Both the position numbers and the translations under genes were made by a program. Under the pieces are notes generated by a model that worked only from the letters and a program-made list of their open reading frames with translations, made no database searches and was not told the DNA's origin. From Octopus vulgaris (lineage: Eukaryota), in assembly GCA_951406725.2 (NCBI GenBank), contig OX597820.1, positions 56,792,001-56,856,000 of the forward strand: a stretch of 64,000 nucleotides of DNA, in the 5' to 3' direction. Positions 1-64,000 of this stretch are shown here, one piece after another. How positions within the stretch are numbered: the stretch's first letter is position 1; the number at the start of each line of letters is the position of its first letter.

Positions 1-245
1 CTTCTCACGTGGCTACAGCTATTGTTGACGAGCTAACGAGAGAGAGGATCCGACGTGGTCACTTCACTTGCTAGAAATAATAGCAAAATCTCTTTTAAAA
101 ATCATCCTACCGACTTAAGAAAATAAGTAGACAATAAATAATATTGCTCTAGATATATCATTTGGATACGACGGAGTGGTCATAGCTTATATGTCTGAAT
201 AAGTCTGCCTTGTACAAAGCAGCAGCAGCGACAACAACGACTACA
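1..245 (+). mobile_element. 3' part of a dispersed SINE-like repeat (family E) with CAA/CAG tail
   Basis: Motif 'cttgctagaaataatagcaaaatctc...cctaccgacttaa...cctagat...ggtca' recurs, diverged, at about 27660-28170 (-), 38230-38570 (+), 44990-45080 (-) and 54615-54800 (-). Confidence 0.5.
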
Positions 246-739
246 ATAATGGATGATTTTTCAATACTTCAAATAGTCACTTAACCGTTTCTTTCTTCAT
301 TATACTCATTTTATATATTTTTTTTTATTTTCTACTATTCGCCTTTCCAACTTACACCGCTTTTTCGAAGATTTTCCACTTTTCCTGACTGAAAAATCAT
401 AACGTCCAACGCTTGACTTCCAAATGACAGATATTAGACTATAAACGTAATTTATAATAATCAGAGTTGACAAGTGGGTTTGGCTTTCGTCTTTTTATTT
501 TTTCACTCCAAGAAAAAGGCTATAACGAAAACATATACTTATACAGAAAAAGTCACCTCGCTTAAGTGTGTCCCTTTGTTCTGAGAAGATCACTAAAAGA
601 AAGACTGCTGATACACATAGACAAATAAAAACATGATAACATATATGCAAACAAATCAATAAGCTTATACACAAACACGCAACACTAATACGCAAGCACA
701 CAAATAATCTCTCTCTCTTTCCCCTTCTCTGTCTGTCTT

Positions 740-825
<86 letters not shown>

Positions 826-870
826 AAGTGAGATAGGGAAAATGAGATAGATATATATAATAGCACATAT

Positions 871-1078
871 TCTTTTTATTCTTTTATTCTTTTACTTGTT
901 TCAGTCATTTGACTATGGCTATGCTGGAGCACCGCTTTTACTCGAGCAAATCGACCCCAGGACTTCTTGTAAGTCTAGTACTTATTCTATCGTCTCTTTT
1001 GCTGAATCACTAAGTTACGGGGACGTAAGCACACAAACATCGGTTGTCAAGCGATGGTGGGGTACAAGCACAGACACA

Positions 1079-1164
<86 letters not shown>

Positions 1165-1314
1165 CGACGTGCTTTTTTCAGTTTCCGACTACCAAATCCA
1201 TTCACAAGTCTTTGGTCGGCCCGAGCCTAGAGTAAAAGACACTTGCCGTGGGACTGAACCCGCAACTATGTGGTTGGTAAGCAAGTTACTTATCACACAC
1301 CCACTCCTGCGCCT
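871..1314 (-). mobile_element. tRNA-derived SINE, family A (internal CA/TA microsatellite), full length
   Basis: Minus-strand head aggcgcaggagtgg...gggttcagtccc (B-box-like); tail ctccagcatagcc...gactgaaacaagtaaaaga; acatat duplicated at 865-870 and 1315-1320; many copies in the window. Confidence 0.85.
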
Positions 1315-1704
1315 ACATATGTACACACACATAGAAAAAGCATAATGATATTGATAAGGAGAATAATGGTAATAATAATTACAACAAAAATCAGGAAAAA
1401 GAAAAGAACAAAATAGCACCACAGGCATGGTCCACCATCACAAGCCGAGGGATCACGGGTACACTGAGGAATAGTGAGACCAGTATCTGGAAAACATCAA
1501 GGATAGACAAGGTACCTCACCAATACCCATACCCCACATAGCAGCAACATTTAACTTGATGATGCGGAAGGACAAACCACTCTAATACCAAAAATAAAAA
1601 AGCAGACAAAAAAATAATACTATGCACTCACAAAATTATAGGGACCGTAAGTCTGTGAAGTGAAGTTTTTAACCACACAGCCGTGCCTGTGTCCCTCCCT
1701 CCCC

Positions 1705-1983
<279 letters not shown>

Positions 1984-2037
1984 CTGTTTCAACACACGAC
2001 TTCACATAAAAAATCTTGCACAACAAATATTTAAACG

Positions 2038-2120
<83 letters not shown>

Positions 2121-2149
2121 ATGTGTATATCCTTGAAAAACACAAAGAT

Positions 2150-2900
2150 TCTTACTTTTTAAAAATAAATGAACAGGGGTGTTTCAGAATGCGATCGTTG
2201 CATATCTGCAATGATTTATTGGTTAATCGTCATCGTCTGTGTTCTCTCTGTCGAAGATACCTCCACAGTTTCTGAAACATGTGTTCGTTAGGTAGTAAGT
2301 TTGATTAGTGTAAAGGAAGAGTTTTTCGTTTGACTCCCTTGTGCGCTTGGTCTTCGTACCCTCGTATACATTGTAAAACTGTGCTAAGACGACGAGAGGC
2401 CTATCCACATGCAGAGAGACGTTTGTACTGCAGTCTGGCGTGGTCCACCTTGACGTCTTCTCTCAGTGTGCATGAGGCAACGACATGGTCCAATAGTGGG
2501 ATTTTAATACTTTGGCCGAATTTGAAGTCAGAAAACACCCTGCAAGAAATCTTGTCTTGTGCACTAACAATCCCGTCAATCCACTATCCGAGACAGGGAA
2601 CTTTTTACATTATCATCGACCTCTGGAAATGTGGATGTTGACCATGGTGAGATTTGATCTCGGATCGTAGAGATATGGAGCAAATACTTAAAAAATTATT
2701 CTATGAGATACTCTTGAAACTGTCAAGTCGTTGCCTCATTGGCTGTAAGATTAGAAATGAAAAGAATCGATTCGCTTCGAAATCTTTATTGTCGTTTGAA
2801 TTGGCGCTGTATATACTTTTATATTCAGCTTCACACTTCTCAAGAGATAGAACACATACAAACGTTCAGGAAAATTCAATTATTTTCTGTCATAGACAAA
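2150..2900 (-). pseudogene. Highly degenerate Penelope-like element remnant (GIY-YIG C-terminal region)
   Basis: Minus-strand translation VSLHVDR...QFYNV...RESNEKLFL resembles the PLE C-terminus seen at 29985-30135. Confidence 0.3.
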
Positions 2901-3008
2901 CGTTCTTAGCTTGTGGTCTGACGATAAATCCTTTAACACTTCACAATATATATTCTTGTTCAAATCCATCCATACACACGCAGAGACACACATATACGTG
3001 TGTGAGTG

Positions 3009-3043
<35 letters not shown>

Positions 3044-3348
3044 GCGGGCAGGCATCGTTGTGCGGTAGAAAGCTTGCTTTCCAACCACATGGTTCCTGGT
3101 TCAGTCCCACTGTGTTCTACTATAACCTTGGGTCAACCAAAGCCTTGTGAATAGATTTGGTAGACAGAAACTGAAAAAAGACCGTCATGTATGCACACAC
3201 ATACACAACCATACACACACACATACACACACGCTCATATATGTACGTGTGTGTGTGCATACATATATATAGCCCCTATCACACACACATATATATGCAT
3301 ATATGTTTATCTATATATATCTATATCTATATCCATATCTCTCTCTCA

Positions 3349-3427
<79 letters not shown>

Positions 3428-3468
3428 TAAATACATATACATATATACACACTCACACGTACATATAT

Positions 3469-4340
3469 GAGGGCGTCAAACAAGAAGATAGCAACTCTCT
3501 AAAGCTCTACACCGCATGTATCGAAATGGTCATCAAAGACATTGATTGGAAAGATGGCGTCAACATCATCATCGGCGAGTTAATAACATATATCTGATTC
3601 GTAGACGACATCTTATTCATCGCAGAAACGTCAGTTTAGCTGCAGACCCTGGTTGTTAGAGCTGGACACCCAGAGCTCAGCAATAGTCCTCAAAATATAC
3701 CAAATAAAAACAAAATATGCGTGGCTAAAAAACATGGAAGAAAGCCGAATAATGTTCGGAAATTGAGGAAGTGAAGGTGTACGTCGACTTGGGACAGACA
3801 ATAGATATATACCAAACCTGAACTCTGATGTCTCGCGCAGAATAAGAGCAGGATGGAAGACGTTTGCCTCGATTAAAGATATGTTCAACGCAATGCTGAA
3901 TATGATTCTGTGTGCCAATATTTACGATAGTACCATTCTACCTGCATTCTTATACGCACATAAGACGTGGACTACTTCAAAGATAGATGAACAGTGACTG
4001 GCTACGACACGGAGGACCCGGGAAAGATTCGTGATCAGAATGTTATTGCGGAAATATATCCGAAACGTGGTCATTTGAAACCGGAGTGTAGTGAACGATG
4101 TGATGGAAATATATCATAGAACACAATTTCTGCTGGTCAGATGTGTCGCAAGTCTCACAGACCGTGGAATTTCAAGTGGTATCTAAGGAAAAGACCTCTC
4201 GAATAAACCTCCAAAATAATGCCAAGACAAGTAGAATAAATTCGATCCTAAATAGAAGTAAGAAATGGAACAATAAAGGAAGAATGCAAACGCATTGCGG
4301 CCAGTGATGAGTAGATCATTTGATAATCAGTTAGATTGAG
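3469..4340 (+). pseudogene. RTE-type non-LTR retrotransposon, 5'-truncated RT remnant
   Basis: EGVKQEDSNSLKLYTACIEM (from GVKQGDxxSPxLF) and I*FVDDILFIAET (from LRFADD), followed by a degraded RTE-type C-terminus; many stops and frameshifts. Confidence 0.75.
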
Positions 4341-4394
4341 AGAGATATTTAAGTGTGTGTGTACACACAGACACACACACACACTGACACACAG

Positions 4395-4479
<85 letters not shown>

Positions 4480-4541
4480 ATTCGATACCAATGATCAACT
4501 TCTAATTGTTAATTGTTGCTCCATTTTTTCTCTATCTATCT

Positions 4542-4665
4542 TTTCGGGGTCGATAAATTAAGTACCAGCTACGCACTGGGGTCGATGTAATCGACTTAAT
4601 TCCTTTGTCTGTCCTTGTTTGTCCCCTCTATGTTTAGCCCCTTGTGGGCAATAAAGAAATAAGAA
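4542..4665 (+). mobile_element. SINE family B, 3' fragment
   Basis: ttcggggtcgataaattaagtaccag...gtttagccccttgtgggcaataaagaaat matches the reverse complement of the 9037-9261 copy. Confidence 0.85.
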
Positions 4666-5034
4666 AGGAGAATTATTGCCATGCAACTGAACGGCCACTG
4701 TAACCAGTTACTTTCAGTGTTGGCCTTAGTCCTTGGTCATATATGATTGTGTAGACCGATGGTCAAGCTCGTTTCATCCACACCTGTGTGATTACTATGC
4801 CAGACAACGCATATATGCGCATATTTATAATTCACCGTTATTTTCTAAAACGATGCGTATGATTTGAGAGCGATTTGGCTGCTGTTTGTAGCAAGTCTAT
4901 CTACCACATAAACATTTTCACGTCGGCTCTATTGTAACCTGCAACCTGTAAAGAGCCAAACTCAAGATTAGTGTCATCAATTTTCCAAGCTGTCAATAAA
5001 GTTCTCAAGTGATTTTGAGTTCTTGGAACTGGAG

Positions 5035-5035
5035 A

Positions 5036-5074
<39 letters not shown>

Positions 5075-5108
5075 AATTATGATGATGATGATGATGATGA
5101 TGATAATT

Positions 5109-5156
<48 letters not shown>

Positions 5157-5645
5157 ATGACGATGACGATGATGATGATGATGATGATGATGTTGATGAT
5201 GATGCTGAGGAAGATGATGATGGGGATGATGATGGGGATGATGATGGGGATGATGATGACGACGACGATTATGATCACGATGATGGTCACGATGATGGTG
5301 ATAATGATGATGATGGTGGTGGTGGTGATAATGATGGTGATGATAATGGTGATGACGATGATGTTGATGATGATTGTGGTGATGATGATGATCACGATGA
5401 TGATGATCACGATGATGATAATAAGGAAGATGATGATGGGGAGGATAATGATGATGATGAAGCTGATGATGAAGCTGATGATGATGATTATGATGATGAT
5501 GATGATGATGATAGTGAGAAAGATGATGAAAATAAGGATAACGACAACGACGACGACGACGATTATTACGATGATGGTGATGATGACGAGGCGAATGACC
5601 ACAACTGTGGCGATGACGACAACAACGGCGACGATGAAAATGATT
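5035..5645. repeat. Degenerate (GAT)n trinucleotide array, about 610 bp
   Basis: In-phase GAT repeats with GAC, AAT, GGT and CAC variants; source of the poly-D, poly-M and poly-I ORFs. Confidence 0.95.
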
Positions 5646-5774
5646 ACATACGATGTCAGTTTGTTAATTAATATTAAACGGTGGAATCGTTGGTTAACTA
5701 AAATGATTTTCAAAATTCTGTGTCAATTGCTTAAGAGTATCAGATGAAGGATTCACAATTTACAGTTAAAGTAA

Positions 5775-5817
5775 CGACCCCACCCGACCCCACCCGACCC
5801 CACCCGACCCCATCCCC
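5775..5817. repeat. 10-bp tandem repeat (cgaccccacc) x about 4, G-rich on the minus strand
   Basis: Read directly from the sequence. Confidence 0.9.
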
Positions 5818-6169
5818 ACTAGTTGACGTTCACATCCTGACTCTTCAATAAGTTATGTCAGATTTGGTTGATTGAGATTCTCTGACAAGCAATACCCGTC
5901 AACAAGGTGGAGAATGTTGGAAGTTTTGAATTATGGGGTCGAGGGATGAAGCCATCACTTTCTTCAGGAATTAAACAGCGTAGGTGGTGTGGGTATCACG
6001 GTATGGTTGTTAAAGGATCTATTTCATAACTACTAGGGGTTTTGTGTACTGAATTCGATCCCAACCCCCTACGACAACCATGTGCACGTGGCTGTTTACT
6101 TCCGTCATAGTTTGACGTTGAACAAATATGATGTGTGTGAAATTTGGTAGGCAGAAAATGTGCCGAAGC

Positions 6170-6216
<47 letters not shown>

Positions 6217-6404
6217 TATCTATCTCTCACACACATGCATATATATACATACTAAATATGCATACATACATTTATACACACGTATACGCACACACATACA
6301 CACACACATATATATATATACACACATATATTTACATATGTATGTATATACATAAATATATATGCACACATGTACATATATATACATATATAAATATGTA
6401 TATA

Positions 6405-6486
<82 letters not shown>

Positions 6487-6551
6487 TATACACACTTCTA
6501 TATGTATACACACACACATACATACACATGCACACACACACACACACACAT

Positions 6552-6583
<32 letters not shown>

Positions 6584-6608
6584 GTATATACATACATACG
6601 GATATATA

Positions 6609-7889
6609 TTAAGTTGTCCGTAAAGTTCTGAGCGTTTTTCAATATGCAAAATGGCATATCAATAATTGACCTTCCAATAAATTTTAGTCAATGAAATAAT
6701 TTCCATTATTATTAATGACATTTGCCCATCTATCAGGAAATTTAAATATTGCATCAGCAGAAAATTTGACTGGCTTTGAAGGAAAAAGTCATTTAGATGC
6801 ATCTAAATCGTTAAATGTTTTTCCTTGCGATGAGTTCTGTAGACAAAAACTAGTGGTAGTCGGATGGCACAATATCAGGAGAATATGGTGGATGGGGTAA
6901 GAGATCCCAGCGAAGTTCATGTAATTTTGTCCGGGTAGCCAAAGACACATGTGGTCGGGCATTGTCTTGTTGGGACACTACTCCTTTCCTGTTAGTAATT
7001 TCCGGTCCTGATTCTTTGATTTTTGGGTTCGAATAAGCCAGTTGACGACAGTACACATCACAATTAATGGTCTGCTGTTGTGGGAGAAGCTCATAATAAA
7101 TAACGCCTTTATGATCCCACCAAACACAAAGCATAGTGTTTTGACATGAATATCCGTCTTTGGTTGTTGTTTTGGGGGATTCTTACTCAAACTCTATGAT
7201 CTTTTTTTGCACTAAATTTTCATACACAATCTAGCTTTCATACACAATCCATTTTTCATTATTTGGTTTCAAATAAGGCATGCTTTCATTCCATTTCAAA
7301 AGAATATCACAAACGAGTTAACGGTCCAAGCAATTATTTTCTGAGAGTTTGTGAGGGATTCATCCATTATAGCGAGAAATGTATCCTAGCTTCATTAGGT
7401 GTTCATGAGCTGTACTTTTAGAAACTTCCAACTCCTCTGCCAGTTCTCTAGTCTTGATTTTAAAGTTTTCTTTGAATTTTGCCTTCAAAACATCTTCATC
7501 CAATTTCGATGGTCTTCCACTGCGACTGTTATCTTCAAAGTTAAACTCTCCAGCTTTAAATTTTGCAAACTACCTTTGAACACTTGATTCGCCTTCAGCC
7601 TCATCACCATAAACTTCAGAAATGCTTTTGCAAATCATTGCAATATTTTCTCCTTTTTTAAGAAAGCAAAGCATTGCAACGCGTATATGAAAGCTTTTGT
7701 TATCCATTTCAAATATCAATAAAGGGTAACCAGAATGAAAGCTAAATCTATTTTCAGTCAGGAACAAAGAAGAAATGCACTACCACTTCAAGCAATGTCA
7801 AAGTTTTAACTGTGTTACGTTTCAGGTCTGTTCAACGAAGCATTAAAAGATTTAGCTTAAAAGCGATCAGAACTTTCCGGACAACTTAA
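6609..7889 (-). mobile_element. Full-length mariner transposon (DD34D), inactivated
   Basis: 26-bp TIRs ttaagttgtccg(t/g)aaagttctga(g/t)cg at 6609-6634 and 7864-7889; TA on both flanks; length 1281 bp. Confidence 0.95.
6684..7707 (-). pseudogene. Mariner transposase pseudogene
   Basis: MDNKSFHIR..., MLCVWWDHKGVIYYELL, QQDNARPH, HPPYSPDIVPSDYH and ...GNYFID* with frameshifts and stops. Confidence 0.92.
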
Positions 7890-8079
7890 TATATAGATAT
7901 AGTTATATATACAAATATATATTTATACATACATACATACATACATACATACATACATACATACATACATACATACATACATACATACATACATACATAC
8001 ATAATACATACATACATACATACATATTTACACACACTTATATATATGTACACATATACACATGTAAATATATGTTTAT

Positions 8080-8216
8080 TTTCTCTTTTTCCTTTCTGCT
8101 GAAGAACATAGGTTCGAAACGTAAAAGACTATTTCATTTCCTGAGCGTCAAACTAATACACTTGCTTTTGTTCATACACCTGTCTTCGTCTTTTGTTTTT
8201 ATATAAATTTCAACTA
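8080..8216 (+). mobile_element. PLE terminal-repeat fragment with a degenerate minimal hammerhead (8092-8127)
   Basis: cttt-CTGcTGA-a-GAAC-atag-GTTC-GAAA-C-GTA-aaag; inverted homolog of 21742-21890, which lies just downstream of a PLE GIY-YIG region. Confidence 0.7.
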
Positions 8217-9036
8217 TATATATATGTGTGTGTTTATATGTTGTGTGTGTGTACGCGCGCACGTATTTTTGAGAAGAACGGTAGTTATCGATACATTCAA
8301 GTAAGGCAGAAACCAATTTCAGTCGATTCAGCTTGGGACCAACTTCTGTTGATCTACACAAAGAAACACACACGCATACACACACCACTTATAGCTATTT
8401 ACTTAGATGTGTTTGTGTGTATTTGTGTGCGTGCACTTGTATTTACAAGTTGCTTTGATTTTATAACAGAGATGTTTCAAGAAGAAGTGACGTAAACGAA
8501 ATCGGCACAAAATCGGTCCGAGCTTGAAACAAAGGCATCTTAATATGTATGCTTGTTATCTCTTTATTTTTTATTACACAATAACTTCATTTTAAAATAA
8601 CAAAATACCGAAAGAAAGATAAACACTTTAGAATAGTAAGCAAGTAAATACAGCTTATAAATCATTTATAAGTTGCAAAATATTACTCGAAGTAACTAAT
8701 TAGCACTTCTGTTTAAAAAATGAATGATCACTTCACAAGTCATTGTATATGAACTATTATTATAGGTAACAGCTATTACTGCAAAACAAAGTATCTTTTG
8801 TTTTCATGACTTGTTCATAAAGAATGACGTGTAGACAAAACGAAAAGATCTTGATTTCGAATGCCTACCGTAGTTTTGCACTGATTGGTCGAAGTAGTTC
8901 CTGTAGCGCCGGAGCAACGATAAAAATACAACCGACTTGGGCGAATATGAAACTGGGAATATTCACACAGTGTAAAATCAGGGTAGCCTATACGCAAACG
9001 CGCATGCAAACATACACAGGCATCCACGCACACATC

Positions 9037-9261
9037 TATTTCTTTACTGCCCAGAAGGGGCTAAACATAGAGGGGATAAACAAGGACAGACGAAGGGATT
9101 GAGTCAATTATATCGCCCCCAGTGCGAAACTGGTACTTTATTTATCAACCTCGAAAGGATGAAAGGCAAAGTTGACCTCGGCGGAATTTGAACTCAGAAC
9201 GTAACGACAGACGAAATACCGCTAAGTATTTCGCCCGGCGCACTAACGTGTCTGCCAGCTC
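9037..9261 (-). mobile_element. SINE family B, near full length, with 17-bp TSD
   Basis: gcatccacgcacacatc at 9020-9036 and 9262-9278; minus-strand B-box gagttcaaattcc. Confidence 0.95.
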
Positions 9262-10432
9262 GCATCCACGCACACATCATCCCACAAATATCCGTGCTCG
9301 TCTACCGTTTGTACTAAACACTTCTTCATTGTGGTGAATGGCTCCATGTACAAATTCAAGACATCCCACCTCTTCTTAAGACACCTTAGACTGCCATCTC
9401 TGTGCATCGCATGCTTCCTTTAAGTTCTTCATATTTAAGACCTTCCTTCCATGAGTCTATTCCATATTGCCTTCTCTAGTCACAGCTAAGTTAACACTTT
9501 TTTTTGTTTTTAGTGAACTCAAGCTGTAAAAACAGGATGTGTTTGTGTCTGTGTTCGTACCCTACCACGCTGCATGACAATCCATGTTGGTTTGGTTACG
9601 TTCTCCTAACTTAGCAGTTCGGCGTAAAAGACCGATAGAATAAGTACTGGGGTTGATTCGTACGAGTATAATAATGGCTGCAGTCTAATGACTGAAACAA
9701 ACCAATCATTGAAAAAAAAAAAAGATACCGACCAATTTCACAGGAACGCAGTCAGTTCGTTCTTCCTATTAATTCTGAATACTTACGCTAATTCTTTTTT
9801 TTTTTTTTTTTTAGCTTTTGTTTCACTTCGCGTCAAGAATTTCATGCAGACATTAATTGTGAGCGAACTGGTCAAATAAATATTTGATAATATTCTTTAG
9901 TTCTGCTCTCAGTAGTTCTCTTGCCAGTTTAAATCAAACATTATTAGGCATAATAGAACAGTGAAATAATCGTTAGTTGTTAATTCCTTTCAAGGCTTTA
10001 CAGCTATTTTTGATGTCGGTGTCTCTCTTTCTGTTTTGTCACATTTTATCATAATTTGGTTGATCAGCTTGAGCAATTAAATAACCATTTCCTCTCTTAC
10101 TGTATTTCTATAATAAATAACGTGCTGTTAAACAAGAACAGAAGAGAACTAACAATCAAATGATAACACACATACTCACAAACACACACACACACATATT
10201 AATACTCGATTTTATGTCGAGTTTTAATAAACTATTTTTACATTAAACTGAAAGATTATGCAGTAGTTTTTATAGAGCGCGTGTTTACTATGCTTTTGCA
10301 AGTACAGTGGTGACAATGACTTCGTAGTTTCGACCTGCTGCCGTTATCGAACTATCTGATTAAGAGTAACCGCCCGAAACTTGGAAGCCACTGGACTCTA
10401 CTTTCTTTGAAAAAGTATATGAAATTAACATG

Positions 10433-10481
<49 letters not shown>

Positions 10482-10823
10482 CGTTGCTATTATGTTAAAC
10501 TGTCGTATGTCCAAATTTGGCCAAGTGGGTTTTTTTTAATGTTTATTTTTGTTTCCAGTAGCCGTTTTTTTTGGTCAAACTATCGTATTTCCAGATGCGA
10601 AGGTATTAAAAATTGTCAAAGTGTAGTACAGCGGTTTTGCTATGAAATGGTGAAACTATTCTTTCGTATTCTGAAAAAGCAACGTTTTGTACTCACGACA
10701 CTTTTGCATAATAGCAACGAATGCAGGCGTGGCCGTGTGGTAACTGTGCCAGTTCTTTACTCATCATCTATTTATACATCTTGTATAACTTTTCCATTAT
10801 ATGTCTTTCTTTCAGTTTGTTAC

Positions 10824-10854
<31 letters not shown>

Positions 10855-11213
10855 ACAACGACGCACAAACAAGGCGGTGCCCCAGCATGGCCGCAAACTA
10901 ATGACTGAAGCAAGTAAAAGATAAAAGAAAAAAGATACACATGGAGGCAAGCACAAAAAAAACATGCTGAGTACCTTCCATACTTTCTATTAAACAGGCG
11001 ATGCAGATTTCAGTTCATATTTCCAGAATCTTGATGCATTGAAATTGAAATTTAAAATACTTATAATTAGCTTTAATATTCCTATTTCAGCCTATTTATC
11101 TGCATGATTATGTCATTTGTATCATTATAGAATCAGTACGTTTTATAATAGCGCCATTTAAAAATGTGGAAAATATGTACATTGGCATATATTTGATTTA
11201 CATCTTGAATCTG

Positions 11214-11279
<66 letters not shown>

Positions 11280-12378
11280 GACGGACGTGATGTCAGTTCG
11301 GCTCCGAAGGTAATCGTTTATTTTGACTATCTATAGCCCATATTTTGTGTACATTTTTGTAAATAAGGTGTGTAAGGCACCCAACTTTCGTTTGAGTGCT
11401 TTTCCAAGGGAGGAATTCGCCCCTAGGGGCAGTTTTAACCCTATTTAATTTGTGTAATTTCCTTTTCGACATTTTGAAAATGTCGAGAAATTGTATTGTA
11501 GAACGATGGTCGCGTTCCTCTATTGACCATCATTTTCCTAGTCTGGAAACGCTATGAGAAAAAAAGAACTTATGCACGCAAAGTGCAAACATAAATGATT
11601 TTGGAATAAACGCTGCAACCACTTGTAGTAACATCCCTGTCACCACCACCACCTCTAACAAGAACAACAAAGAGACTACTACTGTTACCACCACCACCAA
11701 CACCACCACCATCAGCATCGACAACAGCAACAAATACAAAACAAAGGTCGCAACGCCAAGCACCGTCAACACCACCAGTGAGTCCACCACCAACACCGAC
11801 AACAACACCATGGCAGCATCTGCTACTAAAACTGCTATCCCTGCTAAAGACATCGCCACCAATAACAATACCAACATCACCATCACCGCCACCAAAGACC
11901 GTGCCGTCAATGCTACTAATATCACTAACACCACCGCCGTCACCAAGAACGACAATAACAACAACAACGACAACGACAACAACAATTCTATTCAACCACT
12001 GCTCACTCCATCACCAACAAGTGAAAAAATAACAACGACAACCAAACGAAATGCCGAAATTTGCGCTAATGCAGGACCAAATTACGCAGACAATTTTCCA
12101 CTCCTTACTAGTTGCATAATCAGCAACCACAAATCTACAACCCACACCCCTGCCATCAACACCAACACCACCGGCAGTAACAACAATAACAAAACAACAA
12201 CAAACTTCGCCGAGGCGATAAAAGAAAAAGTAACAAGAGTTTCGTTTACTGCACAACAAATAAAAGATTGCAGAAACCTTATCACCAATGAAAACGGCAA
12301 AATACTCTTACACATACCACAACACATACTGAATGAGGAAAAAAGAGAAAACCATTGTTTATAAAATAACAAATAAAA

Positions 12379-12554
12379 CAACTAAAAGTCCAGAAAAGGC
12401 AAGCACGGACAAAATAGAAAAGTGCCTACGCCCCATCTGGGGATACAAGGATTATGTGACTTGGGCGCCCAAGTCACATAATCCTTGTATCCCCAGATGG
12501 GGCGTAGGCACTTTTCTATTTTGTCCGTGCTTGCCTTTTCTGGACTTTTAGTTG
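12379..12554. repeat. Perfect 176-bp palindrome (88-bp arms, no spacer)
   Basis: Centre ttgggc|gcccaa at 12466/12467; the same peptide is read on both strands in the ORF track (12333+ and 12382-). Confidence 0.98.
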
Positions 12555-13205
12555 GTGGTTTTTCAGAATGAAGAGTTGGCGAAGAAATTCGCAACGATAA
12601 CCCTTCATTCTGATGAACTAACGATGACACCGAGTTACCTTGGCCAGAAGGTGACGAAGGTTATTATCAATAATGTCTCCCAAGTAACAACCACACTGTG
12701 GATAACATCCGCCATAACATCCGAAATGGAGGACTTAAACATCCTAGATATCGCTGTTTCGAAAAACAAGGACTGGCTGGGAAAGAGAATGGAGTTTCTC
12801 TTCCACATAAGTCAAGACGACATCAACAAAATTCCCACCCACGTACATCTTGCGGATGGCCGCAAGTTGTACGTAGTAGTCGAGGGCAGAAGGCCACGAT
12901 GCTATACATGTGGCAGTGAGGCACACCTCAAAAAGGAGTGCAAATCTGCCGCTAAATTACAACAACAACAACAGCCACAGGAAAAACCACAAAAGCCAGC
13001 ATTATTGCCCACACCACAATATGGACGGCTAATCAAGAAGCTGTATGCAGAAATGCATGAAAAACAACAAATAACAAGCCAACCCAACCAAACAACACCA
13101 ACACAAGCGCCAAGAACAGAATCATCACCACCAACAACAACTAAACCAATTCCAACACCGAGAATAACAACGAAGAAGACAAGCACCAAGGATGTAGGAT
13201 AGACA

Positions 13206-13382
13206 ATATATTTCTTTATTGCCCACAAGGGGCTAAACATAGAGGGGACAAACAAAGACAGACAAAGGGATTAAGTCAATTACATCGTCCCCAGTGCGTA
13301 ACTGGTACTTTATTTATCGACCCCGAAAGGATGAAAGGCAAAGTCGACCTCGGCGGAATTTGAACTCAGAACGTAACAGCAG
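13206..13382 (-). mobile_element. 5'-truncated SINE family B inserted in LINE ORF1
   Basis: Matches the 9037-9261 copy. Confidence 0.9.
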
Positions 13383-13878
13383 GCGAACGATGAAAGTTCG
13401 ACAGAATGGCAAATAGCCACAGGGGGTAAAAGAAAAAGATAAAAAAAAACAAACAAGAAATCGCAACCAAAGCAGGGAGATACCTGAACCCTGAAAACTC
13501 CATACACAACCAAACAAGCACCAACACCACAAAAACACACACAGTGCTATCAGCGATAGATACCAAAGACTCCAAACTAATGGAGTACATCACAGGCTAC
13601 ACAAACATTTGTGAAGATGACTTTAAAAATAGCAATCATCCACGCACTACACCACCCAAACACATCAAAATACTACACATCACACAAACTCAACACCACA
13701 AACTCAAAGCCCTCTTCCCAAATGTTGTAGGGGGTTTCCAAAAATATCTCTCCCAGAAACTTTATAAAAACCTCCTCCAAGACACATCAAAGAACGAGGA
13801 AGCCAAAACTTTCGACACAAGTAAGTAACTCTCTGTACTTTCCTTTTTGTGTTTTAAAGCACACTCCCCAATAGAATC

Positions 13879-16800
13879 ATGGTCAAAATTGGTTGTGTGA
13901 ATGCGCGTGGCTTGGGGTCTCCTTGGAAACAAGGATACCTCCTAAATGACATCAAGTCACATGATTTGGGAATCATAGCCATAAGTGAGACCAGACTCCA
14001 CGAGCCACGGGCCCTAAAGTCCATGTTTGGCGGACAGTTTAACATTTATTTTGATCCCTGTCTGCCGAGGATGGGCGGTAGTGGCACCGCGGTACTTTTT
14101 CACAAGAGCCTGAATCTCGAAGTCAAGACGATATTCGTAGACCCGGAGGGTAGACTGATCGTTCTGGATGTCGACGGCAACAATGGGTGCGCTTTTCGAC
14201 TCGTATCAGTCTACGCACCGCCCTTAACAGGTCGGCCGGATTTCTTTCGACGTCTAGAAGTATTCCTGGGAACGTCTCGTCCTTTACTTTTAGTGGGGGA
14301 TTGGAATGCTACCTTGGACACACATCTAGACTATGTGGGGAGAGACAAAAACAGAAGGGGATGCAAATGCCTCAGAGACCTGCTCAGACGATTCCAACTG
14401 TCTGACAGGTACCGACTCGACCACCCAAATGCACCAACGTGGACATGGAGCAACCGCAGTGGGTCGTCGAGATCGTATCTAGATAGGATACTGTGTAGGA
14501 CAGTAGACAAGGATAACTTAGGATGTCCACAATTCCACACAGTCAGCTACACGGATCACAAATTCGTGACGTGTACGCTAGACTTAGATAAGGCACATAG
14601 ACAGGGTCCTGGGTACTGGAAACTGAACGCATCATTCCCGTCCAGACAAGTTTTCAGAGACAGAATCAACACGTTAGTAAAAAGGGCTTTAACGGAGCCA
14701 TTGTCAACAACAAATGGTGGTTCGCCCTCAAGAGAGCAGTAAAAGCGGAAGCAATTAGATATATATTTCTTTACTACTCACAAGGGGCTAAACATAGAGG
14801 GGGACAAACAAAGAAGCAATTAGATATAGCAAGGCACTAGCCGTAGATAGAAATAGAGTAGAGGATGAGTTAGTTAAGAAGTTAGAAGAGGCAATCACAT
14901 CCGACGTTTTAGCGGCGAGGTTGGCCCTTGAACAACACTTCAACGCCAAACACGAAGGGTGTGCTGTCAGGGCTAGGATGCGTGCTCTAAGGATGGAAGG
15001 TGTTGGAGCCGCGAGGGAGGCCCGGGTGGCGGAGGCGCAGCAGGGCAACAAAGCCACCATTCGGTCTCTGGTAGATGAACAGGGGTGCGAATTGCTCGAG
15101 CCCAGCAAGATGTGCGAGACATTTCAGCGGCACTTTGCCCGACTGTACGGGACGAGTGGTGAGCGTGAACGCAGGGTGGACTTCAGTGCCTAACTGCACA
15201 GCCTACCACGACTCTCGGCAAGAGAGGCAGAGTGCTGCGAAGGTGCCATCACGGCGGCGGATGTGCGGGACGCGATGGCAGAATGCTCGAGAGACAAATC
15301 GCCGGGTTTGGATGGTCTGCCCTACGAGTTTTACAATTGTATGCCAGACTTGTTTGGAGACGTCTTGGCAGCGGTATACTGCAACTGGCAGCAAAACGGG
15401 AGCATACCCGGTTTTGTGAGTCGAGGAGCTGTAACTCTGCTGAAGAAAGATCCAAAAAAGGGGAACATTATAGATAACTTTAGACCAATCACTCTGCTCA
15501 ATGCAGACCTGAAAATTTTGACAAAGGTGTTAGCCAAGAGGTTGGCGCTTGTCATCGAGAAACTGGTCGACAACGCACAAACGTGTGCCGTGCCGGGCCG
15601 GAGCATCCATGACAACCTCCATCTGATGCGCTACATCATAGACAGGGTAGTTAACGAACCTGGCATGGGTGGGGCCCTGATCAACTTGGATCAATCGAAA
15701 GCCTTCGATAGGGTAGACCATCGATACTTGGAGGCAGTCCTGAGAGCGGCTGGTTTCGGTCCCGTCTTCCGCGGCTGGATAGCTGCCTTGTACAGAGGCA
15801 TCCGTTCGGTAATTCGCGTAAATGGACATCTATCGAGACCTTTCGACATTGCACGTTCGGTCCGTCAGGGATGCCCCCTCTCGGCGCTTCTATACGTATT
15901 GACTCTTGAGCCACTACTGCGGAAGCTGACGACTCTGAGGGGCATCCCGCGAGAATTGGGATGCGGGACGAGCGTGTCTGCATACGCGGACGACGTCACC
16001 GTCATAGTGTCAAGCCACGAGCACATCGAGCGGGTCGGTGAGACACTGGAAGACTACGAAGCGGTGACAGGAGCAAAAATCAACCGGGAAAAGTCAGTGG
16101 GCTTGCGGCTCGGCACCTGGAGAAGCAAACCCATATCGTCCACCAGTACCTCCGTCGTGGGACGCTGGACAGACGGCCCGGTTAAGTTGCTCGGGGTCTG
16201 GTTCGGTCCGGACCTCCAAATGGAGAAGAACTGGAACGAGATAACGAGTAGGGTGGTCACTCTCGCCCAGCAATGGGCCGAGAGGAAACTGTCCCTAAAA
16301 GGTCGGGCAGAGGTGGCCAACGCGTACATCGCGTCCATCATCTACTACCGCCTGACCGTCGTACCTTGTCCCGACCCTACCATCACCAAACTAGAACGCA
16401 TTCTCTTCCGCTTCTTGTGGAAAGGATGCGTCCCGATGGTCAGGCGATCCATTTGCTGTCAACACCCGTTAAAAGGAGGGCTGGGCATGCCGTGGTTGAT
16501 GATGCGCAGACACGCGCTGAGACTGCGACATCTCAGGCTCTATGTAGACGACGGTGAACAGGTGTGGTCACCGTTTGTGAGGCACGCTTTCCCGCAGCTC
16601 GTCTCCATGACCGAACTGCAGTCGTGGATCAAAAAGAGGCCGAGGAAGGGCGAATGGCACCGCGAGTGTCGCGTTGCTCTCAAGCAACTCTGCCGTCCCG
16701 GGTCGACCTTGAGTGACTTCAACACAACCAAAGCATTCTATAGGGGATTAGTGGAGGGGAGGTACGACGACGATCTTGGGGCAAACCTGGACGTCGACGA

Positions 16801-17368
16801 GGAATACCTGACCCGCCTGTTTCAAACGACTTTCGGCCCGGGGCCTATGGATAACTTCCAGAGATCCCTGGCCTGGCGGTGCTACCGAGAAGCGCTACCC
16901 GTTCGGGATAAGCTCTATAGGCATGGCTCGAGAAACACGGGGCCGACCTGCCCGAGATGCGGGCAGAGTGACGAAACCGCTCTGCACGCAATCGTGCAGT
17001 GTCCAGCAATTTCCGACCGGTGGAATTATGTCGAACGACTGCTGTCACGTGTGGGACGTGTCGGTTTATCAGCCGAGTCTATCGTTAATATCGTCACGCC
17101 TCCTTCCTTCAAACGGGAAGGAAGAGCTATTTTTATCATACTTGTGGCTATGGCGAAAGAATGTATCTGGTGGACGCGCCTGAAAGGATTAGAGACAAAC
17201 ACTTTCCTCTGTGGTCAATCTCTCATCAACTTCTTCAAGTATCACTTGAAGAGGAAAGTGAGAGTAGAGAGGCAAGTTTTGTCTAGTGAATGTTTTAAAA
17301 AAAGATGGGTGAATGTAGCAAGGATGGCACGTATGAATGAGGAAGCCACCTTGACTATGATTCTATGA
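13879..17368 (+). pseudogene. LINE ORF2: apurinic-like endonuclease, reverse transcriptase and C-terminal zinc finger
   Basis: APE motifs NARG, SETR, GDWN, SYLDRI and TDH; RT motifs KSPGLDG, FRPITLLNAD, DQSKAFDRV, RQGCPLS and YADD; CPRC...H...C; frameshift near 14695, SINE at 14764, stop at 15191-15193; the last 701 codons are open. Confidence 0.93.
14764..14812 (-). mobile_element. 49-bp 3' stub of SINE family B with 16-bp TSD inside ORF2
   Basis: gaagcaattagatata at 14748-14763 and 14813-14828. Confidence 0.92.
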
Positions 17369-17693
17369 ACCATAAAAATTAATACAGAGAGTTGCTTATT
17401 TGCAAAAAAAAAAAAAAGAAATATAACGTGACTTCATTGACCGAGGTTACCGTGGTCTTTTCCGTAGGCTTTTCTTTCCACGGGTAAACCTCACCTGTCC
17501 TCCCCTTTACACTTCATATTGACATTTCTGTGATAACGATCCCTATTGATCAATTCCCCCCCTTTTTTGTCCTCTTTCTTTCCTTTTACGATCCCTTTTG
17601 ATCGAAACCCCCCTTTTTTTTACCCCAAAAGAAAAGCTCTACCTTGTAATTTGTTCTATCTGTGTGCAGCCCTGTGTGGCTAATAAAGAAACA

Positions 17694-18077
<384 letters not shown>

Positions 18078-18819
18078 TGTTCAAATCCATGCCTGCACGA
18101 ATCTTCGCTATGAGTTTCTCGTTTCCGGTGCAAGGATATACAGTCGTCCTTGTACTGTATTTATAAGCGAGGGTTTAGATTCTATTTAACATATTTCATT
18201 CAATTTACAAGTGAGTTCTAGCCCAAAATATACTCGTAGACGAATGCGTATATCATGTAGAAAATCATGTGTGTACACATATACTGAGAATGGTATAAAT
18301 CTACTGTGTGAGTACATAGCTGTGTGTGTATGTGTGTGTATTTCTGAGTGTGAGAATACGCCGGGCAGATAAGTCGTTTATGCAGACCACTGACAAAGCC
18401 TGTACTCACACAAAAGGCACGTATAAAGGCATTAAATTATTTCCAATTAATTGCTGATTTCTTAATTCCCTTAAGAGTGATACCCCTTGCTGATATCGAT
18501 ATTATTTTAATGAGTGATCTGTGTTGACCAGCTGGACGAGTATGCTCCGCCCGCCATCTTTATCAAATTACGTGGTGTTGTTTTATATTCTTTTATATCA
18601 AAATGGTTTGCTAAAGTTGTATATGCTGCAGCTTGTGTCGAAACTTGTAGTTTCAATAAGTTTGGCATTGGTCGACCGAATTCCACGCCCCTCACATGCA
18701 TACATATTATATATGTACGCATGTAGGCAGATTGTACTCACACACACGTACTTTATGAGAGAGAAGAGAGAGAGACATGACTGTATCGAAGCGCAGGCGT
18801 GGCTACGTGTGAGTGTAGA

Positions 18820-19180
18820 CGTGACCGTGTGGTAAAAAGCTTGTTTCCCAACCATATGGTTCCGGATTCAGTCCCACTATGTGGTACCTGGGACAAGAGA
18901 CCACAAAAGCCTTATGAGTAAATTTGGTAGACGGAAACTGAAAGTAGCCCGCCGTATATATATACCTATCTATGTGTGTATGTCATCATATGTGATTTTT
19001 CCTACAATAGCTTGCTAACCGGCGGTGGTGTGTTTGCGTCAACGTAAGTTAGTTATTCGGCAAAAGAGACCGATAGAATAGGTAGCAGGCTTTAAAAAAA
19101 AACATGATTCGATTAAAATTCTTCAAGGCGGTGCTCCAGTATGGCCGCAATGTATTAACTGAAACAAGTAAAAGATAGAT
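18820..19180 (+). mobile_element. SINE family A, diverged
   Basis: gtgtggtaaaaagcttg...ggcggtgctccagtatggccgc...actgaaacaagtaaaaga. Confidence 0.8.
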
Positions 19181-19419
19181 CTTTAGGAGTGTGTGTGTAT
19201 GTGTGTGTGTCTGTGTGTGTGTGAATGTGTATGTATGTATGCATGTATGTATGCACTTGAAACAGCATTAGATTAATATACCAGCGTGTATAGTATGAGT
19301 AATATGCAAATAAATATCGAACAGCGTTTAGTATAACATTTTGTCTGAGAGAGAGACCCCTCAAAGAGACTTATATATTTAAATCACAGGGTTTCGTTCA
19401 CAACGGTGGCGAACCATTG

Positions 19420-19487
19420 CGAAATTTAGCGCCAAATAGACGCCTGATTTTTCGAGAAATCAGGCGTCTATTTAGCGCTAAATTTCG
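19420..19487. repeat. 68-bp near-perfect palindrome
   Basis: cgaaatttagcgccaaatagacgcctgattttTC|GAgaaatcaggcgtctatttagcgctaaatttcg, 2 mismatches. Confidence 0.95.
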
Positions 19488-19699
19488 AAACCGGTACCAG
19501 GTTGACCAGCATTTACATGTTCTAACCCATTTGAGGTAAGGCATTATTATTGTTCACTGATATTTTTTCTTGTCTGTAATAGATGTGACTATTCAGTGGT
19601 ACAAAAGTATTTTTTGACTTCTATCATTAGCGATATAGGTACTCATGTAGTACCCTTGTGTATATATGTACATATCTAATATTGTATGTATATATATAT

Positions 19700-20060
19700 A
19701 GACAGTTTCTGTCTACCAAATCCACTCACAAGGCATTGGTCAACCCGAAGCTATTGTAGAAGACACTTGCCCAAAGTCGTATGCAGTAGGACTGAACCCA
19801 GAACCATGTGGTTAGGAAGCAAGCTTTTTATTTCTTTATTGCCCACAAGGGGCTAAACAAGGACAAACTAGGTCAGAAAAAGGGGTTAAGTCGATTACAT
19901 CGACCCCAGTGCGTAGCTGGTACTTAATTTATCGACCCCGAAAGGATGAAAGGCAAAGTCGACCTTGGCGGAATTTGAACTCAGAACGTAGCGGCATTTT
20001 GCCCGGCGTGCCAACGTTTCTGTCAGCCCGTCGCAAGCTTCTTACCACACAGCCACTTCC
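19700..20060 (-). mobile_element. SINE family A 5' half with a nested family B SINE (19827-20032)
   Basis: TSD gcaagctt at 19819-19826 and 20033-20040; the family A sequence resumes in register after the insert. Confidence 0.88.
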
Positions 20061-20349
20061 ATATATATGTATTTATATATGCATATATATACATATATAT
20101 ATACGGGTGTGTGTGATTGTGATTGTGTCAACAATTGGGAAGCATGACTGTCACCACTACTACATGAACCTGAAGATTGCAGAATTTAATGCATGAAAGT
20201 ACTAGTTCAATCAGAATGAACATTTAACATTCTACTATTTTATTTTATTCTATTATATTATCTTATATTATATCATTATAAGATTGTAAATAAAACGTGA
20301 AAATCAGACAAGGTTGGAATTCCTTTTATTAATATACATGTATGTGTGT

Positions 20350-20381
<32 letters not shown>

Positions 20382-20604
20382 AAAGTTTGACACATCTACT
20401 TCAACAAACTCTATACTGACATCGAGTGAGTTTGTGAGATCAGATTTGTTTTCTAAGCAGAAATATATCTTGAGCGCATAAAAATTTCTGAGTCATTTTG
20501 ACATCTGTTACTGGCTGTGCGGCAAGACGTTTACTCCCAAACCACATAATTCTACGCTCAATCCCACTACTTTGCAACATAGACAATGAAAGAATATGAA
20601 CGGG

Positions 20605-21010
20605 GTGGATGTGTAGTAAGTAGCTTGTTCACCAACCACATAGTTCCGGGTTCAGTCCCACTGCGTGGCACCTTGGGCAAGTGTCTTCCTACTATAGCCT
20701 CGGGCCGACCAAAGCCTTGTGAGTGGATTTGGTAGACGGAAACTGAAAGAAGCCCGTCGTATATATGTATATATATATATATGCGTGTGTGTGTTTGTGT
20801 GTCTGTGTTTGTCCCTCTAGCATTGCTTGACAACCGATGCTGGTGTGTTTATGTCCCCGTTACTTAGCGGTTCGGCAAAAGAGACCGATAGAATAAGGAC
20901 TGGGCTTACAAAAGAATAAGTCCCGGGGTCAAGTTGATCGATTAAAAGCAGTGCTCCAGCATGGCCGAAGTCAAATGACTGAAACAAGTAAAAGAGTAAA
21001 AGAATAAAAG
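20605..21010 (+). mobile_element. SINE family A, full length
   Basis: Close match to the other family A copies; (gtaaaaga)n tail. Confidence 0.9.
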
Positions 21011-21456
21011 AGGAGTGGAGTGGGAATCCGAAGATGTGTCTATTAATACTTTTAAACCAGCTGATAAATATACCCATGTTTTATGGATGAATCTAGTTGG
21101 CTTCCTTATATCATTGATCGTATTTTGCTGATTAGCTCTATCTGTTTTAGTTCGATTAATTAGGTTACTTTTTGAGTTAGAGACAAAAATTTTCATCGTA
21201 GACTTGTTATGCATTCCTCATGCTTAGATAGATGTGGTAACTCTATCTAATTTCAATTTCTTAGCAATATATTTTCTAAGTAGTTATGTTATCATAAGTA
21301 TGTGGCTAGTCTTTCTGTAATTGTTTCTGATGTTCAAAAGTAGACGTGTGTATGTGCTATTTTACACTTTGTGTAAAGCTATTGGTTTTGTGGAAGAAAA
21401 TGAAAAAAACATTCTTAGTTGTTTTGACACGCTTAAAGTCACAAATAATTTTATTT

Positions 21457-21459
<3 letters not shown>

Positions 21460-21511
<52 letters not shown>

Positions 21512-21662
21512 TATATATATATATATATATACGACGGTCTTCTTTCAGTCTCCGACTATCAAATCTACTCACAAGGTATTGGTCGGCCCGAAGCTATAGC
21601 ACAAGACACTTGCCCAAGGTGTCACGCAGTGGGACTGAACCCGGAATGGTGTGGTTGGTCAG

Positions 21663-21668
<6 letters not shown>
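21460..21668 (-). mobile_element. SINE family A fragment
   Basis: gacacttgcccaaggtgtcacgcagtgggactgaacccggaa. Confidence 0.85.
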
Positions 21669-21741
<73 letters not shown>

Positions 21742-21742
<1 letters not shown>

Positions 21743-22695
21743 TAGTTGGAATTTACAAGAAGAAAATAAAAGACGAAGATAGGTGTGTAAACAACAAGCA
21801 GGTGTATTAGTTTAACACTTGGGAAGATGAGAAAGTGTTTCATGTTTCGAGCCTACGCTCTTCATTAGAGAGGAACACGAGAAAATAAACAGAGAGAGAA
21901 TAAAAAAAGTGCTTTAGGGGCTAGCAATCGATCATGGCGATGGCTGGACAGAGGTAGTCAGACAGGAGAGCTAGGAAGAAAGGGAGATAATAAAATAATG
22001 ATGATCCCAAAGTGAAGGTGCGCGTGCGTGGGAGAGATGGTGGGGTTGGAATGTGTAGCGGTGGGATAGAGGGGGTAACGATGAAGGGAGTGGGTGGAAG
22101 GGAGAACGTGCGTAGGAGTGAAGAGAGAAAGTAGGTGTAAGAGGAAAAGAGGAGAGAAGAGGACAGTTGAGTCCATGTGGCGCAAAGGAACGCAGAGAGA
22201 AGAATAAATTCTGTTCACAGCGAAGACGGGAGACCGGATGGCCCCTGTGCTGAACACAGGTAGGCGTTGTAAAGAATAACCGTTTGAGCGGAAATGGCGC
22301 GAGATCGGGGTGTCGATGCTGAGTCAGCAAGCGGCGTCCCGTTTGACCTATGTACAGAGAAGGACAGACAGAGTAGGAAATGCAGTAAATGACGTTGCTA
22401 GAAGTGTAGATGAAGGAGTCAGTGATATGATAGGGACGATGATGGGTGCCTGTGAGGATGGTGGTGTGGGAGGAGTAGGGGCAAGTGCAGTACCGTGAGC
22501 GGGAACAGGGGAACGAGCCGGGTTGAGAGGTGGGGTTAGGGAAGAAACTGTGCACCAAGAGGTCACGTAGGTTGTGGGCACGTTTGGAGGGGTCGGACTG
22601 AATTCGCCGGAAGGCTCGGAGAATGATGCGTTGGAGAAGCAAGGTGGAGGGGTGGTAGGTGAGGGGAAACAGGAAACAAGTAACGATGTGGCTGG

Positions 22696-22731
<36 letters not shown>

Positions 22732-23058
22732 AGATACACGGTCCACAGAACGGGTTCTGGCAAGGGCGGTGTGCATAGTGGTGAAGGGATATCCACGAAG
22801 TATGAAGTGGCGAGCCATGAGTTGAGACTGAGTCTCAAAGTCATGGTTGTCACTGCAGAGCCTGCGTAGGCGGAAAAATTGGGAATAGGGGATGATGAGC
22901 TTGGTGTGTTTAGGGTGGGGGGAGGAGGAGAAGTTGAGGTATGAGTATGAGTCTGTGTGTTTGTAGTAGATGAAGGTGGTGAGAGTGGAGTGATGATTGC
23001 TGACCGAAATGTCGAGAAAAGCGACGCAAGTGTTGGAAATAATGCAGGAGAATTCGAG
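21742..23058 (-). pseudogene. Penelope-like element 3' part: RT thumb, GIY-YIG endonuclease and terminal repeat with degenerate HHR
   Basis: LEFSC...VAFLDISV...[33 protein letters not shown] and SSNVIYCISYSVCPSLYIGQTGRRL; ctaatga-a-gagc-gtag-gctc-gaaac at 21836-21872 (-). Confidence 0.88.
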
Positions 23059-23119
23059 ATATATGTATATACATTATATGTATATAGACATATAATGTAT
23101 ATATATACATATATATATA

Positions 23120-23185
<66 letters not shown>

Positions 23186-23241
23186 TATATATATATATGT
23201 ATACATGTATATATATATATATAATGTATATGTATATATAC

Positions 23242-23286
<45 letters not shown>

Positions 23287-24082
23287 GTATATATGTGTGT
23301 GTGTGTTCACACCCACACCTACACATACACACCACATAAAAGACGGGAGACAGGAGATAACTACAAGATGGCAATAAAGCATTGACTCAGGTACTACATA
23401 AACTCCTACGTGACAGAAATGTGACATAAATCTACCATGAAAACCAACTCACCCAGTGCTTTGCCATCTAGCTTGGCGTTGCCTGAACGACATCACTTGT
23501 CAATATACATTATGCAGCAACGGAGAGAACCATCTACAGACTTCTGATAAATAGAAATATATATGCATGCATATTTTCATACCTACATTTATGTATATAG
23601 CTATGAATGTGTACATACATACATCCACATGCACATACACACATGAGTACAGTCACACATACATTCATATATCACACCGGCTTCGACGATGACTGTTTCA
23701 GTTGTTCGAGTAATAAAGCCGTCTATTTGCTGATCTAGTGTGCAAAGGGTTGAATATTCCTCAAACAAGAGTATATCTAACGTGATTTTCATGGAAAATC
23801 GGTGTGCCACTTGGCCCTTTTAATTCCAAGTTCAGGCTATCTAACGGGTTTTCGAACATTTCTCGCACGTCAAAATATTCCTCACATAATTTTGGTCAAA
23901 TCGAAACTTGGATGTGATATCGAAATCTGGAACCTCGTGATAGCGAAGCGAATGTCTTAATTTGAAACCAGCTTTTGTGTATGTGTGTGTGTGTTTGTAT
24001 ACACGCACACGCACACACACATAGTATACACACACACAGAGGCACATATAAACACACACATACACACACGCACAAGCATATA

Positions 24083-24132
<50 letters not shown>

Positions 24133-24463
24133 AAATAAGAAAATAAGAAATAGATGTTAACATTAATGACATTTTGTAAATAAATATAAATTAATATAAT
24201 GTACTCTTGACTCTGTATATCTGCATTTGAGTATTAATATGTGTATGTTTTCTACATTGTTATATCATAATATTAAGTTGAAAAACTGTAACATTGAATA
24301 TGGAACATATGTATGTTTATTGATTTATATTATTTATATTATTATGTATATGTATATGTATAGGAGTATGAGTATATGCACTCATATGTATGTGTATATG
24401 ATATATTATGGGTATGTACCCACACTTATATGGGTGTATATTTAATTTGGTTTGTATTTCATA

Positions 24464-24590
24464 ATCTCCGAAGAGGCCTTGGGATATTTTTGTAAATGTC
24501 TCATTTATAACTACATATTGACCTATCACACATGGCTAATATAAGTAAAATGAGACACCCATATCTGCATGGCCGAAACAGCTGTAAGAT
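24464..24590 (+). ncRNA. Type I hammerhead-like motif with a long stem II insertion
   Basis: atct-CCGAAGA-GGCC-[92 nt]-GGCC-GAAA-CAGCTG-TA-agat. Confidence 0.5.
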
Positions 24591-25430
24591 GTAGTTTATA
24601 TTTATATTTATTTATATTCTCTTATACATATTGTACTTATTGTATCATATTACTCCTTCATGTACACTGTTTTGTTCTATATTATTATGTTTGACCTTAA
24701 TGTTCATATGTAGTGGTTTAATAAAGTATGTGATTGGGTATTATCTGGTAGTTGATAATTGATTTAGATGTATTTCTCCATTTTCTTATTTTGTATTATT
24801 AATTTGTGGTAAAACATTTTACCTTTGCCCATATATAATACAGTAAATGAATTAATTGCATCGCAATTCTTAACATTTATGTATTAACTTTGTTGGATAC
24901 TTCACTAGCAGTATATTGGATATATGTTATCCCATGGAGGGTTGCATTTACAACCCCTATCTCAATTTGTATATATATATATATAAATAGAACTTACTTG
25001 GAAAAGGATGCGCGGCGTTCGATCATATAATAATATAAATGATATATAAATATATGCATATATACAAACATATATGTACATACCTATATATATATATGTA
25101 TATATACATGTATATATGGGTTTCCTTCCTAAAGACATGACGTACTTTTATCTGTTCCTTCTCAAAGCTCCTTTATTCCAGTGTTCGTAAATTCGTTTTG
25201 GCTTAAGAGCCCTCAATGTTTGTTTTTACTGTTTTGTTCTCACTGTCCTGTTTTTGTTACTACTTTCACCCTCCGCAAAAAAATCCCAAATTTTATTTAA
25301 TTTGCTTTGCGGGAAGGACTGTTTTAACGAAGTCGCGTATTGTCCTTACCTTCGGAATGCGGAGTAGATAAAATAGGGTACAACTGATGAAGGGAATGTT
25401 CTTTATGTTGCATGTTCCGTTTCTCTGTTC

Positions 25431-25504
<74 letters not shown>

Positions 25505-25509
<5 letters not shown>

Positions 25510-25705
25510 ATCCAAACAAGAAAACACAGAAAAAAAGAGAAAAGAAAGGAGAAAAAAAAACACAGCAACGCAGGACGTGGAACAATTAAAGTATTATTGA
25601 CGCTCAGGAAAGAAGGGAAGGAGGGTTCAACGTTTCGAGCGGAGCTCTTCGTCGGAAACAAGGAGAAGGAAAGATCCCAAAGAGGGAAGACAGAGGAGAA
25701 AATAT
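25505..25705 (-). mobile_element. PLE terminal-repeat fragment with a minimal HHR (25625-25659)
   Basis: Minus strand: gttt-CCGACGA-a-GAGC-tcc-GCTC-GAAA-C-GTT-gaac; shares ttcctgagcgtcaa with 8138-8151. Confidence 0.65.
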
Positions 25706-25798
25706 TTGAGCTGGTGGTGCTTAAGAGATCACATATATATATATATGTATATAAACAAAGCGTCCAATAACACTATATAAGTATATATACATACTTAT

Positions 25799-25839
<41 letters not shown>

Positions 25840-25959
25840 TATATACAAATGCACACACATATATATGTACACATATATCCATACATATACATAGGTGTAT
25901 GTATTTATATGTTTGTATGCATATAATGTATGTGTGTGCGTTTATATGAAGAAGGCGAG

Positions 25960-25999
25960 AGTGACTTCGAAGTTTCGGCCTTCTGGACTTCGTCGGACT
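25960..25999 (-). ncRNA. Hammerhead-like motif
   Basis: Minus strand: agt-CCGACGA-a-gtcc-agaa-ggcc-GAAA-cttcgaag-TC-act, with palindromic stem III. Confidence 0.55.
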
Positions 26000-26190
26000 A
26001 CAAAAATGTATTGAATAATCTTTCATTTCAATGTTGTTTTATAGCTTTTCCTTCTTTCGTTCTTCCTTCCTTCCTTCCTTCCTTCTTTTCTGTCTTTCTT
26101 TCTTTCTTTCTTCCTCCTCTCTTCCCCTTCTCTGTCTCTCTGTCTCTGTCTGCTTTTGTCTTTCTGACACTTTGTCTCTGTTTCTGTCTG

Positions 26191-26293
<103 letters not shown>

Positions 26294-26666
26294 AATATTT
26301 ACACATATATGTGCGTGTATGCACACACGCCGACACATATATACGCGTGTCCATTATATTTACTTCTCAAATTTCTTTTCTGGTGTACAAGCCAATATTT
26401 TCTGTGTCTCTCATACCGACGTACATACATATTTACGTGCATATATTGCATATATATATATATATATCTGTGTGTGTGTGTGTGTGCGTGTGTCTGTGTG
26501 TGTGCGTGTGTGTCTGTAATCATGTCTGTCTGTATGTTTGCATAAAACTCTAAAACACCTATGAATCGGATGGTTGACTTTTATATATTATATTATCGTA
26601 TTATAAACAAACACATTAACACACACACACACACACACACTACTCATTCACACTGGTAAATACATA

Positions 26667-26706
<40 letters not shown>

Positions 26707-27027
26707 CACAAAGACGCAGAAGCAGATATACTCGCCTTCCACCTTACTCTACCCAAACAAATAGACATACAACAACACACAATAACAACAAACACTACCC
26801 AGCCGGACACAATGCAATGCAATTATTTAATATGTTCAAATCGATGGCGATTTCTGTCTGCCAGCGATACTGTCCGAAGCAATAACAAATAGTCTGGAAC
26901 TGGAAGTTACTTGTATGCTTAAATATCTCCACTTCATTCTTCTTCTTCTTCTTCTTCTTCTTCTTCTTCTTCTTCTTCTTCTTCTTCTTCTTCTTCTTCT
27001 TCTTCTTCTTCTTCTTCTTCTTCTTCT

Positions 27028-27065
<38 letters not shown>

Positions 27066-27915
27066 ATACCTATGCGTGTAAGTGTTTGTGTGTGTGCGTG
27101 CGTTTATGTATGTATGACTGTGTGTGTGTGGGTGTGTTTGTACTGCGTAGTGTTAAAATTTAAACGGGTTCTGTTAATAGACATTATTCTTAATATTTAA
27201 GTTTCGAACTAGCAGTCATCAAGCACTCATGTCTTAGTAGATTGTCCAAGAAACATTTGAAGGCATCATTGACTTGTTGTTCACACTTGGTAAATATATA
27301 TCACCACAGAAGCTGTTAAACAGAAAACTTTGGCAATCTTTTCTTTGGTGTACATAGTCTTCCTTCAATAGAGTAGGAGATTTTGAAACGTTTTCCATGT
27401 CAATGGTGTGTGAAATTTTCTCCCCCTTTTATATATTACTATATTTTCTTTTAGCGTTTAAAATATTTCGTTCAAATCTAACAGAATTATAAGGGTCTTA
27501 TCGGAAATAGTTTTCTCCTAAAGCAGGCCATAAATCTCGTTTGATAACACGTAGTAACATTTTACTGCTCTTTTAGTTGTTAAAACTACTTTTCAAATAT
27601 TTAATGCTTTGAAATTTTTTTCAGAGTCCGAGTGAAAATCGTAGATGTTTTTGCTGTTGTTATTAATGTTCTATCTGTGGTTTAGACCAAGATCAACTCT
27701 AACTGAGCAAAGAGGTTCCATCCATGACTATACCGCCTTTCGTTCCAGCATTGCGAATCTAGTACTATATTATGCAATGTGTCCTAACAGAACAGAAACA
27801 GAAATAGTTTTTTAAAGAAAGTCTTGGTTGCTATTTCTAGTAGGCCGGATGATCGATTAGAAACTCTTACTTAGACATGGAAGTAGTAACAGCAGCACAG
27901 ATGTAGCAGTAGACA

Positions 27916-27956
<41 letters not shown>

Positions 27957-28372
27957 TGGGTTCATGTAGTAGTTATGTAGTCCAGGTCAATCCCAATTGA
28001 ACAAACCATCCCATTTTTTTTTTAGGTTTCGGAGTTTCTAGGATCCCATTCTGGAATGTGTTCATTTCCTGATTAAAACAGTAAGATATGATTTGAGAGT
28101 GATTTATCTACTATATCAAGCAAGCAGATCAGTTTTGCTTGTCAGCTAGACAGAGCTCCTTCTCGAATGAACCATATCCGTTAGGATGCCTTTATCATAG
28201 TGGAATTAAGAAAGATGTATCTTTACCATGAGAAGATACTTCGTAGGGTAACAACAGGGTTAACTCAAGGTTAAGTGCAGTCAACTGAATCGGTACTTCG
28301 GTATATTACTGGTTTTTATCCAAAGTAATTGACAGAGTTGTTAGAGCATCGTGTAAAATGCTTTATAGTATA

Positions 28373-29482
28373 CTAGCAGAGATACCCGGCGTTGCCCGGT
28401 TACATTCAATTGAAGAATTAGACTTTTCTGTTAAATCTTCTGTAATGAACTGGAATATCTATGTTTCGAATTTCATCAAAATTGCAGATGAGAGTTATTT
28501 CCCTCTTTACACACCCTAAAAAAATTGTAATCGTGCCACCATGTATCCCATACTACTGATTTTTATGCGCATATTCCAAAATTCTAGTCTTATTGAACCT
28601 GTTAAAAAGATTTTGCTCCTGAAAAATGAAGGTCATGGAGCTCTAAAATGTGAGAGTTAAGGCCCCTGTTGGGGGTTGGCATCTTAATTTCAACCAGAGA
28701 AGTTGAATTGTTGAAAATCTTTTAAACTCGGGTCTTATATCTATTGTTTGAATTTTTTTGAAATAGGAAATATATGTTCACTGGACAGAATAAATTTAAA
28801 ATCTGTAAATGTCTTTGAATAACTAGTCACTCATCTGGGAAGGCCTTGAAATCAATGTTACCATCTGGGGACAATGTGCGACCGACTGATAATAAAAAGA
28901 CTGAAAGTAGGTCCGCAATCAAATAACTTTAATTTGTGGAATCAGTGGAGGCAAAGATGCCTCTCATTTACTTGACAATTTATGCACCACATTGCAGAAA
29001 TCACAATGTAAGTGTATGTCAAAGCAAACTGTTACACTGTTGCACCATTGAATTAGAAATAATGCCCAACTTTTATGCTCGGGTAACCCTACAGCTTCCA
29101 AGAGCACAACTGTATTCGTTTTTGCTTAGATAAAATGACAAAATTGTGGGTGTTAACTTTGTAAGAAGATGAAATTTTATAAATATTACTTCATTTGTAT
29201 ATTACTTCATTACTTCATTTATATGGCGGTGCCCCAGCATGGCCACAGCTCGTGAGCTGAAACTAGATAAAATAAAAATAAAAATAAAATAAATAATTTG
29301 TGTCTAATATCTATGGTTAAAATTTCCTCAACAACAAAAATATATGAATTGTCATGGGGGTTATGGCCCTAATGCATAGAATATAATTTCCAAATTTCAT
29401 AAAGATCCATTTAGTACTTTTGACCTGGTTTTGGATCATAAAAGAAATTACTAAAATTTGGGAGTTAAGGCTCCCATTAGGG

Positions 29483-29490
<8 letters not shown>
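28373..29490 (-). mobile_element. Non-autonomous Helitron-like element (5' boundary uncertain)
   Basis: Minus-strand 3' end: GC hairpin ccgggcaacgccggg, then CTAG|T at 28373. Confidence 0.55.
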
Positions 29491-29538
<48 letters not shown>

Positions 29539-29984
29539 AGAGAGAGAGAGAGAGTGATACACACACACACATACAAAGATAAATTGATAGATACAACTGA
29601 GTGGGCAAACAAAAATATGAGACACAGCCTAGTGCTTTTTTATGTCGATAAGCCTTGTACTTATTCTATTAGTTTGTTCTTGTGAAATCAGTAAGTCATG
29701 TGGATGTAAATAAATGAACAGCAATTGTGAAGCAGTGATGAGGGCGAAATACAGAGACAAAGACACTCACATACACTTACATATATACATACATATATAT
29801 ACGATTGATTTGTTTCAGTTCCTGTCTACGAAATCCATATATATTGTTGTTGGCATCCTTTTTGTCTCGGGAGACAATGGAGTTGCGCATAAAATAATCT
29901 AGTCCGGCTTTTACATTTCATGTCCTAATACATCTCCTGCTGTGGCTGTGTAGTCCTATCCTGGACAAACACTCTCTCTGGCAG

Positions 29985-30430
29985 GTGAGCATATTGAGAA
30001 ATGCGCAAAGCAACTACTACCACAATTTTTAATCTTTCCATTCTATCAACGTGCTATTGGAACACCAACACAAATTAGATTAAACAAAGAAACATTCTTC
30101 ATTGAAAAATATAAGCCTGAACTTAACCATCATAATATTCTTATACAGAGAAACTCATTCCATTAAAAAATAAATAAAGTGATTGTCTCCCTTATACCGG
30201 AAGAAATCCCTTATTACCTCCCCCTGCCTGGAACTCTCCTTTGCACTTCATAACGAAGACATGACACGATGTAGGTAAAGAACATTGAGAAATTGAAAAG
30301 TTTATACGAAAGCGGTTTTTCTCCCAAAACTATGTTACTATACACAAAATTTTATAACATTTTTCTAACATAACAACTTAAATATATTCTTTAACCTTAT
30401 AAAACAAGCCTTCTGTAGTTTTTTTACTCT
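29985..30430 (+). pseudogene. PLE GIY-YIG C-terminal remnant with 3' flank
   Basis: GEHIEKCAKQLLPQFLIFPFYQRAIGTPTQIRLNKETFFIEKYKPELN ends in the ExxxIxxxxPxLN motif typical of PLE endonucleases. Confidence 0.65.
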
Positions 30431-30434
30431 TTTC

Positions 30435-30471
<37 letters not shown>

Positions 30472-30478
30472 CATCTAC

Positions 30479-31710
<1,232 letters not shown>

Positions 31711-32138
31711 TGTTCCATTTTTCTCTCTTCTAGGTTCAAATTTATCTCTCTTTCTTTCTCCAAACACATACACCCACGCGTATACTTATATACACACTGA
31801 AACCTATAAATATAAACACATTTTAAATCGACATGGTGAGTTTCACTTTGCCGCTTATCCAGCAGATTGAAGCAGGGAAACAGCGTGACAAAATATTAGC
31901 AACAATATTCGTAGACACATTGAAAACCCAATTCTGGACGGAATTTTGAGGTTTTGCAGAGTATTGCAAACACTGCTGTTCCATTTCCAGGTTTATATTG
32001 TTCTCCGATAATAACTTTACATAGATATATTCGTTATAATTGCGAAGTTTTCTTCTTCTTCTTCTTCTTCTTCTCCACCTCCTCCTCCTCCTCCTCCTCC
32101 TCCTTCTTCTTCTTCCTCTCTCTCTCTATATGTATGTA

Positions 32139-32175
<37 letters not shown>

Positions 32176-32464
32176 GTACGTATGTATGTCTCTTCTGTTT
32201 TTTAATTGTTATAAATCTTCCACTGAGGAGCGAGCCGGTTTCCAACAAAGACACAAGGCTCCATATTTAGGATGTAGTTAACACAGACAAATTCACTTTT
32301 GGAACTTGAGAAAAGACTTGCATATTTTTACTGTTCCACTCACAGATTGGACTTGTAATGTTCAAATCAGCCGGTTAATTTCTCTTTCTGAAATCCCAGT
32401 TTATTCAGATTCTCCTTTAAGCATTTACTAACAAAACCTAGTGCTCCAATTATAATTTTGCTTA

Positions 32465-33300
32465 GTTTGGGGGCCTATTCTTGTTCTCATGGCCACTCCC
32501 GAGAACTGATGGTAAACATCACACGTGAACGAGAAGCAGTTAAATGAGAAGACAAGTTCAGCCAGACGAAGGAGTGTGGATGTGTCAGGTTGGGGGTTGG
32601 GTCGAAGGTCAAGGAAATGCTGGAGTGCACGCAGCCCCTCGTGGGGAGAGATCACCGTGTATAGACTCTTGAGGTCAAGAGTGAAGAGAAGATTAGAGGG
32701 ACCAGGAGGGAAGGACAAAGAATTGAAAAAACGAAGAGCATAGTTGGTATCATGGATGTGAGAGGAGAGGGAAGCCACTAGAGGAGAAAGAACACGGTCA
32801 AGATATCTGGAGATGAGTTCGGTGGGGCAGTTGCAGGCGGAGTCGATTGGGCGGTCAGGGTTGTTAGGTTTGTTAGGATTTTGGGGAGGAACTAAATTGC
32901 GGACAATGAGGTTACAGGCGGTGTTGGCAGACGGGAGCAGGAGATGAGGTCATGGACAGTGGAGGACACAGTCTGTTGGTAGCTGGGATTGGGGTTGGAG
33001 GGCAGAGGGTAGTAGAAGGTGGTGTCTTGAAGTTGGCGGAGAGCTTCTGTTTTGTAGAGGTCTGCGCGCCACACCACCACTGCTCCACCCTTGTCGGCCG
33101 GTTTTATGATAATGTCCTTGCGGCGTCGGAGACATCAAAGGGCCGAGAATTCGGCTGGGGAGATGTTCAGATGTCGGGGACGCTTGGAAAAGTCAAACCA
33201 GTCCATAGCACGCTGGCAGACGCTCACAAGAAGATCGACTGCTTGGAATTGGCCAGGAGTCGGCGTCCGCTGGGATGATCAGCGGCCCAGGTCGGTGAAT
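32465..33300 (-). pseudogene. Penelope-like element RT, N-terminal part
   Basis: IIKPADKGGAVVVW, PNNPDRPI..ACNCPTELIS, LFTLDLKSLYTVI, NCFSF..YHQFSGVAMRTRIGP. Confidence 0.9.
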
Positions 33301-33670
33301 ATATAGAATATATGTGTGTGTGTGAGTGTGTGTACATATTAGTAATCGTCAACAAATAATTGAAAGTTATAAACATTATACAATGTATTGAGTACCTATT
33401 TCATTTAATAAGCACAAAACACAATATGTAAATATTTCAATATGTAACTTGATATATTCATGTATATCTTCCTTTAGCTGTCCTTTAACCTGGTTTCGCC
33501 CCCTCTTTTTGAGCTTTCAGTTTATAGATACAGCTGAAAAGGAAATACTCTTGAAAATAAAATCGAGCCATACATTTGAATGAATATATAATACATTTTT
33601 GATCTAGAATATATTACATATTTCAGTATAAAAGCTTGATTTAATTTCCATTTGTCTCCGGCGTCGACGC

Positions 33671-33759
<89 letters not shown>

Positions 33760-33782
33760 GGTATGATGTAAGTATGTAAATA

Positions 33783-33827
<45 letters not shown>

Positions 33828-34550
33828 ATATACACATACACATATATATGTATACTTATTTATAAGCATATATGTATATAACCGTGTGTGTATATATATG
33901 AACGTATGTTTATATATGCATATATATCTATGTATGCATTTATGTATATACATATATACGTATATATATGTATATAAATATGCATGCTTCTATGTGTATC
34001 TATATCTATGTACATATATACATATCCATTGATACACATACACACACATATATAGTTGCGATTGTAATCTGAGAAGATAACGTTTGCTTATGGGAATTGC
34101 TATGTGTAACGCTGTTCTTATTCGTCGTGTACAATTCTTTTCCAATCTGTGATAGATTTATGTATCAATACTCCGGAGATGAATAAGTGTTGAACATTTT
34201 TTTCTCACCTATAATATCCGTAGAGAGTTCTTTAGTTAATAATGTACACAGCAAAATATTCTGTTATGCGAAAGGTTTTATTTTGGTTATCTGTATCATG
34301 CTCATCTTCATAAGTTTAGCTTATTTTCGTTTTCATGTTAGATTCAAAAGTTTCAGTTCTTTTCCAAAAACTATTTCTACGTATTTCGATCTTCTAACAT
34401 CCACTATCAAATCTACTCGCTTCGAGTAGAGAGTGGAAATATCCAGTATTTAACACAAATACTTCTTGGGGGAGACAGCGAAGTTTTTCATCTTTTGATT
34501 CAGAGGATGTTAAGCTTTGCCCCCGTTTTAATTACTTTCTTGCCAACTTT

Positions 34551-34587
34551 TTTTTCTGAAGAAGGATTCTTTCCGAAACGTTGGATT
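34551..34587 (+). ncRNA. Minimal hammerhead motif (PLE type)
   Basis: ttt-CTGAAGA-a-GGA-ttctt-TCC-GAAA-C-GTT-gga; intact core, weak stem I. Confidence 0.5.
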
Positions 34588-34696
34588 TTCTAATCCTCTC
34601 AGCAAGTTTGCTGTACTCTTTGGGTCGATACTATTAAATAATACAAGTCTTGTCCATGTAGACCAACCCTAATCTCCTGGAGTCTGTTTGGTCGTA

Positions 34697-34783
<87 letters not shown>

Positions 34784-34883
34784 ATTACGGGAATTAATTA
34801 TTTAGTGTAAGGTTTACCCCTATCTATAAAAGTATAAATTACCATTTTTTATGTCTAACGTAAGTTAACAGTATTTAAAAAGA

Positions 34884-35120
34884 TCATTTAGTAATTGTTT
34901 CTGTTTTTAAACTCCACATTCGAGTTATCTCTATTTCCAGGTCTTTGTATATTGAAAGTTTCTCCATTTCTTTTTGAGAATTAATATATCGATTAGAAAG
35001 CATTTTTTCTTGATGACCTCCGACAAGTATATCCGGCCTATTGGTCTTAATTTCTCTGTGTATTGGCATATCCCATAGTATGCTTGCTTTCTCATTTTCT
35101 GTGAGGTTTTCTATATAATA
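34884..35120 (-). pseudogene. R4/Dong-like LINE restriction-like endonuclease remnant
   Basis: ILWDMPIHREIKTNRPDILV...KEMEKLSIYKDLEIEITRMW; adjacent to (TTA)n; a related RT remnant (EKSAKA..KRG, YNYLGI) lies at about 36060-36300 (+). Confidence 0.75.
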
Positions 35121-35123
35121 TAC

Positions 35124-35163
<40 letters not shown>

Positions 35164-35188
35164 GTTATCATTATTGTTATCATCATCG

Positions 35189-35307
<119 letters not shown>

Positions 35308-35311
35308 TACT

Positions 35312-35525
35312 AAGGCTGAGAGCTAGCACAATCGTTAGCACACCGGGCAAAATGCTTAGTGGCATTTCGTCCATCTTCACGTCCTGAGTTCAAATTCCGC
35401 CGAGGTCGACTTTGCCTTTCATCCTTTCGCGGTCGATAAATTAAGTCCCAGTGAAAACACTGTAGTTGTAGATGTAATCGACTAGTCCGCTCCCACAATA
35501 TTTCAGGACTTGTTTCTTTAGTAGA

Positions 35526-35530
<5 letters not shown>
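35312..35530 (+). mobile_element. SINE family B embedded in (TTA)n
   Basis: aaggctgagagctagc...gagttcaaattccgccgaggtcgac...gtagaaagt. Confidence 0.85.
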
Positions 35531-35565
<35 letters not shown>

Positions 35566-37494
35566 GTTGTTGTTGTTGTTGTTGTTGTTGTTATTATTAT
35601 TATTAGTGTGAACTCTTTAGTTTATATGTGTTCAACTCTACAACATCATTTTGTAACTCGAATAAAGCAGATTTGTAGTTATATTATTGCTGATATTTTT
35701 GGCAAAATATGGGCAATTCCTAGGAGCACTATGTTCTGAACTTCAGATATGGTTTAGCAGGCAATTGTTCGATTTTGTGATTTGCATTACGCTTCACTAC
35801 TTCCAACGGTCTCATAATTACGTAATTATATCTATTTTCAGATTTTTCATGTTTGGATAGTTCTTTTTTATTTTCAACCTCTTTTACTGTGATGCTATTT
35901 ATTGTCTGTTGGGCAAGTAACATCAATTAATGTACAAGATCTGGATATCTCGCAGTCGATTATATCGACTGCATCCTATTCCAAATAGTAATTTGTTGTC
36001 TTATGCCAATGATAGAAATCCTCATTATTGCTATTACTTCAAACTTCTCAAAAGATGATAACCAAATTGACAACTTATTACAAACTACGGATTTTGGCAA
36101 GTGTTATTTATATAAACATAGATGTAGAGAAATCTGCAAAGGCTATATTGAAGAGAGGAAGAGAAGAGGAAGAGCATAAGAGCATATAAAGTGTAGTTAG
36201 ATCTTGAAATAAGAAATTATGGAATAAGGACAAGCCTACAATTATCTAGGAATAAATGGACATGATTAGGATATATCATTCCAAAATGAAAGAGAATATT
36301 TTAGTACCGAGGACAGGAGAAAATTGTAAGAATAAAGTAATATGCTACGGCTTTGATGTTTGAAATTAGAAATTGAACGACGGAGATTTGATAATAAAAA
36401 AGAAAAGAAAAATGATAAAATTAATTATTATATTTTATCTTTATCTCAGCGGCATCCCAGTATGGAATGCAGCCATGCTGGAATAACCGTCTTGACGTGT
36501 TAAGACAAATAAATCGACCTCTACACTAATTTTGAAGTCTGGTATTTGCCGGGATCCACTGCCAAACTACTAAATTACGGGGACGTAAGGAAACAGACGC
36601 CGGTTGTCTAGTAGAGGAGGAGGGGTAAATAATATAAATACAAAGACACAGACACATATACAGATCTACCATCTACCAAACGCGTTCACAAGACATTGGT
36701 CGGCCCGGGTTTATAGTAGCAGACATTTGCCCAAGGTGCTACGTAGTTGGACTGAACATGAAACCACGTTGCTAATCATTAGATCTACTAAGATCTACTA
36801 CTGAAAGCATATTTTAAGATTAGATATATTCCTATGGACAAGAGAGAAGAGAACGGCGATTTATTTAGCAGAGGCGCCAAATCACTATAAAATCCAAATT
36901 TGTATGGCTCTCATTTTAGTACCAACCAAATTGACCTAAAATGAGATCGATTTTTAACATGCGTATATGATTGCTCATTTTAGGACATAGATTTCAAACA
37001 AGTAGCTTTATGCTAGTATCAGAAGACTAAGCTGTGTCCCCATCAACGTCGGTACTTTAGGCAATTTATAAAAGGCCAAGAAATCTACTATAGTCATTTA
37101 GCAGATTTTAGAGTCTATTCTGTACCTGTACTTTCGTTGCTAGGCTACATGAACAATATTTGTATGGATGGCTAACCAATAACGCCTATCAACAAAAGTA
37201 GGTAGCTCTTTACACTCACTAAGGTTTAGAAAATTGCTATAGGTTGTCTTACAATAGATTAACTGAAGTATATAGGAGAGAATAACTGTAGACTACTACA
37301 CACACGAAAAACAAGAATGATCGTAAATATAACAAACAAAATAGAGTATGAAAGGAGTAAGAAAAACGAAAGGAATTTTTGCCATAAAACATAATATTAA
37401 GGATAAAAGGAAAATGGTAACTTAGCAGGAAAATTCAATATCATATGAGATACATACATATATATCATATCGAAGTCGAAAAAGTTTAAAATTT

Positions 37495-38150
37495 GATTTC
37501 GAAACAAGGTCATCAATTTTAAGGGAGGCGACATTCAACTGGTACTTATTTCATTAACCCCGAAAGGATGAAAGGTAAAGTCGGCCTCGGCAGAATTTGA
37601 ACTCAGAACGTGAATAGGGGAGAAATACCGCAAGTCATTTTGTCCGGCTTGTTAACGATTCTGCCAGCTCGCCGATTAAAAAAATTAAACATTTGTTCTA
37701 CTATAGGCACAAGGCTTGAAATATTGGGAGAGGGAGCAGGTCGATGACATCGACCCCAGTTCTCAACAGGTACTTATTTTATCGACTCCGAAAGGATGAA
37801 AGATAAAGACGGCCTCGGCGTAATTTGAACTCATAACGTGGAGACGGATGAGATATTGCTAAGCATTTCACCCAGAGTGCTAACGATTCTGCCAGTCCGC
37901 TGATTTAAAGAGTTAAAATATTCTTTTCTACTCTAGGCACAAAGTACGAAATTTTGGGGGAAGAGGTCAGAAGATTAGATCGACCCGAGTACGCAACTGG
38001 TACTTAATTTATCAACCCTGAAAGGATAAAAGGAAAAGTCAACGCCGGAAAAATTTGAACTCAGAACGTAAAGACAGACGAAATACCGCTAAGCATTTCG
38101 CCCTGCCTGCTAACGTTTCTGCCACCTCGCCGCCTTAAAGAGCTAGAATA
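37495..38150 (-). mobile_element. Three head-to-tail SINE family B copies
   Basis: Three ~215-230 bp units separated by related ttaaagagttaaaatatt-like spacers. Confidence 0.85.
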
Positions 38151-39263
38151 TTAACAAGGTTCATACTTCTGGCTCCGTTAAAAGCAGAGGCTACTATATA
38201 TGAAAAGAGTACTTCCTTAGTCTAAAGGAAGAATCCTCAGTGTAACTACTCGATCTTTTAGAAATAAAAATCAAATCTTTGTCCAGTAACACTCAACTAT
38301 CTTAGAAAAACAAAGAGTACATTGGATAAAATGGTCCTAGATATCTTAAACAGAGGGGATGATCACAAATGGAATGTCTTTGATCATGTCTTTTCAACAG
38401 AGTTGTGAAAAGTTAAAAGAAAACAGCATTAATTACAATCCATGAAAGATTTTAAGAAACTGGTTGTGTTGGCGACCGTTCGACCTGTTAGAAACAACAG
38501 CAGCTAAATCTCTTTCAAATTGCACCCTACTATCTTGTGTATCCAGGATAATGTAGTGCTAGATACTCTCTTCTTTACACAATCGGTTCAATGAATAACC
38601 CTGGGGGTCTTCCTTAAGAGGCCCTTCTCTCTATGATTGGCTTTGATCAGTTCTGGGCCGGTGTTGTATAGTTCAGTTTCCCATCTATTGTTTTATGCTG
38701 TCAAGCCTCCCCACCTACTGTCATAGTCTTCCAAGCCAACGCCTGGGATAGCAGTTTCTAGTTCAGGCACAAGACCATAATTTTGAGAGAAGGTGAATTC
38801 ATGTCATCGACCCTAGACCTGACTGGTAATTATTTTATCAACCCCGAAAAAAAATGAAAGGCAAAACTTACTTCCGTGAAATTTGAACTCAGAACCTATA
38901 GAGCTGGAAGAAATACTACAAAGCAGTTTTTCAAATGCAGAAACGATTTTGCCTAACGTCCTTGCCTAGAATAACACCTAAAATAAAGACGGGTGAGCAA
39001 TTACGTCTTAAACTCATTTCATAAAACGGTCAGACTCAGTTAGGTTTGGCTTGGGGCTAAACAGCAGCAACAGCCGTCCAAGAATTTGGACCTGGAGATC
39101 TCCATTTCCAGCGACTTCGAGGGCCACCTCCCAGTGGTGTCGGGCGTCAATGAAGAGCCCTCGACTACAACAAGACGACCAAAGTTTTTTTTTCCAAGGT
39201 CTGGGGTCTCCCGCCCCTAAGCCCTAGACCATCACCTAAATACCCTTACCCGTCTTGTTGCTT

Positions 39264-39294
<31 letters not shown>

Positions 39295-39862
39295 GCAACA
39301 GCAAAAGCAGCAGCATAAAAAAAGCAAAAAAACAGGAATGATTATAATCTATAATATTCTGTTCGTCATGAAGTTCCGGTGTTACATAATAAGCAATTTT
39401 AACTATCGAACGAAATCGAAGACATACTTGAATCTGTAATATAATGAAACAATGTCTGGTGGAAGATTTATATATCTATGTATCAAAATAGAAATAATGT
39501 ATATAAATAATGTAATTTCCAAAGGTTCTGTTTCGAGAAATAAACAGAATATTGAGGCCGGACAACAAGTCGATGTTCTAGGAAGGATAAAGAAATACGC
39601 AAATAATTATAATTATGATACTAGAAGTTATGTAAACTGTAGCGAATACATTAATATTGTAAGACAGAGCACACATAAAGATTGCATACACTGATATCTG
39701 TTCATGCATATCTATATGTATATGTGAGTATCCGTGTGTGTGCAGGTGTGCGTGTGTGCATGTGTGTGTGTGAGTGCATTTATAACAGGTATACATGGAC
39801 ATCGATTAATACGTTACAGCATTGTAAGACAGAGCTCACATATTAAACTATCTGTCTATTTA

Positions 39863-41076
39863 TCAGGTTGTCAAGAAAGATATAGCGGCTTTTAACCTTT
39901 AAATTCAGGTGCACATATCTCGGCTCAAACAAAACTTTATTAATCGAAATAAACACCATCAGAATCAACACACTTTTGCCAATGTGAAGCAAGTTTATTT
40001 ATGCCAGTAGTGTAAAAATCATGCGTTCTGGTGGCGATGAAGTCGTTGAAGGCGTGTTTAGTATCGCCTTGGTTTTTGAAGCATTTCTCACGCAGGAAGT
40101 TGTCGAGATGCTTGAAAAAGTGGTAGTCGGTAGGCGAGAGGTCTGGTGAGTATGGCGGATGAGGCAGAGTTTCCCAGCCCAATTCGTTCAACTTTTGCAG
40201 GGCGTTGGTCCTTTTCTATTGACCATTGCTGGCTGTTGGAGTTTCTTATGCATTTCATATATTTGCTGACAGTACTTCGCCGTAATTGTTTCCAAAAAGC
40301 TGTGATAGATGAGACCGGCCGCAGACCACCAAATAGTCACCATGACCTTCTTTTGATGCAATTTTGGCTTCTGGAAGTCCCGTGGAGCTTCGTTGGCGTT
40401 CAGCCACTGAGCTGAGCGTCACCGGTTGTCGTAAAGAATCCACTTTTCATCGCAAGTCACAATCCGGCAGAGAAACAGGTCATTCTTGTTGCGTAAAAAA
40501 AGAGAAGACGACACTTCAAAACGGGGTTTCTATTTTTTTTTTTGTTGTCTTTCAATTCATGCGGCACCCATTTTATCAAGTTTTTTTTTATTTTTCAAAT
40601 CTCTTTCAAGTGGTTGGAAATTGTCGTATACGTTACGTCTAATTCAGAAGCAAGCTCTCGAACAGTTGTGAGTGGAATGGCTTCGTCTAAGGCTCTTAGT
40701 TGATCGTTGTCAACATCCGATGGCCGACCACTACGCTTATCATCTTCAAGACTCCTGTTACCGCTACGAAATTTCTGGAACCGCCATTGTGCTATACGTT
40801 CATTAGTGGTTCCTGGGCCTAACGCATCGTTGATATCGCGAGTTTGAATTGAAATGAGAGAAATTGTGCCAATTTGCTTTTTGTCCATGTTGTATTCAAC
40901 GTTCCGGAAAAATGGCCTAATTATTCAAAAAGAAAAGAGAGTAGCACGATTAGACAGAGCGAAAGACGGGCTTTAAAATGATATATAAAGTCAAAGTAAT
41001 GTAACGAAAATTAATTTTAAATACATCATTTAAAACCAAAATGAAAAATTCCGCAAGAACTTTCTTGACAACCTAA
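39863..41076 (-). mobile_element. Mariner transposon, Hsmar1/cecropia-like, internally deleted
   Basis: TIRs t(c/t)aggttgtcaagaaag...gcgg at 39863-39888 and 41051-41076, with TA flanks. Confidence 0.93.
39940..40888 (-). pseudogene. Mariner transposase pseudogene
   Basis: MDKKQI...SLEDDKRSGRPSDVDNDQLRA and LPHPPYSPDLSPTDYHFFKHLDNFL...WQKCVDSDGVYFD*. Confidence 0.92.
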
Positions 41077-41119
41077 TATATTCTGTGTGTGTGTGTGTGT
41101 GCTTATCTGCCTGTCTTAC

Positions 41120-41170
<51 letters not shown>

Positions 41171-42511
41171 ATATATATGTATATATATATATACATATGT
41201 CCGTGTGTGTGTTTGTGTGTATATATGTATTATATAAAAATATATATACATACACACATACGTACATACACACAACACATACACATATATATATATTTGT
41301 ATTTATATACATACACAGGCAATTTATATGTATGTGTACATACATACTTACACCCACTCACACATACGCACACGCATGTATATATTTAAGTATGTAGTAA
41401 GCATACAAACACATGGACACATGTATACATATATATATATATACATATATGTATGTATCTCATATATATCATAGGAGTTGACTTAATAATAATTACGACT
41501 ATTGCTTGTTAATGAGCTCTAAAGCTAAGATGACTCTTTAGCCCCAGCTGAAGATCAGCTTTCGCTATAACTCTTACGTAAATGTCTACTCATTCAATTT
41601 GCTATACAAAATCATGACATTTGCCATTGTGTACAGACGTGTCTCTTCAGACCACCAATAAGAAAGACAACATTTATTACACGATTGGCAGACATGTTTC
41701 TCGCAGGTGGCAATAATTTATTGTTAACTTGCATTGTTTCATTCATACTACCTTGAATGGCTAACAAGACCAGCCAACGAAAATTCAAACTCGGTTACAA
41801 GTTGAACGCTTGGCGGAATTATAGATATTTTTATGGTTTCTTTTTGTTGAGTCACGCGTTAATTTTATGCATTTAATTCAATTCTCTTCAAATTGCACAA
41901 ACATATTAAATGTATACTTTTCATAATGCCCAATCAATTGATATTTTTTCTTAAAAATTTCCTCACGAATATTACCGTTTATCAGATCAGTCTTTAGAAG
42001 TCTTTGTATATTAACTTCTGTTTGCAAGGAGGTATTTTCCCAAAACATAATTCTTCATAAAGTAAACGCTTTCGAATTCTTTCATATTTAATACGAAAGT
42101 GTGTAGTAGGATAGGACGATGCATTGTGGTCTTGAGCAAGACACTTCATCCCACGTTCTGCAAACACTTCGACGTGTGGCACGCTGTACATTTGCACAAG
42201 CAGTATCAATATGATGGAATGAGTGAATTTATGTACAGCACAAACATATGATCACTATAAACAAAATGATAGTACAGGTTATTTAGTAAGAAGTTGCCGA
42301 AATGTCTTTCTCGGAAACGAGAGACTGCCAACAACAATACAAACTTTACGACTTTCTAAAAATATACATTTTGTTTTTTGCCTTTCATTTGTTTCAGTCG
42401 TTGGACTGCGGCCTGGCTGGAGCATCGCCTTGAAGGGTTCAGTCGAGCAAATCAGTACTTATGTATTTTTACGTCTGCCACTAATTGTATCTTTAATTAT
42501 TATTTTTTTTT

Positions 42512-42828
42512 GTCGAGATGCAATGGCCCAGTGGTTAGGGCAGCGGACTCGCAGTCGGAGGATCGCGGTTTTGATTCCCAGACCAGGCGTTGTGTGTGTT
42601 TATTGAGCGAAAACACCTAAAGCGCCACGAGCCTCCGGCAGGGGGTGGGGTGGCGACCCTTGTTGTACTCTTTCGGCCCAACTTTCTTTCACTCTTTCTT
42701 CCTGTTTCTTGAGTAACGCTGCGATGGACTGGCATCCCGTCCAGCTGGGGGGAACATATACGCCACAGAAACTGGGAAACCGGGCCCATGAGCCTGACTA
42801 GGTTTGAAAAGGGCGCATAAAAAAAAAA
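42512..42828 (+). mobile_element. tRNA(Arg)-like SINE family C nested in a family A SINE (42375-42930, minus)
   Basis: A-box tggcccagtgg and B-box ggttttgattcc; TSD cactaatt(g/c)tatc at 42479-42491 and 42829-42841. Confidence 0.85.
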
Positions 42829-42921
42829 CACTAATTCTATCGGTTTCTTTTACGGAATCGCTAAGTTACGAGAATATAAACAGACCAGAACCAGTTGTCA
42901 AGCAGTGGGTGGATAAAGACA

Positions 42922-42976
<55 letters not shown>

Positions 42977-43617
42977 ACATACATACAGACACGCAAACAC
43001 ACGCACTCAGATCGTTCAGTTGTAGTTTCAATTCTAGCTCAAATAGCTCATTGTATCTTCGAGAAATTTCTAAATTCATTTCACATTACACTCACAAGAA
43101 AACGAGGCCCAGACATTGACTAGGAGGAGGACTGGCGTCCCATCCAGGGGTTTGGAGTAATCTTGTGCTTTCAGCCTTGAAACCTTCAAGCGCACTCCAG
43201 TCTCACGAGCCTGAAACCTCAAGACTGACTGACTGACTGACTGACTGACTGTATGTATGTATGTGTGTGTGTGTGTGTATGTACGTACGTATCATACACG
43301 TATTTGTATATGTATATACGTCAAGAACAGAAGCAATAGTAATATTAATGCGTTCTACTACTGGCACACAGCCTGAAATTTGGGGGAACGAGAAGCTAGT
43401 CTATTGCCTCGATCCCAGTGTTCAACTGGTACTTTTTATGGACCCCACCTCCAAAAAAAAAATGGAAAGGCGAAGTCGATTAGTGAAAGATATCGAAATG
43501 AGAAACGTTATCATTGCTGAAAGAAGTGAGCTTGAATCTAACTAAACTGGTTGAAGTAATCAAAATGATACGCGCGCGCGCACAGACACACATATATGTA
43601 CGTGCATATTATGTGTG

Positions 43618-43916
43618 CGGAGGCACGTGGCCGAGTGGTTAGAGAAGCGGACTCGCGGTCGAGGGATCGCGGGCTCGAATCTCAGACCGGGCAACGTGTG
43701 TGTTTATGAGCGAAACACCTAAGCCCCACGTGTCTCCGGCAGAAGGTAATGGCGAACTTCTGCTGACTCTTTCGTCACAACATTCTCTCAATCTTTCCTC
43801 CTGCATCTTGCAGCTCACCTGGAACGGACCGGCGTCCCATCCGGGTCGGGAACCTATACGCCAAGGAAACCGGGAAACCGGCTCTGTGAGCCAGGTGTGC
43901 CTCGAGAAGGAACAAA
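43618..43916 (+). mobile_element. SINE family C variant with 13-bp TSD
   Basis: tggccgagtgg...gggctcgaatc; catattatgtgtg at 43605-43617 and 43917-43929. Confidence 0.9.
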
Positions 43917-43949
43917 CATATTATGTGTGTGTGTGTGTGTGTGTAGAAG

Positions 43950-44590
43950 ACATCCTTGCTGCATATAAAATGTGTGGTGAAAGGGAAGAGGCTGTCCTGC
44001 ATAAAGTCTCTGAATAGGAAAAGTTTGCTCAGAGGTTTATAAGAATTGGAGACATGACAAAGTTCCTATAATGTAGAAGTTTGGACTTGAGAATGGTGGA
44101 AAGTGTCATGACTTTGAAGCAGAACATATTCTTGAAACAGTTATGGATATGAAGCTGCACGTGCATAGACAAACTGAACATTTGCATTCAGATATTATAC
44201 TACTCAATAAAGAGGAAAGAGCATGCTGCTTGCTAATTTGATACAAAAATGGGACACAAAAATAACGACGTGAGAAAAGAGGAGAAAAACAGAAGTAAAT
44301 AAAGACATAAAATACGAAATTTATAGAAGTTGGAATTACCGTAAATTTACTGTCACCCTAATGAGAAATAACTCTTTAAAAGCAGTGGAAAAAAGTTTAA
44401 CTAATTGGTTGAAAATGTCAAATACTGAGGTCAAGTTTCTAATTAAAAGAATAAAATTATTGCTTGATTAGCAGAGCGAAATCCACAAGAAAGATAAAGA
44501 CACTTTGCGGATGTAGCTGGGTAGCTGGTAATCCAAGGCAAACTACGATATCATGAATGAATACTAGATGCGTATATACAATAGTGGATT
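43950..44590 (+). pseudogene. R4/Dong-like LINE C-terminal remnant (CCHC and restriction-like endonuclease)
   Basis: KMCGEREEAVLHKVSE(C)...YKNWRHDKV...HSDIILLNKEERAC, with many lesions. Confidence 0.65.
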
Positions 44591-44825
44591 TGTTACGTTA
44601 CAAAAATCCTTGGAAAAGTGAGTGGTCACCGTAAACCTCCATCATTCCTTTTATATAAATGCAGGGCTTCGTGCGTTTGGGAGAAGTTATGTTACGGATA
44701 CTACTTAACCTCAGGCCTTAGCTAATAGACCAGACCTATGAACAAAATCATTCCAGCCGATGTATTCCGTCTATTCTTTCCAGACACACACATCATATAC
44801 TCTGCTCTCTCACACTACGTAGTAC

Positions 44826-44899
<74 letters not shown>

Positions 44900-45609
44900 A
44901 TATATATATATATATATATCTGTCTGTCTATCTGTCTGCCTACTATGCACATACACAGATATGTATATATATGTATGTGTGCCCATGGGACTACATTATC
45001 CAAAGAATCTTTGCCTTTTTTAGGATAGTAGGGCATAATTAGAGCGAGGTATTTGACCGCTATTTCTAGCAGGCTGTCTGACCACATATTATGTGGGATT
45101 CGCATTAAAGTATGTTTGCTGACCAGTAGATAAATTTATTGTATCCACATATAAACTCGTGTTTACCATTTTGCTTTAATAGCTATTTCCCCTTAGACAC
45201 TAGCTGGACGTTATGTCTATGAAATTAGCAGTTTTACATTTAACTGTACTAATATATCATACTCCCGGATCCTTAAAATGATTTAATGAACATCCTAGAA
45301 GCAATGTCAATAGATCGGCCATATTCCTAAATGTGAAAGCTACATTATTTCGATTGAAATCTACATCTTCTTGACAGTGTATAGTGAAACGTCGTTCTTG
45401 TATGCGAAGAATGACATTGCCAACTCGTATATCACTGTCCGTTGCTATTGTAAGTAAACAAATATATAACCTCTTTGGTTGGGTTCTTTCCTCTTTGGAC
45501 GCGTTTTAAATCGAAAGGAAGGTATTTCTGCTGCAGGCATAATCGTTCTGTAGAGATAACATCAATGCTTCATACTCTACCGATGTATAAATGAATGTAT
45601 GCATATATG

Positions 45610-45716
<107 letters not shown>

Positions 45717-45768
45717 GTATATATGTATATATGTATATATGTATATATCTATATCTATCTATCTATTA

Positions 45769-45824
<56 letters not shown>

Positions 45825-45825
<1 letters not shown>

Positions 45826-46226
45826 TGTCGTATTTTTGCCATTTCAATATGGCTAACCCCTAAGGGTGGATGCTACTGTAGTTTTTAGCCCCAGGAGGAC
45901 ACACTCCTCCAGCTGGCCATAGACACACTTTCTGTGTCCTGTCAGTATTTGCAAAGGGAAGTCATCCTTCCCGTCTTCAACTTATGATACACACGGACTC
46001 GAGTTTCGAGGTATTGACCTCTCGTCAGCGTGTGACAATCATAGTTGTCGCCGAGAATTAGATTTCCTTCACAAATACTTATACTTTTTCCAGCGTCCAC
46101 TGTCGCTGATATTGAAAAAGTGAAATCAAACAATGATAAATATCAATGTGAGTTATATACAGTAGCGGTAACACAACGTGTCGTATTTTTGCCATTTCAT
46201 TTTGCCATACCTCGAAACTCGAGTCC
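45825..46226 (-). mobile_element. Retrozyme-like 353-nt unit with hammerhead, terminal redundancy and inverted 5' stub
   Basis: 22-nt direct repeat at 45825-45846 and 46178-46199; HHR at 45990-46034; inverted HHR fragment at 46207-46226. Confidence 0.75.
45990..46034 (-). ncRNA. Type I hammerhead ribozyme with canonical core
   Basis: Minus strand: CACACG-CTGACGA-GAGGT-caat-ACCTC-GAAA-CTCGAG-TC-CGTGTG; 6-bp stem I, 5-bp stem II, palindromic stem III, GUC cleavage triplet. Confidence 0.9.
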
Positions 46227-46296
46227 AAAGCCTTGTGAGTGGATTTGGTATACAGAATCTGAAAGAAGCCCATCGTATATACACACACACACGCAC

Positions 46297-46335
<39 letters not shown>

Positions 46336-46555
46336 CATGTGTCTGTGTTTGTCCCCCATGCCATCGTCTGACAAACGATGTTGGTGTGTTTACGTCCCCG
46401 TAACTTAGCGGTTCGGCTAAACAAATCGATAGAATAAGTACCAAGCTTAAAAAGAATAAGTCCTGGGGTTGTTCGACTAAAATCCATTAAGGTGTTGCTC
46501 CAGCATGACCACAGTCAAATGACAAAAACAAGTAAAAGAATAAAGGAATAAAAGG
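46225..46555 (+). mobile_element. 5'-truncated SINE family A
   Basis: ccaaagccttgtgagtggatttgg...acaagtaaaagaataaa. Confidence 0.85.
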
Positions 46556-46629
46556 TTCTATATAAATATATATATATTTGCGCTGACGACGGATATACAT
46601 ATATATATATACACACACATAAACATTCC

Positions 46630-47850
46630 TGTTTATCGTAAGCAGAGATAATGCGTTCAAAGCAGAAGCAATGTTCCGTCACTGAGTTTTTTATGAAGAA
46701 GCTTACTCCGGTATCTTTGGACTGCTGCGAAATGACACCACTATAAAGAGCAGTGTGCATAGATGGATGAAGAAAATTAAAGAAGGGTAAAAGGGCATTG
46801 AAGACAAAACATGCGGTGGGGAACCACTAGCTTCGACCACCAAGACAGAACCCTTGCGAATGGACCTACCAATTTGCGTGGACAAACGAGTCATGATCCG
46901 AGAGCTGGCTGTCCAAGTAGACTGTGGTCACAATGCATTACAAAAAATGGTGGAAGAATGGTATCTGAAGGTGCGTGCAAAATGGGTACCTCGGCAGTTG
47001 ACACTCAATTTAAAGAAGAGAGAACCTCTTTGAAGGGAATTCAAAAGAAAGAAGTCTGCTTTGATCTGCTCTAAGACTACTTTAGAGGAGATTTAAAGGA
47101 GAGATTTGCTTTGATCTGCCCGAAGATTCTGAAGCCGATAAAGATATAATTTTTTTTTTCTTTTTTGTCCCGGTCTAGTGACAAGAGATGAAACGTGGCC
47201 ATATGTGTATGATCCAAAAACGAAGGGTCAGTCTACTGAATGGTGCCATACCTCTTCTCCAAGACTCTTCTTCAAGTTTCAAAAGCTAGCAATCATTTCA
47301 ATATGTCCTGGTGAGAGATATTGGGGGTACTGCAAGGGCGTCACTCCCCTTTGATTTTCTGCAACTTAACTGTACCGGAAACAGCGAGCAGTACATTGAA
47401 GCATAAAAGAAGCCATTACGAGGAAAAGAGCAAACAAGAATGTCAAAGCGATCCATGTTGAGCGTGACAATGTACGAACACACGCATTTTTATCAACAAA
47501 TAAAGTAGTAGGAAAACTGGGCAGGTCACTGCTCTTCCATTCACCATTCAAACCGGATATGGCTTCTTCCAATTTGTACTTGTTCGATATAATGTAGTGC
47601 GGTCTTCCGGGACAAAAATTTCGTGACGCAGACGAGGTGAGAGTGGTTCTGAAGAAGAGGGTGAAACGGTTCACACCTGAAGTTTTTCAAAGACGAATCA
47701 AAAGCCAGGTTCAAGGTCGCCACAGATACATCGCATGTGTTGGAGATAGTGTCGATTGTTAACTTTGTCCTCTCTAGATATGTGTAGTTTAAGAGACTCA
47801 TGTTAGTTTATAAATAAGTTGCGCCCACTTATGTATTACTTTCAGTAGAA
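46630..47850 (+). pseudogene. Old, degenerate mariner transposase (irritans-like); TIRs not resolved
   Basis: KQKQCSVTEFF, KWVPRQLT, VTRDETWPYVYDPKTKGQSTEW and HSPFKPDMASSNLYLF. Confidence 0.75.
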
Positions 47851-48035
47851 CTTTTCTTTTTATACCTACATACATGCATACATACTTACATACATGCATG
47901 CATACATACGTATACGCACACACAAACACACACACACACACAATATCATTTTGTATATTTTATCTAATGTGGATATACGAGACGCTTTCTCGAGACAATA
48001 CCACATTTGTTTGGCCTTCTGCCGTATATGCAAGA

Positions 48036-48418
48036 CTAGCAGTATCGCCCGGCGTTGCTCAGGTTTGTAAGGGAAATAACTATAAAGCATTTTTAGAGAG
48101 TTATAGGCAAAAAATAGCAAAAAAATGGAAAAAAATGATGGTAAATTTTTTTGAGAGTAAAAAAAGGTGGAGTTGCGTCCCCTAGACAGTTTGCGGTTTG
48201 TGTTTCTGATTCTCGACCCCATGTCGAATTTATCGATTTTTTTCAGAACTGAGGGAACTTTTCAAAATTTTTGATGTGTTAGTTTTGAATTATGACATTG
48301 GGCTATGTGTGTGTCAAGTTTCATCAGAATCGGTTGAAAGCCGTGGTCAGGGTGAGGGTACAAGCAAACAGACACACAGAAACACGCACAGACAAACTGC
48401 CGTTTATATAGAGAGAGA
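48036..48418 (-). mobile_element. Non-autonomous Helitron
   Basis: Same 3' hairpin plus CTAG|T terminus as 28373 and 30594; A|TC 5' end at 48418. Confidence 0.7.
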
Positions 48419-48522
48419 TATACAGATTGTTATTTTGAACCAGTACGGCTTCCGTAGCTAATGACGAATATGTGTCTATGTGTGTGTGTGTGTGTGCTTA
48501 TGCATGTATGTATGTATGTATG

Positions 48523-48553
<31 letters not shown>

Positions 48554-49256
48554 GCATGTATGTATGTATACATGTATGTATGTATGTATGTATGTATGTA
48601 TTTACATATTTCAGAAATTTCTCTTTGCTACGATATATGTCGTTAAACATATGACAGCATTATCTATTAACTAGATACCTCGTGAATTTTTCTCAATCAC
48701 TAATAACATCAGTACGGTTAGTTACTTCTCTTACACAGCAATCGTCGAAACCCGACCGGCGTGCAAACATAAGCTGAATAGTAGATATGGAGTTAATTAC
48801 TGTACAGTATATACGTTCATAATGAATCGGCGCGGTTAGATGCAAGATAAAGCAGACAATTCTTAATGAAAGAAGCTATTATAAAGGAAACTTAATTAAA
48901 GTAATTACTGGAGACGATGTAAGATTTTATTGAACTAGATAATTGTCTACTGAATATCAGTCTATGTTTAATTATAAGTAAAACTTCTGTAGTATGTCTA
49001 AAACATTTGATAGTAAATTTTTTGCACGTTTTATTTGTGTTCGCTATTAATATACATTCTTATCTTTCGAGAAATGCATTCGACATCGTTAAATGTGGTG
49101 TAAGTAACACCCATGTGCGTGAAAAATGTTGGTTAAATGTAATTAGTAATTAGGATTACTGTATTTGATTAAGTTTTTCAATTATTTTTTTTTGTCTCTT
49201 TTAAATTTAGTGGAGTGACAGAAAAATGAGTGCCACAACTGATGAAAAATTATGCA

Positions 49257-49287
<31 letters not shown>

Positions 49288-49327
49288 CGTACATACATAC
49301 ACGTACGACACACACACACACACACAT

Positions 49328-49389
<62 letters not shown>

Positions 49390-49467
49390 CATGCATACAG
49401 ACACACATATATATATACATGCATACATACAAACAGACATACATACATATATATATACATACATACA

Positions 49468-50183
<716 letters not shown>

Positions 50184-50193
50184 ATACATATAT

Positions 50194-50321
<128 letters not shown>

Positions 50322-50899
50322 TTATATATATATATATATAATTTTGCCTCTCTACATTTTGAGTTTAAATATCATTGGAACCATATATGGCTTCACTTTC
50401 CCTGTGGTTGTTGTTGAAAATAGTTCAGGTGCCACTGAGGCCGATCTTGCATTTCATTATTTCGGGATCGATAAGATAAAGTAACAGTTGAACACTGTGG
50501 TTGATGGAATCGACTTACCCCTCACCTCAAATTTCAGGCCTTACGTCTATAGAAGAAAGAGTTATTGTTGAAAAGGTTCATTCCTTCATCTAACACACCG
50601 GGCCTTTCAAACTTTCCAGTTTTGATTTTGCTTTCATTTTCAGCCATAATGCATTTAGGATTACATTACTCAATGCGTATTTCTTTTCTTTTTTTTTTTT
50701 TTTAGTTTGGTAGGGTATAATTTCAGGGAAATAAGAATTGGTGATAATTTCTACTGTAACAAATGATCACGTAGAAGATCGCGTGCCTTTTCAGCGTTCA
50801 GAGATTAAATTTTCTCTCGCGCCCTAGTATTCATTGTAGCTGGTTTCCCGGTTTATATGGCGCGTGTCACCCCGCTGATGAGGACGCCAGTCCGTTGCA

Positions 50900-51370
50900 G
50901 GGATCAAGGCCAGAAACTTTTGAGTGGAGGGTGTAAGCCGATTACATTGACCTAAATACTTGTCTGATACTTAATTTTATCGATTCTGGAAGAATGAAAA
51001 GCAAAGCTGACTTCAGCTTGATTTGAACACAGAACGTACAGAACCGGAAAAAATGTTGCTAAGCATTTTGTCCGAAATACTAACGATTTTACCAGCTCGC
51101 AGACCTGATAAGCTAATTACCAGATATATAAACCTTTTCTAGTAAAGGCACACGGCCTGAAATTTTGAGGGAGGAGGCTAGTCGATTACTAGCCCAGTGG
51201 CTCAACAGGTACTTATTTCATCGACCCTGAAAGGATGAAAGGCAAAGTTAACCTCAGCAGGATTTGAACACAGAACATAAAAAAAACGGAAGAAATGCCA
51301 CTAAGCATTTCGTCCAATATAATAACGATTCGGCTTGCTCGCCGACCTGATAAGCTGAATACAGATACAT
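50900..51370 (-). mobile_element. Two tandem SINE family B copies
   Basis: Each unit is followed by gacctgataagct...agata(t/c)ataa. Confidence 0.8.
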
Positions 51371-51530
51371 AATGAAGTCGTTCAAATTGATTATACGCTT
51401 CTCTTAAAATTTTTCAGCTTTAAGGCAATATATTGTTTTAGTTATAAGTGGAGCAGAGTAAATGGTGAGTTTGTGGCTATTTCATTTGCCACTGATGAGC
51501 TGTGGCTGTTTCATTCTAATAACATCATTA

Positions 51531-51691
51531 GTGTGGTAAGTAGCTTGCTTACCAACCACCACATGGTTCCGGGTTCAGTACCACTGCGTGGCACCTTGGG
51601 CAAGTGTCTTCTACTATAACCTCGGGTCGACCAAAACCTTGTGAGTGGATTTGGTAGACGGAAACTGAAAGAAGACCGTTGTATATATGTG

Positions 51692-51745
<54 letters not shown>

Positions 51746-51948
51746 TGTATGTGTGTGTATGTGTTTGTCCCCCCACCATCGCTTGACAACCGATGCTGAT
51801 GTGTTTACGTCCCCGTAACTTAGCGAATCAGCAAAAGAGACCGATAGAATAAGTACTAGGCTTATAAAGGATAAGTCCTGGGGGTCGATTCATTCGACTA
51901 AAGGCGGTGCTCCAGCATGGCCACAGTCAAATGACTGAAACAAGTAAT
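51531..51948 (+). mobile_element. SINE family A, near full length
   Basis: High similarity to 20605-21010. Confidence 0.9.
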
Positions 51949-53081
51949 AGAACGCTGGTGAAACTGTAAATCTCGCACATCCCGTTCCGCTCTCGTAATC
52001 CAAAATATAGTCTGCCTGTTGAAAATCTGAAGCCAACGGCACAAATGTTTATCATCTGCCATATGGATGTGTGGTTTAGAAGCTTGCACTGTATTACATA
52101 TGTGACACTCCTGGCCTAAATATATTTTTGTATGACGACTCAACTCCCAGAGTTGACATTAATATTTCTCGCAGTCCTTGCTTTCCTAAAATTTTGCCCC
52201 CTTGTATTCCACCCTAGTCTATATTTTTCATGATTTCAGTTGAATATCAGCTACACCAATCTCGCCAGTCTTGGAATGCTTGCATACGTCTTGAGTACTG
52301 CTCTGTTCTCTCAAGACTAACTCATAAATTGATAATTTTAGTAGCTTGTAAATCATCTGTAAATTCCTGATAACAGACGTATGTCCACTATTAGTATATA
52401 ATTATTTTACTGGTGTATTCTTATCGATAATTATTGATTTCTAATATGTCAATATTTATTGGTACGTATCGATAAATAGGTTCTATAGATTAAATTTCGG
52501 TTTCGGATTCTTAAGACGTGTTTCCCTCTCTTAGAGTTATAGAATTTCTTCTTCTCTCATTTCCATTACAATTTGAATTGTATCAAAATGTCCAAGTTAT
52601 GAAGAAAAGATTGAATATATTAGCTTTGTTTTAGTTTCATTGTTATCATTGTACCAGGTCGAACGGAAAGCTTTTAGTCTCGACTTTACACAAGGAAAAA
52701 AGAAAGAAGAAAAAAGCAAAAATTTAAAATGTTTTGATTACAATCTAATATTATTGATATTAAAATTCATTGATGGTTAACCTTCAATAACAATTATATC
52801 GCAGAAGAGTCAGTTTAAACATTTAAGAACACACAAAAACTCTTACTGCAGTTTTCGTTGATATCTTAACATTTTTGCCTATTATGAAGTGTGATGAAAC
52901 TTTTTCACACTTTAAAATAGACAGTGCGGCCAAGAAATAAGCGAAAAGTAAATCTAACTGATTTAGTTGTATTTTTGACATTCTCGCAAAGTAATTTCAG
53001 CTTTGACACACGTTATCACATCAAGCCACTTAACTAACAAATACAACTCTGAAATAACTTAATAATTTTATTATTAAAAAA

Positions 53082-53300
53082 AGGCGGCAAGCTGGTAGAA
53101 TCGTTACCGCGCCGGGCAACAGGCTTAGCGACATTTCGTCCGTCTTTACAATCTGGGTGTCAAATTCCACGGTAGTCGACTTAGCCCTTCATCCCTTTTC
53201 GGGGGTCGATAAAACACTTGCCTGTTAACCAGTGGGGACGATGTAATCAATTACTCCCTCCACCAAAACTGCTGGTCTCGTGCCAAATATAAGAAACCAA
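53082..53300 (+). mobile_element. SINE family B
   Basis: aggcggcaagctggtagaatcg...tcaaattcc...cggggtcgataaa; taattttattatta-like flanks on both sides. Confidence 0.8.
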
Positions 53301-55086
53301 TAATTTTATTATTAAATTAAAACTTGGAACCTGTCTATTAGAAGAAAATTAAAAGTGCATATGATATCTTTGAAATTAAACTTAGCGTAGGATTAAATTA
53401 GGGATTTACAGTACCGAGACAATATTGCAGATTTTAGTTGCATGACTATCAAATCGAAGCCATGACTTGACTGGTTTATCGACCTCTGAAGAAAGAACGA
53501 TAAAGCAGACCCAAGTGAATACAGAAAATCGTAAAATAAAAGCAGTCCTAAACAAGATTTTCCAGTGCTTTATCAATTCTGCCGTTCACCGACCATATTG
53601 GGGTATACTTTAAAAAATGAGCTCTGCATACAGGACGAAACATCGCTGTTGTCAGCTTGCAATAAGGCCTCACAAACATTTTTATGCTCGATAGTCGTAA
53701 GTCGTAATTGAAAAAAAATACAAGCAAGCCAGCAACTGTCTTCATAACAAGATTAACACAATTTCAAAATGTACGACGAATAAAGAAATCTTCAACGGCA
53801 GATAGCTGCGATGAGAATTCGTAGTTTGTAAAGATTTAAGTAAGGGAAAATTACTCTACTAGATATTTGTATTTTGTACACTGTATATCCACAAAGAAGC
53901 TGTGTTTATGTGTAAAGTGTTCGTCAAAAATAAAACTTGCATAAGAATAATTGTCTCCTTTAATTGTGCTAACGCTTCGCTGCTTACTCACAAACAAAAT
54001 GTCGATACTGAGATATACTCGACATAGATATCAATTTTGTAATTTTGAGGTGGGGGTGTGGGTAGCTCGATTACATTGGTCCTTTATATTTCATTGGTAG
54101 TTTATTTCATTGTCCCCCAACGGGGAAAAAAGGTAAACGATAACCTCAGCAGGATTTGAATTCCGAACGGAAAGTGCTGGATGTACTAACGAGTCTGTCA
54201 GTCCGCCACCTTATAGTTGTAGTTTACTGAAATATATTTTTGAGCTTAAAAAATACATATAGTGTTAATGCGAGATGGAACCAAACATCTTGACAGCAAG
54301 GCACGGATTTCATACTTACCAGTATCTCATTATAGAAAAATGCAACAAAAAATAAAACGAAACAAACAAACATCTTGAATTAGAGATCACTTGACGTCAG
54401 TCATTGTGTTATCAAAAATAAATAGCTTTTAGCTATTTAGAGAAAATGGACTAGCTAGACAAGGCTGTGTTAATTTACATATTGCTATTTGTTAAAAGAA
54501 GCGTTAAGAAATAACTAATACACCGTGAAGAACTGTTTCGAAATTACTAATAAGCACAGGGAAATCTAAACAATTCGATATACTGAAGAATATTTTGTGT
54601 TTAAAATGTATATGCTGCTGTTCGGTCTCGCCTCAGTCCTGATTGAACAAATCTATGTTTAGTTGTACTTCTAACCGTTATCATCCCATCGTTTTTCTCA
54701 AGACATTTCTCAAGGCATCTCAATTTTAAAGACGCTTGGCTGCGATCTGAGTGAGATTTCGCTGCTGTTTCTTAGAGTTTAAGTGATAACGTAGAGGTTA
54801 GTCTAATCTAAGACATTTATTTTCTATAAAACTTGCAGCTATAATTTGTTGGCAGCAAAATGATCTGAACGGAATAAATTCTGAAATAGTCCGAAATTGC
54901 TATTATTTCGTGCTATCGAGACGTGCTAACAAGTACATATATACATACATACATACATACATACATACATACATACATACATACATACATACCCACTTAT
55001 GTAGGCACACAGACACACACTCACATATATATAAGCATATATGAATATATGATTGAATACATGTGTGTGTATGTATACACACACAC

Positions 55087-55149
<63 letters not shown>

Positions 55150-56223
55150 GCATATGTGTGAGTATGTATGAATATACATTATTTACATTATTTACCTTTG
55201 ACGGATATTTGTCCTCATCTTGTTTGTTGTTATCACAACGTTTCGGCTGATATACGCTGATATACGGAGTGCGGCTTATAAGATGGTATATATATATATA
55301 TATATATATATAAGGCTACTAAACTGTGTATTTTGCTGATGAGCTATATAATACTATGTGTCTCTATTGAAATAATACAAGATTCAAACCGAAGCTGTGT
55401 AAACATGTAAACAAATACTCTAACACACTAAATATTTGTTGCGTAATCCTCTTCAGAGGTAAGAAAGTGTACATTGCCTTCGAATACGTTCCGAATAATG
55501 TTAACACCTGTGTCAGGTCATTGAAACTTTTTCTACCATCAAATAAATATGTAATCTAGAAACTTATTTACGCGTGTCTGTGATTTTGTTCATAAATTTA
55601 CAACAGCTTTAGTTAAATCTTGTAATTTTCAATATAAAGTTATGTCTCTTGAGTAGATAGTTTGCGGGTGGTTGCTGCTGATGGGACGATGTCCTCCATA
55701 CTGGCAGATTGAGAGGCTACTCCTTCTGTTTACGTTTTTAGTGTTCCCTATCTTGTGAGATTTGAATGTACACAACGACAAATGTTATGATTCTGCATTG
55801 CATTTAACTGAGAAAAGACATTAATGTCGTGGCTGTGCTAAAGACTGCAGACCATTATCTGGACTAAAAGGTCGTCATCGCTTTGCAGGTCATTAACCAG
55901 CAGTGGTCACACTCGCTTCCTAGTAAATTATATCATATATGTACGTATTTATATCTAACTGACCTTCTCCTATACACGCACATGTAATAAAGAAATGATT
56001 GACTGAGGCATACATATACAAACACACACACAAACACACATACACATATTCACTTAGATAGACAGATGAATAGATAGATAGACAGATTGATAGAAAGATA
56101 GTTAGATATGAAGGTAGATAGATAGACAGACAGCTAGTGACATAGACAACTAAGGTGCACAGACAAGGAGACAGAGAGACAGACACACATACATATATGT
56201 CTCTCTGTCTATCAGTGTCTTTC

Positions 56224-56305
<82 letters not shown>

Positions 56306-57347
56306 TTATTTATCTATCTATGAAGCTAACTGAATATATATATATGTATGTGTGTATGTATATATATATATACAAGTGTGTGTATGCATGTATGCATATG
56401 TATGTCTCCCCAATTACTGTACACATATAAGTATGTTATGTACATCTGTGTGCGTGTGTTTCCGTTATGCTATTCGGAGTCAATCAATTTTTTATTGCTT
56501 TCAATACCGTGATACTGTACATATCATCCATAATGCACTTTGCTTAAGTTCCTCATAAATATCAAATACCATAATTTAGGTTGTTTTCAAAGCGTGACTA
56601 GAATGTACGATATATTTTTGCATTGTAGATAGTATTCTTTGAATTATTTCTCATAGATGAAATTACTTTATTTTTGTTCTGAGGAAATGTATTCTGCTTT
56701 GATAAAAATTAAAGTCAAAGTCTCTTATAGTAACTTGGTACATTGTCTTAAAAATCACTACCATTTATTTGTTTTATATTTTTGTTTCTATTGTGTATTT
56801 TTAATTTGTTATAGGTTGTGTGCTTCACAATATTCTTAAACAGAGGATAGTTAAAAGGAAGAACAAAGAAGAAAGAAAAAATCAATGAACTCGATTTCAA
56901 TAAGTTCTTTTCTTTGTTGTTGTTGTTGTTGTTCTTGATGTTCTTGTCCTGCAAAGTAATTTTTTTTTTTCGTGCACTAAATCACGAATTTTGATCGAAG
57001 TATCTATTTGTGTTGGTTACATCTACACAGTATAACTTTATATTGGATGATTTGCTGTGACTATTTCAGTTCTTTACTTTTCTCAATTGAAACTCTGCTT
57101 GGACGAATCTACATTATATTTTTATTTCTCTGTTGCAATTTGATCAAAATAAGTTGCAGTAAATATACTGGATCCATTCAATAGACGGCATTCTTTCTTC
57201 TAAATATTTAGGCTTGTGGCCATGTCAGTACAGACAATAAAGTTTAAACTTACTGGGAACCATTCGAATTATGAACAGAATTTTTTCCCGCTCTCTTTTT
57301 CTCCTTTTTTTTTCACCAGCCGTCTTTATATAAATTGGTCTTTCTGA

Positions 57348-57418
<71 letters not shown>

Positions 57419-57679
57419 GCGTTTTCTTCGAGTACAAAGTAAAGAGCTCATATGTATAATAGACTAAATGTCATCGTTAGCGCTGACTACTTTCTATTAC
57501 AACTTCTTCCGGAGAAGCGATCGGTAGAAGACATAACAACAAAGAATTTTTTTTCGCCAATATGATATTCATAGAACGAGCTTTAGCGTTTACTAGTGTG
57601 AAAGAACATGAAAGAACATGTTCTAAAATTACAGTTGGTCTGATTTGCGTAAATTCTGTAAATCTCTTTTTTTTTTTAC

Positions 57680-57891
57680 TTCTTTTTTTACTTCTTTCAA
57701 TCATTTGACTGCAGCCATGCTGGAGCACCGCTTTTAGTCGAGCAAATCGACCCATGACTTATTCTTTGTAAGCCTAGTACTTATTCTATCGGTCTCTTTT
57801 GCCGATCCGCTAAGTTGCGGGGACGTAAACACACCGGCATCGGTTGTCAAGCGATGTTGGGGAGAGAAACACAGACACGCAAACATAATAT

Positions 57892-57961
<70 letters not shown>

Positions 57962-58107
57962 GACGGGCTTCTTTCAGTTTCCGTCTACTAAATCTATTCA
58001 CAAGGCTATAGTAGGAGACACTTGCCTAAGGTGCCATGCAGTGGGACTGAACCAAGAACCATGTAGCTGGTAAGCAAGCTACTTACCACACAGCCACTCC
58101 TGCGCCT
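57680..58107 (-). mobile_element. SINE family A, full length
   Basis: Matches 871-1314. Confidence 0.9.
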
Positions 58108-58670
58108 ACATCAACCAGGTTCCATTTCGTTGTGATATTTTTCCAAGGTGAATATTTTTTCGTGATGGTTTTTGGATAGAATGTATACCATCCATTCTAT
58201 TCACAAACCTTAGCTCCGTCACATCTACTCGCACTGGGTATTAATCCTGTTTCTCTTTCATATCCAAAAAACTTGAGAGCCATTTGCGCAGCGTCTCTAC
58301 AGTGCAGAGAACGTTAAGAGAACGAGGCAAGAATATCAAAATGAGACAGACTAGCAAATCCCTCGCGAGTATTAAAAGAAAATAGTTAGTGTAAAGATAG
58401 TATAGTTGTAGTTGTTCTTGATTAGGTGTGTTGTCTACGGGGATGAGATGGAGGAAAGAAGAGCGTGTGGAGTTGTTGGCTAAAAACCTAGGAATATTCT
58501 CCGGTGGCTTCGATATTGCTCCGCTCCACTGGAGTGATCGATATTGTTGGAAGGTTATCAAATTAAGTCGAAAACTGGTGAAGAGAACGTCTCCCAGTGA
58601 CGGCTGTATCTAGAACACACACACATTCATGCACATATATTATACACACATGCATATATACAAACACACA

Positions 58671-58716
<46 letters not shown>

Positions 58717-59036
58717 TATCTCCTTGCCTATGTTTTACATCGCTACACGTGCTGTTTCATTCACATTTCTTAGTTACCATTGCTTTCTTCCCCTATCTAC
58801 ACGTGTCCAGGTCACCAACTTTACTTTTCCTGCCCATTCTGCGGACCACTAAATAAGATAACAACAACATATTTGGGTCGATTTTGTTGCGTAGATTTCA
58901 AAGTCGCGGTGCAATTCCAAATCCAACAAAAGCAAAAGCGAGTTCATTGATGATTATCAGATAGATTTAATAAGAATGAAAAAAAAAATGAATCTTACCA
59001 TTTCGGTGACATCATTGTGCAGAATTTTCAAGTAAT

Positions 59037-59132
59037 AAGGTAACAATTTTTACGAAGTTTCGGCCTCCTCACCGTCGTCAGACTGTTTGATGACAGTGGG
59101 CAAGCCGAAACTGCGAAGTCACTGTCAACCTT
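59037..59132. ncRNA. Back-to-back pair of hammerhead motifs forming an imperfect palindrome
   Basis: Minus: CTGACGA-c-GGT-gaggag-GCC-GAAA-C-ttc-GTA. Plus: TTGATGA-c-aGT-gggcaa-GCC-GAAA-CT-gcga-AG-TC. Confidence 0.6.
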
Positions 59133-59319
59133 TTCTTTGTAAAAGTTGATAATCTTTCAGCATCGAGTTTGTATTAAAATGATTTTATTCATTATTTATA
59201 AAAGCAAACATTAGCACACACACACACACACACATACACACACACATGGACTTCAAACACACATGCATATATATGTGTATGTACATGTATGTGTGTGTAT
59301 ATGTATATATGTGTCTTTG

Positions 59320-59605
59320 TGAAGGTGTATGGCTTAGTTGTTAGGGCATTACACTCATGATTGCAAGATCCTGGTTTCGATTCCCAGACCGTATGTTGAT
59401 TCGTCTTCTTGAGCAAAGCACTTCATTTCACATTGCTCTGCGATCATTTCGTCATCTGAAATGTGACACATGGTACACCTGTACAGGTAATATCGATTTG
59501 ATGGCGGGAGTGAGCTTATACGAACACATAAATAAAAATCATTTGTGTGGTTTTTCAACAAGAAATTGCCGAGCCCGCATACGTCATCTAACGACGGGAG
59601 AATCT
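59320..59605 (+). mobile_element. tRNA-derived SINE, family D
   Basis: A-box tggcttagttg, B-box ggtttcgattcc, then ttgagcaaagcacttcatttcac; related fragment at about 42110-42310. Confidence 0.75.
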
Positions 59606-59707
59606 ATGATATATATGTGTGTGCGTGTGTGTGTACATGTATGTATGTATGTATGTATGTATGTATGTATGTATGTATGTATGTATGTATGTACGTACGT
59701 ACGTACG

Positions 59708-59810
<103 letters not shown>

Positions 59811-59849
59811 ATTCATGTGTGTGTGAAAAGTGAGGCATATAACAAAAAC

Positions 59850-61640
59850 AATGCAAGGTTAAAGCCAAAAAGTTCCAAACTTGTTCAAATTTCAGCAGCC
59901 AAACTCTTAGAAGGCAGACCACTAGGAGTTGTTGCTGATTATCCCATAGCAGATTATTATATAATCATCAGTGACCTAGTTCTTGTTTCGTTATCGTGTG
60001 AGTCCTGGTTGTCCAGTAAACCTGAACTTTGGTTTTGAGATCTCAGCCCTTCGTTGCCCACCAATGGCATTTGTACGGGTAACGTTCTGTTCAGGTCATA
60101 CGCAATGTAACGTTCAAAATCTTGACAACCGTGTCCAGTAACCAGGGTGGTTCATCTCCAAAATTTCTAGCCAAAAATTTGGTGATTCATGTTTCAAACA
60201 AGTGTTTTTCCCAGTTTCGGATCTCGTACCATGTGGTCAGTTGGGGTCTGATACTGCATCAGTTTAACTGTAAAGCATTTGATGCTAATTATAGACTTTC
60301 AGTCGAACTCCTTTTTTCGAGTAAAAGCCTCAAACATCTTCAGATAATTAAAAATTTTTGCAACCGATTATTATATTCCTTTTGTGTTTCCTTTTTCTTT
60401 TGTTATTCAGTTCTACAAAACTCTTTTCTAAGCACTAATAATGGAGCTATGTCCATTTCAAAACTTCTAATCTAATCTTGACCTTTAAAGAAGAATCTTT
60501 TATATCAATCAATATCAATTTTAGTGTTTTTCTTGATAAATGGAATTTCACAAACCTATATCAGAGAAATTGCTTTGAAGCCTAGACAAAAAGAAGCTTA
60601 ATTTTGAAGAATTTCAATTCAGAATTGTCTGTTTTTGACCATTTTCTGGGTCCATTGACCATTCCTATACAGACGGCTGCTTCAGTAACACATTCGAATT
60701 CTTTTAGCAGTCCATTGACTTTCAATGCAATTTTAATGGGTTTGCCTTCGCAACATTTCCCATTACTAACAAACATCTCTCGGATGTGGATATTTGCCCA
60801 ATTTTTCTTTTAAAATTATATTTTTATTACTCTGCTGATATTGTCCATCCGTATTTTGATTTAATGTCAAAATTCAACCTTTCTAAAAATGAACATTTTA
60901 TGGCAAAAATGGCATTTTATATTTCTCCTTGGATAATTTTAATTTGTATGATTTTTGCATTTATGGCAATTTAACCATAAATGCAAAAATCCATAAATGC
61001 AATTTTTGGTTGGATATTTTATTCTTCCTCTGCACAACATCAATATCTGAATTTCCAGACAGAAGCTTTCCTCCTGGAAAATTCGAAGAGCTTTCAGAGG
61101 CCCTCTAAACTGCCAAAGCAATTTTCGCTGCCTTTTATAGTACCAGATCTCATTCTTTCAAAAATGACAGTTAAACACTTTTTTATAGATGTGTTCGTGA
61201 TTACTCTGTCTCTAATCATATAACACGTAACTCTGGATCCACAATCTATAGATTTAAGTTTTACTTCTGTCACAAAATCAGCAATACTCAAATTATAGTC
61301 TTTCGAAATCAGTAATAATTATACATCTCAGTATTTCTTTTCTCCTCGAAAAGTGCCGTCAACTTTTCTATGATTACAAAAATGAATATTTCAAATAATC
61401 TTTCAGCAAAATCAAAGTATTAGAAAATTTAATATTTTACTATGAGTTCCATTGATTAAATATATTAACTTGATTTCTTTACTTGCAGTTTTGTTGAGAT
61501 TGAAATAAGTATCCACTCTGATCTCAAAATCTTTCCAAAAATCTTTAATGCTCATAGCAGTGCGTAAGAACTTGCTTTCCTTTGCAAAATAATCTGAACT
61601 TATTTAACTAGATATTCCACCAGTCGTTGTCATATTATAA
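59850..61640 (-). pseudogene. Gypsy (Mag-type) LTR retrotransposon remnant: gag, zinc knuckles, protease and integrase C-terminus
   Basis: WKDFEIRVDTYF..., SIADFVTE..C..MIRDRV, CHKCKNH..P..KCHFCHK, PIKIALKVNGLLKEFECVTEAAVCI (degenerate DTGA) and ARNFGDEPPW; LTRs not resolved. Confidence 0.7.
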
Positions 61641-62424
61641 TAATGCAACTTACAAACGTCACTAAGTAAAAATCGTTGTAAAATCTGGAAAAAATCAAAT
61701 ATTCTTCTTCGCCAAGTTTTGCGAAAAATTCTTTACCGCTACATTCAAAATAATGATAAAAAAAAAAGAGAGAAATGTTTTCGTTGCCACTGCCTTCTTA
61801 TCTTTTTCACGGGCAATCTCATCTTTGTTGTCGTTGCTTTATTGTCTCTATTTCTTGGTCCTGGTGTAATCTGTAATGTAGGAAAGATAATAATAATAAT
61901 ATCTACAATGACTGCCAGAAAAACGTTATATTATAATGGGAAGGAAGGCTGAGCTTCAATGGGTGACATCACGGAACACGACTCAGCCTTTTAGAAAACA
62001 GTTACTGTATGCGTGTGCGTGTGAGTGAATAGTGCATACATATATGTGTGTGTGTATGTGTGTGTGTGTGTATGTGTGTGTGTGTGTATGTGTGTGTGTG
62101 TAGGTAACCATTATTTGCATACTGCATCTTTATACTTATAATAAAAACAATATCGCATTAAAATGGACGCTCACAAGGCACGTTTGAGGGAAACACGAAG
62201 TAAATTTTATAGACTTTCTATAACTAAGGATCTGCAAACTGCGGTCTGCAGGAAACATAAATATATTCACTGTGAAAGCCTTTTGAGTCACTTTTAAGCG
62301 CCCATGCACACATATATACACGCAAAGCGACCCAAAACATATAAATGTTTATACATGAACGCGTATTTGTGTGTGTGTATGCGCATTTGTACGTATGTTA
62401 TACAAGTACAGTCGTAATTAATGC

Positions 62425-62725
62425 TGGTTTCACAATTTGGCACACGGTCAATTTCGTGGGAAGCAGTAAGTAGATTACATCGACCTTAGTTTCCAGCTGG
62501 TACTTATTTTAACGACCACGAAAGTATGAAAGACAAAGTCGATCTCGTCAGAATTTGAACTCAGAACATGGCGACGGATGAAATGCCGTTAAGCCTTTTT
62601 GTCCGGGCGCTAAGGATTCTGTCATTTCATCGCCTTGTAATCGCAATTAATATTAAGAAAAAGATGAAAACCATTAGCAACCTGAGAAAAATGCTTAGCG
62701 GTATTTTGTCCGTCTTTATGTTCGA
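62425..62725. mobile_element. Two SINE family B pieces in head-to-head orientation
   Basis: 62425-62637 on minus and about 62660-62725 on plus. Confidence 0.7.
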
Positions 62726-62727
62726 TA

Positions 62728-63242
62728 CGCGGCATGGGTACAATTTCAGCGATTTGCGAAGAGCAGAATGGCAGCTGCCAACAGATAATCCAGTTTCATG
62801 AGACAAACGTCGCACAGATTTCCCGGGATTGCGAAGAATTCGTTGACAGATATCTTCCACAACATCATCAGCAAGGCGGGTACGTCGGCGAACGTGTTTC
62901 TTGACCTCAACTGAGCCCGTCTTCCAAAACTTTTTAATCAGATCATTAATCGCTTACTTTGTTAGCGGTGGTACATTTGGATATTCGCTCTTAAAATCGG
63001 TAACGCAATTGTCAAAAGAGTAAATCCATCGCCCGATGATAAAACGTCCTGGATCTAAAATAAGATTCCACAATAAATGAACGTTGTTGTACTGACAACA
63101 CCATTACGACTCTAGAAGAAATCTAGAATGAATGCGTTACACTTGTAAAAGGCTAAAATCAATTTGGCATAGCGAGCCAATCAGAGAGAGCCAATATTTT
63201 GACAGTTAATCAATCGAGTCGATTTTTAAATTGAACACTCTA
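62728..63242 (-). mobile_element. 5' fragment of a Tc1/mariner-superfamily element with DUF4817-type HTH N-terminus
   Basis: MVLSVQQRSFIVESYF...LIKKFWKTGSV...RNPGKSVRRLSHETGLS...ALRKSLKLYP; terminal TA|TAGAGTGTTCAATTTAAAA. Confidence 0.75.
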
Positions 63243-63464
63243 TAGAGCAGGTACAAGATTACCTTCCTCACGTTGAAAGTAAATATTACACGTAACTCTA
63301 TTAGATCCACGTTTGTGAGTTCAGTTCCAAATCAAATTATATAAAGTGTGATAAAAACATAATTGCTGCTTTCACTCTGTGTCATTACAGGCTGAGGAAT
63401 GTACGCTTTGCGTTACTGAGTTAATTTTAAAGACATTATTATATTTCATGTGAAAAATAACGAA

Positions 63465-63499
<35 letters not shown>

Positions 63500-64000
63500 T
63501 GTATGTATGTATGTATACGAGTATATATATATTTTTTATTCTTTTACTTGTTTCACTCATATATATATATATATATATATATAAAATGGTCGGGTAAGGT
63601 ATAACTATTTATTCTTTATATCGATCTAATTCCGAAACGCGCGAACGTGGGTAACCTAATATTGATTAATTTTTGTTATTTTTCCCTTTTGCCTGCGTGG
63701 ATTGTTTTCAGGTACTTTGGTTTTTCTGGGAGCCCCTTTTAAAGTAGAAGGAATAGCTAAGACTTTTTGACTGCTATTTCTAAGCTTCTGTATGTGGTGA
63801 AGCAAATCGTTGCTGAACCGTAATTATAAAGTATAGATATCTAATTTTTAGTACTGTTGCCCACTGTGTTCTCTCAGTACTAAGTAACTGACTATGAAAG
63901 TGGAAGCACTCCAGAAGTCAATAACAAGGAAGATAGACAGCATGAGAGGTATTGACTACTGGGATCGACTAAAAAACTCAATCCCAACTCTCTCAAACAC

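Follow-up and report, generated by a model that had tools for sequence, protein, structure and literature searches.

The closest described counterparts of the locus reported here are template-switch mutations. According to the published comparison of human and chimpanzee, types 1-4-3-2 and 3-2-1-4 make up 31% of the high-confidence template-switch events (PMC5453318). In great apes, the copied fragments are reported to have a median length of 12 nt and a maximum of 128 nt, and 65% of the events lengthen the sequence (PMC7954356). A study of orientation reversals describes a peak at distance 0, often no need for homology, and an occurrence in pairs <400 bp apart, three of which were amplified and sequenced (10.1101/2020.03.06.980458). 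A second relevant process is snap-back SD-MMEJ, a repair outcome described as a deletion beside an insertion that forms a new, longer inverted repeat with its flank (PMC5728401). A third is Mu killer, reported as a proven and expressed locus in which a long hairpin is processed by plant siRNA and DNA-methylation pathways and acts on an active target (10.1101/2020.01.09.900282).

We analyzed a 64-kb stretch of Octopus vulgaris DNA (hereafter, the window), in which a perfect palindrome interrupts the first open reading frame of a LINE. The locus resembles type 3-2-1-4 events, as these are described in the sources above (PMC5453318; PMC7954356; 10.1101/2020.03.06.980458), in holding an inverted copy of adjacent upstream sequence that makes a single inverted repeat. 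It also shares with them a downstream return to forward synthesis, a net gain in length, and zero spacer. Unlike the great ape events, it is read from protein homologs rather than from an ancestral nucleotide sequence, and its host is an invertebrate. With snap-back SD-MMEJ it shares the deletion beside an insertion that joins its flank in a new, longer inverted repeat, as far as that process is set out in PMC5728401; a short central primer repeat and microhomology at the return junction may be further points of likeness. In contrast to SD-MMEJ products, however, the insertion is long and leaves no residual loop. Our literature search on mechanisms and host met no report on this locus, although the search was not built to prove absence.

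Results

Structure of the palindrome

The interval 12379–12554 is its own exact reverse complement, with a length of 176 nt, a spacer of 0 nt, and no mismatch. This bears out the perfect, spacerless 88 + 88 palindrome claimed in the preliminary description. The arms occupy 12379–12466 and 12467–12554 (88 nt each), and beyond their ends pairing adds at most one chance match. The left arm (+ strand) is native ORF1 coding sequence, specifying helix A and strand 2 in the first of the RRM-type domains. The right arm (− strand) is an exact inverted copy of the left arm that is foreign to ORF1, carries a TAG at 12549–12551, and appears to replace about 24 native nucleotides. The left-arm peptide, the TAG, and the in-frame resumption of ORF1 at 12555 are all as first described.

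The palindrome lies far above chance level. When the scan was confined to arms of at least 11 nt that are not 2-periodic and to spacers of at most 50 nt, the window held 14 exact inverted repeats, and the next-longest arm after the palindrome was 17 nt. In a mismatch-tolerant scan the palindrome reached a hairpin score of 88, whereas none of five block-shuffled versions of the window held a hairpin scoring 16 or more. Folded as RNA, the interval 12340–12640 has an energy of −202 kcal/mol (z = −26.9), and 0 of 100 shuffles folded as well. Among the best 25 of the 199 pairs from a broad inverted-repeat scan, all except the palindrome lie at or near microsatellite tracts, as judged by position. 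At 60950–60991 lies an exact inverted repeat whose arms measure 17 nt and whose loop measures 8 nt.

A second spacerless palindrome not made of microsatellite sequence lies outside the LINE, at 19420–19487. It has 34-nt arms with two mismatched pairs (at 19433 and 19451) and scores 28, and here too five shuffles gave no score of 16 or more. No second copy of it was found in the window. This structure is either an older fold-back scar or a piece of a small DNA element. Because it is a spacerless palindrome in a state of decay, structures of such shape exist in this genome.

The host retrotransposon

The 176-nt palindrome lies in a full-length non-LTR retrotransposon of the L1/Tx1 type, at about 11280–17693 (+ strand), with an AATAAA near its 3′ end. 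Both ends of the element are intact, and a 5′ UTR is present. The element sits inside a (TATC)n tract that flanks its 5′ end at 11215–11279 and resumes from about 17694. When the window was compared with itself, neither the LINE nor either palindrome arm turned up a second time.

The domain content of both reading frames is that of a LINE. ORF1 (11558–13828, + strand; start codon not fixed) has a Thr/Asn-rich N-terminus, two RRM-type domains, and a CCHC zinc knuckle that is a weak Pfam match (zf-CCHC, E = 0.0015, under the curated cut-off). ORF2 (13879–17368, + strand) encodes an APE-type endonuclease, a reverse transcriptase, and a C-terminal zinc-binding domain, with Pfam matches above cut-offs to PF03372, PF00078, and PF13966 (zf-RVT). 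Among solved structures, the best match to ORF2 is LINE-1 ORF2p (E about 1e-42), followed by R2 (1e-22). For ORF1, we modeled the homolog P0009 from an alignment of 29 sequences (pLDDT 82.8), and this model matches tandem-RRM proteins and structures. Thus Pfam detects just the weak knuckle in the ORF1 of the window, whereas the homolog model matches tandem RRMs clearly. The 129 ORF1-like proteins that we collected form a family whose members have a pair of RRM-type domains and a single CCHC knuckle (for example P0005, P0009, and P0010).

ORF1 is broken by frameshifts near 12340 and 13440, by the palindrome, and by a SINE-like insert. The first of these frameshifts, in an A-run and followed by a stop at 12362–12364, lies upstream of the palindrome. 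ORF2 carries a frameshift near 14694, a SINE-like insert, and a stop at 15191–15193. The insert in ORF1 (13195–13388) is a dispersed repeat, of which the window has three other copies at 90–94% identity. This SINE-like repeat and the load of microsatellites are in keeping with an octopus genome. The insert in ORF2 (14764–14812) is a truncated member of the same repeat, bounded by a perfect 16-nt target-site duplication (14748–14763 and 14813–14828). Two inserts of one SINE-like family thus lie within a single LINE copy whose divergence is only about 0.5%, which suggests very recent and dense SINE activity. All three frameshifts of the element fall at homopolymer or two-base runs; they are natural slippage or consensus errors, which look alike here. 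The damage described at the outset needs a correction in degree. The copy is only lightly decayed, with three frameshifts, two SINE-like inserts, and a single point nonsense codon.

Microsatellite targeting is known in Tx1 families, including Kibi at (TC)n and Koshi at (TTC)n (PMC4494074). Like Kibi and Koshi as described in that source, the host element has two ORFs, an ORF2 with APE, RT, and zinc-finger regions, and a microsatellite at both ends. It differs from them in that its tract is (TATC)n. The host family may thus possibly target a tetranucleotide repeat, by analogy with these families and to judge from a single copy.

The window also contains remnants of DNA transposons: a mariner-type partial DDE domain at 6850–7182 (− strand; E 1e-18), a Mos1-type HTH at 40595–40924 (− strand), and another HTH fragment at 62627–62953 (− strand). 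Two open frames, at 21971–23073 and 32428–32949 (both − strand), gave no Pfam match at E 0.01; to the eye they resemble the reverse transcriptase and GIY-YIG regions of Penelope-like elements.

Native sequence and its replacement

Several comparisons identify the left arm as native, as had been proposed. The left-arm peptide is identical to the closest homolog, P0004, at 16 of 28 residues, and the stretch downstream of the palindrome is identical at 33 of 56. In a strand log-odds model trained on the other ORF1 windows themselves, the left arm scores +12.5 bits as ORF1 sense strand and the right arm −14.6, while all 21 of those other windows are positive. The right-arm peptide reaches a best score of 30 against 129 homologs, compared with 172 against itself. 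The reverse arrangement, a native right arm and an inserted left arm, is ruled out by the strand log-odds and the homolog scores.

To learn what the right arm replaced, as the preliminary description had recommended, we aligned the locus to relatives at the protein level. A full HMMER scan with the ORF1 read-through as query (TAG entered as X) returned the 129 relatives. Of these, 23 align at the downstream junction and extend far enough upstream, and 14 of them align to the left arm as well, with a score of at least 35. Each of the 14 spans the distance from the Trp (ending at 12464) to the Val (starting at 12555) with exactly 8 residues, against 30 in the window, and MAFFT on the same 14 homologs places one 22-residue gap at the palindrome site. 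The nine homologs left out for weak upstream alignment (score <35) gave 1, 1, 1, 4, 8, 12, 26, 61, and −2 residues; the three with 1 residue are a more distant group.

The contrast between 8 and 30 residues thus points to a right arm that is a local inverted copy, with about 90 nt gained and about 24 nt lost. As read from the homologs, about 24 native nucleotides have given way to about 90, for a net change of +66 with the frame kept. The proposal that a fold-back or template-switch copy replaced native sequence is in this respect supported, with some 8 codons gone and 30 in their place. An insertion that cost no native sequence is ruled out, since the homologs carry 8 residues at the site and the Gly of the motif found there is gone. 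The closest homolog that spans the site is just 54% identical, so that switch points and microhomologies are unreadable at the level of single bases.

The lost residues correspond to residues 140–147 of the P0009 model, which form the loop after the strand E134–139 and part of the strand E145–150. The palindrome truncates ORF1 and, on this model, breaks its first RRM-type domain, which loses a loop and half a strand. That the frame was kept has a chance of one in three, and the TAG cancels the effect.

Word-based protein searches with the ORF1 read-through retrieved 2 of 219 candidates near its length, 0 of 515 longer ones, and 0 of 4 shorter ones, and none has the right-arm peptide. These negatives are uninformative about the presence of the locus elsewhere, because no close family member turned up in the same searches either.

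Age of the event

With frames corrected, on the assumption of the extra frameshift near 13440 that is taken from the homolog P0006, a single one of the element's 1786 codons is a nonsense codon. The resulting estimate of divergence is 0.46–0.64%, with a 95% range of 0.01–3.6% across four transition models. At these point estimates, the probability of zero substitutions in 176 nt is 0.44–0.32, and it is 0.32 when averaged over uncertainty under the last model. A recent event had been argued from the perfection of the arms. However, zero mismatches are this probable even if the palindrome is as old as the insertion, and perfect arms therefore do not place the event after insertion of the element. 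The perfect 16-nt target-site duplication of the second insert fits a young copy. Palindromes are reported to become less stable with longer and more similar arms and with a shorter or absent spacer (PMC7999016), and this instability weakly favors a young age.

Discussion

A probable template switch in one copy of the element

We consider the palindrome to be, with good probability, a copy-specific template-switch scar without function in a disabled LINE copy. The sequence runs as native ORF1 to about 12465, then as the 88 nt just before, copied in inverted orientation, and again as native ORF1 at 12555. Such an arrangement is likely to reflect a single template switch at the DNA level that produced both the deletion and the inverted copy. 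The inserted fragment is the reverse complement of its neighbor, and forward synthesis resumes downstream with 8 codons skipped, as in type 3-2-1-4. The copied length of about 80–88 nt lies inside the reported size range, near its top (maximum 128). The combination of a deletion with an insertion templated in inverted orientation by the flank is also a feature of SD-MMEJ.

The course of events may be pictured as follows. A polymerase on the + strand would stall, or meet a break, near the foot of a native hairpin at 12558, make a U-turn at the codons of a conserved G-x-K motif, and copy backward for about 80–88 nt on its own strand or on the opposite one. Forward synthesis would then be rejoined at 12555, perhaps by way of a 3- to 4-nt microhomology. 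In the four-point model this event would be of type 3-2-1-4, and a mirror-image event on the other strand would give an identical product. The setting could be a replication fork, snap-back repair of the polymerase-theta type, or second-strand synthesis at integration, which would be indistinguishable from one sequence.

The hairpin invoked here is an imperfect inverted repeat native to the element, at 12558–12618, with 20-nt arms (85%) and a 21-nt loop, its foot 3 nt past the return junction. Both of its arms encode residues common to P0004. Within the 6.4-kb element, four loci, this one included, form DNA hairpins at least this stable (17 of 1522 windows). It is a plausible candidate for the stall or break site, the link having been seen post hoc.

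The residues at the junctions give hints of how the switch may have been primed. Lys +3 and Leu +8 match P0004 in register, and they are found in just 4 of 14 and 2 of 14 homologs, respectively. At the protein level this register might reflect priming by a short stem and a 3- to 4-nt microhomology. The central codons of the window, at +1 and +2, read Ala-Pro, in contrast to the Gly that 13 of 14 homologs carry at +1. This Ala-Pro center is unexplained by a simple intrastrand fold-back around a preserved loop.

The state of the stem bears on the level at which the event took place. None of its 47 adenosines is mismatched, from which we infer that the palindrome did not pass through ADAR-edited RNA and arose at the DNA level in this LINE copy. 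An error of first-strand reverse transcription is rejected by reasoning, in that the template it needs has not yet been made when the cDNA reaches 12555. The palindrome is likely without function, in a copy that is broken elsewhere too, and would most likely drift neutrally until the hairpin is deleted or decays.

Alternative explanations

An artefact of library or assembly keeps its earlier rank as the main alternative, but we regard it as unlikely. It would be a fold-back chimera from amplification or end repair that was written into the consensus or, in a milder form, a real imperfect inverted repeat homogenized by polishing. Whole-genome amplification is reported to yield palindromic chimeras, and inverted duplications entered the gorilla Y assembly (PMC6218980). 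Like these chimeras, as that source describes them, the locus is a perfect local inverted repeat able to enter assemblies; unlike them, it is one short event whose second junction restores direction, and it is the single case in 64 kb. An artefact needs two new junctions 88 nt apart together with the 24-nt loss, and the same element then resumes cleanly for 5 kb. The perfection of the arms would suit a chimera, but it is also expected at the age of the element (P 0.32–0.44). Similarly, no protein among those searched carries the right-arm peptide, but that says little when a close family member is likewise missing from those searches. The location of all three frameshifts at homopolymer or two-base runs is compatible with an imperfect consensus. 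On the other side, the decayed palindrome at 19420–19487 indicates that such structures occur in the genome. The palindrome is thus probably a real feature, of a known mutational kind.

A hairpin-capped DNA end that was opened off-center is less probable still. Here a hAT or RAG/Transib-type transposase excising at 12466, or a nuclease, would leave a capped end, and off-center opening followed by end-joining would leave one side with a very long palindromic (P-type) addition and the other with a small deletion. Such an end explains a spacerless center without a priming loop, and the window does contain DNA transposon remnants. However, these are mariner-type and not hAT, and hAT and mariner-type elements differ in hairpin excision chemistry. 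Moreover, we noticed no transposon end or target-site remnant at the palindrome's center, and 88 nt far exceeds the usual excision footprints. Tam3-derived inverted duplications, such as niv-525, are a possible precedent, although no paper listed by our literature search contained that term.

Slightly more remote still is an inherited feature that arose in a source element and spread in trans within a nonautonomous subfamily. In favor of it, the host element is full-length with both ends intact. But the palindrome breaks ORF1, and L1-type elements favor their own proteins, a preference established for mammalian L1. A perfect 88-bp RNA stem should also have gathered A-to-G changes, against the 0 of 47 mismatched adenosines seen here. 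Finally, the right-arm peptide is absent from the 129 HMMER relatives, and among short proteins none of the 4 candidates scored.

A functional silencer is a more doubtful proposition again. The copy's own 5′ promoter would drive its transcription, and small RNAs derived from the 88-bp hairpin would act in trans to silence the LINE family. The predicted RNA hairpin is very stable and sits in a full-length element with a 5′ UTR, and there are precedents. In maize, Mu killer is reported to silence MuDR through a transposon inverted duplication (10.1101/2020.01.09.900282), and template switches are reported to have made new miRNA hairpins in primates (PMC10710096). Like Mu killer as described, the palindrome is a partial inverted duplication of a transposon that is able to give a hairpin transcript (10.1101/2020.01.09.900282). 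Unlike Mu killer, its stem is 88 bp, an active target was not found, and its host probably has no endo-siRNA arm, to go by the report that DICER2 and siAGO have been lost in Mollusca (PMC11114477). The stem (88 bp, with a forced loop of 4 nt) misfits the described preference of pri-miRNA processing for about 35 bp and a loop of at least 10 nt. There are 0 Rfam matches in the window at the gathering score. A close active target family was not found, with the best relatives at 54–62% protein identity, in protein collections that cover animal repeats poorly. Trans-silencing of the LINE family by the palindrome hairpin appears unlikely. Extensive cephalopod RNA editing is mentioned in PMC9115989, in the main text of which "Tx1" has 0 occurrences. 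Editing of such a stem by ADAR is plausible, as one site among very many.

The least probable reading of all is that one template switch made a "LINE killer," a hairpin that represses its family through Dicer1, Drosha, piRNAs, or ADAR hyper-editing.

Biological meaning

As a clean and unusually long case of a mutation type already known, located in an invertebrate repeat, the palindrome is of modest importance. It illustrates that one event can yield a perfect 88-bp RNA stem. If it proves to be supported by reads and polymorphic, it could serve as a marker for the germ-line survival time of such a spacerless palindrome. If small RNAs or editing were shown together with trans-repression, the locus would be an animal counterpart to Mu killer and of far greater importance. 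It would then mean that a locus silencing transposons had been born in one step, in a lineage that is reported to be without the endo-siRNA pathway.
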